Position numbers and translations under genes: made by a program. A stretch of DNA of 64,000 nucleotides from Candidatus Pacearchaeota archaeon (GTDB lineage Archaea > Nanobdellota > Nanobdellia > Pacearchaeales > JAPDKA01). Shown here one piece after another: positions 1 through 64,000 of the stretch (its first letter is position 1; the number at the start of each line of letters is the position of its first letter). Location: NCBI GenBank assembly GCA_038840695.1, contig JAWBVE010000002.1, forward strand, positions 28,170 through 92,169, in the 5' to 3' direction. The notes beneath the pieces are model-generated. The model made no database searches and was not told where the DNA came from. It saw nothing but the letters and a program-made list of their open reading frames with translations.

Positions 1-1757
1 TAATTTCAACGACAAGGCCAGAACTTTTGCCTAGTTGCGTTGCAGTCTTTTATCATCCCAACGATACAAGATATAAGGGGCTAAAAGGAAAAAAAGCAAG
101 AGTGCCTCTCTTTAATTTTGAAGTTCCGATTTTAGAGGATGAAGGTGCTGATCCTAACAAGGGAACAGGTATTGTTATGTGCTGTACTTTTGGTGATGTC
201 ATGGACATAGAATGGTGGTATAAGCACAAGTTGCCACTAAAGATAAGCATTGATAAGGATGGAAGGCTCAATGCTAGGGCTGAAAAATATGCTGGACTTA
301 CTGTGAGTGAGGCTAGAAAGGCAATAATAGAGGATCTAAAAAAGGAGGGACTGCTAAGAGGACAGAAAAAGATAGTGCATACGGTTAATGTGCATGAACG
401 CTGTGAAACGCCGATTGAGTTTATTGTAACAAAACAATGGTTCATAAAATATCTTGATCTAAAGGAAAGATGGCTTAAATTAGGAAAGCAGCTTAAGTGG
501 TGGCCAGAATTTATGCGTGTAAGATATGAAAATTGGATTAAAGGGCTTAAATGGGATTGGTGCATCTCAAGACAACGCTATTTTGGAATTCCTTTCCCTG
601 TCTGGTATTGCAAAAGCTGTGATGCTGTCATTCTTGCAAATGAAAGCGAGCTTCCTGTAGATCCTCTTATTGATAAACCACCTATAGAAGCTTGCCCAAA
701 GTGCAAGGCAAAAGAGTTCATTCCTGAGCAAGATGTGCTGGATACATGGGCAACCTCTTCACTAACTCCGATTATTGCTATCGAGCTGATTAATAAAAGG
801 CATAAGCTCTGGAAAAAGCTTTTTCCGATGAGCTTAAGGCCGCAGGCTCAAGACATAATTACATTTTGGCTTTTTAACACAATAGTCAAAAGCTGGCTTC
901 ATTATAAAAGTCTGCCTTGGAAGGAGGCAATGATAACTGGTTATGTGCTTAGTCCTGAACGAGAGAAAATGTCAAAGAGTAAAGGCAATGTCGTCGAGCC
1001 TCAAGCGCTAATAGAAAAATATAGTGCTGATTCGCTTCGATTTTGGGCATGCTCTGTTAAGCTTGGCGAGGATCTTGCGGTTGACGAGAAAGAATTTGTT
1101 TTAGGGCAAAGACTGATTACAAAGCTCTGGAATGCTGCAAGCTTTTTAAAGTTAATTGACAAGCCAGAGCCCACGCCATCAAAATTAAAGCTAATCGATG
1201 CCTGGCTTCTCAGCAAATTAAATTCCTTGATTAAGGAATGTACAGCCTATTATGAAAGCTATGAAATAGCTAAAGCCAGAAATTTATTGCTTAACTTTTT
1301 TTGGCATTCATTTTGTGATAATTGGCTTGAAATAGCTAAGCATAGACTTTATGCAAGAGACAAGAGTGCTTTATGGACTCTTTACACTGCTTTCCTTGCT
1401 ATTCTAAAAATGTTTGCTCCAATAATTCCATTTATCACTGAACATCTCTATCAGCTTTACTTTAGGCGTTTTGAAAAAGTAAAGAGCATTCATATAAGTA
1501 GGTGGCCTCTTGCGAATAAAAAATTCAAAAACAAGAGCGCTGAGGGCTTGGGTGATATTATGCTCGATATAGTAGGTAAAGTAAGAAAGGAAAAGGCAAG
1601 ACAAAAGAGATCACTTAAGTCAGAAATAATTTTAGTGGTGGAAAAAGAAAAAATAAAAAGGCTTAGTAGGCATAGCGATGCTATGGATGATTTGAGAAGT
1701 GTGACGGCGGCTAAAGAAATAAGGAAAGGAGAAAATTTTGAAATTAAATTCTTGTAG
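1..1757 (+). CDS. valS: Valyl-tRNA synthetase, 5'-truncated by window edge
   Basis: Frame open from base 3 (ISTTRPELL); GTGIVMCCTFGD, DWCISRQRYFG, DTWATSS and KMSKS motifs; C-terminal anticodon-binding domain. Confidence 0.95.
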   Translation, partial: ISTTRPELLPSCVAVFYHPNDTRYKGLKGKKARVPLFNFEVPILEDEGADPNKGTGIVMCCTFGDVMDIEWWYKHKLPLKISIDKDGRLNARAEKYAGLTVSEARKAIIEDLKKEGLLRGQKKIVHTVNVHERCETPIEFIVTKQWFIKYLDLKERWLKLGKQLKWWPEFMRVRYENWIKGLKWDWCISRQRYFGIPFPVWYCKSCDAVILANESELPVDPLIDKPPIEACPKCKAKEFIPEQDVLDTWATSSLTPIIAIELINKRHKLWKKLFPMSLRPQAQDIITFWLFNTIVKSWLHYKSLPWKEAMITGYVLSPEREKMSKSKGNVVEPQALIEKYSADSLRFWACSVKLGEDLAVDEKEFVLGQRLITKLWNAASFLKLIDKPEPTPSKLKLIDAWLLSKLNSLIKECTAYYESYEIAKARNLLLNFFWHSFCDNWLEIAKHRLYARDKSALWTLYTAFLAILKMFAPIIPFITEHLYQLYFRRFEKVKSIHISRWPLANKKFKNKSAEGLGDIMLDIVGKVRKEKARQKRSLKSEIILVVEKEKIKRLSRHSDAMDDLRSVTAAKEIRKGENFEIKFL

Positions 1758-1770
1758 TTTTCTTTGTTCT

Positions 1771-2883
1771 ATGGAGGAGAAGCTCTTTAAATTTAAAAAG
1801 CTCGTCGAAGAACTTCAAGGCTATAGAGGCAGACACACAGAACTTATTAGTGTTTATATTGCTGCTGGCTCGAATATATATGCTATAGCTAATCAACTTG
1901 AGTATGAAAAATCGATGGCAGAAAATATAAAGAGTAAAACAACAAGACAAAATGTGATAGCTGCCATTGAAATGATTTTAAGACAGCTCAAGTTTTACAA
2001 AAAGACGCCTGAAAATGGGCTTGCAATTTTTGCAGGTAATGTAAGTAGAGAGGAAGGCAAGCCTGATTTGAGAGTATGGGCTATAGAGCCTCCATTCCCT
2101 CTCTCCACTAAGCTCTATCATTGTGATCAGAACTTTTTTCTCGAGCCACTTAAAGAAATGCTCGAGCAAAGAAAGGAGCGAATTGGCTTGCTTGTTATTG
2201 ATAAAAAAGAGGCTACTCTCGGCTTACTTGAAGGAAAAAATATAAAAAGGCTTCTTTATTTGAGTAGTGGCATACCAAGCAAGATCAGAGCTGGAGGCCA
2301 AAGTGCAGCTCGTTTCGAGAGACTTAGGGAAGAAGCAACAAAGGAATTTTACAGAAGAGTTGCTGAACATTGCAAGGAGTTTTTTCTTGACAAAAAGATT
2401 AAGGCCTTACTCATCGGAGGGCCTGGCCCAACAAAGGAGGAATTTCTTAAAGAGAGTGAACTTATAACAGAGATTAGAGAAAAAATAATTGGAATTAGGG
2501 ATATAGGCTATGCTGATGAGCATGGTCTCAAGCTTCTCGTCGATGAGAGCCAGGATTTGTTAGAGAGTTTAGAGATAATGGAAGAGAAAAGGCTCCTAAA
2601 TGAGTTTTTTACTGCTCTCACAAAAGAGCTTGCTTGCTATGGAATGGCAAATGTGAAAAAAGCTCTCGAATATGGTGCTGCTGCAAAAGTGATTATTAGT
2701 GAGGATTTTGAGGGTTTTAAGGAAAGCAAGGAAAGCATGCAAGAAATAGAGCAACTTGCAAAAAGCTCTGGCGCAGAGCTGCATTTTGTCTCAAGCCAGA
2801 CACAAGAAGGCCTTCAATTTAAAAATATTGCTGGTATCGGCGCTATTTTAAGATTCAGATTAAATGAATTTAAAGAAAGTTAA
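1771..2883 (+). CDS. prf1: Peptide chain release factor aRF1
   Basis: NIKS, YxCxxxF and GGQ motifs; ATG at 1771 preferred over the overlapping 1738 start. Confidence 0.95.
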   Translation: MEEKLFKFKKLVEELQGYRGRHTELISVYIAAGSNIYAIANQLEYEKSMAENIKSKTTRQNVIAAIEMILRQLKFYKKTPENGLAIFAGNVSREEGKPDLRVWAIEPPFPLSTKLYHCDQNFFLEPLKEMLEQRKERIGLLVIDKKEATLGLLEGKNIKRLLYLSSGIPSKIRAGGQSAARFERLREEATKEFYRRVAEHCKEFFLDKKIKALLIGGPGPTKEEFLKESELITEIREKIIGIRDIGYADEHGLKLLVDESQDLLESLEIMEEKRLLNEFFTALTKELACYGMANVKKALEYGAAAKVIISEDFEGFKESKESMQEIEQLAKSSGAELHFVSSQTQEGLQFKNIAGIGAILRFRLNEFKES

Positions 2884-2955
2884 TGAAGAAAATTAAGGAA
2901 GTGAACAGCTAAAAATTTAAGGCAAAAAATTTAAACTAAGGAGAGATTTCTTTTT

Positions 2956-3456
2956 ATGGATGAAAAAACAAGGAAAATAGAAGCACTTCTTTTTATTGCT
3001 GGGCGCTTTTTGAATGAGGCTGATATTGTAAGGCTTACAGGCATTGATCCGCTAAGCTTGCGTGAAGCAATTAATGAGTTAAGAGAAAGATACAAGGAAT
3101 CAGCACTTGGCTTGACTGAAATTGAAATAGACGGAATAAAGCATTATAGAATGGAAGTTAAGGATGAATATAAACAACTAGCCTTAGGCCTTGCCACAAA
3201 GCAGGAATTCAGTAAGGCTGAACAAGCTACTTTAGCTTTAATAGCCTATAAACAACCAATTAAGCAGAGTGTAGTGGTTAAAATAAGAGGAAACAAGGCT
3301 TATGAGCATATAAAAAAATTTCTTGCCTATGGACTTATTAATGCAAAGCCGCATGGCCACACAGCAATCCTGAGCCTAAGCCAGAGGTTTTATGAATATT
3401 TTGAGCTGAAAGGCAAAGAAAAAGGCGAAGAGAAAGAGCAGAAATTAAAAGAATGA
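2956..3456 (+). CDS. scpB: SMC-Scp complex subunit ScpB
   Basis: IEALLF, TLALIAYKQPI...IRG and FYEYF motifs. Confidence 0.9.
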   Translation: MDEKTRKIEALLFIAGRFLNEADIVRLTGIDPLSLREAINELRERYKESALGLTEIEIDGIKHYRMEVKDEYKQLALGLATKQEFSKAEQATLALIAYKQPIKQSVVVKIRGNKAYEHIKKFLAYGLINAKPHGHTAILSLSQRFYEYFELKGKEKGEEKEQKLKE

Positions 3457-4937
3457 AAAAAAGGGAGAAAAAAGAAAAAAGGGAAAAAGAAAGGAGAAAG
3501 AGCGACAAAAAAGAAAAAAACAAAATTCAGAAAATAATTTTAGCTTTTTTGTTTTTATTTGCGCTATCATTTTTCATTTGGCAACATTCAACCTGGGTAG
3601 GTTGGGATTTTCAGGCTTATGTTTTAAATGCAAAATACTGGTTTAATGATGGAAATTATTTTGAGTGGGCAAGACCACCATTAGTTCCTCTGTTAATAGG
3701 CCTGTTCTCACTTTTTGGATTAATAAGCTTGAAGGCCTCGGAATATATTTTTATAATTTTTGTTGTATCGTTGCATTTTTTCTCATCTCTGAAATTTGCA
3801 GAAAGATTTAAATTAAACAAACTAATTTTTTATGCAATTTCACTCTCGCCTTTTCTTCTAATTTTTGGGATTATAGAAGGGACTGAATTACTTTCTCTAG
3901 CTCTCTTACAACTTTTTCTTGCATTCATAAATACAAAAAAAGCTCCTCTCTTCCTTGGACTAGCTTTTTTAACTAGATATCAGAACTTAGCCTTTTTACC
4001 TTTACTTCTTTTCACCTCAACAAAAAATTTGAAAGAAAGCTTGAAAGAATTTTTAAAGAGCGCTTTTATATTTTTGCTTGTAATTTTTCCTTGGTTTCTC
4101 TTTAATTTTCTCGCAACAGGAAATCTATTCACAAGTTTTATGGACAGCTATGCACTAAACATCAAATTCAGAAAATATGCCTATCAACCTTTCAGCATAA
4201 AAGATTTTATTATTGTAGCGAACTATCTTTTGCCATTTTTTATTCTTGGCCTAGTTGTTAAAGGCAAGGAAACGTTTGGCAAAAAACAAGAAAGCAAGGA
4301 AAAACATAAAAAACGAGAATATTTGCTTATGTTAATTTTTTTTGCTTTGGCACTGTTTAGTTATGCAGGCATACCTATAAAATTGCCGAGATATCTTTTT
4401 ACTGCTCTATTACCGATTTTTTATTTTTCAACCAGTGTTTTTGAAAAAAAGCCTTGGCTTACTATCTTAATTTTATTTTTGAGCTTTTTTCCAGCAATAG
4501 CAATTCAGCTTGAAATAAATAAACATCTTATACCAAAGGAGGCCTATCTTAACATTATTAATGAGATTGGACCTTACATCTCTGACTGCGCTCTTTTATC
4601 AAATGGTTATATTATGCTAAATTATTTAGATATCAAAACAGGAATACATCCAAGAAAAGAGTTGATAAAAAGAAAGCTAGATGAAGGGTATAGAATCCTG
4701 CTTTTAAAAAATGTAGCAGAGCCTGATTATGTAAAAAATGAAACTTTCTTGCACCAATTTCCTATATTAAAGAAAGGAAAGGATTATATTTTGCTCGGAA
4801 ATGAATCACTATGTGCGCCTACAAAAAAAGTTAACCAAAGCTATCTTGAATCAATAAGCGAGTTTTATAAAGTTGTTTATAATGAGACTTTCTCTGTCTC
4901 TTTTTATGAATTGCTTTTTACAAATAAGAGTGGTTAA
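3453..4937 (+). CDS. Multi-pass membrane glycosyltransferase (GT-C, ArnT/PMT-like)
   Basis: WD...Y...A and RPPL motifs after the first TM helix; LAFLTRY; RYL; many TM helices; next to a GT2 gene. Confidence 0.7.
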   Translation: MKKREKKEKREKERRKSDKKEKNKIQKIILAFLFLFALSFFIWQHSTWVGWDFQAYVLNAKYWFNDGNYFEWARPPLVPLLIGLFSLFGLISLKASEYIFIIFVVSLHFFSSLKFAERFKLNKLIFYAISLSPFLLIFGIIEGTELLSLALLQLFLAFINTKKAPLFLGLAFLTRYQNLAFLPLLLFTSTKNLKESLKEFLKSAFIFLLVIFPWFLFNFLATGNLFTSFMDSYALNIKFRKYAYQPFSIKDFIIVANYLLPFFILGLVVKGKETFGKKQESKEKHKKREYLLMLIFFALALFSYAGIPIKLPRYLFTALLPIFYFSTSVFEKKPWLTILILFLSFFPAIAIQLEINKHLIPKEAYLNIINEIGPYISDCALLSNGYIMLNYLDIKTGIHPRKELIKRKLDEGYRILLLKNVAEPDYVKNETFLHQFPILKKGKDYILLGNESLCAPTKKVNQSYLESISEFYKVVYNETFSVSFYELLFTNKSG

Positions 4938-4975
4938 AAAAGAAAATAATTTAAATTCACTAGCTATTTATTCAA

Positions 4976-5320
4976 ATGCAAACACCAATCCATATTATTT
5001 TGCTTGTACTATTTTGCGCCTTACTAGCTGCTACGGGGCAGCTCTTTTTTAAGTTGGCAGCAGCTAAATTTTCATTAAATCCGCTAACATGGATAAAAAA
5101 TCCTTTCTTTATTTTTGGCATAATTATTTATGCTGTCTCTGCCGTCCTTTTTGTTTGGAGCTTAAAAAATGGAAATCTCTCTATTCTGTATCCGCTTATT
5201 GCAACAAGTTACATTTGGACAATAATCCTTGCAGCAAAAATATTGCATGAGCCTTTCCCTCCTTTGAAGTGGCTTGGGATAGCGTTAATAATTATCGGAA
5301 TAATCATAATAACAAGATAA
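4976..5320 (+). CDS. Small 4-TM EamA/SMR-family transporter (ArnE/F-like flippase candidate)
   Basis: GQLFFK, LSILYP and L.E...KW.GI.LI pattern; 114 aa. Confidence 0.75.
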   Translation: MQTPIHIILLVLFCALLAATGQLFFKLAAAKFSLNPLTWIKNPFFIFGIIIYAVSAVLFVWSLKNGNLSILYPLIATSYIWTIILAAKILHEPFPPLKWLGIALIIIGIIIITR

Positions 5321-5321
5321 A

Positions 5322-6011
5322 ATGAATGAAAAAATTTCAATTATTGTTCCTGTTTATAATGAAGAAAAAACAATCAAAGAAATAATTATGAAATTAGTTA
5401 ATGTAAAATTTCCTATAGAAAGAGAGATAATCATAGTCAATGATGGGTCTAGTGATAAAACTGAGGAAATATTGCGAGAATTAAAAACTCTAAAACTAGA
5501 AAAGATAAAGATTGTTTCTTACAAGAGTAATAGAGGCAAGGGATATGCTGTAAGAGCAGGATTAAAATACGCTACTGGAAGTATAATTGGGATTCAAGAT
5601 GCAGATTTAGAATATGATCCTAATGAATATCCTAAGCTTCTTGAACCAATTCTAAAAAAAGAATGCAAAGTTGTCTATGGCACGAGATTTAATAAAAAAA
5701 GTAAAAAAAATATTTTTTATTATGGAAACAAGTTTTTATCCTTAATTACCTCTTTACTTTACTTTTCATGGGTAAGTGATATGGAAACATGCTATAAAGT
5801 GTTTCGACGTGAAATTCTTGATGGGATAAAATTAAACTCTAACGGATTTGAGTTTGAGCCAGAAATAACTGCAAAAATATTAAAAAAGTATAAAATTAAA
5901 GAAATTCCAATTAATTATTCCCCTAGATCAAAAAAAGAAGGAAAAAAGATAAGGATAAGGGATGGAATAAAAGCGCTTTTTACTTTAATCAAATATAGAT
6001 TTATTGATTAA
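5322..6011 (+). CDS. GT2 polyprenol-phosphate glycosyltransferase (DPM1-like)
   Basis: IIVPVYNE, NDGSSD, NRGKG, QDADLEY, DMETCYK and FEPEIT motifs. Confidence 0.9.
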   Translation: MNEKISIIVPVYNEEKTIKEIIMKLVNVKFPIEREIIIVNDGSSDKTEEILRELKTLKLEKIKIVSYKSNRGKGYAVRAGLKYATGSIIGIQDADLEYDPNEYPKLLEPILKKECKVVYGTRFNKKSKKNIFYYGNKFLSLITSLLYFSWVSDMETCYKVFRREILDGIKLNSNGFEFEPEITAKILKKYKIKEIPINYSPRSKKEGKKIRIRDGIKALFTLIKYRFID

Positions 6012-6013
6012 AA

Positions 6014-6652
6014 TTACTTCAGAAGCTCTTTAATGTTCTGCTTTTCCTGATAACCTTCAAGAACAACATCATCTACAACAAGTGAGGGAACTTGTTTTAT
6101 TCCATATTTTGCTCGCAAAAATCTCGAAGCTGGATTTTTTGATTCAAAGCTAAATGCAAAAACATAAACAGGACTTCCTTTTTTCCTTTCATTATATTCA
6201 TAAACTATCGTATCAAGAATTTTTCCTTGATCCTCCGAAGCTGAACTATTTTCCCTATTTGAGTAAAAAAACAAAATTATGCTAAAATTCTTGTTGCATT
6301 CATCTTTTATTTTCTCGAGGAACATCATTGTCTTTATTTCGATGATTTCATAAATCTCTTTAGTCCTTAAAACCTCTTTATCATTTTTACCCTTTTTTCT
6401 TTCTAAGGCTGTTAATTTTCTTCCTAGCTCAACTTTTTCTTTCCATAACTCATCCTCATTTATTTCACATAGATCGCTTAGCATTCTTTCCCTAACCTCT
6501 AAACCAATTATGTTATAGAGCAGCATTTCTTCCGATTCCTTAAAACTTTCCAGCCTTAAGCTGGCAATATAATTGCCCAGCAAAAAGCCTAGCAAGAGTA
6601 TAATGATAGCTAGAATTAGTGAAAATATAATTAAGTTTCTATCGCTGCTCAT
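6014..6652 (-). CDS. Membrane-anchored hypothetical protein with thioredoxin-like C-terminus
   Basis: N-terminal TM helix; C-terminal ILFFYS...YGIKQVPSLVVD pattern; no CxxC. Confidence 0.55.
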   Translation of the reverse strand: MSSDRNLIIFSLILAIIILLLGFLLGNYIASLRLESFKESEEMLLYNIIGLEVRERMLSDLCEINEDELWKEKVELGRKLTALERKKGKNDKEVLRTKEIYEIIEIKTMMFLEKIKDECNKNFSIILFFYSNRENSSASEDQGKILDTIVYEYNERKKGSPVYVFAFSFESKNPASRFLRAKYGIKQVPSLVVDDVVLEGYQEKQNIKELLK

Positions 6653-6701
6653 TAAAAAGTTAGCCTAGATAAAAATAAAAAGGTTTCGACAATCCTATAC
6701 T

Positions 6702-7952
6702 ATGAAACTTCCTGCGTTACCGCCAGCCATAATTTATTTTATCTTTTTTGTAGGATTCTTTTTGGCATTTTTGTTTATTTTTCTAATATTAAGAAAAAAA
6801 GAAAAAATAGAAGTAGAAGCAATAAGTGATGATGTCAGCTTTATTATTCCTGCAAAGAATGTACAACATTGGATAAGAAAATGCCTTTACAGTGTAATAA
6901 ATCAGGATTATCCTGGAAAAATAAATATTGTTGTTGTAAATGATGGCTCAACGGATAACACGCAGAAAATTGTTGAAGAAGTCTCGAAAAAGATAAGAAA
7001 AAACAAAAGCAGAAGAATTTTTTTGCTTAGCAGAGAAAGCCAAGGCAGGAAGGTTTTTGCTGTTAATCATGGCCTAAAATTTGTGCTTGAAAAGCTAAAA
7101 ACAAAGTACACTGCGGTTCTTGATGCTGACTCATTCATAGATAAAAATGCACTAAAAGATATGCTGCCAAGACTAAAGGGCAAAACAATGTGTGCTATAT
7201 GCCCTATTGCTATATACAATCGAAACAAACTTCTCACGAAGCTGCAATCTATCGAGTATACAATGTCATACTTCTTCAAAGAACTTCTAGGAAAAATAGA
7301 TTCACTATGCATAACCCCTGCATTTTCAATTTTCAGAACAGAATTTTTTATAAAGCATGGAATGTATGACATAAATACCATCACAGAAGATTTTGAGATT
7401 GCACTCCGCATTAAGGCAGCAGGATATAATATTGCTATATCAAACTTAAAAGTTTACACAATTGCGCCAGAAAAAATTAGCTCGTTAAGAAAACAGCGCG
7501 TAAGATGGGGCTATGGAGAAATTCAAAATTTTTTTAAATATAGCCATTTATTATTCTCAAGAAAGCATGGAATGTTTGGGATTTTCTTTTTTCCTGTAAT
7601 CTTTGCTCTTGGCATAATAACTCTTATACTAGGTTTTTTAACTTTAGTATATATAATCATTAGTCAAATAGTAAATTTGGCGCATTATATAAGCTTAGGG
7701 TGGAGCCCTAATCTGGCTTTTAAGATAAATTTGTTCTCATTAAGTCTTTTTTTTGCTGACCAAAAACTTATATTTATCCTATTTTCTTTAATAATTACCT
7801 CATTCTTTTTTATTTATTCATACCAATACCGGAAAGAAAAAATAAATTTTTTTTATTTTTTAGTATATGTATTTGTTTATTCTTTTTTTCTTGCGCTTGT
7901 TAGGCTCGAAGGAATTGTAAGATATATTTTTAAAATTAAGACAGGATGGTAG
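6702..7952 (+). CDS. Processive GT2 polysaccharide synthase (PgaC/cellulose-synthase-like)
   Basis: D,D,D,QxxRW signature (NDGSTD, DAD, TEDF, QRVRW); N- and C-terminal TM helices. Confidence 0.85.
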   Translation: MKLPALPPAIIYFIFFVGFFLAFLFIFLILRKKEKIEVEAISDDVSFIIPAKNVQHWIRKCLYSVINQDYPGKINIVVVNDGSTDNTQKIVEEVSKKIRKNKSRRIFLLSRESQGRKVFAVNHGLKFVLEKLKTKYTAVLDADSFIDKNALKDMLPRLKGKTMCAICPIAIYNRNKLLTKLQSIEYTMSYFFKELLGKIDSLCITPAFSIFRTEFFIKHGMYDINTITEDFEIALRIKAAGYNIAISNLKVYTIAPEKISSLRKQRVRWGYGEIQNFFKYSHLLFSRKHGMFGIFFFPVIFALGIITLILGFLTLVYIIISQIVNLAHYISLGWSPNLAFKINLFSLSLFFADQKLIFILFSLIITSFFFIYSYQYRKEKINFFYFLVYVFVYSFFLALVRLEGIVRYIFKIKTGW

Positions 7953-7999
7953 TAAAATCAAACAAAAAAAATTTATAAACCAGAAAGGCATAGCTTTTC

Positions 8000-8524
8000 A
8001 TGGCATTTATTTGTGATGATTGCGGACTTGAAAGGCTTGATGAGGATAGGCATGAAGTGATTGATGGCATAAAAATAAAATCTGTCTGCTCAGCATGCCT
8101 TAAGCCAAATCAATTACTCCTTAGCCAGCCAGACAAAGATGAGATCGATAGAAAGTTGCTACTTGCTTATAGGCCAAAACGCTTTGGTGAGCCTAAGCTA
8201 AGCTTAAAGCCAAAAACGCCAGAGGATGAATTTAGAAGGAGATTAAGGCAAGCGAGAATTGAGCAAGGGCTAACAGTGCAACGACTTGGTGAACTTATTA
8301 ATATAAATCCTCGAGATCTAGAGTTGTTTGAGAAGGGTTTTAAGGAAGATATTTACATAAGAAAAAAGCTGATGGATTTTTTTGGAATTTATCCGGCAGG
8401 AGTAGTAAAAAAGGTTGAAAGATCTGCAGAACAATTGCTAAAAGAAAGTGAAAGCGAGGAAATTGATATAGAAAAAGAATTTGAGGAATTTGAGAAATTT
8501 GAAAATGAAGGCAAAGCTTATTAA
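8000..8524 (+). CDS. aMBF1-like protein (Zn ribbon plus XRE HTH)
   Basis: CDDCG...VCSAC Zn ribbon; LRQARIEQGLTVQRLG...LFEKG HTH. Confidence 0.7.
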   Translation: MAFICDDCGLERLDEDRHEVIDGIKIKSVCSACLKPNQLLLSQPDKDEIDRKLLLAYRPKRFGEPKLSLKPKTPEDEFRRRLRQARIEQGLTVQRLGELININPRDLELFEKGFKEDIYIRKKLMDFFGIYPAGVVKKVERSAEQLLKESESEEIDIEKEFEEFEKFENEGKAY

Positions 8525-8771
8525 AGAGGAAAAGGACTTGCTCGAAATAGAGACTGATAATTTGACTATTGCTGAATTGATTAGAAAGCAACTTTGGAAA
8601 AATAAAGCCACTATCATTGCTGGCTGGAAACAGTCCCATCCAACAAAGCCGGCTGTGCTGACAATAAAGACTAAAGGAGATGCAAAAAAAGTTCTCAAAG
8701 AAAGCATTAAAGAAATTCAGGACGAGCTCGAAAAAATAAAGACTGCTGTAAAGAAAGCTAAAGAGGATTAG
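8505..8771 (+). CDS. rpoL: RNA polymerase subunit L (Rpo11)
   Basis: NLTIAELIRKQLW...AGWKQSHP...LTIKT pattern; ~88 aa. Confidence 0.8.
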   Translation: MKAKLIKEEKDLLEIETDNLTIAELIRKQLWKNKATIIAGWKQSHPTKPAVLTIKTKGDAKKVLKESIKEIQDELEKIKTAVKKAKED

Positions 8772-8887
8772 AAAAAAGAAAAAGCAAGATTACTGGGCCA
8801 GAAATTCTAAAAGTTCAACAAAGTTAAATTTAAAAAATTTAAAAATAAAAAAGGAAAAAGAGAAAAAATTAATGGCATCCATCTAAA

Positions 8888-9004
8888 ATGAAGCGCTCAA
8901 GTCGAAGATGGAAAAAGAAAGGCCAAATGAGGTGGAAGTGGCAAAGAAAAAGACTTAAAGAAGAAAAGCGAAGAAGAAAGCAGATGAAAGAGAGAGTGAA
9001 GTAA
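8888..9004 (+). CDS. rpl41e: 50S ribosomal protein L41e (not in ORF track)
   Basis: Manual translation MKRSSRRWKKKGQMRWKWQRKRLKEEKRRRKQMKERVK matches the archaeal L41e pattern KRSSRRWKKKG.MRWKW. Confidence 0.85.
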   Translation: MKRSSRRWKKKGQMRWKWQRKRLKEEKRRRKQMKERVK

Positions 9005-9163
9005 AAAAATAAAAGGCTTGAGCTTTATATGACTCTTGATCTTTTTTTGCTTAGCCTCAAAGGCTATACTATAAGTCCTTCTCTTTGTCTTACTCTCCTT
9101 TTCTTCTAAGTTTAAAGATTTTTAAAGTATACAGGGCTTTTTAAATTGTGGATTGCGAAGTAT

Positions 9164-9237
9164 GGGGCGGTAGCTCAGCCCGGGAGAGCACTCGGCTGAA
9201 GACCGAGGTGTCGTGGGTTCAAATCCCACCCGCCCCA
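9164..9237 (+). tRNA. tRNA-Phe(GAA)
   Basis: GGGGCGG/CCGCCCC acceptor stem; CTCGG-CTGAAGA-CCGAG anticodon arm; GTTCAAATC T-loop; CCA not encoded. Confidence 0.95.
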
Positions 9238-9269
9238 CTGCCTTTATTCAAGCCGCTTAAAATGCTAAA

Positions 9270-9773
9270 ATGTTGCTCGATGCTTTGCTTATTCTAATTT
9301 CAGCCTTTTTACTTTATTTTTTGTGGCTTTCATATACAAGAGCCTTTGGGGCAGAATATGTAAGAACACCGCCAAGCCAAAGACGCCTTGCAATAAAAAT
9401 GCTAAAACTAAATAAAAATGATGTTTTCTATGATCTTGGTGCAGGAACTGGCTCAATGCTTATTGAAGCATCGCGGCGAGTTAAACTTGCTATAGGTATA
9501 GAAATTGATCCGATAAGGGCTTTAATAGCTTATCTAAGAATAAAAATGAAAAAAATAAAAAATGCAAAGCTAATTTACGGCAATCTTTTTAAAATTCATT
9601 TCAGCAAAGCGACAAAGCTCTTTGTCTTTCTCTCAAGAGAAGCGAACGAAAAACTTGGGAATAAGCTAAAGCAAGAGCTAAGTGAAAATGCCATCGTTGT
9701 TTCATATAAGTGGCCAATAAAAGGCCTAAGGCTGATTGAAAGAAGGGGCCGCCTCTATTGCCACAAGGTTTAA
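9270..9773 (+). CDS. Membrane-anchored class I SAM-dependent methyltransferase
   Basis: YDLGAGTG motif I, GIEID motif, N-terminal TM helix. Confidence 0.85.
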   Translation: MLLDALLILISAFLLYFLWLSYTRAFGAEYVRTPPSQRRLAIKMLKLNKNDVFYDLGAGTGSMLIEASRRVKLAIGIEIDPIRALIAYLRIKMKKIKNAKLIYGNLFKIHFSKATKLFVFLSREANEKLGNKLKQELSENAIVVSYKWPIKGLRLIERRGRLYCHKV

Positions 9774-9782
9774 AAATGTTTA

Positions 9783-10391
9783 ATGCTTAAAGATAAAATG
9801 AAAAAAAGAGGGAGCAAAAAAAGCAAAAATAAGAAAGCTGCCTTCGAAATGTCGATTACGACGATAGTTATTCTCGTCATAGCCATGATAATGCTAATTC
9901 TCGGTATAATGCTTGTTAGGAAAATTATGTGCGGTGGCATGAATATTGCTGAAGAAACATTGCAGGGAGCAAAGAGCCAGATTAGCAAATTATTTTCAGA
10001 GCAAACAGGAGAGATAAGATGCGCTGGCAGTGCCGGATCAACAATTGTAACAATAGTTCCAGATAGACCAAATGTTGTTGGATGTTTATATTCCCCTGAT
10101 GTAACTACTACATATACATTAAACATTCAAGATGCTAACTTTAAGCCTAAACTTGGAAATCCTCAAAAAGCTGACCTTTGGTTCGTAACAAAAACAAATA
10201 CAAAAACTGTAGTTGCAGGAAGTTCTGATGTTGGAGGAGTTATAGTAAGGCCTCCGAAAGGAACTCCTGCTGGTGATTTGATTGTTACAGTCGAAATAAC
10301 GAAAAGCACGTCGCAACCAGGGGAAAAATATACAGATACATTAACATTTGAAGTTAAAAGCCTTGGCTTCTTGAGAGAAACTGCTTGTTAA
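9783..10391 (+). CDS. Archaeal pilin-like protein with class III signal peptide
   Basis: Basic leader, then KKAA/FEMSITTIVILVIA hydrophobic helix. Confidence 0.7.
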   Translation: MLKDKMKKRGSKKSKNKKAAFEMSITTIVILVIAMIMLILGIMLVRKIMCGGMNIAEETLQGAKSQISKLFSEQTGEIRCAGSAGSTIVTIVPDRPNVVGCLYSPDVTTTYTLNIQDANFKPKLGNPQKADLWFVTKTNTKTVVAGSSDVGGVIVRPPKGTPAGDLIVTVEITKSTSQPGEKYTDTLTFEVKSLGFLRETAC

Positions 10392-10432
10392 TGCTTTGAT
10401 TAAATTTTTAACTTCTTAAATTTTCTTGAATA

Positions 10433-11911
10433 ATGCTAAAGCTCTATAACACGCTCAGCAAGAGGCTTGAAATATTTAAGCCACTTAGAGATAAAGAGGT
10501 TAGAATTTATTCTTGTGGCCCGACTGTTTATGATCACCCGCATATAGGCAACTATAGAGCTTTTGTTTTTGTTGATTTGTTAAAGCGTTATTTGCTTTGG
10601 AAAGGCTATCGAGTTAGGCATGTAATGAATATAACTGATGTCGATGATAAGATAATAAAGAAAGTCAATGAAAGTGGAAAAAGTCTGAAAGAAATAACGC
10701 GCTTTTACGAGGCAGAATTTAAAAGAGGCCTTAAAGAGCTTAATTGTATTCTTGCTGATTTTTATCCTAGAGCTACAGAGCATATAGCTGAGATGCAGGC
10801 CTTAATACAAAAATTACTCGATAGAGGCTATGCATACTTGAGTGAGGATGGTATCTATTATGATATCTCAAAGTTTAAGGACTATGGTAAGCTTTCTGGG
10901 CTAGATATTGCTAAGCTAAAAGCTGGCGCGCGAGTTGCTGTGCAAGAATATAGCAAAGAGCAGGCATCTGATTTTGTGCTTTGGAAGGCTTGGCGTGAAG
11001 AGGATGGCTCTATATTTTGGCAGCCCGAATTTGTGATTGATGGCAAAAAAATAAAAATAAAAGGCAGGCCAGGATGGCATATTGAATGTAGTGCGATGAG
11101 CATGAAATATCTCGGAGAAAGCTTTGATATTCATAGCGGTGGCATTGATTTAATTTTCCCACATCACGAGAATGAAATTGCTCAGAGCGAGGCTGCAACC
11201 GGCAAACGGTTTGTCAAGTACTGGCTTCACAATGCCCATTTGATTGTTGAAGGCAAAAAGATGTCAAAAAGCCTTGGCAACTATTATACATTAAAGGATT
11301 TGTTGGAGAAAGGCTATAATGGGGCTGAAATAAGATATGTGCTGCTTGCCTGCCATTATCGTGAGGAGCTCAATTTCAAATTTTCTGAGCTCGAGGCTGC
11401 AAGAAGAAGTATTGGCCATATAATTGAAACACTTGAAAGACTTGGCCAGGTTGGGAAGAAAGAAGTTAGAAAAAAAGGCAAAAAGAAAAATGAAGGACAA
11501 GGTGCGGAAGGTGTGGCAGATCTTATAAAGAAAGCGAGAGAAGAATTTGAAAAGGCTTTTGATGTCGATTTAAATGCTCCTAAGGCATTAAGCGTTTTCT
11601 TTAGCTTTATTAGAGAAACAAATAAGCTAATCGATGCAGGCTTGTTAAATAAAAAAGAGGCAAAGTTGTTGATGAAATTTATTTATGAAATTGATAGGGT
11701 ATTTGGGATTGGTTTTGAGAAGTTATATAAAAGTAAAAAAAAGCTTAGGATTCCGAGAAAGATAAGAGAGCTTGTAGAGAAAAGAGAAAAAGCAAGAAAG
11801 GCTAGAAATTTTGAATTAGCTGATAGGCTAAGGCAGGAGATAAAGGAGCTTGGCTGGTGGGTTGATGATACGCCCATCGGGCCAAAAATAAAAAAGCTAA
11901 GCGAGAATTGA
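10433..11911 (+). CDS. cysS: Cysteinyl-tRNA synthetase
   Basis: CGPTVYD, HIGN, GRPGWHIECSAM, FPHHENE and KMSKS motifs. Confidence 0.97.
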   Translation: MLKLYNTLSKRLEIFKPLRDKEVRIYSCGPTVYDHPHIGNYRAFVFVDLLKRYLLWKGYRVRHVMNITDVDDKIIKKVNESGKSLKEITRFYEAEFKRGLKELNCILADFYPRATEHIAEMQALIQKLLDRGYAYLSEDGIYYDISKFKDYGKLSGLDIAKLKAGARVAVQEYSKEQASDFVLWKAWREEDGSIFWQPEFVIDGKKIKIKGRPGWHIECSAMSMKYLGESFDIHSGGIDLIFPHHENEIAQSEAATGKRFVKYWLHNAHLIVEGKKMSKSLGNYYTLKDLLEKGYNGAEIRYVLLACHYREELNFKFSELEAARRSIGHIIETLERLGQVGKKEVRKKGKKKNEGQGAEGVADLIKKAREEFEKAFDVDLNAPKALSVFFSFIRETNKLIDAGLLNKKEAKLLMKFIYEIDRVFGIGFEKLYKSKKKLRIPRKIRELVEKREKARKARNFELADRLRQEIKELGWWVDDTPIGPKIKKLSEN

Positions 11912-11921
11912 ATAATATGAA

Positions 11922-12620
11922 ATGATATGCCCAAACTGTAAAAAACAAACTTTAACTTCTGATCTAGGAGCAATAAGTGGTAAGTGGATATGCAAGAATT
12001 GTGGCTATAGCGGACCAATTGCACTAGAGCCAGAACAAAAGTTCAGGCGCTTTCTTACAAGCAATGGAGTTGTTGTGCTTTGTGGCAAGAGTGCTGAGCA
12101 AAATGAGTTACTAATAAAAGATTTTACAGCGCCGAATGAGCTAGTAGTTCATACTGCCCTGCCAGGAAGCCCATTTTGTGTGCTAAAGACGGAAAAGCCA
12201 AGGCTCAAAGATATAAAGGAAGCTGCAAGCATTTGTGCATGCTTTAGCAAACAATGGAAAGCAAAAAAAAGCTCTGCTTGCGTGCATGTCTTTTATGGCA
12301 GAGATATTTATAAAGAGAAGGGCATGCCACTCGGCACATTTGGTGTAAAAAAAATTGCAAAAGAGATGAATGTAAAACTAGAGCTCTATGTTAATGTTAA
12401 TAAAAGCAATAAGCTATTTGTGGCACCATACAAAAGCAAAGTTATTGCTATACTAAAGCCTGGAAAACTTACGAGGGAACAAGTAGTTAAGGAAATATTA
12501 AGGTTTTCTGGGCTCGAGATTGAGAATCCAGAGCTGATTCCGAATAATGCGGCTATAATTAAGAAAGGAGAAAAGAAAGAGGAAAAGAAAAAGGAGAAAA
12601 GGAAAAATAGCAAGAAATGA
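11922..12620 (+). CDS. Zn ribbon plus NFACT-R (DUF814) RNA-binding domain protein
   Basis: CPNC...CKNCG; GKSAEQNE..., HTALPGSPF and EAASICACFSKQWK motifs. Confidence 0.75.
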   Translation: MICPNCKKQTLTSDLGAISGKWICKNCGYSGPIALEPEQKFRRFLTSNGVVVLCGKSAEQNELLIKDFTAPNELVVHTALPGSPFCVLKTEKPRLKDIKEAASICACFSKQWKAKKSSACVHVFYGRDIYKEKGMPLGTFGVKKIAKEMNVKLELYVNVNKSNKLFVAPYKSKVIAILKPGKLTREQVVKEILRFSGLEIENPELIPNNAAIIKKGEKKEEKKKEKRKNSKK

Positions 12621-12868
12621 GAAAATTTGTGAAAGCTGTGAAATTTCAGTTAGGAAAAGCAGGATTGAGCAGTGGATTTATTGAAAATCTAGCAAAAAGC
12701 TTTAAAAAAAGAGATCTCGTTAGGATTAATGTCCTTAGAAGCCATTCGAGGGATAGAGAAGAAATAAAAAAAGAAGCAAATAAAATTTGTTCAGAGCTTA
12801 GGGCAATAATAGGAAAGGACTTTAAAGCAAGAATAATTGGCTTCACAATCATAATAAAAAAACAATAA
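12617..12868 (+). CDS. YhbY/CRM-domain RNA-binding protein
   Basis: FQLGKAGL...DLVRINVL...IIGFTII pattern; upstream of S19e. Confidence 0.75.
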   Translation: MRKFVKAVKFQLGKAGLSSGFIENLAKSFKKRDLVRINVLRSHSRDREEIKKEANKICSELRAIIGKDFKARIIGFTIIIKKQ

Positions 12869-12955
12869 AACAAAAAAAGAAAAAAAGGAAGGAAGAAAAA
12901 AAGAAGAAAAAATAAAAAAGAAAAAAATAAGAAAAAAAGAAAAGAAAAAAGTAAA

Positions 12956-13384
12956 ATGGCAAAGGTGCTTGATGTTGAACCACAAAAATTTATAACTGAG
13001 TTAGCAACAAAGCTAAAAGGCATAAAAGAGTTTGAAATGCCCCAATGGGCAATGTTTGTAAAAACAAGCTCTGGAGCTGAAAGGCCGCCATTAAGTAAGG
13101 ATTGGTGGTATTATAGAGCTGCGAGCATCTTAAGAAAACTCTATCTAAAGGGCACTATAGGAGTTTCAAGATTGAGAAGATGTTATAAAAGGAAGAAAAA
13201 AGGAAAGGCGTGGCCTGCTAGGCCCTATCTTGGAAGTGGCAAGATAATTAGAGAAATATTAAAGCAGGCTGAAAAGGCTGGACTTGTGGAAAAGCTAGAA
13301 AAGCCAAAAAAAGGTCGAGCACTAACAAAAAAAGGTGTAAGCTTTCTTGAAGGCCTGGCAACTGAAATAGTAAAGAAAAAATAA
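12956..13384 (+). CDS. rps19e: 30S ribosomal protein S19e
   Basis: PQWAMFVKT, WWYYRAASILRKLY and GRALT motifs. Confidence 0.95.
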   Translation: MAKVLDVEPQKFITELATKLKGIKEFEMPQWAMFVKTSSGAERPPLSKDWWYYRAASILRKLYLKGTIGVSRLRRCYKRKKKGKAWPARPYLGSGKIIREILKQAEKAGLVEKLEKPKKGRALTKKGVSFLEGLATEIVKKK

Positions 13385-13389
13385 TTAAA

Positions 13390-13620
13390 ATGAGCAAACA
13401 AAAAAGTTTTGAGCTAAAAATAAGGCTTTCAAAGTTAGGCAAGAGAACAAGATGGGCACCTATTTTCTCTATATTAAGAAAGCATGGTCTTGGCAAGAGA
13501 ATTCATCCAAGCCAGCTCACAAGAGTAAAGAGGCATTGGAGAAGAAAAAAAATAGAAGAAAAACAAAAGAGATTTGAAAAGAGAAAAATAAAATCTGGAA
13601 AAAAGCAGAAAAAATATTAA
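13390..13620 (+). CDS. rpl39e: 50S ribosomal protein L39e
   Basis: K.RL.K..K...WAP and RHWRR motifs; lies between S19e and L31e. Confidence 0.85.
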   Translation: MSKQKSFELKIRLSKLGKRTRWAPIFSILRKHGLGKRIHPSQLTRVKRHWRRKKIEEKQKRFEKRKIKSGKKQKKY

Positions 13621-13645
13621 GTAAAATATAAAAATAAAAAATAGA

Positions 13646-14101
13646 ATGGAGGAGAAAATTTTTGTTGTAAATCTTGCAAAAGGATGGAAAAAAGCGCCTT
13701 ATTGGAAAAGAGCAAAGAAAAGCATTGCATGGCTTAGAGAGTTCGTTGCAAAACAAATGAAAATTAAGGCTTCGGATGTTAAAATTGATGGCTGGCTAAA
13801 TTCTGAGATCTGGAAAAGAGGCATCTCCAATCCGCCGAGAAAAATTAGAGTTAAAGTAATAAAAGACGAAAAAGGAATTCGTGTTGAGTTATTTGAAAAG
13901 CCAAAAAAAGCAATTAAGGCTGAGAAGAAGGCTATAGAAAAGGCAAAGAAAAAAGTTGAAAAAGAAAAAAAGGAGAAAAAGGAAGAAGAAAAGGAGGAAA
14001 AAAAGGAAGCTGAAGAAAAAGCGAAAACTGAAAAGAGAGAGGAGGAAAAAATTGAGATTGAAGATGATGCTAAGGAAGCGAGGGAAAAAGTAAAAAGATG
14101 A
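13646..14101 (+). CDS. rpl31e: 50S ribosomal protein L31e with K/E-rich tail
   Basis: KRAKK...LREFV, LNSEIWKRG..NPPRKIRV motifs. Confidence 0.92.
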   Translation: MEEKIFVVNLAKGWKKAPYWKRAKKSIAWLREFVAKQMKIKASDVKIDGWLNSEIWKRGISNPPRKIRVKVIKDEKGIRVELFEKPKKAIKAEKKAIEKAKKKVEKEKKEKKEEEKEEKKEAEEKAKTEKREEEKIEIEDDAKEAREKVKR

Positions 14102-14886
14102 ATGAACAAGTAGTTGAAAAAAGCGGGATTGTTTTCTTGGATAAGCCGTATGGCATAAGTAGCCATCATGCTACTCAGCTAGTAAAAAAAATTCTCAATG
14201 CAAAAAAAGCTGGCCACACAGGAACTTTAGATGAGAAAGTGACTGGGCTATTGATTGTGCTCATAAATAAAGCAACACGGCTTGCATGGCTCTTCAATCT
14301 TGACAAAAGCTATGTCGGAGTTGCAAGGCTTCATGCTGATGTAAGCTTAAATAAGCTAAGAGCTTCTTGCAAGAGATTTATTGGCAAAATAGAGCAACTT
14401 CCGCCGCGACGTTCTGTTGTTGCAAGAAAATTGAGGCAGAGAGAGATTTATGAATTTAAAATTGTTGAAAAAGCTGGAAGAGATTTTCTTTTTAAAGTTA
14501 GGTGCCAGGCCGGTACATACATAAGAAAGCTTATTCACGATCTTGGTCAAGATCTTGGCGGGGCTCATATGCTCGAGCTAAGGCGAATTGCTATTGGGCC
14601 ATTCAAAGAAAGCTCTGCTGTTACACTTTATGAGCTAGAAAAAAATCCTAAGCTAATACCTGCAGAAAAAGTTCTGTCGAGGATTTATAAAAGCGTAGCT
14701 CTAAGCAAGGCCCAAGCAAAAAGATTTTGCAATGGTAGCTGGATTTGGCTAAATGATTTAAAAGTTAAAAATGTGAAAAGCTTAAAGGAAGGGGAGATTA
14801 TTCTTACATTTTATAAAAAAAAGTTTCTTGGAATTGGAATAGTTCAGGCTAGCCAAATCCGGCCAAAAACTATACTCTCTATCTAA
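14098..14886 (+). CDS. cbf5: Pseudouridine synthase Cbf5/TruB family
   Basis: LDKP.G.SSH, GHTGTLD, GTYIRKL.HDLG and ELRR motifs; PUA-like C-terminus. Confidence 0.9.
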   Translation: MNEQVVEKSGIVFLDKPYGISSHHATQLVKKILNAKKAGHTGTLDEKVTGLLIVLINKATRLAWLFNLDKSYVGVARLHADVSLNKLRASCKRFIGKIEQLPPRRSVVARKLRQREIYEFKIVEKAGRDFLFKVRCQAGTYIRKLIHDLGQDLGGAHMLELRRIAIGPFKESSAVTLYELEKNPKLIPAEKVLSRIYKSVALSKAQAKRFCNGSWIWLNDLKVKNVKSLKEGEIILTFYKKKFLGIGIVQASQIRPKTILSI

Positions 14887-15082
14887 TTTTTATAATCTCA
14901 TACGAGTCAGAATAAACTGCTATCTGTGCCACTGGTACTTCCTCACCTTTTAAAGGATCCTTTTTATATACTACTGGCAAGCGATTGCCCTCAATTTTTT
15001 TCAATTTTGCTTCATCCCCAAAATATTCTCTTACTATTTCTGTAAGCTTCTCTTCGAGGGAACTGAATTTTTTTCTGTCCAT
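14879..15082 (-). CDS. Small hypothetical protein
   Basis: 67-aa ORF with a TTTATAAA box about 25 nt upstream on the minus strand. Confidence 0.55.
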   Translation of the reverse strand: MDRKKFSSLEEKLTEIVREYFGDEAKLKKIEGNRLPVVYKKDPLKGEEVPVAQIAVYSDSYEIIKIR

Positions 15083-15217
15083 TAAAAAAATACGAATTTT
15101 TTGTAATTTATAAACTTTTTCAAATAAGAAAAATAATAAAAAAATAAAAAAGAAGAAAAAAAATTCTGCGAAAAACTAGTAACTTAGCCTCAACTTGATA
15201 ACTTGACAACTTGACAT

Positions 15218-15382
15218 TTACCACTCCTCATCAAAGCTTTCTTCTTCGCTCTCCTCCTCTATATCAAAATCCTCTTCCTCGTTTTCTTCTTCCTCTTCTT
15301 CCTCTTCTTCCTCGTTTTCTTCTTCAGCCTCTTCTTCTTCCCCTTCTTCCCAGATATCTTCCTCAAAATTCTTTTTTGCCAT
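15218..15382 (-). CDS. Very acidic 54-aa protein (not in ORF track)
   Basis: Manual translation MAKKNFEEDIWEEGEEEE...SFDEEW; TTTAAA box about 25 nt upstream. Confidence 0.6.
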   Translation of the reverse strand: MAKKNFEEDIWEEGEEEEAEEENEEEEEEEEEENEEEDFDIEEESEEESFDEEW

Positions 15383-15462
15383 AGCCTAACTTAAAAAAAG
15401 CCTTTTTAAACTTTACGGCAGCTTTTAACTAACTTGTTGGCTAAGTTGTTTGGGCTAGCCCT

Positions 15463-15699
15463 TTAACTTCTCTTTTCACTTTCAGGCTCTTTCTGCTCTT
15501 TTCCTATTTTAGCTTGCTTTTCTTCCTTTTCTCCTCCCAACTTTATTCCTTTCTCTTCAAAAAAGCAAGATTTGCACAACACTCTCATTCCTTCTCTTGG
15601 CTTAAACGGAACTTTTCCCGGTTTACCGCACTTCGAACAAGTTATTTTGTACATTTGCCGAGCAAATTTTTTTCCAAAACCTTTTCTTTTAGGCTCCAT
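15463..15699 (-). CDS. CxxC-x17-CxxC zinc-ribbon protein
   Basis: MYKITCSKCGKPGKVPFKPREGMRVLCKSCF. Confidence 0.85.
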   Translation of the reverse strand: MEPKRKGFGKKFARQMYKITCSKCGKPGKVPFKPREGMRVLCKSCFFEEKGIKLGGEKEEKQAKIGKEQKEPESEKRS

Positions 15700-15922
15700 A
15701 TTATTTTTCTATTATTTGTCATTTATTTGCAAAGAATTCTTCAGAAAACCCAAAGAATTCTTTTTTGTCTTTTTTATCTTTTTTTATTGCTAGTGGCTTT
15801 ATAAATCTATCTTTATAAATCTATTTATGCTTGCTTATTGCTACTTTGCTGCTCTGCCTATACTTCAAACTTTGCTTATATTTCAAAATAACATTTTTAA
15901 AAAAAGCATTTTTTTGTTATTT

Positions 15923-16495
15923 ATGAAAGAATTAATAGCTCTCTTCGATTTAGATGATACGCTTGTTGATTATGCAAAAGTTCTGCGCAAAGATTTAGAG
16001 AAAATGAGATGTCCTAGTGAGCCTAAAATTAAATATGTGCATGGCAAACTTCCACGCTATATTAAGAAAAGAATAAATTTTATCAAGAGCTCTGAGGACT
16101 GGTGGGCAAATCTCCCAAAAAGAAAGCTTGGTTGGGATATTTTGAAAGTAGTCAAAAAAATGGGATTTCGTGTGATTATTTTATCTAAGACCCCTGAAGT
16201 TGGTCCGCCGGGCTTTGGTGGTAAAAAGCGATGGATAGAAAAAAATCTAGGCAAGGAGACTGAAGTAATTTTAGCTTCAGATAAAGGACTAGTTTATGGA
16301 AAAGTATTAGTTGATGATAGCCCAATATTTATAAAAAGATGGCTTGCGCATAGGCCGCGCGGGCTTGTTATAATGCCTGCCACTTCTGAAAATAAAGGAT
16401 TTACTCATCCACAAGTGATAAGATATAATGGAAAAAATCTCGAGCAAATAAAAAAGGCTCTGAAAAAAGTTAAATTAGTTGCTTTAAAGCGATAG
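15923..16495 (+). CDS. HAD-family 5'(3')-deoxyribonucleotidase-like protein
   Basis: FDLDDTLVD motif I, KKRWIEK and DK...GKVLVDD motifs; ATG at 15923 preferred. Confidence 0.75.
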   Translation: MKELIALFDLDDTLVDYAKVLRKDLEKMRCPSEPKIKYVHGKLPRYIKKRINFIKSSEDWWANLPKRKLGWDILKVVKKMGFRVIILSKTPEVGPPGFGGKKRWIEKNLGKETEVILASDKGLVYGKVLVDDSPIFIKRWLAHRPRGLVIMPATSENKGFTHPQVIRYNGKNLEQIKKALKKVKLVALKR

Positions 16496-16519
16496 GCAAT
16501 TGCTAAGTTTTAATCTAAC

Positions 16520-17341
16520 ATGCTAGACTTTAAGCTTGCTGAATTCATTAATCAAATTAGTCCATCGATGAGCAGTGAAAGGCTAATTGAGCTAACTCTA
16601 GAATTTATTTATAAAAAATTTGGACTTGCTGGCTATAGCTTTAATTCAATGCTGAAGGGAAAAGCAACAAGCAAAAAAGCAATTTTCCTATTTAGTAATT
16701 TAATGCTTGAGTTATTCTTTAATAAAAAACCATCACACAAAGTGACTAAAGAGATTGAGCTCATTCTTGCGCTTGCAGAAAAATTTGTTGCTTATGCTGA
16801 AAGCCTTCAACGCTCGAAGAGCTTTGCAACAACAGATAGGCTGACTGGGCTTTTTAATAAGGCTTATTTTATGGGCATCTTAAAAAATATGAAAGCAAGG
16901 CGTGAGCACTTCTGCCTTGCTCTTCTCGATCTTGACAATTTTAAGCGATTTAATGATAGATTTGGTCATCAACAAGGAGATGCATTCTTGCAAGAGCTTG
17001 GCAAGATAATAAAAGAGAATCTAAAGCATGGCGAATTTGCATGTCGTTATGGTGGGGAGGAATTTTGCATAATTTTAAAAAGTAATCTAAAAGAGGCTTA
17101 TTTAAGAATTGATGCACTAAGAAAAAGGATAGCCAACATAAATGGAATTATAACTGCATCAATAGGCTTGGTTGAATCAAGTGATAGCTATGACTTTACT
17201 GAGATTGTGAGAAAAGCTGATGAATTAATGTATAGGGCAAAGAAAACTGGTAAAAATAAAGTTTGTATCGAAAGTAAGAAAGAGGGCTTTTTTTCGAGAA
17301 TAATTAGATTAATAAAAAATAAAAACTTAAAACAAACCTAA
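16520..17341 (+). CDS. GGDEF-domain diguanylate cyclase
   Basis: TDRLTGLFN, DLDNFKRFNDRFGH..GD, RYGGEEF, TASIG and AD..MY.AK..GKN motifs. Confidence 0.92.
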   Translation: MLDFKLAEFINQISPSMSSERLIELTLEFIYKKFGLAGYSFNSMLKGKATSKKAIFLFSNLMLELFFNKKPSHKVTKEIELILALAEKFVAYAESLQRSKSFATTDRLTGLFNKAYFMGILKNMKARREHFCLALLDLDNFKRFNDRFGHQQGDAFLQELGKIIKENLKHGEFACRYGGEEFCIILKSNLKEAYLRIDALRKRIANINGIITASIGLVESSDSYDFTEIVRKADELMYRAKKTGKNKVCIESKKEGFFSRIIRLIKNKNLKQT

Positions 17342-17919
17342 AAATTAAAACTTAGCTGTCTTTGTCGCTGGGCCTCTAGACTTTCTAAAATCTTATTAAT
17401 CAAATTGTAGAGATTCTTTTTTGTCTTTTCCATTTCTCCAGCTAGTAATTTGTACATTACATTATGAAGATCTTCTCTTATTCCTTTGTTGCATGTTGTT
17501 GGGCTAAATTCTGAGAATATCACACTGTATTTTGCCTCGTAAAGAATTGCCTTCTCGTGTAAAGGTAAACGACTATTCTTTGAACACTTTGGTGAGCAGA
17601 AGACATAATCAGTTGATACTCCTATATCTGCGATTGGCTTAGCCTTTCCACGGCTGCGACTACCATAGCCGCTATACCCATAGCTATACTCAACAACTAT
17701 GCTTAAATATTCTGCAGGATTGCAACAATTGGGATTTTGGCATTTTATCTTGCTTTCAAAATTATCTAAAGCATAAATTATCTTTTCCATTCGTGCCTTC
17801 CATCTATCTGGAAGATTTCCATTTTCATAAAGCCACCTAAAGCTTGGATAGTCAGTAACTGCGAGTTGCTCGAGAGATTTTCCTCGCCACTTACCAGATC
17901 TAAATTCTAAAATATCCAT
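17338..17919 (-). CDS. Hypothetical protein with N-terminal F..GKW.GK motif and Cys cluster
   Basis: 193-aa ORF; FRSGKWRGKSLEQL...SFRWL; CQNPNCC...FCSPKC. Confidence 0.6.
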   Translation of the reverse strand: MDILEFRSGKWRGKSLEQLAVTDYPSFRWLYENGNLPDRWKARMEKIIYALDNFESKIKCQNPNCCNPAEYLSIVVEYSYGYSGYGSRSRGKAKPIADIGVSTDYVFCSPKCSKNSRLPLHEKAILYEAKYSVIFSEFSPTTCNKGIREDLHNVMYKLLAGEMEKTKKNLYNLINKILESLEAQRQRQLSFNF

Positions 17920-17991
17920 AATAAAAAATAGTTTTAAGATTTATAAATTTATCTTCTTTTAAGTGGCAAAAGCGAAAGCTGCAAATAAAGG

Positions 17992-18807
17992 CTATAGCTC
18001 AAGCTCATCAAGCTTTGTTCTGACTTTTTTATAGAGCTCATCAGTAATATGAGTATAAATCTGTGTTGTATCAAGGCTTTTATGGCCAAGCAGTACTTGG
18101 ATTGTTCTTATGTCAAGGCCAGATTCAAGCAAATGGGTTGCATAGCTATGCCTAAGCTTATGAGGAGTTACTTTTTTCCTTAGCCCCAGGCTTTTTGCAA
18201 GCTTGCTTAATATTTTTTGTATATTTCTTGCTGTTAGTGGCTTTTCCTTTGAAAATACATAAGCCCAGCCCTGTCTTGCTGAAAGCCATTCCTTAAGCTC
18301 CTCTCTAAGCTTTGAGGGCAAAAAAATACGCCTTTCTTTATTCCCCTTTCCTATAATGACTGCTTCACCCTTTTCAAGATCTAGTGCAGAAGGCTTCATG
18401 TTGACAAGTTCACTAACACGCATTCCAGTATAATAAAGCATCTTAATAATTAGTGCTGACTTCTTTGTTTTTGCAGCACTAATCATTTTGCTAATTTCAT
18501 CTCTGCTTAGCACTTCTGGAAGCCTTTCTGGCTTTTTTGGCCTTGCTATATTAGCCATTAGCTCCTTGCCAACAAGTCTTGAAGCAAAACGAACTGCTGC
18601 CATTGCCAAAATCATGGATGAATTTGACTTATCAGCCATACTTGCAAGCCATGCCTTAACATCATCCTCACTTATTTGCTCTGGCTCCTTTTTGCAAAAA
18701 TCGAGCAGCTTTGAAACAAAGTAAAGATAGTTTTTTATTGTAAGCTGGCTTTTCTTCTGTAGCTTAAGCTCTGTCTCAAGCTTTCTTAGGAATTCCTCTT
18801 TTTGCAT
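17992..18807 (-). CDS. xerA: XerA-like tyrosine recombinase
   Basis: N-terminal SAM-like domain; catalytic residues intact in TGMRVSEL, GKGNKER, HKLRHSYATH, LLGH and TTQIYT. Confidence 0.9.
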   Translation of the reverse strand: MQKEEFLRKLETELKLQKKSQLTIKNYLYFVSKLLDFCKKEPEQISEDDVKAWLASMADKSNSSMILAMAAVRFASRLVGKELMANIARPKKPERLPEVLSRDEISKMISAAKTKKSALIIKMLYYTGMRVSELVNMKPSALDLEKGEAVIIGKGNKERRIFLPSKLREELKEWLSARQGWAYVFSKEKPLTARNIQKILSKLAKSLGLRKKVTPHKLRHSYATHLLESGLDIRTIQVLLGHKSLDTTQIYTHITDELYKKVRTKLDELEL

Positions 18808-18870
18808 TCAATATAAAGCGAACTCTTTTTAAATTTTTTGAAAAGCCAAAACAAACATCAAGAACTTTCA

Positions 18871-18898
18871 TGTTCGTCTAATCTTTCTTATACGAACT
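18871..18898. other. dif-like Xer recombination site (11-6-11)
   Basis: TGTTCGTCTAA-TCTTTC-TTATACGAACT: inverted arms match at 9 of 11 positions, with TAA/TTA flanking a 6-bp spacer; about 65 bp upstream of xerA. Confidence 0.7.
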
Positions 18899-19477
18899 TT
18901 TCAAGCTCTTTTTACAGCTTCTTGCGGCTTGTTTTGGTATTTGCATGCTCGTCGTGCTCTGCTTGCAAAAATTTTTCAGCAAAAATTAAAAGTTTTAGCC
19001 TCTTTTAGCGACTTTGCTTGATTTTAGCTCTGCAATATGGCACTCTTCAAGATATTTTACTTGCTTGCCAATCACAAGGCCATGCTGCCACTCACTTTTT
19101 TCCGGCTACTTTCTAGCTACTGCTAGACTTCGTTTGTAGAGCTTTAGACCTACTACCAAACTTTTATTTCCAACTTCTTAAACCTTGGATCTTTCTTAAT
19201 TTCACTCACATCTAAACCTTGCGGCGCTATCCTTGCCTTACCTTGCCTTACATTGCAAACAAGAAATGTTGAGCTAGTTAAGTCAGTCATAGGGAGTGAT
19301 GTTATAATGAATAGATTTGCTGATTATTGACAAGGCAGGATAGCTTGCCGTTTAAGTCACTAGTAAGTGATAAAAAGGCTTTTTTCTTTATGTTAAAAGT
19401 TTTAAGCAAAGATTAAAAGTTTTTGCATCAACCGAAAAATTTTTATTCTTTTAAAATGAATATAATTATGTAAGAGG

Positions 19478-20653
19478 ATGGGCTTGAATATGGAAAAAGG
19501 ACTGGAAAAAGAGCTTGATAGAAGTGAACTTGAAAAAATACTTGAAAGCTATAGAAGGCTAGGAAGTATAAATAAAACTGTAAAGGAAGTTAGACACAGT
19601 TATCATACCCTTCAGAAATATTTTAAAGATGAGCTTGAAAAAATAAGAAAAGAAAGGCAGGAGGAAAAAGAGCAAAAAATTATTAATGCTTATAAAGAGC
19701 TTGGACAGATTAAGAAAGTAGCTAAATTGCTTAAAGTAGATAGGAAAACTGTAAGGAAAGTATTAAGAAAGCATGGAATTAAGATAAAGCGTTGGAGTGG
19801 TGCGCGTTCTCTAAGTAAGGAGGAGGTTGAAAAGATAATAAAAACCTATGCTGAATTAGGGAATACTAAAAAAACTGCTAAGGCCTTAGGCCATGCTCAA
19901 ATTACTGTAGCCAAATACTGTAGAGAGCACTTTGAGTTAAACAAGATAAATAAAGTGAGAAGAAAATATGATTGGGAAAAAATAAGGGAGCTATATTATA
20001 AATATGACAGGCCTAAGGATGCTGCAAGAGAAATTGGTTGCTCACCAAAAACTGTAAGAGAAGTTTGGCACAAGTTTGGGCTACATGTACAGAGAAAAAA
20101 GCCAAAAATTAATGAAACTGAAATTTATAATATAAAGAAAAGATATTTTAATGGAGAAGGCATAGTAAATATATCGCGTGATCTAAAAAGAAGGACAGAT
20201 GTAATTATGAAGTACCTTAATTGGACTCCTTTGAGTGAAGGTTTGATCTTTTGTTTTTATGATAATGGAGATAAAGTAAAGAAAAGCATAGAAACAGTCA
20301 CAAACATAATAGAAAAATATGCTGAATGCACAGAAAAAATTTATTCGGATAGGCCTGAGTATGAAAAATATTACAAGATTGCTAACGAGATTTTTCCAGG
20401 AAAATTTAAGGAAATACTAATCATTTCATTCAAAAAAAGAAGCGATGAGGGCTTGGAGGAAAGGATTGAGAGCTATATAAAATTCAGACAATTGTGCTCA
20501 GAAGTAATCAATTTTTTTGCACGAAACAACATACAACTTGAGCTTTTTACACAGGAAATTTCTAAAGCAACTTACTATACTCTCTTTCCTGAAGCATCTA
20601 AAACCTTTTATGAATTTGATCAAAAAGGTGAAGGTGTTGAGCAGAGCATTTAA
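19478..20653 (+). CDS. Tandem multi-HTH DNA-binding protein
   Basis: About five repeats of I...Y..LG.....A..L.....TV; unassigned C-terminal domain. Confidence 0.7.
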   Translation: MGLNMEKGLEKELDRSELEKILESYRRLGSINKTVKEVRHSYHTLQKYFKDELEKIRKERQEEKEQKIINAYKELGQIKKVAKLLKVDRKTVRKVLRKHGIKIKRWSGARSLSKEEVEKIIKTYAELGNTKKTAKALGHAQITVAKYCREHFELNKINKVRRKYDWEKIRELYYKYDRPKDAAREIGCSPKTVREVWHKFGLHVQRKKPKINETEIYNIKKRYFNGEGIVNISRDLKRRTDVIMKYLNWTPLSEGLIFCFYDNGDKVKKSIETVTNIIEKYAECTEKIYSDRPEYEKYYKIANEIFPGKFKEILIISFKKRSDEGLEERIESYIKFRQLCSEVINFFARNNIQLELFTQEISKATYYTLFPEASKTFYEFDQKGEGVEQSI

Positions 20654-20725
20654 ATTGCATTAAAAAGCATAAAAAATCATAAAAATTTTTAGTAAAATTT
20701 ATAAACAGAGATAATTTTTTATGTT

Positions 20726-21352
20726 ATGTTTTTTAATTTTTTCAAAAAAAGAAAACTTGAAAGCGAGATTGAAAAATTAAAGGAAGTAATGAAGAATTCT
20801 TTTTCAAATGTAAAGGATGATTTAAATAAAATTTCCAGTTGGATTTTTTATTTGAATGAAAAAGATAAAGATCTCGACGAGAAAATTAGCAAATTACAGG
20901 AAGAAATTGAAGAAATAAAAGAGCTGCTAGCCTTTTCGTCAGGGGCGTTTAAACAGGTGTTTAAACAGGTGTTTAAACACCAAACAGCTGTTGAAGGTGT
21001 TCAAACAGCTGTTCAAACAGGTGTTCAAACACCAAAAATTAATAAAAAATTAACAAAGTTAGCAACAAAAAATATAATTTTGGAAGGCTTAACATTAATG
21101 GAAAGAGCAATTTTGTGGGTATTGGCAAACACTGACTTAAAGCTAAGTTGTGAAGATATCGCAAGAGTGCTTGGAAAAAGTGAAAACACAATAAGAGGAC
21201 AACTAAATAGCCTTAAGTCAAAGTGGCCACAGCTAATAAATGAAATAATTGAAAAAAATGGAAAAAAGAGATATTATATTGATGAAAGAACAAAAGAGCT
21301 TATTTTTAAAATAACAAAGACAAAAATTAAAGCTAAAATAAAATTACGTTAA
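20726..21352 (+). CDS. Coiled-coil / repeat linker / C-terminal winged-helix protein
   Basis: N-terminal SF..VK.D coiled coil; C-terminal LT..ER.IL...LS..DIA..LGKS..TIRGQLN.L wHTH. Confidence 0.75.
   Translation: MFFNFFKKRKLESEIEKLKEVMKNSFSNVKDDLNKISSWIFYLNEKDKDLDEKISKLQEEIEEIKELLAFSSGAFKQVFKQVFKHQTAVEGVQTAVQTGVQTPKINKKLTKLATKNIILEGLTLMERAILWVLANTDLKLSCEDIARVLGKSENTIRGQLNSLKSKWPQLINEIIEKNGKKRYYIDERTKELIFKITKTKIKAKIKLR
20947..21034 (+). repeat. Two blocks of three 12-bp tandem repeats (consensus GTTYAAACAGST) with palindromic core
   Basis: Copies start at 20947, 20959, 20971 and 20999, 21011, 21023. Confidence 0.9.
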
Positions 21353-21705
21353 GCTAAGAGCCAAGAAGTCAAAAAAGTTAAAAAGCTAAGAACAAAAAAG
21401 TAAATTAAAGCGAATTTTTTAATGCAAAAAACAAAAAAGTGAGAGTTAAGTTTTAGAAGCTAAAAATAAAGAGCTAGAGAGCTAAATTAAAAAATAAATT
21501 TAAAACGAACTTTTTTGAATAAAAAATTAAAGCTACAAAGAGTAAGGCTGAGAGCAATGTCTACAAACTATGTAATTAAACGAACTTTTTGAGAGAAAAA
21601 AGCAAAAAGTGAGAATTAAGCAATTTGAAATGCTGAAAGAATTTTGAAGTATAAAGCAAGTTAAAATTTATTCGGTTAAAGGAAAAAATAGATACTAAGC
21701 ATTCT

Positions 21706-21807
21706 TTAGGCATTCTTTAAGCATCCATATTCTTCCATGTCCGCTTCTATTTTCTTATATCTTCTCTCTAGCTCTTGCTCAATTTTTTCATAGTCTGGCT
21801 TGCTCAT
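21706..21807 (-). CDS. Possible 33-aa peptide downstream of the wHTH gene
   Basis: Manual translation MSKPDYEKIEQELERRYKKIEADMEEYGCLKNA; starts 21 nt after the stop of 21829..22722. Confidence 0.35.
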   Translation of the reverse strand: MSKPDYEKIEQELERRYKKIEADMEEYGCLKNA

Positions 21808-21828
21808 TTTAGAGGCTGATTTATGAAT

Positions 21829-22722
21829 TTAGTCGAGCTGCTCAAGGGCTTCGAGGCTTGATATCTTTAATATTTCTCTCGGAATTGAAAGAAAAACTTC
21901 CTTGCTATGATAGCATTCTTTCTGAATTGGAATGCCTTTAAGAATTAGCCTATTTACAAGGTCTCTAACAGAACTTGGAGCAAGGCCTGTTTTCTCTGCA
22001 AGGGTTTTGTAGCTTATCTTTAAGCCTGCCTGCTGCATAGAATAGATAAGCACAAATATCTCAAATTCTTTCTTTGTTAAAGATTTAAAACGCCTTGCAA
22101 GGATTTTTTTATAATTATTAACCATATGCTCGATTTTTTCGAGCTCAGCTTTGTTTTCTTGCTCTTGTTGCTGAAGAGGGCCAAGGCTTTGTAAATGCTC
22201 TTGTTGTTCTTGTGACTGTTGCCCTCGCTGTTGTTGCTGCTGTGGCTGCTGTAGTTGTTGTGGTTGCAGCTGTTTCAATTGCTGTGACTCTTGCATTTCT
22301 TTAAAGGTTTTGGCTTGAATTTCAGAGTTTTGTTGGTTTTGTTGTATAGTGGAGATTGGCGAAAGGTTCGTTTTAATTTGACGTAGGATTGACGTAGATC
22401 TGTTGGAAATGTGTTGGAAATGTGTTGGAACCCCTTCATTTCCTTTGGAACGGCTGAAATAAGGCTTATTTCCTTCAATTTTTTCTTTATTTTGCATAGG
22501 AAATAAAGGTGTGTTGGAAATGTGTTGGAAATGTGTTGGAAATGTGTTGGAATTTTCCAACACATGTTTATACGAACTTTTCAGCATATTCTTAGCAATT
22601 TCTAGTTCCTTCTTTATAGTTTCTAAATCCCTTCGCATCATAAGAAGTTCATTAAAAATAAAATTAATATCTTGCTTCACAGCCGCAAAAGCTTTCTTTA
22701 TTTTTTCTTCTTCCTTTTCCAT
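21829..22722 (-). CDS. Coiled-coil / repeat and poly-Q linker / C-terminal winged-helix protein (candidate origin-associated factor)
   Basis: N-terminal AF..VKQD coiled coil; C-terminal LT.KE..IF..IY...SYK.LA.K..L..SSVRD.V..L..KG wHTH. Confidence 0.75.
   Translation of the reverse strand: MEKEEEKIKKAFAAVKQDINFIFNELLMMRRDLETIKKELEIAKNMLKSSYKHVLENSNTFPTHFQHISNTPLFPMQNKEKIEGNKPYFSRSKGNEGVPTHFQHISNRSTSILRQIKTNLSPISTIQQNQQNSEIQAKTFKEMQESQQLKQLQPQQLQQPQQQQQRGQQSQEQQEHLQSLGPLQQQEQENKAELEKIEHMVNNYKKILARRFKSLTKKEFEIFVLIYSMQQAGLKISYKTLAEKTGLAPSSVRDLVNRLILKGIPIQKECYHSKEVFLSIPREILKISSLEALEQLD
22378..22565. repeat. 11-bp iteron-like repeats (TGTTGGAAATG x3 and x4 plus one inverted copy; TTGACGTAG x2) flanking an inverted ORB-like pair
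   Basis: Copies at 22401, 22412, 22423; 22512, 22523, 22534, 22545; inverted TTCCAACACAT at 22555-22565. Confidence 0.9.
22430..22512. promoter_or_regulatory. Inverted ORB-like pair around a T-rich spacer (intragenic origin candidate)
   Basis: Minus strand 22430-22451 reads GTTCCAAAGGAAATGAAGGGGT; plus strand 22492-22512 reads TTGCATAGGAAATAAAGGTGT. Confidence 0.65.
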
Positions 22723-22787
22723 CTATTCTTTAGATTGCTTGATTTTATAAAGCTTGCTCTGAGGCTTGGCTTAACCAAAAGAAAAAG

Positions 22788-23006
22788 TAAGGGCCACTGG
22801 ACTCGGTAAAAGAGTGCCTCAAACAAATTGACCCAACTTAGCCTGTCAATTTGTTTTGAGGTTATCTCTTTTGCGCCATACTTAAGCTTAATAGGTGCAG
22901 GCTTCGTATGGTGAGTCGCAGTCCAGTCACCATACTGCTGGTGGTCACCTATCAGAGGCTGTATGGTCGCGCTCTTTTCCAGAGCACCCGATATGCCTGG
23001 CCCTTA
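22788..23006 (-). ncRNA. Unassigned structured non-coding RNA, ~220 nt
   Basis: GC-richer island; ends pair (TAAGGGCCA/TGGCCCTTA); several nested long helices; TTTAAA box about 25 nt upstream and T-run downstream on the minus strand. Confidence 0.7.
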
Positions 23007-23100
23007 TTTCTTTTAACAAAAAAGAATTTAAATCCTTTTGCAATCACTACAAAAAGACAGACTTAAAGCACCTAAAACCATGCAAAAAAAGACTAGCTAG

Positions 23101-23367
23101 CTATGCTAAACTACTTGCACTTAGCTTTTTGTATGCAAAATAGGCTTTTTCTGAGAGAGTCCATTTAATCTTTCTAGTAAAATTGCTACTTCTCTTAACA
23201 ATGGCAGCCTTTTCAAGCTCAAGAAGCAAGGCCTTGATGAATTCTTCATCTCTTGCAAGCTCTCTGGCTATTTCTGCTGTAAAAAGGGAGTGTGGAAATT
23301 TTTCAAAAAGTAAAGAAATGATTGCCTCTTTAATTTTAGTTATTTTTTCTTGGCTTATTTTAGGCAT
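23101..23367 (-). CDS. Small winged-helix DNA-binding protein
   Basis: LFTAEIARELARDEEFIKALLLELEK..IV...RKIKWTL. Confidence 0.75.
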   Translation of the reverse strand: MPKISQEKITKIKEAIISLLFEKFPHSLFTAEIARELARDEEFIKALLLELEKAAIVKRSSNFTRKIKWTLSEKAYFAYKKLSASSLA

Positions 23368-23424
23368 GAAAAATTGATATTGATCTTTTTAAAATTTTTA
23401 TTCACTTTTTCAGTTTTTTATTTT

Positions 23425-24399
23425 TCATTTTTTCTCAATAGCCATTGTGACGAGAGGGCTTCCAGGGAAAGCGATAGAGGTATCGGCAAGAGCAATGATA
23501 TAGCCTGAACACTTACTATAAAGAACTTCTTCAACATCACCCAATACATTTGTTATTTCAACGAGTGGTGTACCTTCTTTGACAAAATCGCCGGGCTTCA
23601 CAAGAAATTTTACAATTCCACTCTTATTACTACTCAGCTCTTCTAGTAGCTCTAGTCTATGCTCTGTCCTTATCTTTGTCTCAGAGCACCATTCTTCCTC
23701 AATTTCTAACATGTCAAAAGCAGCAAGCATGTTTTTAATCCCTTTAACTCCTATTCTAACAAAACTTTCATGAATTACGGTAGGACCCCCAAGCTCAACT
23801 GAAAAAGCCGGAATCTTGGCTCGATTAACAAGAGCCGCTGTTAAGCTTTTATCAAGTAAGTATTTTGTATAGCCAGGCACTTCTATGTCATAAACAACTG
23901 TTACACCAAATCTTTCAGCAAGCCTCCAGCTTTTTTCAACTATTCGCCTTGCCTTTAAGCCAATGCCCAAAGCGCGATCAATTATAATATAAGGGATCGA
24001 ATTGAGTGTATCAGAATGTAAATCGATAACAAGACTTGGTTTTGTTTCAGTGATTGTCTTAAAAATCATCGCAGCTATACGCTCTGTTGTACTACCATTA
24101 AGGTCTCCAGGAAAAGCTCTATTCAAGTCATTTTCGTCATAAGGATTTTCACGCCATTTCATTTCAAAGCCAAGAGGATTAGTAATTGGGAGTGCATAAA
24201 CAGTTCCTCTCTTTAGCTTTTTGGTTTTAAATGAATTAAAAAGTCTATGAATTACTTCTATGCCAGTTACTTCATTGCCATGAATGGCTGAGGTGATCCA
24301 AATAACTGGGCCTGGCTTGCGTGCTTGTTCATATAGTAAAGGCAATCTCCGCATCGATGAATCGGCTCCTCTAAAAAGCCTAATAAATGCCTTTTTCAT
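23425..24399 (-). CDS. Succinylglutamate desuccinylase/aspartoacylase family (M14) deacylase
   Basis: HGNE, DLNRAFPG, IDLHS and VELGG motifs; C-terminal barrel-sandwich domain. Confidence 0.9.
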   Translation of the reverse strand: MKKAFIRLFRGADSSMRRLPLLYEQARKPGPVIWITSAIHGNEVTGIEVIHRLFNSFKTKKLKRGTVYALPITNPLGFEMKWRENPYDENDLNRAFPGDLNGSTTERIAAMIFKTITETKPSLVIDLHSDTLNSIPYIIIDRALGIGLKARRIVEKSWRLAERFGVTVVYDIEVPGYTKYLLDKSLTAALVNRAKIPAFSVELGGPTVIHESFVRIGVKGIKNMLAAFDMLEIEEEWCSETKIRTEHRLELLEELSSNKSGIVKFLVKPGDFVKEGTPLVEITNVLGDVEEVLYSKCSGYIIALADTSIAFPGSPLVTMAIEKK

Positions 24400-24509
24400 A
24401 GCCTCTGAAAATTTTTTTAAAATATAAATTTTTCCCTAAAATTTCTTTGTTTTTCTCTATTTTTTGAAACTTATTAAAATTTTTTAACTCTAAAGTTCTA
24501 GCTTTTTTC

Positions 24510-27188
24510 ATGCCAAACGAAAACATAAAGCTGATAGAAAAGCCGAGTAGTAAGGAAGAATTACTTAGCATATTACATCCTCTAGTTAAAGAGTGGTTTT
24601 TTTCCAGATTCAAAGAATTTAGTTTGCCTCAACTTTATGGGGTGTTGCCAATATGGAAAAGACAAAATATACTCATAAGTGCTCCGACTGGAGGCACGAA
24701 AACACTAACTGCCTTTCTTGCCATAATAAATTATCTTGTTGGCCTTGCAGAAAAACATGAGTTGGAAGATAAAATCTATGCACTCTATGTTAGTCCTCTT
24801 AGAGCCTTAAACAATGACATTCTTGTCAATCTTAAAATACCCCTCACCGAAATAGCACAGCTTGCAAGAAAAAAAGGAATTAAGCTGCAAGAAATAAGAA
24901 TTGGTTTGAGAACAAGTGATACGAGCATAGATGAAAAAGCGAAACAGCTAAAGAGGCCACCGCATATTTTAATAACAACTCCAGAGAGTCTTGCAATAAT
25001 CTTAAGTAGCAAAAGATTTATTGAAAGACTAAAAGCTGTTGAATTTGTTGTTGTAGATGAAATACATGCATTAGCAAACAAGCGAGGGGCCCATCTAAGC
25101 TTGAGCCTTGAACGGCTTAGTAATATTTCAGCAATAGAGCCTGTAAGGATTGGCCTAAGTGCAACAATAGCTCCTCTCGAGGAAGTTGCAAAGTTTTTAG
25201 TTGGCTATCACTGGAATCCTGCCAGCAATAGCTTTGAACAAAGGCCTTGCTTAATAGCTGATGCAAGATTTGCTAAGCCGATTGAAGTTAGTGTTTTAAT
25301 GCCGACAGGCTTTTTTGAAAATGCTGAAATACAAAGTACAAAGCTATATAGCTTAATGAATGAGCTCATTCAGAAGCATAGCACAACGCTTATTTTTACA
25401 AATACAAGAAGTGGAACAGAAAGGGTTATAGAGCATTTAAAAGAACGCTTTCCAAGACAATATGAAGCAATTGATGGAAGTGGTAGTAGCATTGGTGCAC
25501 ACCACTCAAGCCTTAGCAGAAGGCTTCGCTTTGAAATAGAAAAAAGGTTAAGAGAGGGAAAGTTAAAGGCGATTGTGAGCAGCACTAGCCTTGAGCTTGG
25601 CATCGACATAGGCTTTATTGATCTAGTGCTTTTGCTTGGAAGTCCGAAAAGTATTGCAAGAGCAAGTCAAAGAATCGGAAGAAGTGGTCATAAGCTTCAT
25701 GAAAAAGCTCGTGGCATTTTCTTAGTTCTTGATAGAGACGATTTGATTGAATGCAGCATAATGGCTAAAAAAATTATTGAAGGAGAAATTGATAAAGTGC
25801 AAATTCCAAAAAATTGCCTTGATGTGCTATGCCAGCATGTTTATGGAGAAGCTATAAATAAAGTATGGCACGTCGATGATTTTTATAGGCTTGTGAGGCA
25901 AAGTTATTGCTTTAATGGCCTAAGCAAAGAACAGCTTCTAAATGTGATTTCATATCTTAGCGGGCAATATTTTGGTTTAGAGCAGAAAGGAATTTATGCT
26001 AAAATATGGTATGATGAAAACACAAGACAATTTGGCAGGCGTTCAAAGCTTGCAAGAATGCTTTATATGACTAATCTTGGTGTTATTCCTGAAGAAAGCT
26101 ATGTGAATGTTATCATAGCAGTGCCAAGAGAAAGAAAGGATGAAAAAATAGGGGTTATTGATGAGGCTTTCCTAGAAAGACTTAAGCCGGGCGATGTTTT
26201 TGTGCTTGGTGGAGAAAAATATATGTTCATGCATGCAAGGGGCATGAATGCCTATGTTAATGCTTCAGTAAAACAGCCTCCAACTATTCCTAGCTGGTTT
26301 AGTGAAATGCTACCTTTAAGCTTTGATTTGGCAAGAGCCATAGCACAATTTAGAGCTTTAATGGAACAAAAGCTAAGACAACTAAACAAAAAAGAAACAA
26401 AGGCATCAATAATAGAATGGATAAAAGCTTATTGTCATTGCAATGAAAATGTAGCTAGAGAAATTTATGATTATTTTTATGAGCAGTTTTGCTATGCTGA
26501 AATACCTCACTCAAGAAAACTTTTGATAGAGCTTTATAAAGCTGTAGATGGCAAAAAATATTGGATTTTTCATAGCTTATATGGCCGACGTGTTAACGAT
26601 GCATTAAGCCGAGCTCTCGCTTTTTTAACAGCAAAGCTAAGCCATCGCGATATTGAGATAGGAATAAATGATAACGGCTTTTATCTAGCTAGCTATGATC
26701 AAATCCAGGTTGAAAGAGCTCTCGAGGCTTTAATAAAAAATTGGCAAAAGCTTGAGATGATTTTAAATGAAGCTATAGAAAAAACTGAAGTCTTTAAAAG
26801 AAGATTTAGGCATAATGCTGTTAGAAGCTTTTTAATTTTAAAAAGCTATATGGGAAAAACAAAGAGTGCTGGAAAACTACAACTTCAATCTGACATGCTT
26901 TACAGCTCTGTAAAAGCCATAAGCCCAAATTTTCCTGTAATAGCTGAAACTCGACGTGAGGTTCTTGAGGATGTTATGGATATAGCGAATGCAAAGCTTG
27001 TTCTTGAACAAATAGCAAGCAAAAAAATTGAAATAAAAAAGATAACAACAGACCTCCCAAGCCCCTTTGCCCTTAACTTAGTTGCGCAGGGCTATCTTGA
27101 TTTGTTAAAGATAGAGGACAGAATTGAATTTTTGAGAAGAATGCATGAAAAAATCTTGGAAAGAATAGAAAAGAAAAAGGGCAATTAA
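24510..27188 (+). CDS. lhr: Lhr-family ATP-dependent helicase
   Basis: APTGGTKT (variant Walker A), ITTPESL, DEIH, LSAT, SLELGIDIG, QRIGRSGH and PSPFA motifs. Confidence 0.93.
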   Translation: MPNENIKLIEKPSSKEELLSILHPLVKEWFFSRFKEFSLPQLYGVLPIWKRQNILISAPTGGTKTLTAFLAIINYLVGLAEKHELEDKIYALYVSPLRALNNDILVNLKIPLTEIAQLARKKGIKLQEIRIGLRTSDTSIDEKAKQLKRPPHILITTPESLAIILSSKRFIERLKAVEFVVVDEIHALANKRGAHLSLSLERLSNISAIEPVRIGLSATIAPLEEVAKFLVGYHWNPASNSFEQRPCLIADARFAKPIEVSVLMPTGFFENAEIQSTKLYSLMNELIQKHSTTLIFTNTRSGTERVIEHLKERFPRQYEAIDGSGSSIGAHHSSLSRRLRFEIEKRLREGKLKAIVSSTSLELGIDIGFIDLVLLLGSPKSIARASQRIGRSGHKLHEKARGIFLVLDRDDLIECSIMAKKIIEGEIDKVQIPKNCLDVLCQHVYGEAINKVWHVDDFYRLVRQSYCFNGLSKEQLLNVISYLSGQYFGLEQKGIYAKIWYDENTRQFGRRSKLARMLYMTNLGVIPEESYVNVIIAVPRERKDEKIGVIDEAFLERLKPGDVFVLGGEKYMFMHARGMNAYVNASVKQPPTIPSWFSEMLPLSFDLARAIAQFRALMEQKLRQLNKKETKASIIEWIKAYCHCNENVAREIYDYFYEQFCYAEIPHSRKLLIELYKAVDGKKYWIFHSLYGRRVNDALSRALAFLTAKLSHRDIEIGINDNGFYLASYDQIQVERALEALIKNWQKLEMILNEAIEKTEVFKRRFRHNAVRSFLILKSYMGKTKSAGKLQLQSDMLYSSVKAISPNFPVIAETRREVLEDVMDIANAKLVLEQIASKKIEIKKITTDLPSPFALNLVAQGYLDLLKIEDRIEFLRRMHEKILERIEKKKGN

Positions 27189-27259
27189 AGAATTAAAGCA
27201 ATCAAAACAATTAAAATAATCAAAAAATCAAAAATCGAACTGAAAAAAGAAAGATAAAA

Positions 27260-28267
27260 TTAAAGATTTCTAAACTCAGCTTTAGCTCCTTTACCTTCTG
27301 TCAAGTATCGATATGCTTGTAAAGCTGCTATAGCGCCTTGGCCAGCAGAGATTATTGCCTGCTTAAATGGCACATTTGTACAATCCCCAGCAGCAAAAAC
27401 GCCTTTTTGAGATGTTTGGCATAGATTATCAATAACAATTTGGCCAAGAGCATCGAGCTTAACAAAGCCTCTGAGCCATTCACTTTTCATCTCAAAGCCG
27501 AGCTCAAGGAAAAGGCCATCAACGCTTAACTTACTTTCCTTATTACTTTTAACATCTCTCACAGCAATGCTCTCAACAACATTTTTTCCCTCTATTTTAG
27601 TAATTTCACTATTCAACAAAAATTCAACATTCGCTTTTTGTTTTAATTTTTTTAAACTTGCTTCATCAGCTCTAAAGAGCTCTCGCCTATGAATTAGATA
27701 AACTTTTTTTGCTATCTGTGAAAGCTCGAGAGCAGCGTCAATAGCACTATTGCCACCACCAACAACGGCAACTACTTTATTTTTATAAAGAGGTGCATCG
27801 CAAATAATACAAGTACTAACACCTTTTCCTATAAAAGGCTCTTCGCCTATGCCAAGCTTCCTAGGACTCTTGCCAAAAGCAAGAATAATCGCTCTTGCCT
27901 TAACTTTATCGCCACTGCCACTAGCCAATTTTAATCCAAATATGTCTTTTATTTTCTCTATTCCTACAACCTCATCAAGTATAAAATCTGGGCCTAAAGA
28001 GATTACTTTATTATAGATATTTTTTATAAGTTCACTTCCTTTTATTTTCTCAAAACCGGGATAATTCTCAATTGTGCCTGCCGCATTTAATTGCCCACCA
28101 ATGTCGCTAGCAATTATAACAACTTTAAGCTCTTTTCTTCTTGCATAAATTGCTGCTGTCAGGCCTGCAATGCCCCCGCCAACAATTGCTATATCATAAA
28201 CTTGATCAACTAGGCTGCCCCTCTCCGCCTCCTTCTCCGTCTTCACCGTCTTTGCCATCTTTACCAT
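27260..28267 (-). CDS. trxB: Thioredoxin reductase
   Basis: GGGIAG, IENYPG, CIICD, GGGNSA and FAAGD motifs. Confidence 0.92.
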   Translation of the reverse strand: MVKMAKTVKTEKEAERGSLVDQVYDIAIVGGGIAGLTAAIYARRKELKVVIIASDIGGQLNAAGTIENYPGFEKIKGSELIKNIYNKVISLGPDFILDEVVGIEKIKDIFGLKLASGSGDKVKARAIILAFGKSPRKLGIGEEPFIGKGVSTCIICDAPLYKNKVVAVVGGGNSAIDAALELSQIAKKVYLIHRRELFRADEASLKKLKQKANVEFLLNSEITKIEGKNVVESIAVRDVKSNKESKLSVDGLFLELGFEMKSEWLRGFVKLDALGQIVIDNLCQTSQKGVFAAGDCTNVPFKQAIISAGQGAIAALQAYRYLTEGKGAKAEFRNL

Positions 28268-28385
28268 AAAAAATAAATAAAACCTCTTATTAAAAAGTTT
28301 TAGAATTTTTATTTTTTAGTCTGTTTTTAATTATTACAAAGTAGCTAAACCAAAAGATTTATAATATACTTTAACATTTTATACT

Positions 28386-28808
28386 ATGGACTGGTTATCA
28401 CTTGGCTTACTTGGAATTTTTTTAGGCGTTTTCCTTTCTTACTCATTTCTACCTATATCGAGTGAGCTGGCACTAATTCCTGCAACAAAGCTTTATCATC
28501 CTATCAGCATTTTTATTATTGCCTTTCTTGCTGCGAGTATTGGAAGCTTGATTAATTATTTTATTGGAAAGCATGGAATAAGAAAATTGTTGCCAAAACA
28601 AAAAAAGCTAATGAAAGCTGAAAAAATCTATGCAAAATATGGCATACTTGCTGTGGCACTTTTATCCTGGCTGCCATGGATAGGAGATCCAATAATAATT
28701 GTTTCCGGCATGCTAAGAATGCCTTTCTTGAGATTTTTTCTCGCTTCTTCTTTTTCTAAATTTTTATATCTTGGCATGTTAATACTGATAGGAATAAGCT
28801 TGTTATGA
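28386..28808 (+). CDS. YqaA/DedA (VTT) family membrane protein
   Basis: LP.SSE, GSLINY..G and WLPWIGD motifs. Confidence 0.85.
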   Translation: MDWLSLGLLGIFLGVFLSYSFLPISSELALIPATKLYHPISIFIIAFLAASIGSLINYFIGKHGIRKLLPKQKKLMKAEKIYAKYGILAVALLSWLPWIGDPIIIVSGMLRMPFLRFFLASSFSKFLYLGMLILIGISLL

Positions 28809-28831
28809 GTGTTTAAAATGGAAGCTTTAAG

Positions 28832-29560
28832 ATGGAAATTCAAATTAGATTAGAAAAGCCTGAAAAGTTTAAAATTCTTGAAGGAATTTATTTAGTAAAT
28901 AAAGCATTGTGGCTTGAAAAGCTAAAACTTCTTGCGATTGCTGATTTACATATTGGCTATGAAGAATATCTCAATGAGCAAGGAATAGCAATACCGAGAC
29001 AACAGCTTAGCATAATGAAAAAAGAACTAGCGCTACTTCTCGATTCGTTAAGGCCAAGGCAAGTAGTAATTAATGGTGATCTTAAACATGAATTTGGCGA
29101 GATAAGTAAGCAGGAATGGAAAGAGACAAATGAAATTCTTGATTTAATTTTGGCTAGAGCTAATGTTATTCTTGTTAAGGGCAATCATGATACAATCCTT
29201 GAGCCAATAGCAAGAAAAAAGGGCTTAGAAATTTTTGATTATTTTTGTGCCGATAGCATTTGTTTCATGCATGGGCACAGGATTTTTGACGAGCCTCTAA
29301 AAAAATCCAAAACTTTAATACTAGCACATATTCATCCTGCAATAAAGCTAAGAGAAGGGATAAGAAGTGAAAAATACAAGTGCTGGCTCGTCGGGGCCTG
29401 GAAAAAAAGGAATGTCATAATTATGCCGAGCTTCCTTTTTTATATTGAAGGGGCTGAAATTTTAAGCTCTGAGCTTCCACTGCCAATTAGCCCAAAAAAC
29501 TTTTCTGTTTTTGCTATCGAGGATAAAATTTATAAACTTGGAAAACTAGAAAAATTATGA
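28832..29560 (+). CDS. Metallophosphoesterase (type commonly linked to Lhr)
   Basis: ADLHIG, NGDLKH, GNHD, HGH, HIHP and MPSF motifs. Confidence 0.88.
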   Translation: MEIQIRLEKPEKFKILEGIYLVNKALWLEKLKLLAIADLHIGYEEYLNEQGIAIPRQQLSIMKKELALLLDSLRPRQVVINGDLKHEFGEISKQEWKETNEILDLILARANVILVKGNHDTILEPIARKKGLEIFDYFCADSICFMHGHRIFDEPLKKSKTLILAHIHPAIKLREGIRSEKYKCWLVGAWKKRNVIIMPSFLFYIEGAEILSSELPLPISPKNFSVFAIEDKIYKLGKLEKL

Positions 29561-29874
29561 GTAGTAAAGAAGAGCGAGAAAAAGAAGAAAGAGCGAGAAC
29601 ACGACAACTAATAAAAGAGGCAGAAAAATTCTTAGAGGAAAAAGTAGGTCCTCTTGTAGGAGGAAAATTTCATGGGATTGTCAATGAAAAGGTATTAAAA
29701 GAATATAAAAAAAATGCTGACAGTAGAGACTACAGAGAAACCACACAACTTGCTGCTCGATATTTTAATGAAATAGATCAATACATTACCCCTGAAGTAT
29801 TAAAGTTAGAACCTAATTTTTATGATCGGTTAATAAAAACAAAAAAAATTTTAGGAAAAATAGCTGTTTGTTGA
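29557..29874 (+). CDS. Hypothetical protein
   Basis: 105-aa ORF with ATGA overlap to the upstream gene. Confidence 0.55.
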   Translation: MSSKEEREKEERARTRQLIKEAEKFLEEKVGPLVGGKFHGIVNEKVLKEYKKNADSRDYRETTQLAARYFNEIDQYITPEVLKLEPNFYDRLIKTKKILGKIAVC

Positions 29875-29891
29875 AAAGAAAGGATTTATTT

Positions 29892-30458
29892 CTAAAAAAC
29901 ATAACAAATACACTCTTGCTCGTTAGCTAATTCTTTTATAAAAATTTTTTTATTACCTTCTACATGAGTTATAGTCCAATCATCGAATAAAAGGCTTGAA
30001 GGTAATACTTCCTCTTTAAAAATATAGCATTTATGCTTCATTCTTTTTTTAATTAATTCATTTACAAAATATCTTCTGTGGGAATCACCTATATGAATTA
30101 TACTTGTGTTTTTTTTATTATACTTATTTTCAAAATTTTCATAAAAAGGTTTATCAATCCCGAATGAAACACCTTTTTGAGGCAATATACCAATTACCTC
30201 TATATTTTTATTTTCTTTATATTTTCTTATGACTTCGAGTACTTCTTCATAGCAGCCACAACATTTTTTCTGCAAAAAGTCTTTCAGTTTTTGTTCGTCT
30301 TTTAGAATTTCATCTGCATTCTCATCAGGCTTAAATACTTCAGTAAAAAAATCAATTTTTTCATTAAGATCAGCAGTTATTAGTTGATATAGTTTAAGTG
30401 CAATTACTTTCTGGATTTTTTTACTAAAGTGATTTGTATCTGACAATATATATATCAT
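29892..30458 (-). CDS. Hypothetical protein
   Basis: 188-aa AT-rich ORF; D..H, E and HIGDSH residues hint at a metal site. Confidence 0.55.
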   Translation of the reverse strand: MIYILSDTNHFSKKIQKVIALKLYQLITADLNEKIDFFTEVFKPDENADEILKDEQKLKDFLQKKCCGCYEEVLEVIRKYKENKNIEVIGILPQKGVSFGIDKPFYENFENKYNKKNTSIIHIGDSHRRYFVNELIKKRMKHKCYIFKEEVLPSSLLFDDWTITHVEGNKKIFIKELANEQECICYVF

Positions 30459-30549
30459 ACAGTAATATGATTAAAGGGTTTTTAAATTTTATCATTTTAA
30501 AATAAAAACAAAAAAATCTTTAAAGCTATTTCTCTTTTATTTTATTTAT

Positions 30550-30631
30550 GCCGGCGTGGCGGAATGGTAACGCGCGCGCCTCGAGAGCGCGTGCCCGAAA
30601 GGGCTTCTAGGTTCGAATCCTAGCGCCGGCG
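30550..30631 (+). tRNA. tRNA-Ser(CGA)
   Basis: GCCGGCG/CGCCGGC acceptor stem; CGCGC-CTCGAGA-GCGCG anticodon arm; long variable arm GCCCGAAAGGGC; discriminator G. Confidence 0.95.
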
Positions 30632-30687
30632 CTTTTAGTTTTTTATAGAACACAATTTGACGTAGATTATAATAATATCTTATATTT

Positions 30688-31065
30688 TTACTTCAGTTTT
30701 GGCATAGGTAAATGATAAGGCAGCCCAAGTTGATCTTCAATAAGAAGAGCCTTCAAATTGCATTTAGTCAAGATAAAATTAAAAATTAATTTTGAAAGCT
30801 CTTTCTCTTTTTTCCATCCTTTTAAAATTTCTTCTGCTCTCTTCTTCTCTTCAGCATAATTAAGATAACCAGCAAGAATTATCTTCGCATTTTTTTCATA
30901 ATCTAATTCGAATTCAAAAGGAAAAACTAAAACCTTTTTATTCTCAATTTTTAACTCAGATTCTTCCGGATCTTTTAAATTAAGTCGTGCTGAAACTTTC
31001 ACATTCCCTATTCTTTGTTCTCGCTCTGCAGAAATTTTTGTAAAAAATATATTCAATATAGGCAT
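30688..31065 (-). CDS. Hypothetical protein
   Basis: 125-aa beta-rich ORF (FTKISAER...FEFELDY...LP..LPMP). Confidence 0.65.
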   Translation of the reverse strand: MPILNIFFTKISAEREQRIGNVKVSARLNLKDPEESELKIENKKVLVFPFEFELDYEKNAKIILAGYLNYAEEKKRAEEILKGWKKEKELSKLIFNFILTKCNLKALLIEDQLGLPYHLPMPKLK

Positions 31066-31251
31066 TTTGTTTGTTTTTTGTTTTGTTTTTTTATTTTGTT
31101 TTTTATTTTGTTTGTTTTTTGTCTTTTGTTTATTCTTTGTTTTTATATCTTATGATTTTTATGTATTTTTAAATTTATTCAATTCGATTTTCCTTGCCAC
31201 TTAAACGAATTGTGTCAGCCTTTTGTGTTAGCTTTCTTGGTTTAATCTAGT

Positions 31252-31509
31252 CTATATCAAATCCTGTTCATCTACGACAACGAAATCGCTTATTGCCATA
31301 ACAGAACTCCATGAAATGAGAAGTTCTTTATTTTTTGTCTGTTCAAGATTTAAATTTAAAGCATATGAAGTAGGGTTTGTAATAACCATCTGTACAATTT
31401 CTCCTGTTCTAGTCTCAAAAATTAAATCTTTAATTGTTCCTAGCTTTTTACCTTCTTTTGTCACAACTAACTTGTTTAGAATTTCGTCTGGCTTAACTTT
31501 TCCTGCCAT
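31252..31509 (-). CDS. PRC-barrel domain protein (CdpB-like)
   Basis: K.VVT.EG..LG.IKDL.F...TG.I and I.W..V.AI.DFVVV patterns. Confidence 0.85.
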   Translation of the reverse strand: MAGKVKPDEILNKLVVTKEGKKLGTIKDLIFETRTGEIVQMVITNPTSYALNLNLEQTKNKELLISWSSVMAISDFVVVDEQDLI

Positions 31510-31610
31510 GATTTTTCTATTTTTCAGTCTTTAAAAAGTTTTCTATCCTCCTTTGATATTCTTTTTTTACATATTTTTTGTTAAAGTGATAAAAATTTTC
31601 TTTGCTTTAG

Positions 31611-31910
31611 CATCCCCTTTATTTCTTTTGGAGAAAAATTTAAAAATGGGTTAAATTTTTCTGTAGGCTTGATAGAAAAAATTTAAAAATTTTATTGTTT
31701 TATAATATATATTTCAACGATGTACATAATTAAACATTATTTTTTATAATACTATTTTTTTATCCACACTTTTACTATTTATAACATTATGTTGCAGCTA
31801 TTCAAAAGAAAAATAAGGGTTTTTTTAATTTCTTATGGAAAAAAGATCTCAGCTTTATGAATAAAAAATTTCGACGTAACTTTAAAGGAGTTTCCACAGG
31901 AAATATAGCA
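31611..31910. promoter_or_regulatory. Candidate replication origin upstream of cdc6
   Basis: ORB-like TCCAAAAGAAATAAAGGGG (minus, 31614-31632), TTCAAAAGAAAAATAAGGGT (31801-31820) and TTCCACAGGAAATATAG (31892-31908) around a very AT-rich stretch. Confidence 0.7.
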
Positions 31911-31969
31911 GGCAGATACTAATATTAAATTTCAATAATCTTTAAAAAGCCTAGAATTTGTATGGCATT

Positions 31970-33166
31970 ATGAATTTTAAACTTGACAAGATATTTGACA
32001 ATGTAATAAAAAAAAGCATTTTCCAAAACAAGTCAGTTTTACTTTCAGATCATACACCTACTACAATTTTGCATAGAGAGCAACAAATAAAACAGGTAGC
32101 AAAAATACTTTCATGTGCGCTTAGATTAGAGAAGCCAAGCAATCTTTTTATTTATGGCAAAACAGGAACCGGCAAAACACTAGTCATAAAATATATCATT
32201 AACGAATTATTAAAAAAAACTAAAGAGCTTAATTTGGCTTTAAATATAATTTATACGAATTGCAAATTAAAAAAAGTTTCAGATACTGAGTATAGAATAA
32301 TAGCAGAACTTATAAATTTGCTTGGTAGCAAAGTTCCAGCGACAGGCTTGCCTACAGACCAAGTTTATAAAAAATTTATTGAGCTAGTAGATGAAAAGCA
32401 GCAACTTTTGATTATAGTACTAGATGAGATAGATGAAGCTGTAAAGAAGATTGGTGATGCTTTCCTATATAATTTAACAAGGCTTAATTCAGAGCTCATA
32501 AATTCCCAAATAAGCCTTGTTGGGATAAGCAATGATTTAACTTTTCTTGATTCGCTTGATCCTCGTGTTAAATCAAGTTTAAGTGAGGAGGAACTAGTTT
32601 TTCCACCATACAATGCATTACAACTTCAAGATATATTGAGAGAAAGGGCAAAAAGAGCTTTCAAGAGAGGAGCAATAAGTAAAGGAGTTATTGAAAAAAT
32701 AGCAGCGCTGGCAGCAAAAGAGCATGGTGACGCAAGAAGAGCTATCGATTTACTTAGAGTAGCTGGAGAGCTTGCTGAGCGAGAAGGAAAGCTAAAATTA
32801 ACTCTTGACCTTATTGATAAGGCTATCGAGAAGATAGAGAGAGATAAAATTATTGATTTAGTAGAGACACAACCAAGGCATCATCAGCTAATACTTTTTG
32901 CTATAATCGAGATGGCAGAAAAAAAGGAAAAGGAAAAAATTTACACAGGAGATATTTATAATAAGTACGTCGAGCTTTGTCAAGAGCAAAGGCTTGAGCC
33001 CCTAACTCAAAGAAGAGTAAGTGATATAGTGGCTGAACTTGATATGTTAGGCATAATCAATGCCCAAGTTATAAGCAAAGGCAGATATGGCAGAACGCGA
33101 GAAATAAAAATAAACTTACCTCAAAGCCTAATTCTTAAAATTAAATCAATAATAAACCAGGCATAA
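31970..33166 (+). CDS. cdc6: Orc1/Cdc6 replication initiator
   Basis: GKTGTGKT, LDEID, LDPRVKS, FPPYN, GDARRAIDLLR motifs and C-terminal wHTH with GRYGRT. Confidence 0.96.
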   Translation: MNFKLDKIFDNVIKKSIFQNKSVLLSDHTPTTILHREQQIKQVAKILSCALRLEKPSNLFIYGKTGTGKTLVIKYIINELLKKTKELNLALNIIYTNCKLKKVSDTEYRIIAELINLLGSKVPATGLPTDQVYKKFIELVDEKQQLLIIVLDEIDEAVKKIGDAFLYNLTRLNSELINSQISLVGISNDLTFLDSLDPRVKSSLSEEELVFPPYNALQLQDILRERAKRAFKRGAISKGVIEKIAALAAKEHGDARRAIDLLRVAGELAEREGKLKLTLDLIDKAIEKIERDKIIDLVETQPRHHQLILFAIIEMAEKKEKEKIYTGDIYNKYVELCQEQRLEPLTQRRVSDIVAELDMLGIINAQVISKGRYGRTREIKINLPQSLILKIKSIINQA

Positions 33167-34719
33167 TGGGGGTGGTCAATATTTTTTTGCGGGAAGGTTT
33201 CTTGCTTCAGCCAGATTTAGTGAATTTTATTGATGAGCGCGAAGCATCCGTTATTTTAGAACTTTTAAAAGCAATAAAAGCACCAAGAGTTATTTCGATG
33301 GCATTTCTCAAACAAAATCTAGCTTCATTGATAGTTACTCTTAATTCTTTTCTCGAACTAGGAAAATTTGATAAGGATATGATCTATAATATAAGGCAAA
33401 AACTAAATAAAATAAAACGGGCAAGCAACGAAGAAAAAAAAGATAGAGAAGAAAGCGAAGAAAAAGAAAAAAGAGAGCAAGTTAGCTCTGAAAAAGATTG
33501 TCTCCTAACAACAAAGATTAATGAAGAGATAATAAAACCAAAGAAAATTGAAGTAAAGCATTTTCTTGCCTTTTTTAAGCATAGATATGAATGGTTTAAA
33601 GAACTTCTTCGAGATAGGAGAGAATTAACAAACTTAACATCAATTGATAAATTGCCAATAAACAATCAAAACGTTTCGATAATTGGGATAGTTGCTGAAA
33701 AAAGAGAAACGAAAAATAGAAATGTAATCTTAACACTAGAAGATGGAAAAGGAATAGTAAATGTTCTCATAAATAGAGATAGGGCTGTTTATGAAAAAAG
33801 CAATGAAATTGTGGAAGACGAAGTAATCGGAGTGAAGGGTTTTGGAAATCGAGATATTATTTTTGCTTCGGACATCATTTTTCCCGAGGCAATAAATGTC
33901 AATAATAAAAGTTGTGCTTTAGATAGCAACATACTTTTCATTTCAGATACACATGTTGGAAGTGATAAATTTCTTGAGCCGAATTTAAGAAAAGCGATTA
34001 GGTGGATTAACTGTGAGGAAGGAAGTGAGAAGCAAAAAGAAAAAGCAAAAAAAATAAGCCATATTTTTTTTGTAGGAGATATTGTTGACGGCGTTGGTGT
34101 TTATCCTGGTCAAGAGAATGAACTTGAAATAAAAGATATTATTGAACAATATAAGGCAGCTTATGAGATATTTGATGAGATAAGAAAAGATATAAAATTA
34201 ATATTCATTCCTGGCAATCATGATGCAACAAGATTAACAGAGCCGCAAGTTTTTAATAGCTTCTCTAAACCACTTCAAAAACTTGAGAATGCAGAGTTTT
34301 TGCCCAACCCAACTTATTATAGCATTTATAATTATAAGCTCTTGCTTTATCATGGCTATAGCTTTGATTATTATGCAAATAGTGTTTATAGTCTAAAAGC
34401 AGCCAATGCTTATGCAAATCCAGAGCATTTGTTAAAGTTTTTTCTGAGAAAAAGGCATTTAGCGCCAACACACGGCTCAACAACGTATTCGCCAGCAGAC
34501 GAAGATTTTTTCATAATAAAAAAAATCCCAGATGTTTTTGTTACTGCACATATTCATAAGTCAGCAGTAGGTTACTATAATAACATAGCTTTAATTTCCG
34601 GCTCTTGTTGGCAATCGAAAACCCCTTATCAGGAAAAGTTCGGCCATGTTCCAGATCCCTGTAAGATTCCGATTTTTAATACAAAAACAAAAAAAATCCA
34701 AATCATTGATTTTAGCTAA
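33166..34719 (+). CDS. DNA polymerase D small subunit DP1
   Basis: OB fold; SDTHVGS, GDIVDG.GVYPGQ, PGNHD, YHG, RHLAP.HG and AHIH motifs. Confidence 0.95.
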   Translation: MGVVNIFLREGFLLQPDLVNFIDEREASVILELLKAIKAPRVISMAFLKQNLASLIVTLNSFLELGKFDKDMIYNIRQKLNKIKRASNEEKKDREESEEKEKREQVSSEKDCLLTTKINEEIIKPKKIEVKHFLAFFKHRYEWFKELLRDRRELTNLTSIDKLPINNQNVSIIGIVAEKRETKNRNVILTLEDGKGIVNVLINRDRAVYEKSNEIVEDEVIGVKGFGNRDIIFASDIIFPEAINVNNKSCALDSNILFISDTHVGSDKFLEPNLRKAIRWINCEEGSEKQKEKAKKISHIFFVGDIVDGVGVYPGQENELEIKDIIEQYKAAYEIFDEIRKDIKLIFIPGNHDATRLTEPQVFNSFSKPLQKLENAEFLPNPTYYSIYNYKLLLYHGYSFDYYANSVYSLKAANAYANPEHLLKFFLRKRHLAPTHGSTTYSPADEDFFIIKKIPDVFVTAHIHKSAVGYYNNIALISGSCWQSKTPYQEKFGHVPDPCKIPIFNTKTKKIQIIDFS

Positions 34720-34739
34720 AATGCAAACTGCAAAGTAAA

Positions 34740-35492
34740 ATGGCAACAAATATTGCAATTTTTGACGGCGATGGTACACTTTGGAAATTTCCGAATGAAT
34801 TTGGAAGTTCATGGAGCTTAGTAGAAAAGATATTAAGTGACGAAGAACTTAGACTATGGAAAAAGCGAAGTAGAGAATTCCACGATAATTTTGAGCGGAG
34901 AAATGATAAAGAATATGAATCCTTTTTAGAAATTCAAGTTAAATTATTGCAAGGAAAGCCGTGCTTAGATTTAGAAAATGTAAAAATACCTTACAGAGAA
35001 GGTGCTAAGGAGCTCGTAGAAAGACTAAAGCCAAGTTATGATATCTACATCGTTAGTGCAGGATTTTATGATGTTGTTGAAAAAGCGGCAAGAGAACTTG
35101 GGGTAAAGCATATCTCAAATGAGATAGAAAGAAAAAATGGCTTTTATACTGGAAAAATAAAAAAAGTTGTAAGTCCTTTTAATAAATCATCTTTAATAAG
35201 ACAATTAATAACTAGTTATTCTAGTCAGACGAGCCAGCTCCTTCTTTTCTATGATGAATATGACTTTGATATTCAAAATTTTGAAGCTAACATTGGCAGC
35301 GTTGAGAGTATAAAAAAATTTTTGATTGTTGAGGATGAAAAAAGCAAACAAGAAAAGCAAGAAAGCAAGCAAGAGAAGCAAGAGCTTAGCAAACATAAAA
35401 AGATTCAAAGCCCCTCAAACTCCTTAAGCAGTTCTTGCTTTACTTTTGTAATAAATAAATTCAGCCAAGCATATGGCCATATATTTAGCTAA
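34740..35492 (+). CDS. HAD-IB phosphatase (SerB-like)
   Basis: FDGDGTL, IVSAGF and SNEIE...YTG.I...K motifs; motif IV degenerate. Confidence 0.7.
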   Translation: MATNIAIFDGDGTLWKFPNEFGSSWSLVEKILSDEELRLWKKRSREFHDNFERRNDKEYESFLEIQVKLLQGKPCLDLENVKIPYREGAKELVERLKPSYDIYIVSAGFYDVVEKAARELGVKHISNEIERKNGFYTGKIKKVVSPFNKSSLIRQLITSYSSQTSQLLLFYDEYDFDIQNFEANIGSVESIKKFLIVEDEKSKQEKQESKQEKQELSKHKKIQSPSNSLSSSCFTFVINKFSQAYGHIFS

Positions 35493-38400
35493 AATGAAAA
35501 AAATTGAGGAGCAATTTCAGAGCTATTTCCAAAGTATTAGAGAGAAAACAGAGATAGCATATGCTATAGCAAACGAGGCAAGAAAACAAGGCAAAGATCC
35601 TATGAAAAAAGTTGAGATACCTTTAACAGGTGATCTTGCAGAGAGAGCTTGTGGTCTTGTTTCTATTTTACATCCTCAACTTAAAGATGAGAAAATCGAA
35701 AAAAGAATTAGAGAGCTTGAAGCACAATATGGCTTTCTTGAGCTTGGAACAGCATTAAAGATAGCCGAAGAGATTGCAAAACAAAAGCATTGTAGATTTT
35801 CTTCTCATCTAGAAGCACTCGAGGCAGCCATAAGGTTAGGGATAGCTTATCTAACTCTTGGCGTTGTTTCAAGTCCAATCGAAGGCTTCATTAAGCTGGA
35901 GATAAAAAAGACTAAAAGTAATCAAGATTATCTTGCAGCTTATTTTGCAGGACCCATTAGGAGTGCAGGAGGCACCACAGCAGCTCTCTCAGTAATTATT
36001 ATAGATTATCTTAGGCAACTTTTTGGTTATGCTAGTTATGATGCCACAGAACAAGAAATTAAGAGAGCTATTACTGAAATTTATGATTATCATGAACGTG
36101 TTACAAATTTGCAATATTTACCATCAGAGACTGAAATCGCAACTATTATTGCAGGCTTACCTGTTCAGGTTGACGGTGAGCCAAGCGAAGAGATTGAAGT
36201 AAGTAATTACAAAGATCTTGAGCGAATAGGAACGAACAGAATTAGGAGTGGTTTTTGTTTAGTAATAGCGGAGGGCATAGCTGCTAAAGCAATGAAGCTA
36301 ATTAAAAAAATTTCTAAAGTGAGAGAGCAAGGGATAAAGCTCGATGGCTGGGATTTTTTGGCAAAGCTTCAAAGAAAAAAATTGAAGCAAGAGAAGCATG
36401 AAAAGCAAGAAAAACAAGCGAGAGAGGAACAAGCAAAGCAAGAAGAAAAACAAGAAGTAGAAGAGAAAATAGCACCTTCCTTTACTTACATTGAAGATAT
36501 CGTCGCAGGTAGGCCAATCTTTAGTTATCCTTCGAGGCCTGGAGGCTTTAGACTTCGTTATGGTAGAACACGAACAAGTGGCTATAGTGCAATGGCTATA
36601 AATCCAGCATTGATGTTTTGCATAGAGGATTTTCTAGCTATTGGAACACAACTAAGAACAGAGAGGCCAGGAAAATCGTGCAGTCTCGCAACATCAGATG
36701 TTCTCGAAGGACCGATTGTTAAACTTAAAGATGGAAGCGTCATAAAAATAAACGATGTTGAGACAGCTTTAAAGTATAAAGATAAAATTGAGCAAATAAT
36801 TTATTTAGGCGACTTACTTGTCAGCTATGGAGATTTTTTTAATAGAAATCATCCACTGATGCCTTCAGGCTATGTTGAGGAATGGTGGTGGTCAGAACTT
36901 AAAGAGAAGCTGGAAGAAATAATAAATAAAGAGAAAAAACTTGAAGAAATAAAAAAGGCACAGGAGTTACTTCAAATAGAAAAGTATTTTGGCTATTTTA
37001 ATATTTCTTTTAAACAAGCCGTCGAGCTTTCTTTACAATACAAGGTTCCTCTTTATCCTAAATTTATTTTTTTCTGGTCACAAATCGATTTAAAAAAATT
37101 GAATGAATTATTGAAGTGGATTAGCAGCAGTCATTTTACTCAAGAGCTCAACTTTGTTTTGCCTTATTTAAAGTCAAGGCGAGAGGAGCTTCAAGAAGCT
37201 AAGCAAGCTCTTGAACTTTTAGGAGTGGAGCATTTTGTTGGCATTGAAAGTATAGTGATTAAGGAAATAGAAGCGAAAGCATTTCTTCTAAATCTCGGCC
37301 TCTTGAGAGCGAGAGAGCTAGAAAAACTAGGAAGAGAAACAAGTGAAGAAACTGAAGAAACCAAAGGAAATGGAAAAATCAATATGATAGAAGAAGTGAA
37401 TAAGCTTATCAAGGAAAGGGCAAAGGAAACAGTAAAAATATTAGCAGAAATGTTAGCAGAAAAATCCAAGCCATCAGCAAAAGAAGTTCTTAAAATTATC
37501 AACAAGTTTTCAGAATTTGAGATTAGAGATAAAGCTGGCACATGGATTGGAGCAAGAATGGGAAGGCCAGAAAAAGCCAAGCCAAGAGTGCTTACGGGCC
37601 AGCCAAACGTGCTTTTTCCTGTTGGCGAAGAAGGAGGAAGGCTAAGAAGCTTTGAATCAGCAATCGAAAAGAAATTTATCAAGGCAGAGTTTTCTGTCTT
37701 TTATTGTCCAAAGTGCAAATCAGAGACCATTTACTTTATTTGTGAGAATTGTGGTAGTGAGACAGAGCAACGTTATTGGTGCAATGAATGCAATAAAAGC
37801 TATCAAAGCAATGTTTGTTCAGCACATGGTCTTCTAAAGCCTTATCGAAAGTGGAAAATAGATATTAATCATTATTTAGAAAAAGCCATAGAAATGCTCG
37901 GCCTAAGTAAGCAGGAGCTTCCTGCAATTATGAAAGGAGTCAGAGGCACGAGCTCGGAAAGCCATGTTCCAGAACATCTTGCAAAAGGCTTGCTTAGAGC
38001 AATATATAATTTGAATGTAAATAAGGATGGAACGATTAGATATGATGCAACAGAACTTCCTTTAACTCAATTTAGACCACGAGAAATTGGAACTTCTGTA
38101 GAAAAGCTAAGAGAACTCGGCTATAGCACAGATATTTATGGCAACGAATTAGTTAATGATGATCAACTAGTTGATATCATGCCTCAAGACATAATCTTGC
38201 CGGCATCAAGTCAAAGTCTTGATGAACCAGCAGACCAATTTTTGATGAGAGTTTCTAAGTTTATTGATGCATTATTAGTTAAATTTTATAAGTTAAAGCC
38301 TTTTTATAATGTAGAAAAAAGAGAAGATCTTATTGGGCATTTAGTTGTTTTTATAGCCCCACACAATGCAGCAGGAACTGTGGCGAGAATAATCGGCTTT

Positions 38401-39204
38401 AGCAATACGCAAGCCATTCTTGCTAGTCCTTTTTTACATGCAGCTGTTAGACGCGATTGTGATGGTGATGAGGCTGGCTTTATGTTATTGCTGGATGCCC
38501 TCTTAAATTTTTCTTTTAGTTATTTACCATCCCATCGCGGCTCTACACAGGATGTTCCAATAATAATAAACTCAACAATAAAACAAAATGAAGTTGATGA
38601 TATGGTCTTTGATATGGAAAGCACTTATCTTTTCCCGAGTCAATTTTATCACGCCACTTTAAGCTATAGTAGTCCTGAAAAAGTTAAAATCCCGCAGGTA
38701 AAGGATAAGCTCTCTCGTAAGGAGTCTTTTATAATTCCTTTCACTCATCCTACAAGTAGCATTGATATTGGCAATAAATGCTCAGCCTATAAAACTCTCT
38801 CAACTATGGAAGAAAAAGTGCAAAAGCAGATGGAAGTTGGAGAGAAAATAAGAGCTGTCGACGAGAGTGATCTTGCAACACTCATAATCACAAGACATTT
38901 TATTCGCGACATACGAGGCAATTTAAGAAAATTTTCTTCTCAGCAATTTAGATGTTCAAAATGTAATGAAAAATATAGAAGGCCTCCTCTTGCAGGAAAG
39001 TGCCTAAAGTGTAGCGGCCCAATTATTTTTACAATAGCCGAAGGCACAATTAGAAAATATCTTGAACCAGCAATTTCTTTAGCCAAAAAATATAATATAG
39101 CCCCTTATGTCAAGCAAAGTCTCGAGCTAATTGAGTCGAGCATTGATAGCATTTTTGGCAAGGAGCAAAGCAAACAAGAAAGCCTGCAAAAGTGGTTTAA
39201 ATAA
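35473..39204 (+). CDS. polC: DNA polymerase D large subunit DP2
   Basis: FAGPIRSAGGT, GGFRLRYGR, GARMGRPEKA, RRDCDGDE catalytic motif and Zn fingers; no intein evident. Confidence 0.97.
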   Translation: MAIYLAKMKKIEEQFQSYFQSIREKTEIAYAIANEARKQGKDPMKKVEIPLTGDLAERACGLVSILHPQLKDEKIEKRIRELEAQYGFLELGTALKIAEEIAKQKHCRFSSHLEALEAAIRLGIAYLTLGVVSSPIEGFIKLEIKKTKSNQDYLAAYFAGPIRSAGGTTAALSVIIIDYLRQLFGYASYDATEQEIKRAITEIYDYHERVTNLQYLPSETEIATIIAGLPVQVDGEPSEEIEVSNYKDLERIGTNRIRSGFCLVIAEGIAAKAMKLIKKISKVREQGIKLDGWDFLAKLQRKKLKQEKHEKQEKQAREEQAKQEEKQEVEEKIAPSFTYIEDIVAGRPIFSYPSRPGGFRLRYGRTRTSGYSAMAINPALMFCIEDFLAIGTQLRTERPGKSCSLATSDVLEGPIVKLKDGSVIKINDVETALKYKDKIEQIIYLGDLLVSYGDFFNRNHPLMPSGYVEEWWWSELKEKLEEIINKEKKLEEIKKAQELLQIEKYFGYFNISFKQAVELSLQYKVPLYPKFIFFWSQIDLKKLNELLKWISSSHFTQELNFVLPYLKSRREELQEAKQALELLGVEHFVGIESIVIKEIEAKAFLLNLGLLRARELEKLGRETSEETEETKGNGKINMIEEVNKLIKERAKETVKILAEMLAEKSKPSAKEVLKIINKFSEFEIRDKAGTWIGARMGRPEKAKPRVLTGQPNVLFPVGEEGGRLRSFESAIEKKFIKAEFSVFYCPKCKSETIYFICENCGSETEQRYWCNECNKSYQSNVCSAHGLLKPYRKWKIDINHYLEKAIEMLGLSKQELPAIMKGVRGTSSESHVPEHLAKGLLRAIYNLNVNKDGTIRYDATELPLTQFRPREIGTSVEKLRELGYSTDIYGNELVNDDQLVDIMPQDIILPASSQSLDEPADQFLMRVSKFIDALLVKFYKLKPFYNVEKREDLIGHLVVFIAPHNAAGTVARIIGFSNTQAILASPFLHAAVRRDCDGDEAGFMLLLDALLNFSFSYLPSHRGSTQDVPIIINSTIKQNEVDDMVFDMESTYLFPSQFYHATLSYSSPEKVKIPQVKDKLSRKESFIIPFTHPTSSIDIGNKCSAYKTLSTMEEKVQKQMEVGEKIRAVDESDLATLIITRHFIRDIRGNLRKFSSQQFRCSKCNEKYRRPPLAGKCLKCSGPIIFTIAEGTIRKYLEPAISLAKKYNIAPYVKQSLELIESSIDSIFGKEQSKQESLQKWFK

Positions 39205-39295
39205 AACTCGATGAAACTCGTCTTCCCTCTTCTTTCCAAGCGAAAAGTTTTTAAATAGTTGTTACTTTTAAATAGTATCCTTATTTTTTATTAAA

Positions 39296-40423
39296 ATGGG
39301 AGAAAAAATATTCAAAAAAATTGGCAAATATCTTGTACCTTATTTAGTTGCCTCTATGATTAATGGCGCCATTGTTAGCGATACTTATGCAAAACGAGCA
39401 AAAAACACAAAATTTGCAGAACAAGTGATGAAGGAAGCTAACACTTGGTACAACTTAAATCAAGATTATGTAGAGAAGTATCGTCTAAACTCATTTTTTC
39501 CAGCCTTTAGAAGAATGGAGGAATATCGTTCTTACATAGAGCGTGCAGCAAAGGAAAGTGGTTTAGATAAGTGCATATTGATGGGGCTAATAGCTGTTGA
39601 GTCTCAAGGAATATTACGTGCAAATTCATATGCTAAAGCTGGGGGGCCTATGCAATTGTTAGTAGGTTTTGCAAGAAAGCTCCGTATACCAATGACTAAA
39701 TGGGAAGACCGTAGGTATAGTGTAGATTCAATACCCCCAGCAGCAAAAAAGTTAGCAGAGCTTATTGAGGAATATGGCTTAGTTGACGCATTAATAGCTT
39801 ATAATGCCGGGGAAGATGATGCACAAGAAGTTGATAATATTGAAAAATGGAAACACAAGCGAAAATATATCCCTCGCCAAACAAAGGATTATGTTCCGAA
39901 AGTTATGGCAGCTATAAAAGCATGCAGGATTTATGAAGAGCAACGCAACAATAGCATAGTAAAAGTAAAGCCAGGAGATAATTTATTAAAAATTGTGGAA
40001 GAATGTGAAGAGAGAGGATTCGACGTGAATTTGCGTAAAATAAAGCAAATAAATCATATAGACAATCAAAACAAAATCTATGTTGGCCAGACAATTTATT
40101 GCAGTGGTGAATATAATAAAGACATATATGCTAATGCAAGAAATTATCGTGTTGCACGGGGTGACAATCTAGAAACGATAGCAAGGAAATTTGGAGTAAG
40201 TACTTATGATATAGTGAAGTTAAATCCACAGGTGATAGATTGGTCAATGCTTAAGCCAGGAATGGTTCTGAGAGTTCCAAAACAAAGAATCCAGGAGGCA
40301 AGTCAAATAAGGAATAAGCCAAGCACCAAAACAATCAAAAAATCAGCGCTAAATCAAAACCAACCCAAAAAAATCAAAACGCCACCTAGGCAAAGGCGCA
40401 GCGCGGCCTACTACAGAAGATAA
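39296..40423 (+). CDS. Lytic transglycosylase (SLT) with two LysM domains, MltD-like
   Basis: IAVES (catalytic Glu), AGGPMQL, AYNAG and TKDYVPK motifs; LysM VKPGDNL...IYVGQTI and YRVARGDNL...LKPGMVLRVP; N-terminal hydrophobic signal. Confidence 0.9.
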   Translation: MGEKIFKKIGKYLVPYLVASMINGAIVSDTYAKRAKNTKFAEQVMKEANTWYNLNQDYVEKYRLNSFFPAFRRMEEYRSYIERAAKESGLDKCILMGLIAVESQGILRANSYAKAGGPMQLLVGFARKLRIPMTKWEDRRYSVDSIPPAAKKLAELIEEYGLVDALIAYNAGEDDAQEVDNIEKWKHKRKYIPRQTKDYVPKVMAAIKACRIYEEQRNNSIVKVKPGDNLLKIVEECEERGFDVNLRKIKQINHIDNQNKIYVGQTIYCSGEYNKDIYANARNYRVARGDNLETIARKFGVSTYDIVKLNPQVIDWSMLKPGMVLRVPKQRIQEASQIRNKPSTKTIKKSALNQNQPKKIKTPPRQRRSAAYYRR

Positions 40424-41607
40424 TAGCCAAGCACAGGAAGCACTAGGCAGCCCATTAAATGTATTCTTCTGATCTCTTTAATGTTTGGTATTAAACCTAT
40501 AGCAAACGCTGTGGCAAGTACAAAAAGGCTGAACAAGCCAGAAATAGCTATGTTCATTGCCAAGACAAAACTAATTACGAAGAAGCATAGGAGAGAATAG
40601 TTTATTTTTGTTATGTATTTTGAGAAGAGCTTTGTTAATGCTAAGCAAAGAGGAACGCAAAGGCAACAAACAATTAATGAAACTGCAATCAGTAGCACTA
40701 AATCATTTAAGCTTATTTCTTTTAGGATTTGCTGGATTGCTACTCCCACACCACTTCTTGGCTTTGATATGAGTGTTGCTGTAACAAAACTAAAGAGCAT
40801 CACAATTGTATTAATACTGCCGACAAGAATAAGAAATTCTTTTGTATTTAGTCTGCCGAGCAAATCAGAGCCTATGATAGCTGCTTGGCCGGGTCCGACG
40901 GCTGGATAAAAAGAGACAAAGCTACTAGCAATGAGGCCTGCAGCTAAAGGCCTTACCTTTTCTCTAAACTTCAAAGGAATTTCTCTTGTATGTTGTGCTC
41001 GTAGTTTTACTTTATTTTTTATACTCAAAAATAAAAGTGGTAAACCAAAAAGACCAGAAAAAAGAGGTAAGAGGGGCTGGGAAATCACTTTGAGATTGAA
41101 TGTAAGAATGCCAAGTGAGCCAGACAATAAAAAGACAAGCAATGCTAAAAATATTTGCCTTTCTTTTAAAATTAATAAAGTGGAAAAAGCAAGAAGCACA
41201 AAAGGAACAGAAATCTTAATGCTAGGCCATGCAAGCGGAATAAGCAAAAACATTAAAGGCAAGAGTGCTAATGCAAGAAAAAAGCCATAGAAAGAGCCAA
41301 TAAGCGTTAGCTTTACTGCATAAAAGCCATAGCCTTTAAGCAGCAATCTATGACCTGGAAGCATTCCTAACGCACTATCATCATTTGGCGCGCCGAGAAA
41401 AATGCTTGGGATAAAATCAAGGAATGTATGAGTTATTGCCATTGCAGCAAGAAAGCAAGCAACTAGGAGAGGATTCTTTACACTTATGCTCATTGCAAGA
41501 GCAGCTATGAGATTTATATGTAAGCCAGGAATTAGTCCAGTAAAAATTCCTGCAAGAATGCCAAGAAAAGTGGCAAGCAGCAAAGTTAAAAATGAGCTTA
41601 GTAGCAT
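40411..41607 (-). CDS. TctA-family tripartite tricarboxylate transporter permease
   Basis: GIFTGLIPGLHIN, FIPSIFLGAP, LPGH and SGLFG motifs. Confidence 0.88.
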   Translation of the reverse strand: MLLSSFLTLLLATFLGILAGIFTGLIPGLHINLIAALAMSISVKNPLLVACFLAAMAITHTFLDFIPSIFLGAPNDDSALGMLPGHRLLLKGYGFYAVKLTLIGSFYGFFLALALLPLMFLLIPLAWPSIKISVPFVLLAFSTLLILKERQIFLALLVFLLSGSLGILTFNLKVISQPLLPLFSGLFGLPLLFLSIKNKVKLRAQHTREIPLKFREKVRPLAAGLIASSFVSFYPAVGPGQAAIIGSDLLGRLNTKEFLILVGSINTIVMLFSFVTATLISKPRSGVGVAIQQILKEISLNDLVLLIAVSLIVCCLCVPLCLALTKLFSKYITKINYSLLCFFVISFVLAMNIAISGLFSLFVLATAFAIGLIPNIKEIRRIHLMGCLVLPVLGYYLL

Positions 41608-41621
41608 GTTGAGCTTACTAA

Positions 41622-41954
41622 CTAAGCCAAGACTTTTTCAGCCTGAATTTCTTTTTTTCCTTTATAAAGCTTTATTTTTCCTAAAACTTCAATGCTTTGA
41701 TTTTCTCTTAAGCCAAGCTTCTCAAGCCTTTCATTTACAACCACGTTAATACACTCACTGCCATCACAAAGCTCAAACAAAGTAAGCTCATCATAGCCTT
41801 TTATCCAAGCTATCTTGCCCCTAACATCAACCCAATCATCTATACCCTTGCTTAGGGCTTCTCTGATGGAAATCCTTTCTGGATTTAAGCTATTACTTAA
41901 CAAAAAAAGCACAACAAGCCCTGCAAAAGCTCCAATTAGTGCTGCCTTTAGCAT
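41622..41954 (-). CDS. Membrane-anchored OB-fold protein
   Basis: N-terminal TM helix; V.GKI...DGS..I.VV...IEV.GKI..YKGK.EI.A pattern. Confidence 0.75.
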   Translation of the reverse strand: MLKAALIGAFAGLVVLFLLSNSLNPERISIREALSKGIDDWVDVRGKIAWIKGYDELTLFELCDGSECINVVVNERLEKLGLRENQSIEVLGKIKLYKGKKEIQAEKVLA

Positions 41955-42715
41955 AGTGGCAATTTGAAAAATTTAATTGCATTTTCATCTGTTGCTCTTT
42001 CGATTTCTTCAATGTTCAATTTTTTTATTTTTGCTATTTCTTCTGCGACAAGAAAAACATTTGTTGGCAGGCCAAAAGCCTGGCCCTGCTGTGCAAACCA
42101 TGGCGAGTCTGTCTCGAGCAAAATTTTGTTTAGCGGCATATCTCGAGCTATTTTCTTTATATCTTTAGATCTTGCTATTCCTGGCCCTATCGAAATCCAC
42201 CAGCCATTTTCTATGACCCTCTTTAGTAGCTTTCTTTCTGAGAAAAGATGTAGAAGAACAGCCCTATTTGACATTTGTTCTTGCTCAAGTAGATTTATTA
42301 CTTCCTCACTTGCATTCCTTGAATGAATAACAAGCGGCTTGTCAAGCTCTCTTGCCAATACAATAAATTTTCTAAAAAGCCAGGCTTGCTTTTCTCTTAG
42401 CTCAGTCTCTTTTATCCAATAAAAATCAAGGCCAGTCTCGCCAATAGCAGCAATCGAATCTCTATTAACTTTAATTTTTTCTATGAAGCTTTCTATTTCA
42501 CTAGGACTTAGTTCTTTGATATACTCTGGATGTATGGCGGCAGAACAAAAAACAAAACCTGGCCAGCTCTTAGTTAGCTTTAAACTAAGTTCAAAATCGC
42601 GAGGATGTGAACAGCAAGTTATGACAGCTTTTAACTTGCTTTGTAACTCTTTTATTATCTCATCTCTACTTTGATCAAATTCTGGCTGCTCAAGATGGCA
42701 ATGACAATCTATCAT
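41948..42715 (-). CDS. tatD: TatD-family hydrolase/nuclease
   Basis: DCHCHL, IHP, IGETGLD, IHSR and ETDSP motifs. Confidence 0.93.
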   Translation of the reverse strand: MIDCHCHLEQPEFDQSRDEIIKELQSKLKAVITCCSHPRDFELSLKLTKSWPGFVFCSAAIHPEYIKELSPSEIESFIEKIKVNRDSIAAIGETGLDFYWIKETELREKQAWLFRKFIVLARELDKPLVIHSRNASEEVINLLEQEQMSNRAVLLHLFSERKLLKRVIENGWWISIGPGIARSKDIKKIARDMPLNKILLETDSPWFAQQGQAFGLPTNVFLVAEEIAKIKKLNIEEIERATDENAIKFFKLPLC

Positions 42716-42836
42716 TTCAAGGAAAAAGCAGAAAAATTTAATAATTTAATTGTGTTTTAACAAAAATGAAAAAACGAACAAAAACAAAAGCAAAACAAAA
42801 AATCAAAGGAACTGATGAAAGAATGATGAAAGAAAA

Positions 42837-43244
42837 ATGATGAAAGAAATATTTATGCTTTGCCTTATTATTTTATCAATTCTTTATGCAAGTTTTTTTC
42901 TAAAGCGAGAATGCAGAGAAGAGATTAAAAATTTTAAGAAAAAAATAAATGCAAAGAAATTAATGATTGTCATTCAAATTTTATTTTTTTTGTTTGGCGC
43001 GACAATATTAATTTTTAATGTAAAATTTTTTTGGCTTATTGCTTTTCTCCTTCTTTCTGTTATAGGAGAATTTTTTAATAGCTACCAGAGTTACTCAAGT
43101 TACTCGAGCTCGAGCTTAAGTTATTTAAAATTTTCTTTCTTACTCTTTTCTTTTCTTGCGCTATTTTTTTTATCTCAAAGTCTAAAGCCAATTTTGACTT
43201 TGATTACAATAATTTTTAATTTAATTTATTTTTCACTTTCTTAA
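42837..43244 (+). CDS. Hypothetical membrane protein
   Basis: 135 aa, very hydrophobic, low complexity. Confidence 0.45.
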   Translation: MMKEIFMLCLIILSILYASFFLKRECREEIKNFKKKINAKKLMIVIQILFFLFGATILIFNVKFFWLIAFLLLSVIGEFFNSYQSYSSYSSSSLSYLKFSFLLFSFLALFFLSQSLKPILTLITIIFNLIYFSLS

Positions 43245-43312
43245 ATTAAACCTTCTCAAAATCAAAACTCAAACTTTCAAAACCTCTCAATTAATTTAGT
43301 CTGAGCTAAATC

Positions 43313-44929
43313 CTAAATCCTTTCAAGCCCATGTAAGCCTAAAATTTTGAAGCAGCTTTTGATTATTTCAATGCTGAGCAGAAGTAGTGCAATCCTTCTT
43401 GTTTTCTCATCTTTTTTAGCTTTTATTATTGAGCAATTTTCATAGAAATCGTTAAAAGTCCTACAAAGAGAATAGAGATAATGTGCAATTAATACAATGT
43501 TAAGGCCTTCTTTTGCCTTCTCTAAAGTGAAAGGAAATGCAAAGAGTGCATGAAGAAGTCGTGCTTCTTTTTCTTCTAAGCTATCCAGTTTTATTTTTTT
43601 TGGCTTTTTTTTCAGCTTCAATTTTTTTAAAATAGAAAGAGCTCTTGCAAGAGTATAGTTAAGATATACAGCCGTATCTCCTTCTAGCTTTATTGCTCTT
43701 GCTATATCAAAAAGAACATTCTTGTTATAGTCTATTCTCGCTATTGTGTAGCGAATTATGTTTGATGCAAGCATTTCAATTTGCTTCTTGCTTAATCTTG
43801 CTTTCCTTTTTTCGCTTTCTTCTTTCAGCTTTTTAGTTAATTCATTAAAAAACTCATCAAGCAAAATGAGAGTGCCAGCACGAGTTGACATTTTTGAAAT
43901 TCCTTCAGCACTTTGAAGCAGCACCATACTGTAATGAATTGCTCTAGGAGGCTCGTAGCCAAGCTTTCTTAAAATAAAACTTAGCTCACTAAAGTAAAGT
44001 TTTTGATCCTCGCCAAGAACAATTATATTCTTACTTGCTCTAGAAATTTTCCAGATAGTGTAAGCTAGATCTCTCGTTAAGTAAAGAGTAGTGCCATTTG
44101 GCCTTGTCAATGCAACAAAAGGCTCTTTCATTCCTTTTTCCAAGCCACTCCCTCTCAAATCAAAAACAATTTTTCCTTCGCTATCTTTCATACCCAGTCC
44201 TTTCTTATAAATTTCATCAACCAATTGCTTTGCCCTGTTTAGAAAATCAGACTCATAGTCAAAGTAATCAAAGGTTACACCAATTTTTTCTAAAATTGCT
44301 TTTTGGCCAGTCACAGCATTTTTAACAATCTTTTTTATTTTTTTCAAAACTTGCCAATTTCCAGCCTCGATTTTTTCCAGTATTTTAAAAACTTCTTTTT
44401 CAAATTCCTTATCTTTTTCTATTTTCTCAGCAGCCATTTGATAAATCTTGAGCAAGTCAGCAAATTTTTCATTGCCTTTACAAAGCAAAGCAAGCATTGC
44501 TATCTGTTTTCCTATGTCATTTACATAATAGTGCCTCTCAACATCATAGCCACAAAATGTTAAGAGCCTCGCTAAACAATCTCCAATTATTGCATTTCTT
44601 GCTCTGCCAATATGAGGACTTGCGTTCGGGTTTATGCTGGTATGCTCTATTAGAATTTTTTCTTTCTTTTCTTTTCCTTTATCGCCTTTTCCCTTTATGT
44701 TTTCCTCTATAAACTTTAGTTTTTGATCATTTTTTATAGTTAAGTTAACAAAACCTCCTACTTCCTCTATTTTTTCAATGCCCTCTATTTTTCTTAACTT
44801 CTCCTTTAATTTTTCAATCTTTTCTTTATCCAGCCTGAATATAGGAATTGACAAATCACCAAATTCAAAGGCAGGAACTTCGAGGCTAAGGCCGAATGAA
44901 TTAACTATCCCGACTATCTGCTTTAGCAT
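43313..44929 (-). CDS. argS: Arginyl-tRNA synthetase
   Basis: EHTSINPN..PHIG..RNA, Y.TRDLAY, KMSTR.G and DALR-type C-terminus. Confidence 0.95.
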   Translation of the reverse strand: MLKQIVGIVNSFGLSLEVPAFEFGDLSIPIFRLDKEKIEKLKEKLRKIEGIEKIEEVGGFVNLTIKNDQKLKFIEENIKGKGDKGKEKKEKILIEHTSINPNASPHIGRARNAIIGDCLARLLTFCGYDVERHYYVNDIGKQIAMLALLCKGNEKFADLLKIYQMAAEKIEKDKEFEKEVFKILEKIEAGNWQVLKKIKKIVKNAVTGQKAILEKIGVTFDYFDYESDFLNRAKQLVDEIYKKGLGMKDSEGKIVFDLRGSGLEKGMKEPFVALTRPNGTTLYLTRDLAYTIWKISRASKNIIVLGEDQKLYFSELSFILRKLGYEPPRAIHYSMVLLQSAEGISKMSTRAGTLILLDEFFNELTKKLKEESEKRKARLSKKQIEMLASNIIRYTIARIDYNKNVLFDIARAIKLEGDTAVYLNYTLARALSILKKLKLKKKPKKIKLDSLEEKEARLLHALFAFPFTLEKAKEGLNIVLIAHYLYSLCRTFNDFYENCSIIKAKKDEKTRRIALLLLSIEIIKSCFKILGLHGLERI

Positions 44930-45009
44930 TAAAAATAAAATTTAAATGCTTTAAAATGTTTTTTGGCATTTTAGGGATAAATTTTAATAACTAGAAGTTT
45001 AGTATTTTT

Positions 45010-46851
45010 ATGTGCGGTATAATTGGATATATAGGAAATAAGCAAGCCCTGCCTATTTTGCTTGAAGGGCTAAGAAGAGAAATTTATAGAGGGTATGACT
45101 CGTGCGGGCTTGTAGTTTTTGATGGCAAGCAAGTAAGTTGCATAAAAGCTGTTGGCGATATTATAAATTTAGAAAAAAAAGTCGATGAGGAGAATAAAAA
45201 TAAAAAAATAAAAGGAAATGTTGGTCTTGGCCATTGCAGATGGGCAACTCATGGCGGAGTTACAGAAATTAATGCGCATCCACATTTTGATTGTAAAAAA
45301 GAAATCTATGTTGTTCATAATGGTATAATAGAAAATTATGCTCAGTTAAAAGAAAAGTTAATTGCTGCAGGGCATAAGTTTGTTAGCGAGACAGATACAG
45401 AGGTTATAGCGCATTTGATAGAAAGTTATTTTGATAATTCTGATAAAAGCTTAGAGGATAGTGTTAGAAAAGCACTGAGAGAGATCAAGGGCACGTATGG
45501 CTTAGCAGTAATCTCGACTAGAGAGCCGGCTAAGATGGTTGTTGCTCGACTTTCTTCTCCTTTAATGCTCGGTATTGGTCAAAATGAAATTGTTGTGGCA
45601 TCAGATCCAGCAGCAATTCTAACTTGCACAAGGCAAGTAATAAACTTGGATGATAATGAGATAGGCGTAATAATAAGGAATAGAGATGGCAGCATTGATT
45701 TTAGCATACTTAAAGAAAAGAAGATTGAAACACTTGATTTGAGCCTTGAGTCCATAGAAAAAGGACATTTTGAGCATTTTATGTTGAAAGAAATTTTTGA
45801 AGAGCCAGAGGCTATTGAAAATGCGATTCGTGGGAGAATTATTGTTGATGAGGGCAATGTTAAGCTTGGAGGCCTCGACTCTGTGCAAGATAAGTTAAGA
45901 GAAATTGACAGCTTTATCTTAGTTGCGTGTGGCACTTCATTTTTTGCTGCTAAGCTTGCTGAGCTTATTTTTACAGAGTTTGGAATAAATGCGAGAGCAG
46001 AGCTTGCATCAGAGCTACGCTATAAAAGCATTCCTTACAGCAAGAGCACTGCAGCTATTTTTATTTCACAGTCTGGCGAGACAGCAGATGTGCTTGCTTG
46101 TTTGCGCGAATTTAAGAAGAAAGGTATATTAACACTTGGTATTACAAATGTGGTTGGCTCAAGCCAGGCAAGAGAAACAGATGCAGGAATTTATATAAGG
46201 GCTGGTCCAGAAATTGCAGTAGCTTCTACTAAAGCATTCATAGGACAAGTTGTCGTTTTATTGTTACTTGGCCTTTATCTTGCTAGATCTCGAGGAATGG
46301 ATATAATTAAGGGAAGAGAAATCCTCACAGAGCTTTTAAAAATTCCAAATTTGGCAAGACAGGTTTTAAGTCAAGCAGAAAAAATAAAAAAGCTTGCTAA
46401 AAAATATAAGAAATTTAAAAACTTCTGGTTTATTGGAAGAAAATATAGCTTACCGATAGCTTTAGAGGGAGCGTTAAAGTTAAAAGAAATCTCCTATTTG
46501 CATGCAGAAGGCATTGCGGGCGGCGAACTTAAGCATGGCTCTCTGGCTTTAATTAATCAAGATTTTCCAACAATCGCCATAGCACCTTACGATTCAGTCT
46601 ATGATAAAATTCTCGCCAATATAGAAGAAATAAAAGCAAGGCATGGACCTATAATCGCGATAGCCACTGAAGGTAATGAAGAAATTAAGAAAATCGTGGA
46701 TGATGTGATATACATTCCAAAAACGCTAGAGCTATTAACTCCTATTCTTGCAGTTATACCATTGCATTTATTTGCTTATTATATGGCTAGAGAGCTTGGC
46801 AAAAACGTCGATAAGCCGCGAAATCTTGCGAAGTCGGTTACCGTTGAATAA
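45010..46851 (+). CDS. glmS: Glutamine-fructose-6-phosphate aminotransferase
   Basis: MCGIIG, RWATHG, SQSGETAD, VASTK, ELKHG and PRNLAKSVTVE motifs. Confidence 0.97.
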   Translation: MCGIIGYIGNKQALPILLEGLRREIYRGYDSCGLVVFDGKQVSCIKAVGDIINLEKKVDEENKNKKIKGNVGLGHCRWATHGGVTEINAHPHFDCKKEIYVVHNGIIENYAQLKEKLIAAGHKFVSETDTEVIAHLIESYFDNSDKSLEDSVRKALREIKGTYGLAVISTREPAKMVVARLSSPLMLGIGQNEIVVASDPAAILTCTRQVINLDDNEIGVIIRNRDGSIDFSILKEKKIETLDLSLESIEKGHFEHFMLKEIFEEPEAIENAIRGRIIVDEGNVKLGGLDSVQDKLREIDSFILVACGTSFFAAKLAELIFTEFGINARAELASELRYKSIPYSKSTAAIFISQSGETADVLACLREFKKKGILTLGITNVVGSSQARETDAGIYIRAGPEIAVASTKAFIGQVVVLLLLGLYLARSRGMDIIKGREILTELLKIPNLARQVLSQAEKIKKLAKKYKKFKNFWFIGRKYSLPIALEGALKLKEISYLHAEGIAGGELKHGSLALINQDFPTIAIAPYDSVYDKILANIEEIKARHGPIIAIATEGNEEIKKIVDDVIYIPKTLELLTPILAVIPLHLFAYYMARELGKNVDKPRNLAKSVTVE

Positions 46852-46853
46852 AA

Positions 46854-47234
46854 ATGAAAGTAACGAAAGAGCGCAAAAAATTAATTTTTGATACAAATTG
46901 GCTTGTTTACTGTGCAAAAGAAAAAAATTTTGAAAGAGTTGATTGGCTCCTGCATTTATATGAATGCTATATTTTAAAAAAAACCTTTGATGAAATGAAA
47001 AGCATTCATAGCTGGTATAAAAAGAGGATTGAATTAATGATAGACTATTTAGAACAAAAGATAAAGAAGCACGAGCTCCTATTAATTAAAAGTGAAAGAG
47101 ATGTTGATAGCTCAATACTTGCCCTCGTCAAAAAAAAGTTTGCAGACGCTGTTGCAACCTTCGATTCAGAGCTAATAGAAAAAATAAAAGCTGTTAATCC
47201 AAAAATAGAAATTATTGAGAAAATAAAAGTTTAG
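46854..47234 (+). CDS. PIN-domain protein (Fcf1/Utp24-like)
   Basis: FDTN, DE, VD..I and AT.D..L motifs; usual position upstream of rpoE. Confidence 0.75.
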   Translation: MKVTKERKKLIFDTNWLVYCAKEKNFERVDWLLHLYECYILKKTFDEMKSIHSWYKKRIELMIDYLEQKIKKHELLLIKSERDVDSSILALVKKKFADAVATFDSELIEKIKAVNPKIEIIEKIKV

Positions 47235-47278
47235 TCTAAGCCAAAAAAATTTAAAAAAGGTATTTTTCTTAAAATAAA

Positions 47279-47890
47279 ATGTTCTATATAATTGATGTCG
47301 ATGATTATGTAAGGGTAGCTCCGGAAAATTTTGGTTTGCCAGTAAAAGAGGCAGTACTCAAAGAGTTGGAAAAGGCATATAAAGATTGGATTGATGAAGA
47401 GATAGGAACAGTGATAAAGGTAATCGATGTAACAAGAATAGGAGAGGGAATAATCATTCCTGAGGATGGAGCTATTTACTATGATACTAGTTTTAAGTTA
47501 CTTGTTTTTAAACCAATTCTTAATGAACTTGTCTATGGCAAGATAGAACAAATAACTAACTTTGGCGCATTTATGAGCTTAGGCCCACAGAGCGGGCTAT
47601 TACATATAAGCCAGGCAATGGATGATCAAGTTAGTTTTAGCAAAGCTAATAGCTTACTTGGAAGAAATACTAAAAAAAGTTTAAGGAAAGGCGATTTGTG
47701 CTTAGCAAGAATTGTTGCGATAAGTTATAAAGCAATGCCACCAAAAATAGGCCTAACAATGCGCCAGCCAGGACTTGGAAAACTTGAGTGGATTGAAAAG
47801 GAGAGAAAAGAAAGAAAAACAGAAGCAAAAGCTGAAGTAAAGAAAGGAGAAAAAGAAAAAAAAGAGAAGGAAAAAGAAAAAAAGAAATAA
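47279..47890 (+). CDS. rpoE1: RNA polymerase subunit E' (Rpo7)
   Basis: FGAF..LGP..GLLHISQ and IGLTMRQPGLGK.EWI motifs. Confidence 0.95.
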   Translation: MFYIIDVDDYVRVAPENFGLPVKEAVLKELEKAYKDWIDEEIGTVIKVIDVTRIGEGIIIPEDGAIYYDTSFKLLVFKPILNELVYGKIEQITNFGAFMSLGPQSGLLHISQAMDDQVSFSKANSLLGRNTKKSLRKGDLCLARIVAISYKAMPPKIGLTMRQPGLGKLEWIEKERKERKTEAKAEVKKGEKEKKEKEKEKKK

Positions 47891-47927
47891 AAGAGAAAAT
47901 TAAAATAAAACAAAACGAAAATAAAAA

Positions 47928-48110
47928 ATGAAAAAGGGCTGTAAAAAATGTAAGCAGGTTTTTGAAAATCTAGAGGTATGCCCAGAATGTGGTGAAAAAT
48001 TAACGCAATCATGGAAAGGTTTGCTTATTGTTGTTGATCCAGAACAATCAGAAATAGCAAAGAAGCTAAACATAAAAAAAGAGGGCAAATATGCAATTTT
48101 AATTAGATAA
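47928..48110 (+). CDS. spt4: Transcription elongation factor Spt4 (RpoE'')
   Basis: CKKC...CPECG...W.G...DPE.SEIAK.L.I...G.YA. Confidence 0.93.
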   Translation: MKKGCKKCKQVFENLEVCPECGEKLTQSWKGLLIVVDPEQSEIAKKLNIKKEGKYAILIR

Positions 48111-48128
48111 AATAGTTGATTAGATGAA

Positions 48129-48479
48129 ATGGAAATTTTAAAAAAGCAAGTGGCTGAGAATAAACTAATGCATAGGAATGATGTTTATTTATTAATTAAA
48201 TCAAATGTAACTCCAAGCAAAAAAGAGCTAATTGAGGAAATTAAGAAAATATTTGGTGTAGAGGAAAGAAGGATTGATCTTAATAGGATTGAAACAAAAT
48301 TTGGCAGTCACGAGGTTGTTGTTTATGCCTCTATCTATGATAGCGAGGAATGGCTAAAGCGATTTAAGAGAGGAAAAAAGAAAGAAAAGGGTGAAGAGAG
48401 CAAGGGAGGCAAGGAAGGTGAGGCTAAAAGTGGAGAAGGAGGAGAAGGAAAAGAAGGAGAAAGGCAAGAGAAAAAATAA
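48129..48479 (+). CDS. rps24e: 30S ribosomal protein S24e
   Basis: N.L..R, TPS and I.TKFG...YA.IY motifs; operon context. Confidence 0.88.
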   Translation: MEILKKQVAENKLMHRNDVYLLIKSNVTPSKKELIEEIKKIFGVEERRIDLNRIETKFGSHEVVVYASIYDSEEWLKRFKRGKKKEKGEESKGGKEGEAKSGEGGEGKEGERQEKK

Positions 48480-48503
48480 AAAAGCCAAAAGTTAAAGTAA
48501 AAA

Positions 48504-48689
48504 ATGGCAAAAGAGGGCAAAAAAAAGAAAAAGAATAAGCCGTCAAGCAAAAGATGGGAGAAATATCAAGGCGGGAAGCCAAGATTTTGTCCGAGATGTG
48601 GACCAGGAATAATTCTTGGAAAACATAAGGATAGGCTTTATTGTGGCAAATGCCATTATACAGAATTTGTAAAGGGCGAAAAGAGCTAA
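48504..48689 (+). CDS. rps27ae: 30S ribosomal protein S27ae
   Basis: CPRCGPG....[12 protein letters not shown]. Confidence 0.93.
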
Positions 48690-48733
48690 GCTCATAAGAA
48701 ATTGAGCTGATTGGCTATGAGTATTTTTTAAAA

Positions 48734-48784
48734 CCCTGCCAGAGGTTCAAGCCAAACAAAGACTCGGCCGAACCTCTGGTGGGG
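48734..48784 (+). other. Stable intergenic hairpin after the rpoE-S27ae operon
   Basis: CCCTGCCAGAGGTTC pairs with GAACCTCTGGTGGGG (15 bp, two G-U pairs on the plus strand). Confidence 0.6.
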
Positions 48785-48961
48785 AAAAAGAGGTGATATT
48801 ATTTTAAAGTAATTAATATTTAAAAATTTTTCGGTTACTTCAAAGTAACAATAAGAAGTGGATAGAATAGAAAAGCAATAAGCGGTATGTAGTAGTATAT
48901 TTTTTTCAAAAATAGCAATTTTGTATAGAAATACTTTTAAATTTGCTGGCTAAGGAGTATA

Positions 48962-49612
48962 ATGGTAGAGATGAATGTGACGAGCGATATTATGCTTGAA
49001 ATAAATAAGAAGCTTAATCATTTCTTGAGTGATGAAAGAAGAATAGAATTTCTCGAAAGCTTATTAAAAAAACAACTCGACAAAGAAACTAAAAAGGCTA
49101 TTTGTTTAAAGATTTCAGAGCTTTATGAAAGAAAAAATCTTGTTAATTCTTCACTTCAATACCTTATACAGGCTGAAATTTTGACTGATAAGTGGGCTGA
49201 AAAACTTCCTCTATTGATGAGAATTGCCAAAATATTTGTTAAGCTTTTTGATTTTATGAAGGCAGAGGAATACTTTAAGCAAGCTATTGAGATAGCGCCT
49301 CTTGGTGAGGTGGATGCCTTAAGACAGGAGTATATTAATTATTATATTCAGGAAGCTCAGGCATATGAAGAAAAAGGCCGCCCTCGAAAAGCAATAAAAT
49401 TCTATGAATTTTTAGCCAATAAAGGAATTAGGAGGCATGAAATGTTTCTTAAGATTGCAGATCTTTATGATATTGCAGCAATGCCCCTCGAAGCAGGAAG
49501 ATTAAGAAGACAGGCACAGCTAGAGCTCGAGGCTGAGAGAGAAAAAAGTCTCAAGACTATTGAAAAGCAAAGAGAAGAAGAAAAGCGTGCAGATAGGTTG
49601 TTATCTGACTAA
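48962..49612 (+). CDS. TPR-like helical repeat protein
   Basis: Repeated IA..Y.......A..Y...A helices. Confidence 0.7.
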   Translation: MVEMNVTSDIMLEINKKLNHFLSDERRIEFLESLLKKQLDKETKKAICLKISELYERKNLVNSSLQYLIQAEILTDKWAEKLPLLMRIAKIFVKLFDFMKAEEYFKQAIEIAPLGEVDALRQEYINYYIQEAQAYEEKGRPRKAIKFYEFLANKGIRRHEMFLKIADLYDIAAMPLEAGRLRRQAQLELEAEREKSLKTIEKQREEEKRADRLLSD

Positions 49613-49629
49613 AAATTTATAAAGCCTAA

Positions 49630-50202
49630 GTGGAGTACACTCCAAAACCTAAAAAATTAGTAATAGTGTCCGAAAAACCAACAGATCTCGTCAATCCAAA
49701 TATTAGATTTGAATATGTTAAAATAGAAGGCCCATATGTATGGTTTAAAATAAATGAACTGCCTGAGCATATACGCAATGCAACTGACCTGGCTAAAGAT
49801 TTTAATTATTTAGACAAAAAATCTGAAGATAGATATAAAGAAGTAGGGTCCTCAGATATATATAGATGCAAAGGGAGGTGTGAACGAGTAGGAAATTTAA
49901 TTAGAAAGAAAGAGAGCTTATTTGTTAAGGCCACAAGGAGAGGCTTTGGAAATGAAAACACATATTTCACATTTGCGGGAAAAAGCAACGGATATGATGT
50001 TTTTGAAATAAGAATACCACCACACGTGGATAGTTTGACAGAACTCGTAAAAGAATTTAATTATCTTGATGTTGTTGAAAATAATGATAAATATTACCGT
50101 ATAAAATTTGAAGATGTGTTGAATCCAAAAACTGGCAAACCAGTTGGAGCACGAATTTTTAAAAATCAGCGCGTTTATATATTAGCCAAACCCAGAAAAT
50201 AA
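49630..50202 (+). CDS. Hypothetical protein with internal two-fold repeat
   Basis: PEHIRNATDLAKDFNYLD versus PPHVDSLTELVKEFNYLD; GTG start uncertain. Confidence 0.6.
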   Translation: MEYTPKPKKLVIVSEKPTDLVNPNIRFEYVKIEGPYVWFKINELPEHIRNATDLAKDFNYLDKKSEDRYKEVGSSDIYRCKGRCERVGNLIRKKESLFVKATRRGFGNENTYFTFAGKSNGYDVFEIRIPPHVDSLTELVKEFNYLDVVENNDKYYRIKFEDVLNPKTGKPVGARIFKNQRVYILAKPRK

Positions 50203-50344
50203 TTAGATGCTAGTTTTGTTTTATGCTTATTCGATTTTAAATTATAAGCATAAAAATTTAAATTTAAAGAACAAATTTATGTAATTTAATTGTGCAAAAT
50301 ATTTACAAATATCAATCTCTTAAATAAAAATCGTTAAAAAAAAA

Positions 50345-53341
50345 ATGAACATTGAGGAATTAAAAAAAATTCAATTTGAGCATGAGGAATGGCTCAGGGA
50401 GAGAGAGATCTATAAAAGGCTTTTTGCACGAGAAGGAAAGAAGTTTTATTTTCTTGATGGCCCACCATATGCAAATGATGTGCCTCATATAGGCCATATA
50501 AAAAATTTTATTATAAAGGACTTAGTTTTAAGACAAAAAGCAATGCAGGGCTATAAGATTTTTTTTAAGCCAGGCTTTGATACGCATGGCTTACCAATAG
50601 AGAATGCTGTCGAGAAGAAGCTAGGGTTAAAAAGCAAGAAAGATATTGAAAACCTTGGCGTTGATAGATTCTTAAAAATATGCAGAGAGAATGCAACTCT
50701 TAACAAAGATTTATGGCTTATTGTCTATAAGCTCTATGGCTTTGTTTTTCACAACATCGAGCCATATCTAACTTATAATAATTCCTACATTGAAAGTGCA
50801 TGGTGGACTTTTAAGAGACTTTGGGAGAAAGGACTTGTTTATAAAGGCACAAGACCTGTTCATTTCTGTTCTCATTGCGGAACAAGCCTGGCAGGCTATG
50901 AAGTTACAGATAGCTATATAACATTGAAGGATCCAAGTATCTATGTTCTTTTTAAGTTAAAGGAGAAAGTAAGAGGAAAAGAGGCTTATATGCTTGTCTG
51001 GACAACTACTCCCTGGACTCTTGCAGCTAATGTTGCACTAGCTATAAGAGAAGATGCAGATTATGCTCTTGTTCAGCTGAGTGATGGCAGGCATATCATT
51101 TTAGCCGAATCACGACTTGAGCTTTTATCTGAGCTCGGCTATGCTTTCACGCTTATAGAAAAGTTAAAGGGAAAAGAGCTTGTTGGCTTGAGTTATGAGC
51201 CTATCCTTGACTTGCCAATCCAAGCAGAGCTCGAAGAGATGAAAGCAAAAAATCCAGCAATTCATACAATCATTGCAAGCATAAAAATGTTGAAGGAAAG
51301 AATAGCTAGCAAGACTGCTGCAAAAAAAGGCATAGCGACTAGCGAACTTTATGAGGATTTTGTAAATCTTAATGAGGGAACTGGCATAGTTCATACTGCG
51401 GGTGGCCATGGCAAAACAGACTATGAAATAAGCTGCCACTACAATCTGCCTTCTGTAAGTCCTCTCGATGATGAATGTAAATTTGATGAGAGGGCAGGAA
51501 AGCTTAGAGGAAGCTATGTTAAGGATGCAGATAAGATAATTATAGCTGAGCTCGAAAAAGAAGGCAAGCTACTTTTTGCTACAGAAATAAGCCATACCTA
51601 TCCAATATGCTGGCGTTGTAAAACACCTTTAATTGTTAAGCTAAGTGAACAATATTTCATTAGTATAGGCCCTATAAAGCAAAAAATGCTCGACGAGATA
51701 GAGCGAGTTAGATGGCTTCCAGAATTTGCTAAAGAAAGAATGTTTAATTGGGTAATCAATGCAAGTGATTGGAATATAAGTAGGCAACGCTATTGGGGAA
51801 TCCCAATGCCGATATGGCAATGCAGCAATCCTGCTTGCAAAGCTACAAAAGTAATTGCTTCATTCAAAGAGCTTGATGAAGAGATGCGCAAAATTAACAA
51901 GAGTTTAAGCGAGAGTTTTGATTTGCATAATGCTATAAAGATAAAGCTTAGTTGTGATGAGTGTGGCTCTGAGATGGAAAAGGTGCCTTATATTTTTGAT
52001 GTTTGGTTTGATTCGAGTATTGCGGCATGGGCGAGTCTTGGCTATCCTTATTATGATGATGATCTTTTTGATACTTTATGGCCTGCCGACAGAATAAATG
52101 AAGGCCAAGATCAAATCAGAGGATGGTTTTATGCTTTGCTTTTTTCAGGAGTTGCATGCTTTGGTAGGGCCCCTTATAAAGAAGTAAGCATGGTAGGCTG
52201 GATCGTTGATGAAAAAGGCGAAAAAATGTCAAAAAGTTTAGGAAATGTTGTTTATGCAAAATCAGCTGTTGAGCAATTTGGAGCAGATTTGCTTAGATTT
52301 TATCTTCTTTATGATGCCCCACCGTCAGGCATTCAAGCAATAAATTTGGAAAATGTAACAAAGGAGCCACTAAAATTTTTTAATACACTCCATAACATAT
52401 GGAATTTTTATGCTCAAATAGGCCCTGCTGAGAGAGCGAGTGAGGAGATAGAGGATAGGTTATTTTTATCAAAGTTAAACAGCCTAATAAAAAATTACAC
52501 AGAAGCCATAGATAATTTTGAATTAAATACAGCATTAAAATTGCTTTATGATTTTGTATTGAATGATTTTAGCAGGACTTATATAAAACTTGTTAGAGAA
52601 AAAGCAGCAAGGAAAAAGCTGCTAATAAAAAAAGCTCTGAAAGAGATATGCAAGCTGCTATGCATTGTAAGCCCTTTTTATGCGGATTGGCTCTGGCAAA
52701 AGCTAAGAGAAGAGAGCGATGAGGAAAGCGTTGTTCTCGAAAAATGGCCAAAGTATAATGAAAAGCTAATCGATTCTGCGCTCGAAGAAAATTTTAAGTT
52801 GATTGAAAAAATTATTGAGGCAGGGCTTGCAATTAGGGCAAGCTCGAAGCTAAATCTTAGATGGCCACTCAATGCAGCTTTTATTTTTACTGATGATGAA
52901 AAAGCAATAAATGCGGTTAAGCAATTCGAGGAACTTTTAAAGGCTCAGTTGAATGTTAAGAGGCTTGTTCTTGCAAGAACAAAGGATTTAAGGAGCAAAG
53001 ATGAAAGCGTCCAGGTCTTAGTTGGCCTTTTCATAGCTTTAAGCAAAGAAATCAGCAAAGAACTTCTTGCAGAGGGTTTTGCGAGGGAAATAGCAAGACA
53101 TGTTCAGGATGCAAGGAAAAGATTAAATTTAAAAAAAGAAAATGAAATTGAATTAGAGCTAGTTATGGATAACGAGCTTCTTGCTCTCTTGAGAGAGTAT
53201 AAAGGAGATAGCTGGATAAAACAAAAAGTAAATGCAAGAAGCTTTAGCATTGCTCTAGAAAAAAGCCCAAAGAAGTTTGATTTTGAAGAAGATATTGGAG
53301 TGAGGGAAAAAGTGATTGGAATAAGAATCAATAAGATCTAG
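50345..53341 (+). CDS. ileS: Isoleucyl-tRNA synthetase
   Basis: DGPPYAN..HIGH, WTTTPWTL, DWNISRQRYWG, EGQDQ.RGWF and KMSKS motifs. Confidence 0.97.
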   Translation: MNIEELKKIQFEHEEWLREREIYKRLFAREGKKFYFLDGPPYANDVPHIGHIKNFIIKDLVLRQKAMQGYKIFFKPGFDTHGLPIENAVEKKLGLKSKKDIENLGVDRFLKICRENATLNKDLWLIVYKLYGFVFHNIEPYLTYNNSYIESAWWTFKRLWEKGLVYKGTRPVHFCSHCGTSLAGYEVTDSYITLKDPSIYVLFKLKEKVRGKEAYMLVWTTTPWTLAANVALAIREDADYALVQLSDGRHIILAESRLELLSELGYAFTLIEKLKGKELVGLSYEPILDLPIQAELEEMKAKNPAIHTIIASIKMLKERIASKTAAKKGIATSELYEDFVNLNEGTGIVHTAGGHGKTDYEISCHYNLPSVSPLDDECKFDERAGKLRGSYVKDADKIIIAELEKEGKLLFATEISHTYPICWRCKTPLIVKLSEQYFISIGPIKQKMLDEIERVRWLPEFAKERMFNWVINASDWNISRQRYWGIPMPIWQCSNPACKATKVIASFKELDEEMRKINKSLSESFDLHNAIKIKLSCDECGSEMEKVPYIFDVWFDSSIAAWASLGYPYYDDDLFDTLWPADRINEGQDQIRGWFYALLFSGVACFGRAPYKEVSMVGWIVDEKGEKMSKSLGNVVYAKSAVEQFGADLLRFYLLYDAPPSGIQAINLENVTKEPLKFFNTLHNIWNFYAQIGPAERASEEIEDRLFLSKLNSLIKNYTEAIDNFELNTALKLLYDFVLNDFSRTYIKLVREKAARKKLLIKKALKEICKLLCIVSPFYADWLWQKLREESDEESVVLEKWPKYNEKLIDSALEENFKLIEKIIEAGLAIRASSKLNLRWPLNAAFIFTDDEKAINAVKQFEELLKAQLNVKRLVLARTKDLRSKDESVQVLVGLFIALSKEISKELLAEGFAREIARHVQDARKRLNLKKENEIELELVMDNELLALLREYKGDSWIKQKVNARSFSIALEKSPKKFDFEEDIGVREKVIGIRINKI

Positions 53342-53370
53342 CATCAGTAACATCTAGTAGCATCTAGTGT

Positions 53371-54288
53371 TTAGCTTAGTTTAATTCCTGCCTCATTCTT
53401 TAATACATCGCCAAAGCCACTACCAATGCCATAGCCAAAACTATAAAAGCCAAAGCTGAAAAGCTTTTTTATTTGTTCAATCAAGGAGCTTGGCTTTGTA
53501 AGCTCGATCAGTTCTATGCTTTTATTTAACTCTTGCTCTAGCTCAGCTTTAATCTCATCAAAATAAGCAATCTTATCTATAAGCCCTTTCTCGAGTGCTT
53601 CCTCAGCAATAAAAAATTCACCGTTTGCAAGTTCAAGAGCCCTTTCTTTACTTATATTTCTATTTTCTGCAACTTCATTAATGAAAGCATCATAAATTAG
53701 TTGAAGCTTTTTTTCTAAAAGTGCCCTTTCGCTTTCAGTTATATGCTTTAAAGGATTGGCCATTTCTTTGTAAGCCCCTTTTGTTAAATTGATATAGCTT
53801 ATATTATAGCGCTCAAGTAAGCCTGCAAACTCAAGATAGCTTGCTGTCACACCAATGCTACCAACAAGAGCCATGCTACTTGCATAAATTCTATCAGCAG
53901 CACTCGCCACAAGATAAGCCCCACTTAGGCCTTCTTCATCAATATAAGCTACTACTGGCTTTGTTGAATTTGTCTTAAAATTTTTTATTGCACGCTCTAT
54001 TTTAAAGCTCGATACAGCAGAACCGCCTGGCGAGTCAATATAAAGCAGCACTCCATCATAGCTTTGAGCTTTTTTTATTGCACTAATTATTTCGTCAGGA
54101 TTTGATGTTTTTGTAAAATAAAAGCCCTCTTTAGCTATTGGCCCTTCAAGCCTTATCACAGCAATGCGCGCTTTTCCATGCCTGCCTTGCCCGCCTGCTA
54201 AGTTTGAAGAGGAAAGAATAATTAAGACAATCAGCGCTATAACTAAAATAAAAACCAAAACAGCTAAAAGTCTTTTTTTCTTCTTCAT
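53371..54288 (-). CDS. sppA: Signal peptide peptidase SppA (S49)
   Basis: IDSPGGS, SGAY..AS.AD, GSIGV and GLID motifs. Confidence 0.92.
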   Translation of the reverse strand: MKKKKRLLAVLVFILVIALIVLIILSSSNLAGGQGRHGKARIAVIRLEGPIAKEGFYFTKTSNPDEIISAIKKAQSYDGVLLYIDSPGGSAVSSFKIERAIKNFKTNSTKPVVAYIDEEGLSGAYLVASAADRIYASSMALVGSIGVTASYLEFAGLLERYNISYINLTKGAYKEMANPLKHITESERALLEKKLQLIYDAFINEVAENRNISKERALELANGEFFIAEEALEKGLIDKIAYFDEIKAELEQELNKSIELIELTKPSSLIEQIKKLFSFGFYSFGYGIGSGFGDVLKNEAGIKLS

Positions 54289-54411
54289 TAAATCTTAAAG
54301 TTGCCTGTTTTTAAATCTTGTTCCATGTTATTGCAATTATTGCTATTATTGCAATTATTACCACTATTGCTGTCAAACATCTTTAATAATTATTTAATTC
54401 TGCTAGCTTTC

Positions 54412-54705
54412 TTATGCTATAGCCTTTTTTGCATATTTTTCTATTATTTTATCAAACTTGCCTTGCTTGTATTTTCTTATTGCTATGTACTCCCCGAAGT
54501 CAAAGAACTTGTCGATGATTGGCTTATACTCTTTTTCTTCTTCTTCGATTTGCTTTAAGACATATTCCTTACCTCTCTTAATTGTAGTATTTATTAAATA
54601 CTGTTTCTTGTAGTAGTAAGGAAGAATAGTTGAGCCAATCACAATCCCTGCACCCATACCACCAACTATTCCTAAGAGCACATTTTCAAGCATTTTTTCA
54701 AGCAT
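54412..54705 (-). CDS. Small membrane-anchored hypothetical protein
   Basis: 97 aa with an N-terminal Gly-rich TM helix. Confidence 0.5.
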   Translation of the reverse strand: MLEKMLENVLLGIVGGMGAGIVIGSTILPYYYKKQYLINTTIKRGKEYVLKQIEEEEKEYKPIIDKFFDFGEYIAIRKYKQGKFDKIIEKYAKKAIA

Positions 54706-54797
54706 TTTCTCTTGTTTTTATTTTATTTTTTTTATTTTTTTTATTTTATTTTTTATTTTATTTCCTGTTTTTTTGTTTTTTTGCGTGCCAGAGTGAG

Positions 54798-54879
54798 CGC
54801 CAGGGGTGGGACTCGAACCCACAAGTCCTTTCGGACGCAGGATTAGCAATCCTGTGCCATACCATTAGGCGACCCTGGC
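54798..54879 (-). tRNA. tRNA-Ser(GCT)
   Basis: Minus strand GCCAGGG/CCCTGGC acceptor stem; CAGGA-TTGCTAA-TCCTG anticodon arm; variable arm GTCCGAAAGGAC. Confidence 0.95.
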
Positions 54880-54988
54880 ATTAAGAATAAAGCTTTATAT
54901 TTTTTTAAGTTTATCTATTCAAAAAATTTAAAAATCTTTAAAAACAATACAAAATATTAGCAAAATATATAAAAATTAAAAATAAATT

Positions 54989-57619
54989 ATGAAAAAAGCT
55001 ATGAAAAAAGAGGTGAAAATTGAATTTTTTTTATTTTTATTAGCTGTTGTAATCCTCTTTATTTTTACAAGCTCATTAATATATGCTGAGATATGCGAGT
55101 GTGATAGCTGTGGAAGTTGCAAGAATGCATTGAATAATGCCAGTTGTACAGAGGTAAGATTAACAGCAAACATAACAAATTTTGCAGGAACTTGCATTGA
55201 TAATCCTGAAAATTTTAACAACAAAATTTTTGATTGCCAAGGAAATACTATTGATGGTGTCGGGAATGGTTATGGAATTTATTTGGATAACAAACAAAAC
55301 AACACAATAAAAAATTGTATAATTACTGACTTCCAATTTGGAATCTATTTAAAATCTTCCTCATCAAACAACACCCTGACAAACAACACTGCAAGCTCAA
55401 ATAGTTATGGAATTTATTTAGATTCTTCATCAAACAACACCCTGACAAACAACACTGCAAATTCAAATATTCAAAGTGGAATTTATTTATCTTCCTCATC
55501 AAACAACACATTAATAAATAACACTGCCAATTCTAACGTTAATTATCATGGGATTTATTTATATAACTCATCAAACAACAATAACTTAATAAATAACACT
55601 ATTAATTTAAATAATCAAAGCGGAATCTATTTAGGATTTTCACATAACAATATATTAACAAACAACAATGCAAGCTTAAATAATCAGTATGGAATTTATT
55701 TATATTCTTCATCAAACAACATCTTAACAGATAATGTAGTCATCAATTCAACTACCAAGGATGGAATTGAGTTATATAACTCATCAAACAACATCCTGAC
55801 AAACAACATTGCAAGCTTAAATAATCAGACAGGAATTTATTTATCCTATTCATCAAACAACATCCTAACAAATAACACTGTAAACTCGAATCGTAATATT
55901 GGGATTGCTTTGGGTTATTCCTCAAATAATAATACTTTAGTAAATAACAACGTAAGCGGAAATGCCTATAGAGGAATTTCTTTATACGATTCCTCAAATA
56001 ATACTTTAGTAAACAATACTGCTAATTCAAACGGGTATGGAATTTATTTATCTTCTTCAAACAACATCCTGACAAATAACACTGCAAACTCAAATTATGA
56101 TGGAATTTATTTATCTTCTTCATCAAACAACATCCTAGCAAACAACAATGCAAGCTCAAATAGTCATGATGGAATTTCTTTATATTCTTCATCCTACAAC
56201 ACTTTAACGAATAACACTGCAAGCTCAAATAGCGAGAATGGAATTTATTTATATAACTCATCAAACAACACCCTGACAAACAACACTGCAAGCTTAAATA
56301 ATTATGGAATTTTTTTATATTCTTCATTAAACAATAATTTGACAGATAACATTGTTAGTTCAAATACTCTATATGGAATTCGTTTAGATTCTTCATCAAA
56401 CAATAACATTTATAATAACTTCTTTAACAACACAAATAACTTTTATTTTGAGGGAACAAATATAAATAACTGGAATATAACAAAGACGCCTGGAACAAAT
56501 ATAGTAGGAGGGCCTTATATTGGCGGAAATTTTTGGGTAGGATTTAGTGAAACTTGCACAGATGCTGATGAAGATGGGATTTGCGACTCAAATTATACTC
56601 TTACTCAAGACAATGTCGATTACTTGCCTTTGACATTCTATTTTAACAAAGCGCCACAAATAATTTTGAATGAGCCAGCAAATGGTACACAATTCAATAC
56701 TCAAAGCATTAACTTTAACTTTACTGCTATAGATGATTTAAACGCCATGCTTAGCTGTTCAATTTACTTAGATGACACGTTAAGACAAACAAACTCAAGC
56801 GTACAAAACAATACTTTAACTAATTTCTTAATTAGCGGAATTTCATATGGTGCTCATAGCTGGTTCATTAATTGCTCTGATGGAAGCCTAAGCAATGTAA
56901 GCGAGGTAAGATACTTTACAATAGCCACGAGTGGTGGTGGAGGCAGTGGCGCAGGCGGAGGAGGCGGCGGTGGTGGTGGTGGAGGCAGTGGCGCAGGCGG
57001 AGGAGGCGGAGGAGGAGCTGGCAGCGGAGCAGCAGGCGGAGCTGGCGGAGGAATGCCCCCTGTTTGCGGAGATGGAATATGTGATTTAAGTGAGAATTAC
57101 TTGAATTGCCCACAGGACTGTGCTGCTCCTAGTGAGCCGCCTGAAAATGTGAGCGAGGATTTAGGGGATATTGGAGAAGGCAAGGAATGTGGAGGAAGTA
57201 GAGGATATGTTTTTAGGTTTAGGGTGAAAGGGCAAGAGCATATAGGGCAGATAGGTGAAATAAAATCAAATAGAGCAATCTTGTTTATCTGGAGCAGTCC
57301 TATAAGAATAGATTTAGTTATGGGCCAAGCAGAGCAAATTGATTTAGATGGCAATAATCTTGCTGAGCTTGAAATTTTGCTAGAAAAGATTGAAAATGGT
57401 AAAGTGCTCTTGCTATTGAAAGAATTGAAAGAAGGAGAGGAACAGGAAAGAGAGGAACAGCCTAGTGTAGAGCCTCAACCAGTGCAGCCACCACAACCAA
57501 GAGCATCTGCATGGGTATTAATAATCATAGCCGCTATAATTCTAGTTGTAATAATTGTAGCAATAATCATTCGCAGCACACACAAGAAAAAGCAAAAGCC
57601 TAAAAGCAATCAACATTAA
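54989..57619 (+). CDS. Cell-surface right-handed beta-helix (NosD/CASH) protein with Gly-rich linker and C-terminal TM anchor
   Basis: Signal/TM helix; many GIYL.SSSNN.L.NN.A..N repeats; GGNFW; Ig-like domain; poly-Gly; CGDG.C...E....CP.DC; C-terminal TM helix plus basic tail. Confidence 0.9.
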   Translation: MKKAMKKEVKIEFFLFLLAVVILFIFTSSLIYAEICECDSCGSCKNALNNASCTEVRLTANITNFAGTCIDNPENFNNKIFDCQGNTIDGVGNGYGIYLDNKQNNTIKNCIITDFQFGIYLKSSSSNNTLTNNTASSNSYGIYLDSSSNNTLTNNTANSNIQSGIYLSSSSNNTLINNTANSNVNYHGIYLYNSSNNNNLINNTINLNNQSGIYLGFSHNNILTNNNASLNNQYGIYLYSSSNNILTDNVVINSTTKDGIELYNSSNNILTNNIASLNNQTGIYLSYSSNNILTNNTVNSNRNIGIALGYSSNNNTLVNNNVSGNAYRGISLYDSSNNTLVNNTANSNGYGIYLSSSNNILTNNTANSNYDGIYLSSSSNNILANNNASSNSHDGISLYSSSYNTLTNNTASSNSENGIYLYNSSNNTLTNNTASLNNYGIFLYSSLNNNLTDNIVSSNTLYGIRLDSSSNNNIYNNFFNNTNNFYFEGTNINNWNITKTPGTNIVGGPYIGGNFWVGFSETCTDADEDGICDSNYTLTQDNVDYLPLTFYFNKAPQIILNEPANGTQFNTQSINFNFTAIDDLNAMLSCSIYLDDTLRQTNSSVQNNTLTNFLISGISYGAHSWFINCSDGSLSNVSEVRYFTIATSGGGGSGAGGGGGGGGGGGSGAGGGGGGGAGSGAAGGAGGGMPPVCGDGICDLSENYLNCPQDCAAPSEPPENVSEDLGDIGEGKECGGSRGYVFRFRVKGQEHIGQIGEIKSNRAILFIWSSPIRIDLVMGQAEQIDLDGNNLAELEILLEKIENGKVLLLLKELKEGEEQEREEQPSVEPQPVQPPQPRASAWVLIIIAAIILVVIIVAIIIRSTHKKKQKPKSNQH

Positions 57620-57709
57620 AATAATTGCAATAGTGGAGAAAGAGTCAGCAAAGAATTCGGGAAGGCAAAGCTTGGCTTTTGCATTTAGTTTTTCTGTTTT
57701 TCCGATTGC

Positions 57710-58789
57710 ATGCTTAAACTTAAAAAATCAAAACAGAATTTAATTAAGATGAGGTTTATCCTTACTTGCGATCCAGGCTTAGAGGATATAGTTGGGCGAG
57801 AGCTAAAGGAAAAAATAAAAAGTGCAAAAATTTTAGGTAAGCTTTTGAGCTTGCCAGGAAAATTGTTAGTGGAAACTAGATTCAGTCAGATCAAAAAACT
57901 TTTTTCTTTAAGGTCTATTCATCATATAGCAAAGCTCATATCTTCTTTTCAAATTTCAACTTTTGATAGGAGTGCATTGGAAGAAATAGCTTTGGAGCTT
58001 AAAAAAATAAATTTTTCAGAAATTTTTAAGAATAAAAAGAGTTTTAGAATTACTTCACAAAGGGTAGGTTTACATTCTTTCACTTCCATTGAAGTTCAAA
58101 GAGTTGCCGGCCAGGTCATTCAGGAAAAATATAAACTTAAAGTTGATCTCAAAAATTTTGATGTTAACTTAAGAGTTGATGTTTTTGGAAGAGATGTTTT
58201 GATTTCTTTACACTTAACAAAAGAATCTTTGTACAAAAGATTTAAGCTTCCATTTGTGCATCCAGCAGCGATAAAGTCAACCATAGCTTATGGTCTAATA
58301 AGGATTGCAGATGTAAAAGAAGGCGAAGTTGTTCTTGATCCAATGTGTGGGGGGGGTACAATTCTTTTGGAGCTAGCCGATATATTTAAAAACAAGATAA
58401 AAATTTTTGGAAGTGATATAAATGAAAAGTTTGTTGAAGGCGCTATTAAAAATGCAAAAGCAAACAATTTGGAAAAATTCATAAATTTTAAGGTTTTGGA
58501 CGCAACAAAACTTGAGCAAGCCTTTGAAAAAAATTCAATTGATAAAATTATTACTGACTTGCCCTATGGAGTAAGGATGAAGAGAAAAAACTTAAAATCT
58601 ATCTATGAGAAGTTCTTAGTTTCTTCCTATGAAGTATTGAAGGATTACGGAAGGATTGTGGCTTCAACTTTAAGAGCAGACTCTTTCAGAATTTTTGTGC
58701 TAAGAACAAAAAAATTTAAAATTGTAGAAGAAAAAGTCGTAGAATCTGGTGGTTTATATCCACATATTTTTGTTCTAGAAAAACTCTAG
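57710..58789 (+). CDS. THUMP-domain tRNA guanine-N2 methyltransferase (Trm14/TrmN-like)
   Basis: THUMP domain; HPAA, LDPMCGGGTI, GSDI and DLPYG motifs. Confidence 0.85.
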   Translation: MLKLKKSKQNLIKMRFILTCDPGLEDIVGRELKEKIKSAKILGKLLSLPGKLLVETRFSQIKKLFSLRSIHHIAKLISSFQISTFDRSALEEIALELKKINFSEIFKNKKSFRITSQRVGLHSFTSIEVQRVAGQVIQEKYKLKVDLKNFDVNLRVDVFGRDVLISLHLTKESLYKRFKLPFVHPAAIKSTIAYGLIRIADVKEGEVVLDPMCGGGTILLELADIFKNKIKIFGSDINEKFVEGAIKNAKANNLEKFINFKVLDATKLEQAFEKNSIDKIITDLPYGVRMKRKNLKSIYEKFLVSSYEVLKDYGRIVASTLRADSFRIFVLRTKKFKIVEEKVVESGGLYPHIFVLEKL

Positions 58790-58807
58790 TTCATGAAAGG
58801 CTCTAGT

Positions 58808-59878
58808 TTATTTTAAATTAAGCCTACTTTCTACTGCATCAAGAATTTTTTTTAGCACACGAGAATAGCCCTTTATATCTGGAATTTTGTAGTTAGAAAA
58901 AGCTTTTACAAGATGGCCATCTATGCACCAGCCACAATTCGGATTTGCTTCCATAAAATAAGGCCTATCATCTTTAAATCTAAAATCAAATCTTGCATAA
59001 TCTCTACATCCAAGCTTATTGAAAAGATAGGCTGAATAATCCTCGAGTTCTTTTCTTAGCTTCTTTGATATTTGTGCCTTTCTTGATGATGTTTTTTTCC
59101 AGTCCTCTGACTCAGGATCCCATTTTGCACTAGCTGTATTAAAACTTGTTGCACCAAAGACCTCTTCTATGAGTTTAATTTCTAAGTTATCACCATTTCC
59201 AATTATTGCAGCGCTAATTTCTTTGCCAGGCAAATACTCCTCTATGAGCAAGGTTTCATCTCTTCCTAGAGCGCGGCATTTTTGCCTAATATTTTCAACT
59301 TGCTTAACTAATTCGTCAAAATTTTTTACTAGGCTTTTCTCATCTATGCAAAAACTTCCATCACCATAATTCGGTTTTACAAAGGCGGGAAAATCAAAAG
59401 GCAAAGCCTTAATCTCTTGTCCTGGCGTGAGTAAAAGGTGTTTTGTAACAGGAATATTAGCATATCTAGCTATAGCCTTAACAGCCCACTTATTGTAACA
59501 AAGCAATAAGCATCTTGGGCCAGCACCGCTATAGCGCAAGCCATAACTTTCAAGCAATTCTGGAATGAATGCCTCTTTCTCAGGATCATTTTTCAAGCCC
59601 TCATCACAAAAATTTAACACAAAATCACAATTTGTCTTAGCTTCATCAAGCTTTTTTTCTAACTCATCGTGCCTTCCTTTTTGATAAAACCCATTTCCTT
59701 CTTTGATATAATCAGGAAAATATTCAAAGTTATAACCTTGCAAGAGGCTAAGAGCTTGCTTTAGTTGCCAAATCACTTCGAAGTCCTCTGGATTAAATTT
59801 GTTTCCTTTTTTTACAGGATCAGGGTAGCTAGCATCTCCTAGCAGCACTAAAACATTTTTTATTTTTTTCTTTCCCAT
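58808..59878 (-). CDS. D-Ala-D-Ala ligase-like ATP-grasp enzyme
   Basis: YSGA, NK, FVKP..GDGS, IEEYLPGKE, RDYARFDFR and EANPN motifs. Confidence 0.85.
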   Translation of the reverse strand: MGKKKIKNVLVLLGDASYPDPVKKGNKFNPEDFEVIWQLKQALSLLQGYNFEYFPDYIKEGNGFYQKGRHDELEKKLDEAKTNCDFVLNFCDEGLKNDPEKEAFIPELLESYGLRYSGAGPRCLLLCYNKWAVKAIARYANIPVTKHLLLTPGQEIKALPFDFPAFVKPNYGDGSFCIDEKSLVKNFDELVKQVENIRQKCRALGRDETLLIEEYLPGKEISAAIIGNGDNLEIKLIEEVFGATSFNTASAKWDPESEDWKKTSSRKAQISKKLRKELEDYSAYLFNKLGCRDYARFDFRFKDDRPYFMEANPNCGWCIDGHLVKAFSNYKIPDIKGYSRVLKKILDAVESRLNLK

Positions 59879-60011
59879 TTTGCTATAAAGTAGCCGAAAT
59901 TTATAAATTTTATTTTTTTACTACTCAAAAATTAAGTAACAATTAAAAAGCCAAGAATTGGTTTAAGCAAGAGCATCATTATATTTATAATCTAAAAAAG
60001 CAAAAATAATC

Positions 60012-60581
60012 ATGCGAGAGTTTGTTTATTTTAGCAGAACAGCATGGACTACTGGCAATTTCAAAGATTTGATGAAAGCTGGAAGGCTTGATATAGCTTG
60101 TCACACAGTCATTATGGCTTTTTTTATTTCGAGAGCAAGAAGACAAGATGTAAGGTTGCATTTATTTTTTTATGGCCCTCCTGATCCGCCAAAGCATATT
60201 ATAATTGGCCCAAGAGCACCAATAAGTAAAAAAGATATTGGAAGTTTATTTAAAATTATACTCTATAAATATAAGCCGGGCAAGCTTACAGAAGCTCTTG
60301 AGGATTGCTTCATTGAAAAGCGGAGCCTCATAGACTTTATCGAGTCACTTGCACAAGAAGGTAGGCATATTTATATTTTAGATGAGAGAGGCCAGGACAT
60401 AAGGCAGGTTGAGATAGCGGAAAGCCCTGTCTTTATTTTTGGTGATCATCGTGGCTTGCCGCTTAAAGAAAAAAAGAGACTAAGCAAGAAAGCAAAAAAA
60501 GTTTCACTCGGAAAAGTAACTTACATGGCTAGTCAGGCTCTAGCTATCTTGCAAAACGAGCTAGATAGGAGGGGGCTTTGA
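60012..60581 (+). CDS. trmY: tRNA (pseudouridine54-N1) methyltransferase TrmY-like (SPOUT)
   Basis: AGRLD, R.DV, GPP.PP, F.FGDH.G, VSLG and ELDR motifs. Confidence 0.85.
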   Translation: MREFVYFSRTAWTTGNFKDLMKAGRLDIACHTVIMAFFISRARRQDVRLHLFFYGPPDPPKHIIIGPRAPISKKDIGSLFKIILYKYKPGKLTEALEDCFIEKRSLIDFIESLAQEGRHIYILDERGQDIRQVEIAESPVFIFGDHRGLPLKEKKRLSKKAKKVSLGKVTYMASQALAILQNELDRRGL

Positions 60582-60827
60582 TAGAAACAAAGGAAAAAAG
60601 AATAAAGGAAAAACAAAGGGAAAAAGAAAAAGAATTTAATAACAAAAAGTATCTAAAGGGATAAGAGAGATAAGTTGGCACATAATGAAAAATAAAAAAG
60701 CAAAATAAAAAAGTAAAATAAAAAAAGAGAAGGAAAAAGGATAAAAAAGCGACAAAACAAAGCAAATAAAAAATAAAAAACAGCAACAAAAAACAAAAAG
60801 TAAAAAGCAAAAAAGACAAAAGTAAAG

Positions 60828-62315
60828 ATGGCGAGAATTGATGAGATAATAAAAGAAAGACTAAGAAAGATTGAAGAACTTAAAAAGCTTAATATAGCCC
60901 TTTATCCATACTCTTTTACTAGAACTAATTTTGCCTCAGAGCTTCAACAGAGCTTTTCAAAGCTAAAGCCTGGCGAGAAATCGAGCGTGAGAGCCAGTAT
61001 TGCGGGCAGAGTTATGGCAATTAGGCTTATGGGCAAAATAAACTTTGCAACTTTGCAGGATGGAAGTGGAAAAATTCAAGCAGTTATTCAGGAAGATGCA
61101 ATTGGAAAAGAGCAACTTAATTTTTTTATTAAATATATTGATGTTGGGGATATCATTGGTGTGAGCGGCTATGTTATTAGAACGCAGCGAGGAGAGCTAA
61201 GTATTTTGGCAGATAGAATAGAGATCCTAAGTAAGGCACTTTTACCTCTTCCTGAAAAATGGCATGGCTTAAAGGATGTAGAAGAGCGCTATCGAAAGCG
61301 TTATCTTGACTTGATAATGAATACTAATGTGAGAGAAGTTTTTATTCAGAGAGCAGAAATAATAAATGCTATTCGAGAGTTTCTTAATGCAAGGGGCTTT
61401 GTTGAGGTAGAAACCCCTCTTTTGCAGCCAATTTATGGCGGAGCTCGTGCAAGACCATTCATAACAGAGCTTCACGAGCTGCATATGAAGATGTATCTTT
61501 CAATTTCGCCAGAGCTTTATCTTAAAAGGCTTGTTGTTGGGGGCTTTGAGAAAGTCTATACTATATGCAAGAATTTTAGAAATGAGGGCATTGACAGAAG
61601 CCACAATCCTGAATTTACGATGCTAGAGGCCTATTGTGCTTATTCAGATTATAATGATATGATGGCACTCTTTGAGGAAATATGGGTGCATGTGTTAAGA
61701 AAGCTTGGAAAAGAAGAAAAGGAAAAGCTTGAATATCAGGGCAATTTGCTTAATTTCAGAAGGCCATGGCAAAGGCTAACAGTATATGATGCATTGAAGA
61801 AATATGCAGGGCTCGACGTAAAAAGCATGACTGATAAAGAGCTTTTAGAGAAAGCCAATGAGCTAAGAAAAGAAGCAAAACTCGAGCCAATTCCTAGAGG
61901 CACTCCTCGAGGCTTAATTATAGAAGAACTTTTTAAGGAAGTAGAAGACAAGCTTATCCAGCCAACACACATAATTGATCATCCAAAGGAAACAACGCCA
62001 CTTTGCAAGGAAAAGCGAGGTGATCCAGAGCTCATCGAGAGAAGTGAGCCTTATGTTGCAGGTCTCGAAGTAGGCAATATATATTCAGAGCTTAATGATC
62101 CGATATTACAAAAAAAACTTCTTGAAGAACAGGCAGCATTCCTGAAAAAGCAAGGCTTTGTGCATCCTATCGATAAAGACTTTATTGAAGCTATAAGCTA
62201 TGGCATGCCGCCTTGCGGGGGCCTAGGGCTTGGCATTGATAGAATGGTAATGATCCTAACAAATCAGCCATCAATAAGAGATGTTATTTTGTTTCCTTTT
62301 ATGAAGCAACTTTAG
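60828..62315 (+). CDS. lysS: Lysyl-tRNA synthetase, class II
   Basis: OB fold; RYRKRYLDL, GGARARPF, FRNEG....HNPEF, YSELND and GLGIDR motifs. Confidence 0.97.
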   Translation: MARIDEIIKERLRKIEELKKLNIALYPYSFTRTNFASELQQSFSKLKPGEKSSVRASIAGRVMAIRLMGKINFATLQDGSGKIQAVIQEDAIGKEQLNFFIKYIDVGDIIGVSGYVIRTQRGELSILADRIEILSKALLPLPEKWHGLKDVEERYRKRYLDLIMNTNVREVFIQRAEIINAIREFLNARGFVEVETPLLQPIYGGARARPFITELHELHMKMYLSISPELYLKRLVVGGFEKVYTICKNFRNEGIDRSHNPEFTMLEAYCAYSDYNDMMALFEEIWVHVLRKLGKEEKEKLEYQGNLLNFRRPWQRLTVYDALKKYAGLDVKSMTDKELLEKANELRKEAKLEPIPRGTPRGLIIEELFKEVEDKLIQPTHIIDHPKETTPLCKEKRGDPELIERSEPYVAGLEVGNIYSELNDPILQKKLLEEQAAFLKKQGFVHPIDKDFIEAISYGMPPCGGLGLGIDRMVMILTNQPSIRDVILFPFMKQL

Positions 62316-62362
62316 TTACTTTAAAATAGTTAAATTTTTAAAATATTAAACTATAAAAATTT

Positions 62363-62983
62363 ATGAAAAAAATAAAAAAAACTATAAGAAAGGCAACAGC
62401 AATTTTTGCAACTCTTTATATGCTTCTTATGCCTGTCTATGCCTATTCAAAAAACGAGACAAAATCAAAGGAAGAAAAAGTAGAAATAATGCCAGATCTC
62501 TGTTTATATTGTGCCTTTATCTTAGGAAGAAACTGGAATCAACTCTATGAAGAAAAACAAGATAAAGATAAAAGCGAGAACATAAAATTTCTTTATAATT
62601 ATTTTAACGAGCATCCATTAACTAGAAAATCCTTGCTTGCTGGCATGTTATTTGGTAAGGAAGATAAAGAAAGTTACAAGAAAGGATTGTCGATGATAGA
62701 AGACATTATTAATGAAATTAAGCGATATAAAAATGATGATTGGTTTTGGGAAAAAGAAATGATATTTTTTTTAAAGCAAGAAGCAAATGCATACTTAAAC
62801 TTAGAAAATCCTGATAATGCAAAAAAAGCTATAGAGGAAGCATTGAAATTGGCTGAAAGAATGGGAGATAGCAATAGATATGAAGCATCCTTTCGCGATG
62901 CAATTAAAAGAGAATTAGAACTTCTCTTAGAGTTAATTAAACTAATTAAGAAATCAAAAAATCCAATAAAAAATAATTTTTAA
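62363..62983 (+). CDS. Secreted helical (TPR-like) hypothetical protein
   Basis: Signal peptide; A.AY..L.....A...IEEAL helix pair. Confidence 0.6.
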   Translation: MKKIKKTIRKATAIFATLYMLLMPVYAYSKNETKSKEEKVEIMPDLCLYCAFILGRNWNQLYEEKQDKDKSENIKFLYNYFNEHPLTRKSLLAGMLFGKEDKESYKKGLSMIEDIINEIKRYKNDDWFWEKEMIFFLKQEANAYLNLENPDNAKKAIEEALKLAERMGDSNRYEASFRDAIKRELELLLELIKLIKKSKNPIKNNF

Positions 62984-63090
62984 TTTTTTGTTTTAGTATT
63001 TTTCTCTCGATGCCTTTTTGATTAAGTTCTTCATTTTGAGTTGACATTATATAATAGTAAACTTTTTAAAGTCATAAAATACTTCATCTC

Positions 63091-63735
63091 ATGAAAAAAA
63101 TACTAAGAATACCAGTTATTTCAGCTATTGTTTACTCACTTTTATTTAGCCCACAATTTAACGCAATAGCGCAAGAAAAAGCAGAAAAATTAAATGATGC
63201 ACGGGCTCCTGGATTTGCTTGTGATACAGCATTTATGTATTATGGAAAAAAGAGAATGGCGAAAGAGGAAGAAAATTATATTAGAAAAAAGCTAAAAGAA
63301 TGGAATGAAATTGAGAAAGAAGCCTTTAATGTGTGCTCTCTTCTTGCACAAGAGAAATATGTTGAAGGAATAAAAAAGTTAGATGAATTCATTGAAAAAT
63401 ATGAAAAAAATTATAAAAAAGATGGGTGGTTTTTCCCAATAACAATGATGTATTTCCTTAATCAAAAGATTAATGCAACTTTAATGCTAGGAAAGAAAGA
63501 TGAGTGCCTAAAAACAGTTGAAAAAATGAATCAAACAATGCGAGCCATGAACCCAGAAGAGATAATTGAAGAAACGAATCAAACACCGCAAGCCACAGGC
63601 CAAGAAGAGATAACTCTCGATTTAATAAAGGGATTTAAGGAAATCGCTTATTCATTTAAAAATCTATTAGAGTCAATTGTTGATTTATCAAAAGTTCAGT
63701 GCGAAACGCTTTTTATTTCTGAAACTGCTGAGTGA
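63091..63735 (+). CDS. Secreted helical hypothetical protein, probable paralog of the upstream gene
   Basis: Signal peptide; shares the YK.D.WF....M..FL.Q..NA.L.L motif. Confidence 0.6.
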   Translation: MKKILRIPVISAIVYSLLFSPQFNAIAQEKAEKLNDARAPGFACDTAFMYYGKKRMAKEEENYIRKKLKEWNEIEKEAFNVCSLLAQEKYVEGIKKLDEFIEKYEKNYKKDGWFFPITMMYFLNQKINATLMLGKKDECLKTVEKMNQTMRAMNPEEIIEETNQTPQATGQEEITLDLIKGFKEIAYSFKNLLESIVDLSKVQCETLFISETAE

Positions 63736-63779
63736 AAGATTTTACTTCTTTGCGAAATTTTTATAGCAGAAACATAAAA

Positions 63780-64000
63780 CTAAATAGAAATAGTATCTTT
63801 AATTTCTTTTATATTAGTTAATAAAAGCGCCCTAGTATTTTTTCTTTCTACAATCGTGTTAGTTTTAGTCCATGTCAGTTCACCAACTTGCTTTCCTGCC
63901 AATATTTCTGCAATCATCTTTCTTACTTGATTAAGTTCTTCATTTAGAACAGGATATGTTGTGACTTTGATATTCTCTTTTTTTATTTCAATTTCACATG
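63780..64000 (-). CDS. 3' end of an unidentified CDS (window-truncated)
   Basis: Open frame of 72 codons ending in TAG at 63780-63782. Confidence 0.5.
   Translation of the reverse strand, partial: CEIEIKKENIKVTTYPVLNEELNQVRKMIAEILAGKQVGELTWTKTNTIVERKNTRALLLTNIKEIKDTISI

Follow-up and report, generated by a model that had tools for sequence, protein, structure and literature searches.

The linker-coding part of gene B, which encodes a winged-helix (wHTH) protein, carries in frame an ORB-type box a few kilobases from oriC and cdc6; judging from comparative sequence data, this box probably serves the origin region as an auxiliary Orc1/Cdc6 site. Codon-level and positional comparisons show that selection acts on the word as DNA throughout the order, as well as in certain genomes from other orders of the same class.

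An ORB-type box pair and 11-nt repeats inside gene B

We analysed a 64-kb window (the whole stretch of DNA under study). Its features around the box are as follows.

21829..22722, minus strand: gene B, an ORF of 297 aa (ORF listing with translation)
22366..22376, minus strand: the word TTAAAACGAAC, one of three TTAAA[ACG]CGAA[CT] matches genome-wide
22378..22399, plus strand: a second 11-nt repeat, TTGACGTAG(G/A)(A/T), two copies, TACGTCA on the coding strand
22401..22430, plus strand: left 11-nt repeat block of TGTTGGAAATG, two exact copies and one truncated copy
22428..22450, minus strand: strong ORB-type box TTCCAAAGGAAATGAAGGGGTTC, 0 mismatches to the ORB pattern, in-frame reading (R)SKGNEGV(P)
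22451..22491, unstranded: 41-nt spacer between the dyad ends of both boxes, GC 0.29
22492..22514, plus strand: inverted weaker partner box TTGCATAGGAAATAAAGGTGTGT, 2 mismatches, 14.2 bits
22512..22565, plus strand: right 11-nt repeat block, three exact copies, one truncated copy and an inverted copy last

The preliminary description had reported an intragenic ORB-like pair with 11-nt repeats, and the sequence is indeed as described: the box pair and the repeats all lie inside the gene B ORF. Positions 22430-22451 of the plus strand are the reverse complement of GTTCCAAAGGAAATGAAGGGGT, and TTGCATAGGAAATAAAGGTGT at 22492-22512 on the same strand is the partner box. The strong box has the TTCC...GAA dyad core (TTCCAAAGGAAA at 22439-22450 on the minus strand) and, 3' of this dyad, a G-run (...ATGAAGGGGTT); the partner box has GGTG. 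In the long ORB form, a few bases separate the dyad from a G-run on its 3' side; the winged-helix domain of Orc1/Cdc6 sits on the TTCCAnAGGAAA dyad and the initiator-specific motif lies towards the GGGG run. The spacer holds the palindrome GAAATAAG-G-CTTATTTC at 22456-22472.

The flanking repeats are tandem copies as claimed, although the counts of three and four given for the two blocks each include one truncated copy. On the left, TGTTGGAAATG is exact twice (22401-22422) and the truncated third copy, TGTTGGAA at 22423-22430, passes into the box on its G-run side. On the right, three exact copies (22512-22544) are followed by a truncated fourth (22545-22552) and by the inverted copy (22554-22565). 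A repeat search of the window returned this 11-nt family together with a pair of inverted arms, each 21 nt long, that are 81% complementary and separated by 41 nt. The second 11-nt repeat is visible in the congener G001 too and is present in three copies in G002. Contigs from four DNA runs break at the 11-nt repeats. In a single contig from another study, the inside of the box differs at N position 22445 alone, a change from Lys to Ile, the residue common in relatives. Three tRNAs were the sole RNA families detected in the window by an Rfam scan at the gathering threshold, and ARAGORN agrees.

The gene B product has a coiled coil and a wHTH domain, with a disordered linker between them. In the AF2 model, a long N-terminal helix (residues 2-57) is followed by a disordered linker rich in repeats and Q (about residues 58-165), and the wHTH occupies the C-terminus (residues 217-296); the box encodes residues 92-98, which have a pLDDT of about 50-56 and fall in a stretch predicted to be disordered. 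Homologs of B are found in 38 of 41 related genomes, every one of them an open frame without stops, and those of 14 matches that bear a name are called 'hypothetical protein' or 'MarR family'. The wHTH had been likened to the initiator WhiP, a comparison that found no support. Pfam gave a weak match to HTH_24 and generic HTH families throughout, the PDB profile search returned generic regulators and coiled coils (best E 0.019), and the top Foldseek matches were of the MarR/ArsR type (E about 1e-3). Neither Foldseek nor the PDB profile search revealed a WhiP, Cdt1 or Orc-specific likeness, and a WhiP/Cdt1-like identity is not supported by these generic matches.

The box is the strongest ORB match in the genome

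At up to three mismatches, TTCCANNGGAAANNNAGGGG has six matches in the window against a shuffle mean of 1.50 and a maximum of 4, and none of 100 shuffles reached six. With at most one mismatch to the ORB pattern, the box is the sole match in the 644,521-base genome, and the backwards control gave 0. We further built a 23-nt weight matrix from the homologous B-gene boxes, which by its construction favours these boxes over the cdc6-proximal ones. Its only matches of 12 bits or more genome-wide were the box, at 40.4 bits, and the inverted partner. The exact TGTTGGAAATG 11-mer is similarly concentrated: its five copies in the window all lie within 22401-22544, and one further copy occurs in the genome, on contig C8.

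The word is conserved as DNA

We scanned 50 loci, 20 fetched by protein search and 30 chosen by the pattern itself, and because of the latter the codon counts were drawn only from the 20 protein-found loci. In these, the codons of S-x-G-N-x-G-V are TCC ANA GGA AAY NNN GGG GTT. Serine is TCC in 19 of 19 cases (local background 0.11), the remaining locus having Tyr TAC, and the first Gly is GGA, the second Gly GGG and Val GTT in 20 of 20 each (local backgrounds 0.39, 0.18 and 0.51). The GGGG of the box is likewise fixed in all 20 protein-found homologs, a T precedes TCC in 18 of the 20 boxes independently of the residue encoded, and the variable residues of the peptide coincide with the N positions of the ORB pattern. 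The variants seen are TAC for TCC in G027, ATC for ANA in G012 and ACT in G011. This synonymous-codon check (n=20) thus found the box codons fixed and the wHTH codons drifting, as the invariant wHTH residues of B freely use 4-6 synonymous codons.

The word is also read in more than one way. In one family it occurs twice in one gene and in two reading frames, the second of which gives V-P-Q-E-I-G-G-L-K; such copies, 43 nt apart and read in two frames, are present in 16 of the 30 pattern-found loci. In other orders of the class it was found in non-coding stretches too (6 of 10 fetched loci). The order is represented by 401 genomes, many of them incomplete and, where related, non-independent samples. 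The exact 21-mer is present in 215 of these; most have one or two copies, G353 has three, and the backwards control is absent from every one of the 401. Taken together, the fixed box codons, the drifting wHTH codons, the two frames and the non-coding copies indicate selection on DNA and bear out the earlier proposal of an ORB-type DNA signal rather than a protein motif.

It could be argued that conservation concerns the peptide S-x-G-N-x-G-V-P as a short linear motif, or else a structure in the mRNA, and that the ORB likeness is due to chance. G94, N95, G97 and V98 of B are indeed invariant across 44 homologs, and TTCC and GGAA are able to pair in RNA. However, synonymous positions that are fixed at the box drift elsewhere in the same genes, and this, together with the second reading frame, largely refutes such a reading; the word is also found in non-coding DNA, and the stretch that contains the peptide is unstructured and modelled with low confidence. 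We therefore consider a peptide or mRNA function very improbable. S-x-G-N-x-G-V rather looks like an incidental ribosome reading of the DNA word that is tolerated by the disordered linker, which fits the earlier suggestion that the linker peptide is a by-product of the DNA signal.

Gene A and the variable repeats

A paralog of B with repeats of its own lies nearby.

20726..21352, plus strand: gene A, encoding a 208-aa paralog of B, convergent with B (hhalign)

The alignment of A with B by hhalign has a probability of 97.6% and an E value of 2.8e-12. The linker of gene A contains 3 x GTTCAAACA at 12-nt spacing (20999, 21011, 21023); these repeats are kept at the DNA level, and their tandem form is unique in the genome. 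Tandem repeats adjoin the box in most lineages, with sequences and periods that vary (4, 8, 11 and 12 nt). The recognition-helix residues S250, S251, R253, D254 and Y255 of B, on the other hand, show little or no variation across 44 homologs. A nearly invariant recognition helix facing varying repeats argues weakly against the idea that the B wHTH binds its own iterons. Family f1 (G000, the genome studied here, with G001 and G002) has L for Y255 and its own repeats, a pairing confounded by shared ancestry. The repeats are less likely to be sites for a conserved protein than to reflect either a linker that evolves fast and is prone to slippage or a feature of spacing or structure.

The same word lies upstream of cdc6 in relatives

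The features on the cdc6 side of the window are as follows.

31611..31911, unstranded: presumed canonical oriC upstream of cdc6, two boxes around a spacer
31958..33166, plus strand: orc1/cdc6 (Cdc6_C 5.8e-31, Cdc6_lid 9.1e-24)
33166..34719: ORF directly after cdc6 (ORF listing), putatively dp1 (PolD small subunit), judged by its position and by our reading of its translation

Boxes upstream of cdc6, to which the gene B pair had been likened, do exist, but they are weaker than the B box. The one at 31611-31633 (minus strand) scores 9.3 bits, the most reached on this side, on the matrix built from B-gene boxes, and the one at 31892-31911 (plus strand) is a near-perfect dyad (22.6 of 25.2 bits) without a G-run; the spacer between them is 258 nt long with a GC of 0.20. 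Elsewhere in the 64-kb window, including the ORF after cdc6, the weight matrix found no box of 4 bits or more. In G025, G015 and G020, the exact 21-mer itself precedes cdc6 by about 120-200 nt. Its 5' flank is readable in G025, where it is non-coding and very AT-rich, and the cdc6-side AT-rich tracts of relatives have a GC of at most 8% over 100-140 nt. In G025, whose complete genome measures 575 kb, and in a 457-kb contig of G036, the matrix matched the B site and the cdc6-upstream site only.

These matches bear on the possibility that the box and repeats are operators of the A/B wHTH proteins, acting in autoregulation or as a roadblock, with an incidental or convergent likeness to ORBs. Both paralogs carry words conserved at the DNA level in their own genes, the recognition helices show the high conservation expected if their target is conserved, and the A-type tandem repeat is absent elsewhere in the genome. 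An operator is nevertheless improbable, given that the identical 21-mer stands upstream of cdc6 in three relatives, that the cdc6-upstream site is the sole other matrix match in G025 and G036, and that the word is non-coding at more than half of the loci fetched from other orders. The box moreover has the TTCC...GAA core of known ORBs; 'TTCC' and 'GAA' are given as the core motifs of Pyrococcus ORBs and mini-ORBs (PMC1904270).

B and cdc6 are both present in 36 genomes. In 29 of these they lie on one contig, 1.8-15 kb apart, and B is divergent from cdc6 in all 29 cases. Conserved synteny alone could be enough to cause this linkage, and the constant orientation could simply reflect co-orientation with replication. 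No replication-specific Pfam families besides cdc6 were found in the neighbouring genes.

The inverted pair is known from one genus

Among the 50 loci, 27 have a single box and 17 contain two direct copies, which in 16 cases are separated by 43 nt. The inverted pair flanked by 11-nt repeats occurs in two, both in genus g1 (G000 and its congener G001), and other inverted arrangements in four. The partner box of G001 has the same offset (-64) and scores 14.5 bits, and in both genomes the dyads point inward, 41 nt apart. GC skew shows no switch in the window, including at 22 kb. In G025, the minimum of a noisy cumulative skew curve (460-468 kb) is 7-25 kb from the locus (443-453 kb), and the 457-kb contig of G036 gives a monotonic curve. 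As a whole, GC and GC3 skew and gene-strand bias (the window, contigs C1 and C2 of G000, G025 and G036) are too noisy or too monotonic to distinguish between the B and cdc6 sites.

An autonomous second origin inside an accessory gene would load MCM on the 41-nt spacer through Orc1/Cdc6 bound to the inverted pair and use the wHTH of B and/or A as a co-initiator on the 11-nt repeats. The inward dyads have the polarity of the boxes that flank the AT-richer cdc6-upstream spacer here and agree with the side on which the cdc6 box of G025 adjoins AT-rich DNA, and the pair is kept at the same offset in G001. The 11-nt period of the repeats, the presence of DNA-level repeats in the linkers of both paralogs and the degeneracy of the cdc6-proximal boxes of G000 also agree with an origin of this kind. 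However, the pair is restricted to 2 of the 50 loci, its spacer is far less AT-rich (GC 0.29) than the cdc6-side tracts of relatives, the recognition helix is nearly invariant next to variable repeats, and a skew switch at 22 kb is absent. In Sulfolobus oriC1, loss of either inverted ORB abolishes activity (PMC12141716), so that a single box, the usual state, is unlikely to be an origin core. We thus regard a second origin as unlikely.

The hybrid origin of the preliminary description finds little backing in these results: the pair was found in G000 and G001 only, most relatives have a single box, the spacer is mildly AT-rich, a canonical AT-rich oriC adjoins cdc6 in relatives, and GC skew is uninformative. 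We are likewise doubtful that in genus g1 the site is a working origin inside a gene, where the ORB pair, flanked by helical-phase repeats, would load MCM and the A/B wHTH proteins would be accessory factors that read words in their own coding sequences. If true, this would be a chromosomal archaeal counterpart of the lambda ori-in-O.

Discussion

We propose that the gene B box would be an outlying high-affinity initiator site of a single origin region. On each box, one Orc1/Cdc6 monomer would be bound in a fixed polarity, by way of its winged-helix domain and the initiator-specific motif of its AAA+ domain. Bound in this way, the initiator may be held or titrated near oriC, or the box may cooperate with the cdc6-proximal boxes, as has been proposed for the Pyrococcus dp1 ORB cluster, and transcription of B might be tied to initiator occupancy. 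In genus g1, the site has been elaborated into an inverted pair within an 11-nt array, copying the ORB-spacer-ORB geometry of the origin core.

The box is a case of overlapping codes, in which a predicted initiator site fixes seven codons, third bases included, in at least nine families, and what appears to be an invariant peptide motif of B turns out to be a DNA motif. Synonymous recoding can separate the DNA function from the peptide. The case also cautions annotators that the best ORB of a genome need not mark oriC. The literature searched, subscription papers lying outside the search, yielded no account of an ORB arrangement like this one or of ORBs in DPANN or Nanoarchaeota and no mapped origin in uncultivated tiny-genome archaea; a 2026 Nanobdellota genome preprint, in the part of its text that was available, employs ORC1/Cdc6 solely for rotating genomes and does not mention 'ORB'. 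The word offers a sequence-defined entry to the origins of these archaea.

The closest known case is the ORB/mini-ORB cluster inside dp1, the gene of the PolD small subunit, in Pyrococcus and Thermococcus (Matsunaga et al. 2007, PMC1904270), which is bound by Cdc6/Orc1 in vivo and in vitro, as seen by ChIP and gel shift. There as here, initiator-type boxes occur order-wide in a coding gene a few kilobases from oriC and cdc6, and a role in initiation has been put forward without being defined (PMC1904270). In contrast to dp1, the host here is a coiled-coil/wHTH gene upstream of cdc6, usually with one full box, or two. Conservation of the B box goes down to the codons and spans two reading frames; it is the best box of its genome and is followed by lineage-specific tandem repeats. 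The little-followed dp1 observation is thereby extended to another lineage and another host gene, which suggests that outlying intragenic Orc1/Cdc6 sites may be recurrent in archaeal origin regions.

With the canonical ORB-DUE-ORB core, as presented for Sulfolobus oriC1 among others (PMC12141716, PMC5333045), the site shares its box type and, in G000 and G001, an inverted pair. The same word also lies beside cdc6 in relatives. Unlike such a core, the B site is intragenic and translated, is removed from cdc6 by kilobases, has a short spacer instead of a long AT-rich DUE and lacks an inverted partner in most relatives.

By function alone, the box could be compared with datA and DARS of E. coli, which are DnaA-box clusters outside oriC: it too would bind the initiator with high affinity away from the unwinding region and could thereby serve in titrating or regulating it. 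These belong to another domain of life and to another initiator, and to our knowledge they are not in-frame coding words. The phage lambda ori lies inside gene O, where tandem iterons in the linker-coding part are bound by the encoded O protein. Gene B resembles it in having tandem repeats in the linker-coding part of a gene for a DNA-binding protein, but the conserved element of B is a predicted site for another protein, Orc1/Cdc6, and the repeats are those that vary by lineage.

Elements and product of gene B

The assembly under study (G000; 644,521 bases in 10 contigs, 85% complete, about 35% GC) carries an ORB-type word, hereafter the box, inside gene B, and a weaker inverted partner 41 nt away. 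The window corresponds to C2:28170-92169 of this assembly. Genome sizes, together with the pattern across the class, would suit a group of the DPANN / Nanobdellota type. The layout given in the preliminary description was exact, except that its counts of three and four repeats each took in one truncated copy.

Features of the locus (window positions)
20999-21031, +: GTTCAAACA three times at 12-nt spacing, linker of gene A
21829..22722, -: gene B reading frame, 297 aa, enclosing every element described earlier
22378-22399, read on +: second 11-nt repeat, TTGACGTAG.., two copies, outside the left 11-mer block
22401-22430, read on +: left repeat block, TGTTGGAAATG, two exact copies and one truncated
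22428-22450, -: strong box, TTCCAAAGGAAATGAAGGGGTTC
Between the boxes: spacer, 41 nt, GC 0.29, with a small palindrome at 22456-22472
22492-22512, read on +: weaker inverted box, TTGCATAGGAAATAAAGGTGT
22512-22552, read on +: right repeat block, TGTTGGAAATG, three exact copies and one truncated
22554-22565: inverted copy of the 11-mer
31611-31911: presumed canonical oriC upstream of cdc6, with degenerate boxes only in G000

Gene B is a real gene. Translated search of 40 sampled relatives from nine families detected it in 38 of 41 genomes, G000 counted, and all matches were open frames of 176-312 aa without stops, with conserved N- and C-terminal parts and a variable middle. An AlphaFold2 model based on 44 homologs predicts a long helix at the N terminus (residues 2-57, pLDDT above 90), no structure between residue 58 and about 165 (pLDDT about 46-59) and, at residues 217-296, a wHTH domain of high confidence (pLDDT above 95). 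Foldseek and a PDB profile search returned generic MarR/ArsR-type wHTH regulators only, with no WhiP-like or Cdt1-like match. Pfam matches were weak and of the generic HTH type, and homologs are named 'hypothetical' or 'MarR family' in the databases.

Several other features of the locus were observed. The Q-rich tract of the B linker (22140-22290) consists of CAG/CAA-type repeats on the coding strand, and one contig of another sample has a 9-nt in-frame insertion after 22240. The motif TTAAA[ACG]CGAA[CT] occurs three times in the 644-kb genome, at 21405(+), 21500(+) and 22366(-), all inside the A-B locus. In related loci it was near the box in 14 of 53 strand-wise scans, mostly at +63 to +75 or at -26, and was read in two different frames; within family f9 it was found in G054 only. 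Just upstream of gene A, a 391-aa ORF (19478..20653, +) holds several repeated resolvase/transposase-type HTH modules (HTH_23 at 1.5e-07, and others). A large helicase ORF (24510..27188, +), whose sequence looks Lhr-like, keeps its place beside A and B in a number of relatives (L004, L007, L015, L018, L021 and G025).

The box is conserved as DNA

The box is more than a chance match. With up to three mismatches the ORB pattern matched six places in the window, against a mean of 1.50 and a maximum of 4 in 100 shuffles. With up to two it matched five in the genome, four of them forming two clusters, the box pair and a pair upstream of cdc6; with at most one, the box was the sole match in the genome and the backwards control gave none. 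A 23-nt weight matrix, which favours B boxes because it was built from them, gave only two matches of at least 12 bits genome-wide, with 40.4 bits for the box and 14.2 bits for its partner.

The box was present in all 20 B loci obtained by protein search, a set free of pattern bias because it was fetched through the protein and not the box. In these loci the peptide S/Y-x-G-N-x-G-V is encoded by TCC ANA GGA AAY NNN GGG GTT. Ser is encoded by TCC wherever it occurs (19 of 19; local TCC frequency 0.11), the remaining locus having Tyr TAC, and the first Gly is GGA, the second GGG and the Val GTT in 20 of 20 each, against local frequencies of 0.39, 0.18 and 0.51. The two variable residues coincide exactly with the unspecified positions of the ORB pattern, and a T precedes TCC in 18 of 20 boxes, independent of the preceding residue. 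As a control we counted codons of the wHTH domain in 45 genes, 30 of them from the pattern search: one invariant Ser used TCT 26, TCA 12, AGT 3, TCC 2, TCG 1 and AGC 1 times, an invariant Arg used six codons, and a near-invariant Gly used GGA 21, GGC 17, GGG 3 and GGT 2 times. The synonymous-codon check proposed earlier thus gave fixed codons in the box and free ones at invariant wHTH residues, indicating a DNA signal.

In the largest family, f9, a single gene contains the word twice, 43 nt apart, in 16 of 30 pattern-found loci. Translation gives V-P-Q-E-I-G-G-L-K for the upstream copy and S-T-G-N-x-G-V-P-T for the downstream copy; as one DNA word is kept in two frames, peptide selection cannot explain it. 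Taken together, these results show that the box is conserved as DNA.

Among 401 genomes of the order, 215 contain the exact 21-mer, as a rule in one or two copies (three in G353), and none contains the backwards control. Of 30 places fetched, 27 lie within open frames of at least 171 aa; L028 is a convergent pair of words whose other member is in the B frame, and L026 and L027 are non-coding. Other orders of the class have the 21-mer in 15 of 196 genomes (control 0). Ten of these loci were fetched: six lie in stretches with short open frames only, mostly AT-rich, and four in B-like genes, which share the motif of the N-terminal helix and also have S-[IT]-G-N-x-G-V, a repeat of another kind and a wHTH that is related. 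One contig of another study spans the G000 box pair and differs inside the box only at degenerate position 22445 (Lys to Ile), with one further difference just outside, at 22451; contigs of other DNA runs compared with the window break at the repeats.

The inverted pair and the flanking repeats

An inverted partner, at offset -64, was found in G000 and its congener G001 only, so the inverted ORB pair with 11-bp iterons is an elaboration, at genus level, of a single box shared across the order. Convergent partners are present in G012 (+56) and G054 (+58), and one box is the rule in most families. Immediately behind the G-run, tandem repeats are a general feature: self-match at the best period reached at least 0.75 in 12 of 50 post-box segments of 48 nt, against 0 of 50 controls taken 400 nt further on. 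The repeat word of the genus of G000 is the 11-nt CAT[TC]TCCAACA; families f1, f2 and f4 have other 11-nt units after the box, f9 has (GACA)n with 8- or 12-nt derivatives, and other orders have (ATTC)n and others. The TTGACGTAG.. repeat, which reads TACGTCA on the coding strand, is shared with G001 and has three copies in G002.

The wHTH protein had been proposed to bind its own intragenic iterons. We saw no support for this: the residues of B's recognition helix vary little or not at all, whereas repeat words and periods differ between lineages. Family f1 has one different helix residue and its own repeats, a pairing confounded by shared ancestry.

Gene A (20726..21352, +) and gene B are paralogs by profile comparison (hhalign probability 97.6%, E 2.8e-12, both ends covered), and the two are convergent in loci put on plus-strand coordinates (G000, G013 and G039). 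The tandem GTTCAAACA form of its linker was found nowhere else in the G000 genome. Among 42 repeat units from 15 of 20 loci, Gln is CAA and Thr ACA in all 42, Val is never GTA, and the codon of the variable residue ends in T in 41 (background third-base T 0.33) while its positions 1 and 2 change. This retention of T at position 3 argues for a DNA-level constraint like that of B.

Relation to cdc6 and the origin

The non-coding places L026 and L027 lie upstream of cdc6, and the word stands about 120-200 nt upstream of cdc6 in G025, G015 and G020; the 5' flank in G025 is extremely AT-rich. For G025, whose genome is complete (575,132 bases), the only matrix matches of at least 12 bits are in gene B (41.7) and upstream of cdc6 (30.3), and in a 457-kb contig of G036 the only ones of at least 10 bits are again in B (36.5) and upstream of cdc6 (16.6). 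The box word is the word of the origin, common to the cdc6-adjacent origin.

Compact genomes have the order A, B on the opposite strand, a gene of ~138 aa, an AT-rich tract (100-140 nt, GC 8% or less), weaker boxes, cdc6 and the next ORF. Of the 36 genomes having both B and cdc6, 29 carry them on one contig, 1.8-15 kb apart. All 29 pairs are divergent, so that the B box always has its dyad end towards oriC. The cdc6-side boxes of G000 are degenerate, one at 31611(-) with 9.3 bits and one at 31892(+), dyad only, 47 nt ahead of the cdc6 ORF. A perfect box stands upstream of cdc6 in three relatives. The strengths of the cdc6-side and B sites might trade off between lineages.

On the same G036 contig (C1, L102-L124), the cumulative curves of GC3 skew and gene-strand bias climb near-monotonically over all 457 kb and show no turn where the cdc6/B locus lies (about 109-112 kb). 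Either such a course is unusual for replication running both ways from there, or the skew is transcription-driven.

Discussion

Archaeal Orc1 meets DNA through its winged-helix domain and an initiator-specific motif of the AAA+ domain (PMC3089459). ORBs are described as binding monomers with defined polarity, and the Sulfolobus oriC1 core as a set of inverted ORBs around an AT-rich element, where loss of either ORB abolishes activity (PMC12141716). By its sequence, the box in gene B would be bound by Orc1/Cdc6. Since a single box or two direct copies is what most lineages have, its conserved role is most likely to serve the origin region as an auxiliary site for the initiator. The inverted pair of G000 and G001 could form a small second origin. 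We consider a second origin unlikely, and favour the auxiliary site.

This arrangement was not described in the literature that we searched on archaeal origin recognition boxes (DPANN/Nanoarchaeota, intragenic, coding-region). Nearest to it among known cases is the cluster in Pyrococcus dp1, reported as bound by Cdc6 in vivo and in vitro and conserved in Thermococcales (PMC1904270); intragenic ORB clusters are already known from that group. Compared with the Thermococcales clusters, the host gene and the lineage are different here. Also new are the codon-level and two-frame conservation of an intragenic ORB, the placement of the genome's best box inside a gene, and the presence of DNA words in the linkers of both paralogs.

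Follow-up and report, generated by a model that had tools for sequence, protein, structure and literature searches.

A structured RNA family of Nanoarchaeia, probably released as a ring from a bulge-helix-bulge site

The window analysed here is a stretch of 64,000 nucleotides from a Candidatus Pacearchaeota archaeon (GCA_038840695.1, JAWBVE010000002.1:28170-92169), and its positions 22788-23006 encode, on the minus strand, a highly structured RNA that belongs to a real and strand-defined family. In our judgement the best explanation, and a likely one, is that this is a new family of structured non-coding RNAs of Nanoarchaeia, which is released as a ring from a bulge-helix-bulge (BHB) site and for which a ribonucleoprotein (RNP) with a small basic protein is the likeliest role. 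The RNA is single-copy in the genome of the window (644,521 bases in 10 contigs, 85% complete), and the locus forms a G+C island of up to 56% against a background of 30-40%.

The minimum free energy (MFE) fold of the minus strand at 22788-23006 has an energy of -92.7 kcal/mol (z -7.37), and none of 200 shuffled sequences equalled it. All the helices that a sequence-only reading of this DNA had listed were recovered in this fold, namely GGGCCA/UGGCCC, UCGG/CCGA, the hairpin GCUCU-GGAAA-AGAGC and the two long arms of three helices each. The plus strand folds nearly equally well (z -6.68), so the strand is not given by folding alone. It is indicated by frequent G-U pairs in the relatives (at one pair, GU in 93 of 100 rows), by a TATA-like word TTTAAAT at 23032-23026 together with T-runs at 22790-22775, and by the mapped RNA reads, whose first mates are all on the plus strand (22 of 22). 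The TATA-like box (23026-23032, minus strand) lies 23-29 nt 5' of the terminal helix, and the terminator-like T-rich tract (22775-22790, minus strand) lies 3' of that helix, as had been described of a box upstream and a U-run downstream. Similar boxes are found upstream of the tRNA, 5S, SRP and RNase P genes of this genome, and in the relatives that have the terminal helix the TATA-like word is mostly 38-44 nt ahead of the start of the core.

The RNA is built of the following parts, all on the minus strand. The terminal helix P1, which is the exon-side helix of the BHB motif, is formed by AAGGGCC at 22999-23005 and GGCCCUU at 22789-22795 with 7 of 7 pairs in the MFE fold; the GGGCCA of the sequence-only reading corresponds to 23003-22998. 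Inside it, P2 pairs UCGG (22988-22991) with CCGA (22803-22806); 98.6% of its cells are paired, and a double change from GC to AU occurs in 15 of 100 sequences. The P3 hairpin GCUCU-GGAAA-AGAGC (22971-22985) is paired in 99.0%, with a change from UA to CG in 20 of 100 sequences and a GNRA-type loop in most relatives. Arm 1 (22873-22970) consists of three stacked helices with conserved internal loops, and 20 of its 24 pairs are changed on both sides; its apical loop contains CUGGAC (22926-22921). Arm 2 (22808-22872) has three helices with a conserved AUAA/CA internal loop, 13 of 16 pairs changed on both sides, and AGGCU (22844-22840) in its apical loop.

Compensatory changes were observed at 26 of 51 predicted pairs in an alignment of 17 sequences and at 36 of 56 pairs in one of 30 sequences. 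A covariance model was built from related genomes, as the sequence-only reading had proposed, and the pairing covaries: among 100 distinct relatives, in an alignment that is biased towards nested helices because it was fitted to a nested model, 95.8% of the cells pair and 47 of the 61 pairs are changed on both sides. Slid alignments gave 18-25 in place of these 47, and none of 500 shuffles reached the observed values. The compensatory changes that keep the pairing in these 100 relatives speak for the reality of the helices first read from the single sequence.

Two tertiary helices join the parts of the fold, and both are absent from the covariance model used in the search. The first pairs the apical CUGGAC of arm 1 (22926-22921) with GUCCAG (22802-22797), which lies directly 3' of P2; double changes were found at 5 of its 6 pairs and 95.3% of the cells are paired. 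The second pairs AGCCU in the 3' internal loop of arm 1 (22903-22899) with AGGCU in the apical loop of arm 2 (22844-22840), with double changes at 5 of 5 pairs and 95.6% pairing. This second helix emerged from mutual information in an independent MAFFT alignment of 113 unique sequences, and one of its pairs is U-A in 99 sequences, C-G in 11 and A-U in 2, with one mismatch. A third loop-loop contact was considered, in which the 5' internal loop of arm 1 would pair with the 3' half of the arm-2 loop, and was rejected since its variants show no covariation. We also discarded the idea that linker columns correlated with the tertiary helix form base triples; the correlation reflects the central helix of the BHB motif and the split into subfamilies.

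The form in which the RNA exists was indicated by metatranscriptome mapping, another check that had been proposed. Positions 22300-23500 were mapped with three raw-read metatranscriptomes of one study and one contig set. Reads came from one run (X3) only; X1, X2 and X4, which are two sister runs and the contig set, gave none and thus are no test. About 5% of run X3 yielded 22 reads on the RNA, 20 of them at 99% identity or more, and all 22 fell within the bins 22792-22996, with none on the flanking genes. In 13 of the 22 reads, which begin at five different places, position 22992 is joined back to 22797, a step back of 196; the joint is covered by up to 73 letters on its shorter side and holds no ambiguous letter. 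Neither reads of ligated exons nor reads over P1 or the flanks were present among the 22. The joint and the limits of the reads imply that the abundant species is an RNA closed head to tail, without P1 and the 5' linker. Taken together, the data of this one run and its 22 reads indicate a circular RNA of 196 nt, spanning 22797-22992. In addition, four X3 reads have loose ends past 22992, whose consensus starts like the sequence at 22797 and then diverges (agreement 0.83); these may represent the same ring junction in a related strain.

The ends of the ring coincide with a BHB motif. This motif is defined, in the description given in PMC5829648, as a 4-bp helix with a 3-nt bulge at each end, the bulges lying on opposite strands, and with a further helix on either side. 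The consensus of the family reads P1-(AA)-GGAC-AU^U-P2 on the 5' side and P2'-GUCC-AG^A-P1' on the 3' side, where the caret marks the cut, so that bulges AUU and AGA stand about GGAC/GUCC between P1 and P2 in agreement with the structural definition. The joint in the window corresponds to AGGC-AU^A and GUCC-AG^U. Here P1 has 7 of 7 pairs and the central helix 3 of 4, its 5' strand AGGC lying at 22995-22998 and its partner GUCC at 22799-22802. According to the read joint, the 5' bulge (22992-22994) is cut between 22993 and 22992 and the 3' bulge (22796-22798) between 22797 and 22796. The motif is thus formed by the terminal helix and the 5' linker, and both cuts fall two bases into the bulges. 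Symmetric cutting and a circularised piece, which characterise BHB introns, were both found here in 13 of 22 reads of one run.

Among 113 unique relatives, 71 have all 4 pairs of the central helix and 81 have 3 or more of them, in the same register; these numbers are to be read against a weak shuffled-partner control, in which composition alone gave a mean of 54.5 perfect helices in 113. The linker GGAC or GGAU accompanies 60 of 83 GUCC-type tails versus 0 of 24 GCCC-type tails, and the few GCCC tails with a linker motif carry GGCU, GGGU, GGCA or GGGA; these counts, like those of the central helix, are confounded by relatedness.

The tRNA genes of the same genome provided an internal yardstick for the BHB reading. 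ARAGORN placed a 71-nt intron at the canonical 37/38 position of tRNA-Tyr (contig C1:173393-173536), and its predicted motif, CUGU-AG^A with GCAG-AU^A, is cut two bases past each 4-nt strand, which is the rule that the RNA follows. In addition, a tRNA that the program read as Ile(tat) was given a 34-nt intron at position 40 (contig C3:56184-56293), and these two are the only intron-bearing genes among 43 tRNA genes. The genome encodes the splicing endonuclease EndA (PF01974, 78.9 bits, contig C5:31181-31420, in a frame of 181 aa) and the ligase RtcB (PF01139, 568.6 bits, contig C1:35264-36571). By analogy with the established pathway, as it is described in PMC7714728, EndA and RtcB would be the enzymes that make the ring.

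The processing site is a feature of part of the family. The BHB motif is absent in 39 of 113 relatives; a few of these keep P1 without the central helix and most are without P1. A TATA-like word precedes the core by 26 nt in 15 of the 39; here the start of transcription is probably at the core, and the RNA would be a linear leader. In the loci without P1, an AUG is present 8-15 nt past the strand of the tertiary helix.

On these grounds we propose the following course of events for the RNA of the window. The primary transcript would start a few bases ahead of 23005, and P1, the 4-nt helix between the 5' linker and the GUCC of the 3' tail, and P2 would form the BHB motif. EndA would cleave both 3-nt bulges after their second base (22993 and 22797, respectively), and RtcB would close the ends of the excised piece into the 196-nt ring. 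By this closure the former 3' tail, GUCCAG and one base, would become a 7-nt loop capping P2. That loop could then kiss the apical loop of arm 1, while the second loop-loop helix would tie arm 1 to arm 2, and the outcome would be a compact fold around a four-way junction. The GUCC of GUCCAG doubles as the 3' strand of the central BHB helix in the precursor, and while it is paired there it cannot take part in the tertiary helix. We infer from this a tertiary switch after excision, in which the final fold is completed only when the piece has been freed.

In almost all relatives the RNA is followed by a small open reading frame (ORF). A co-oriented ORF was found directly 3' of the RNA at 16 of 16 loci, at 28 of 29 in a larger set and at 89 of 92 loci with enough sequence. 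It is 38-75 aa long (median 51 aa), contains 41-62% lysine plus arginine and has the conserved motif R-x-(P/A)-S-x-K-x-K-x-S-K-(V/I)-x-K-(L/I); over the 92 loci its start lies at a median of 21 nt past GUCCAG. A profile of the ORF matched in 34 of 151 genomes of the order, and the matches listed adjoin the RNA, save for a doubtful one in a 169-aa frame (G044). Genomes with two copies of the RNA carry two ORFs. Since the ORF follows in almost all relatives, the RNA is a 5'-UTR intron there or, in certain lineages, simply a 5' leader. The mRNA left after splicing would carry a short leader with the P1 hairpin, and a single transcript for both implies that RNA and protein are made together. At one locus (L145) a hydrophobic ORF of 53 aa replaces the lysine-rich one 3' of the RNA.

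The small protein matched no family in Pfam (four proteins tried), and NCBIfam gave one chance match (E 9.9). None of 25 members matched in PADLOC and none of 25 in PHROGs. A search of PDB sequences with E up to 10 and a homologous-protein search with E up to 0.01 were likewise negative, and the ESM Atlas returned only clusters of "hypothetical protein". As to function, a stable RNA that binds the basic mini-protein or works with it as an RNP is the reading we favour, at a level close to an even chance or slightly below it, and co-transcription would secure the joint production of the two partners.

The same arrangement allows a cis-regulatory reading, which we regard as rather unlikely: the RNA would serve purely to control the lysine-rich ORF, as a site for its autoregulatory protein or as a riboswitch, and the ring would be a by-product. 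In loci of the leader type the GUCCAG tertiary helix would hide the start region, and in loci of the intron type it would compete with the central BHB helix and block splicing. Such a role agrees with the position of the RNA, at a median of 21 nt ahead of the ORF start (89 of 92 loci), with the AUG just past the tertiary-helix strand where P1 is lacking, with the use of GUCC in both helices, and with the joint gain, loss and duplication of RNA and ORF. In Haloferax, a BHB intron in a 5' UTR is known to influence expression (PMC7714728).

The genus of the window argues against a purely cis-acting RNA. A six-frame search with the ORF profile found no lysine-rich ORF in the genome of the window (best E 2.4), and the profile found none in the congener G001. 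Past the RNA there is a T-run in both genomes; the gene beyond it is convergent in G001 and has a TATA-like box of its own in the window. The two RNAs are 70% identical, and of their 56 pairs 42 are the same, 12 are changed on both sides with the pairing kept, none is changed on one side and 2 are broken. The RNA structure is thus under selection in this genus despite the absence of the ORF. Moreover, the ring was the only species in the metatranscriptome reads over the 1.2-kb stretch. An RNA that stays folded and abundant after loss of the ORF must have a role that is independent of an ORF next to it. A stronger version of the RNP reading, in which the RNA is obligately circular and class-specific, finishes its fold after closure and is a subunit of an RNP with the lysine-rich mini-protein, possibly catalytic or ribosome-associated, is put forward tentatively, as less likely than not. 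If it were true, an obligate-ring RNP would be a new class of functional RNA in DPANN archaea beside RNase P, SRP and guide RNAs.

The distribution of the family was followed with several searches. With blastn, matches of about 200 nt at 69-75% identity were obtained in 16 of 60 relatives. The covariance model, which has 203 positions, detected the RNA in 38 of 151 genomes of the order (23 of 84 genera; 11 of 69 high-quality genomes), with two copies in 5 of the 38, and in 12 of 151 genomes of a class-wide and 14 of 151 of a phylum-wide sample. More divergent members (35-53 bits) are found in other orders, and these have retained P2, the hairpin with its GNRA-type loop and the pairing of CUGGAC with GUCCAG. 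When 185,579 species genomes were scanned with a pattern, at least 120 stretches matched, and most of the matches listed have Woesearchaeota, Pacearchaeota, Nanoarchaeota or Nanoarchaeia in the title. The covariance model confirmed 99 of the first 100 pattern loci. The family is patchy across Nanoarchaeia of the Woesearchaeota and Pacearchaeota type (DPANN).

Two loci of the scan bear odd labels (L116 and L133). The contig labelled Spirochaetales is the single miss among those 100, and with no match to the model its pattern match is due to chance. The contig labelled Saccharibacteria holds a true copy of the RNA with its ORF, which probably reflects an error of binning or labelling. At another locus (L069), two tandem copies of the RNA (3901-4102 and 4127-4328, 25 nt apart) are followed by one lysine-rich ORF. 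Several genomes have two full cassettes of RNA and ORF; in G033 they are about 8 kb apart on one contig (C42:2323-2526 and 10698-10896).

A tree of the RNA, weak since it rests on about 200 columns, mixes genera and families and departs from the taxonomy. Together with the patchiness this is equally compatible with an accessory or mobile module and with a core RNP. In such a module the RNA and the small basic protein would form two parts, possibly mobile or resembling toxin and antidote. The idea gains from the 5 of 38 positive genomes with two copies, each with its own ORF, from the tandem copies at one locus, and from neighbour genes that vary between loci. We nevertheless consider it improbable, because viral contigs gave 0 matches in the pattern scan, the protein has 0 of 25 matches in PADLOC and 0 of 25 in PHROGs, the loci inspected show no integrase or repeat borders, and the orphan RNA of the window's genus is under selection.

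Tandem copies also bear on the ring itself. The RNA could be linear, with the head-to-tail reads arising from a tandem duplication in the DNA of a co-occurring strain or from template switching, given that the joint was seen in RNA reads alone and in one run, and that tandem DNA copies do occur in one relative. That natural tandem, though, retains P1 and a spacer of about 25 nt, both of which are missing from the read joint. The joint lies exactly at the bulge positions that the BHB rule gives, in 13 reads from five start places with no ambiguous letter, and P1 and the flanks are uncovered by any read. A linear RNA is thus quite improbable, and we retain the ring.

Comparison with Rfam placed the RNA outside the known families. 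At gathering thresholds, the only matches in the window are three tRNAs, and with thresholds relaxed to E up to 10 the region 22600-23200 gave chance-level matches only, which is in line with the earlier suggestion of a novel non-coding RNA. The alternative offered with it, a very divergent SRP or RNase P RNA, was rejected, as canonical copies of both are present elsewhere in the genome: SRP RNA (RF01857) at contig C6:6166-6429 with 108 bits and RNase P RNA (RF00373) at contig C4:29180-29425 with 123.7 bits. At the locus, neither the RF01857 model (E up to 10) nor the RF00373 model gave a match. A permuted SRP RNA exists in Thermoproteus, and the natural tandem serves as a test for a permuted family; the relaxed search across it (L069:3850-4400) again gave chance-level matches only, which argues against a permuted form of either RNA. 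Such an identity, whether very divergent or circularly permuted, would fit the size, the G+C richness in an A+T-rich genome and the terminal and long-range helices, and ring closure could in principle restore a permuted gene; it is nevertheless most improbable, and refuted as far as these tools reach. Guide RNAs were considered as well and set aside: box C/D and H/ACA models gave sub-threshold snoRNA matches of 14-20 bits against cut-offs of 45-50, and for a guide RNA or rRNA mimic the longest match to 16S or 23S rRNA of the same genome was 10 nt (E 0.7, blastn-short, either strand).

Circular RNAs from BHB sites have precedents. Archaeal tRNA and rRNA introns form stable circles and can contain functional RNAs, such as the box C/D RNA in the intron of pre-tRNA-Trp. 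The RNA described here resembles these intron-encoded RNAs in being a functional non-coding RNA within a BHB intron that would be freed by EndA and a ligase. It differs in its host, which is an mRNA leader or a stand-alone gene and not a tRNA or rRNA. Unlike the box C/D type, it has no C/D or H/ACA match at the Rfam threshold, and its complementarity to the rRNAs of its genome is 10 nt at most.

Autoregulatory leaders and introns are known from ribosomal-protein genes, with the archaeal L1 and L7Ae leaders and the L30 pre-mRNA of yeast as examples. Our RNA shares with them a structured element directly 5' of a gene for a small, very basic protein, and a processing helix that competes with an alternative helix. 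In contrast, its size and complexity are much greater, once excised it is stable and circular, it survives without the ORF, and the small protein matches no ribosomal or other family. With archaeal SRP and RNase P RNAs it has in common the richness in G+C, the 200-300 nt class, the multi-helix architecture, the stability and the closing helix, although the covariance models of both fail on it and the canonical genes lie elsewhere.

To our knowledge, archaeal BHB rings have been found in tRNA, in rRNA and in two reported mRNA cases, and none of them is large with a conserved tertiary fold. The nearest likeness is the HVO_1309 mRNA of Haloferax volcanii, for which Schwarz et al. (2020, PMC7714728) described a 46-nt BHB intron in the 5' UTR that is excised by the splicing endonuclease and is circular; the intron of the cbf5 mRNA is the second published mRNA case mentioned there. 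The two systems have in common a BHB site in the 5' UTR of a protein gene and a circular excised piece. The intron of HVO_1309 has 46 nt and no reported conserved fold, whereas the RNA family here has 196-207 nt, a four-way junction and two covarying tertiary helices. Also unlike that case, the RNA is conserved across several orders and coupled to one small basic ORF, and it persists in a genus that lost the ORF. In the literature on DPANN non-coding RNAs, archaeal BHB and circular RNAs and splicing we found no description of the RNA, although supplementary listings could hide one. The mode of biogenesis is a familiar one; novelty lies in the RNA itself, in the way it folds, in its link with a mini-protein and in its occurrence across Nanoarchaeia. 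The tertiary helices, the BHB processing site, the ring and the lysine-rich ORF that nearly always follows in relatives had no place in the sequence-only reading.

An RNA of about 200 nt with covariation in more than 100 genomes is kept here in genomes of 0.5-1.5 Mb that are stripped of most non-essential genes, and its partner mini-protein is missed by current gene callers and family libraries. The covariance model is ready for use in the annotation of Nanoarchaeia. The family also offers a natural case of a circular RNA whose production is coupled to splicing and to that of a protein, and a testable example in which one strand of an RNA serves both the processing helix and the final tertiary contact.

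The flanking co-oriented genes, which had been taken for wHTH genes, do show weak winged-helix matches; their pairing with the RNA is not conserved, because neighbour genes vary between loci. The supposed origin-like gene nearby was not borne out, with no Orc1/Cdc6-type gene among the six neighbours scanned. The minus-strand gene at 21829-22722 encodes a product of 297 aa with a glutamine-rich, low-complexity middle, with an internal repeat in that PTHFQHISN is present twice, and with a C-terminal winged-helix match at the Pfam cut-off. In the informative run X3, no RNA reads fell on its 22300-22722 part.

The window starts about 700 bases past a linked 16S-23S operon (contig C2:23001-27469), and the 5S rRNA gene (75.4 bits), away from the locus, is unlinked to that operon and lies on another contig (C1:44769-44881). 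About 10 nt 5' of the TATA box of the RNA gene, an AGTGAT-like conserved word is present at 23043-23048 on the minus strand. It was discarded as a general promoter element of stable RNAs, as 0 of 41 tRNA genes of the genome carry one. A similar word was found in 23 of 74 relatives of the BHB type, 55-59 nt ahead of the core; for many of the 74 the sequence available upstream was limited to 60 nt. The word may be the site of a specific regulator.

Follow-up and report, generated by a model that had tools for sequence, protein, structure and literature searches.

What could a small archaeon do with a gene for a murein-cutting enzyme? The question is raised by an intact open frame of 375 codons at positions 39296-40423 (+ strand) of the window, which is the whole stretch of 64,000 nucleotides analysed here. 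The genome to which the window belongs is that of a Pacearchaeota-type DPANN archaeon and amounts to 644,521 bp in 10 contigs (84.8% complete, 0.9% contaminated). The archaeal context of the frame is real: the large subunit DP2 of the archaeal DNA polymerase II is encoded directly upstream (35473-39204, + strand) and shows the N-terminal, central and catalytic PolC_DP2 domains of Pfam. An initial annotation, made from the sequence alone, had read the frame as a peptidoglycan-attacking enzyme directed against bacteria. We consider it likely, though short of certain, that this is a genuine and intact DPANN gene for an exported, MltD-like lytic transglycosylase which acts on bacterial walls.

The frame encodes a protein of 375 residues with the order SLT-LysM-LysM, an assignment to which Pfam, the predicted model and Foldseek contribute. 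The SLT catalytic domain (39533-39868, + strand; residues 80-191) matches PF01464, the profile of the family 1 lytic transglycosylases (CAZy GH23), and at 49.7 bits it clears the cut-off of 21.3 (E 3.1e-13). Two stretches match LysM (PF01476; 68.2 bits against a cut-off of 20.9, E 5.7e-19), and in a six-frame scan the two copies, at 39962-40096 and 40145-40279 on the + strand, score 42 and 33 bits. The second copy aligns with the LysM of LytE and with that of a Thermus endopeptidase. All three SLT motifs (E-S, G-x-M-Q and A-Y-N-x-G) are found in the protein as E102-S103, G117-P-M-Q120 and A168-Y-N-A-G172, the last followed by E173. Within an alignment of 43 sequences E102, S103, G117 and G172 are invariant while Q120, Y169 and N170 are nearly so. 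Pfam and this alignment thus bear out the motifs and the two LysM domains that had been noticed initially. We take the glutamate of the E-S motif to be the catalytic residue, in the company of the other two motifs; by motif alignment, the predicted catalytic Glu102 is encoded by the GAG codon at 39599-39601 (+ strand).

The 32 N-terminal residues (39296-39391, + strand) resemble a signal in hydropathy and sequence, as the initial annotation had it. A lysine-rich start is followed by a hydrophobic segment near residues 12-27, whose Kyte-Doolittle maximum over 11 residues is 2.0, and by T-Y-A before K33. This segment could be either a cleaved signal or an N-terminal membrane anchor, and it suggests that the protein is exported. 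MltD is a lipoprotein with a lipobox cysteine. In the present protein no cysteine occurs among the first 45 residues and a lipobox is therefore missing.

At the other end, composition and model confidence delimit a basic tail of residues 330-375 (40283-40423, + strand) with 14 lysines or arginines and a single acidic residue. Its pLDDT falls below 50 in residues 334-336, 340-357 and 371-375, and from about residue 331 the means of ten-residue blocks lie between 45 and 57. Judged from the model, the tail is probably disordered. It is missing in the same-genus ortholog, which stops after the second LysM domain, and the tail runs 13 nt into the 3′ end of the convergent gene downstream.

The AlphaFold model, built on the alignment of 43 sequences, has a mean pLDDT of 88.1 and a pTM of 0.78 and is poor only in the last ~40 residues; residues 2-54 are drawn as a single long helix. 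When the SLT part was compared with the PDB sequences by phmmer, Pseudomonas MltD was the sole match (8rhe, E 0.0016). Foldseek likewise places Pseudomonas MltD chains with two LysM domains on top of the matches to the predicted model (8rhf, E 2.6e-11). Further matches comprise Slt, MltE (TM by target 0.61-0.64), MltC and g-type (goose-type) lysozymes, and the model as predicted has the lysozyme-like α-helical fold. MltD of family 1D (P. aeruginosa, 8rhe/8rhf/8rhi; E. coli) shares with the archaeal protein the succession of an SLT catalytic domain and LysM repeats, and the alignment to the Pseudomonas enzyme pairs its ES, AYNAGE and P-x-ET-x-DYVPK stretches with those of the archaeal protein. 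However, identity in the structural alignment is 18-21%, the archaeal protein has no lipobox cysteine, and it reaches 63.2 bits against the NCBIfam NF008050 equivalog cut-off of 508. True MltD identity was rejected on the last two grounds: on the strength of the model the protein is MltD-like in architecture and fold, yet it is not an MltD equivalog.

Whose wall might such an enzyme cut? The gene inventory of the genome offers a first answer. Three SLT open frames are present, together with two M23 peptidases (contigs C4 and C7) and one NlpC/P60 gene which adjoins the M23 gene of C7. The SLT-LysM gene is the sole LysM-bearing gene found. Profile searches of the 85%-complete genome found neither Mur_ligase_M nor a PBP transpeptidase, neither Amidase_2 nor Amidase_3, and the anhydro-MurNAc kinase AnmK was likewise not found; at this completeness such results mean 'not found' and are not proof of absence. 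The picture of a murein enzyme gene in an archaeon without peptidoglycan, drawn by the initial annotation, agrees with the missing Mur ligase and PBP hits. As AnmK was not found in the 85%-complete genome, a role in muropeptide recycling has no support. Unlike MltD, the enzyme would not remodel a wall of its own cell, given that no murein genes were found in the 85%-complete genome. Since six wall-cutting genes were found and no wall-building ones, the set is most plausibly aimed at the walls of other cells.

We can therefore outline how the protein would work, a sketch drawn from its domains and from the company it keeps. The Sec-type N-terminus would bring it to the cell surface or outside. 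There, the two LysM domains would hold GlcNAc-containing glycan strands while the SLT domain, with Glu102 as single acid catalyst, would cut the MurNAc-β-1,4-GlcNAc bond of bacterial peptidoglycan. The substrate would be the wall of neighbouring bacteria, be they host, prey or debris, because the archaeon itself shows no murein synthesis genes. The enzyme may work beside the two other SLT proteins, the two M23 endopeptidases and the NlpC/P60 protein. A bacterial host or prey for this Pacearchaeon is plausible on such genomic grounds, and the proposal is strengthened by the five other wall-hydrolase genes.

An unlikely alternative is a target other than bacterial murein. It might be chitin, chito-oligosaccharides or a different polymer of GlcNAc, or else an envelope glycan of the cell itself or of an archaeal host. 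LysM is able to bind chitin and pseudomurein-type material according to the accessible parts of a recent survey (PMC12352652). Plant chitin receptors also appear among the LysM matches, and one MltD crystal has, by its title, chitotetraose bound (8rhi). However, the catalytic motifs are conserved with the murein transglycosylases, and the co-occurring M23 and NlpC/P60 peptidases would cut peptide stems or cross-links, not chitin. Pseudomurein would in addition be unsuited to the 1,6-anhydro product. This product can form only where MurNAc offers a free C6 hydroxyl, a group which is missing in the talosaminuronic acid of pseudomurein. We thus retain bacterial peptidoglycan as the preferred substrate.

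How did the gene come to its present site? Downstream lies a convergent gene for a TctA-family membrane protein (40411-41607, - strand; Pfam TctA, E 4.6e-51), which is 68%, 59% and 42% identical to its counterparts in the genomes G001, G002 and G003. In the window's genome, the gap between DP2 and TctA measures ~1.2 kb. In G001, a genome of the same genus, the two are direct neighbours with the DP2 stop 26 nt from the TctA stop, and in G002, of the same family, the two stops overlap by 4 nt. Beyond TctA, G001 retains the OB-fold and TatD genes while G002 retains the OB-fold gene, followed by a different gene. The segment 39205-40410 (+ strand), approximately one gene with its upstream region, is missing between DP2 and TctA in both relatives. 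Because DP2 and TctA adjoin in G001 and G002, we read the 1.2-kb segment as a lineage-specific insertion from this comparison of gene orders. No direct or inverted repeats of note, sought as marks of a transposon, were found to flank it.

A scan of the locus for sigma-70 promoters and terminators stayed at or near shuffle level. A repeat search detected two copies of TTTTAAATAGT at 39249-39259 and 39266-39276 (+ strand), 20-47 nt 5′ of the ATG. Elements similar to TTTTTAAA stand at a similar distance 5′ of three other SLT genes, in the window's genome (G000) and in G001. Judged against the archaeal TATA-box consensus, the two copies of TTTTAAATAGT are candidate TATA-box-like promoter elements.

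With 36.9% GC the gene resembles the contigs (34-36%), and its synonymous codon use is ordinary overall (z -0.82). Its 29 arginine codons, however, comprise 8 CGT, 3 CGC, 2 CGA, 1 CGG, 9 AGA and 6 AGG, whereas CGT accounts for 371 of 8183 arginine codons (4.5%) in 556 crude open frames across the genome (binomial p 3e-5). The frequent CGT codons remarked on earlier are hence real, and among the 365 frames with at least 10 arginines the gene ranks second in CGT share. The two paralogs use CGT in 1 of 24 and 3 of 15 arginine codons, and the ortholog in G001 in 0 of 10. High expression was rejected as the source of the excess. On contig C8 it is mirrored weakly by seven translation genes with Pfam confirmation, in which CGT makes up 10 of 109 arginine codons, above the 4.5% of the genome and far below the 28% of the target; an eighth frame, at first taken for ribosomal, had no Pfam match and was left out. 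The excess would fit a gene that came from a mobile element or from a different DPANN-type donor, without proving it.

The relatives of the protein give the clearest view of its descent. A HMMER search against 1.84 billion representatives returned 7386 matches at E ≤ 0.001, which are mostly driven by LysM; a single one is close (P0026, 322 aa, 45% identity, E 1e-65). A word-indexed protein search missed P0026: besides the protein itself it returned matches driven by LysM and distant SLT-LysM proteins, none of them above 28% identity where more than half of the query was covered. P0026 is named 'lytic transglycosylase [Candidatus Pacearchaeota archaeon]' by NCBI and is encoded on a 486-kb contig of G001. 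As the same-genus ortholog it shares the SLT domain, the two LysM domains and a signal-like N-terminus with the target, to which it is 45% identical over residues 13-329. Unlike the target, it carries neither the basic tail nor any CGT codon, and its neighbour is a HerA-like ATPase, with surrounding genes that are syntenic with contig C4 of the window's genome, while the target stands between DP2 and TctA. On C4 the same HerA-like ATPase is accompanied by an M23 peptidase and by another SLT gene, of 412 aa. For this SLT gene G001 has an ortholog at the matching position (371 aa), and the pair shows a degenerate LysM-like stretch which aligns with the second LysM domain of the target; Pfam gives SLT only.

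For the phylogeny, SLT domains covering at least 90 positions of an HMM made from five Pacearchaeota sequences were collected (189 distinct domains). The tree holds 94 rows, namely all 22 from Pacearchaeota, the best 50 of 77 named bacterial ones and the best 22 of 89 unlabelled ones; the named bacterial rows are biased, as their scan used a single peptide pattern. IQ-TREE (ultrafast bootstrap / SH-aLRT) unites the target with P0026 (100/91) and these with the C4 pair (100/91). The next nodes add P0033 and P0044 (100/91), P0136 (100/88) and finally P0144 and a sequence from G144 (99/88). The labelled members of this nine-row clade come from G000, G001, G144 and a cluster with Woesearchaeota names: the 90% cluster of P0144 contains proteins that NCBI names Candidatus Woesearchaeota archaeon. 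P0033, P0044 and P0136 have no organism label. By Pfam, SLT and LysM are combined in the target, in P0026 and in four further members (P0033, P0044, P0136 and P0144, each with one LysM). The following node joins the clade to a mixed group of 53 rows with a support of 77/74; this group contains Bdellovibrionota, Chlorobiota, Ignavibacteriota, Bacteroidota, unlabelled rows and some Pacearchaeota. In this tree the target belongs to an archaeal (DPANN) SLT-LysM clade, and a bacterial phylum does not emerge as donor. The best bacterial tblastn matches, obtained with a single peptide pattern, are Bdellovibrionota at 32-37% identity; this phylum was rejected as donor since it is not the sister of the target's clade. 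Elsewhere in the tree, the 17 SLT rows of the order from outside the target's family require at least three changes on the starred branches, so that several SLT lineages coexist in the order.

These data bear on the proposal of a recent, direct import from bacteria in which the CGT-rich arginine codons would be the signature of the donor. The codon excess itself (8 of 29 against 4.5% across the genome), the insertion relative to G001 and G002, and the nearest large clusters of a protein atlas, all of them bacterial SLT-LysM proteins, speak in its favour. Yet the best of the 1.84 billion representatives is the Pacearchaeota ortholog with 45% identity, against 28-37% for bacterial SLT domains, and the target sits inside an archaeal clade (99/88) which is sister to a broad mixed group (77/74) and not within a bacterial phylum. 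Moreover, GC content and overall codon use are native-like, and TATA-like elements lie upstream, as in the other SLT genes. We regard such an import as improbable. Of the horizontal acquisition claimed by the initial annotation, a bacterial-type ultimate ancestry, the insertion and the odd arginine codons stand; a recent bacterial transfer is not favoured, as the closest kin are archaeal, and the phylogeny of the SLT domain, which had been suggested as a check, did not nest the target in a bacterial phylum. In our reading of these sequences, an old bacterial-type gene has long been resident in DPANN and was duplicated in the genus, with one copy at a new site. This copy would have reached the DP2/TctA site after the split from the sister species, either by relocation or by transfer from another DPANN-type source.

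We give very little credence to the idea that an old transfer left the gene behind as a relic, in decay or without function. The low-complexity C-terminal tail might be seen in this light. The open frame is intact, however, and the catalytic and LysM signatures are all kept at 45% identity to the ortholog. Furthermore, the AlphaFold model is confident (mean pLDDT 88.1), and the family is retained and duplicated in genomes of 0.6 Mb.

Assembly evidence comes from eight runs of two studies, labelled hot springs metagenome, in which the stretch occurs. The junctions were checked with contigs in place of the read pairs suggested initially, namely those of the runs X4, X5 and X7 (second study) and X6 (first study). 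The junction between DP2 and the SLT gene is bridged by X5 record 9 (38300-39342), X6 record 17 (38300-39364) and X4 record 4 (39175-39621). The junction between the SLT gene and TctA is bridged by X4 record 5 (39684-41370), X5 record 15 (39768-41442) and X7 record 28 (39811-40791). None of the contigs listed for X4-X7 crosses the whole 3.6 kb. A contig joint in X6 which skips 39044-41381 was discarded, as its shorter side of 23 letters is under the reliability bar. An assembly or binning artefact, by which a bacterial or phage fragment was joined to archaeal DNA, is hardly credible. Genes of this type are usual in bacteria and phages, and the short X6 joint would agree with an artefact. Yet the gene is covered by contigs of four runs from both studies, and the second study supplies contigs across either junction, which speak against the misassembly that the initial annotation had allowed for. 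Moreover, the gene lies mid-contig (C2 67465-68592 of 103,959 bp), its composition is native and its ortholog is found within a 486-kb archaeal contig.

The preferred reading of the gene as a DPANN wall hydrolase falls into a context that is already published; the following statements refer to the accessible parts of the papers. Castelle et al. (2021, PMC8204110) described murein-like transglycosylases of DPANN and proposed attachment to bacterial walls, crediting Rinke (2013) and Castelle (2015) with earlier sightings. On the same basis Vigneron et al. (2022, PMC9723730) argued for predatory Woesearchaeota. Two papers of 2024 report a GH23 murein transglycosylase encoded by many Pacearchaeota genomes (ISME J, PMC11537232) and three such MAGs (mBio, PMC10936187). 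Lastly, Strock et al. (2025, PMC12352652) surveyed modular archaeal peptidoglycan hydrolases, which are prominent in Nanoarchaeota, and report that two haloarchaeal ones kill a bacterium. The reading of DPANN transglycosylases in terms of a bacterial host or prey is thus published in four of these accounts (PMC8204110, PMC9723730, PMC11537232, PMC12352652).

As far as these accessible parts describe them, the large DPANN transglycosylases (PMC8204110, PMC9723730, PMC10936187, PMC11537232) resemble the target in their archaeal groups, their catalytic domain and their proposed role in binding or degrading walls. In contrast to these proteins of up to ~3000 aa, the target has 375 aa, the order SLT-LysM-LysM and a separate supported clade. 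The family fam00969 of PMC8204110 consists of very large extracellular proteins, a 'large' description outside which a protein of 375 aa falls. Like the target, the hydrolases surveyed in PMC12352652 pair a catalytic domain with one that binds walls and come from archaea that lack murein; as a rule they bear a signal peptide. The domain list of that survey (supplement file 6) includes SLT and LysM. Unlike the target, the enzymes tested there stem from the haloarchaeon Halogranum salarium, with none from DPANN among those assayed, and the accessible text describes M23 homologs in Halobacteriales. A term search of seven supplement files of the survey did not find 'Pacearchaeales' or 'Nanoarchaeota', and our literature search, within the accessible parts of the papers, found none that singles out the small SLT-LysM clade. 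What this analysis adds is the lineage-specific DP2-TctA insertion, the C4 gene as a paralog of the target, the set of six hydrolase genes and the CGT excess.

Beyond the enzyme itself, a wider scenario can be offered tentatively, and we think it less probable than not by a clear distance. The hot-spring Pacearchaeon would be a cross-domain episymbiont or micro-predator that cuts murein with a kit of six genes (three SLT, two M23, one NlpC/P60), its CGT-rich copy would have been swapped in recently from another DPANN cell or a mobile element, and DPANN would exchange and turn over wall-attack genes as an arms-race module. To our knowledge, a bacterium has been shown by experiment to be the host or prey of no DPANN archaeon yet. 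Murein-cleaving genes are the main genomic argument for DPANN living on bacterial hosts or prey. A small, confidently modelled SLT-LysM protein should lend itself much better to expression and assays than the DPANN proteins of 2000-3000 aa, and we believe it is a practical entry point for testing this hypothesis. The genomic observation as such adds little, as genes of this class are widespread in the group, annotated publicly and already interpreted in this way.

How common the class is can be seen from samples of the order and of the phylum. PF01464 occurs in 98 of the 201 sampled genomes of the order, the window's genome included (59 of 100 genera, 36 of 76 high-quality genomes). At E ≤ 1e-5, 148 of the 301 sampled genomes of the phylum carry it (122 of 225 genera), a count which includes the window's genome and the unpublished G437. 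With SLT in about half of the genomes in both samples, the notion that an SLT-bearing archaeon is exceptional finds no support. Many of the matches in the order sample sit within open frames of 2000-3000 aa, in line with the papers on the large DPANN transglycosylases. The SLT-LysM protein is rarer: 6 of 41 relatives gave a match, a count to which the window's genome belongs.

The SLT-LysM-LysM protein encoded between DP2 and TctA ends in a K/R-rich C-terminal tail of 46 residues (window 40283-40423). This tail is absent from P0026, the ortholog in the same-genus genome G001, and the region encoding it overlaps the 3′ end of TctA by 13 nt. The tail may have originated with the gene's arrival at the DP2/TctA site. 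One contig from the metagenome run X6 links window position 39044 to 41381, omitting the end of DP2, the SLT gene and the greater part of TctA. Since the shorter side of this joint comprises only 23 letters, it probably reflects another organism or a chance match.

Further members of the hydrolase set are encoded on other contigs of the same genome. On contig C4, a second SLT gene and the gene of a 268-aa M23 peptidase are divergently arranged (21291-23429, corresponding to locus L001 778-2916). The SLT protein of this pair (412 aa) has a signal-like N-terminus, a degenerate LysM-like stretch and a low-complexity tail of acidic and basic character; G001 contains a positional ortholog of its gene. 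A third SLT protein, encoded on contig C6 (16808-18061; locus L003 1000-2286), has an N-terminal segment resembling a membrane anchor. A Cys-rich insert of some 50 residues interrupts its SLT domain, and the Pfam match to this domain therefore falls into two stretches. Contig C7 carries another divergent pair, formed by an NlpC/P60 protein (385 aa) and the second M23 peptidase of the genome (268 aa), at 4210-6242 (locus L127 1711-3743). In G014, a genome of the same order, SLT and M23 peptidase domains are fused in a single protein of 397 aa (locus L015 1039-2232).

Elsewhere in the window, consecutive genes between 15827 and 22722 use unusually many CGN codons for arginine. This run includes a tyrosine recombinase/integrase (17992-18807, minus strand), a protein with a GGDEF diguanylate cyclase domain (16520-17341, plus strand; E 4.5e-36), HTH proteins and ORFs without a family, and it may represent an integrated element. 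That a DPANN archaeon encodes a GGDEF protein possibly merits separate attention.
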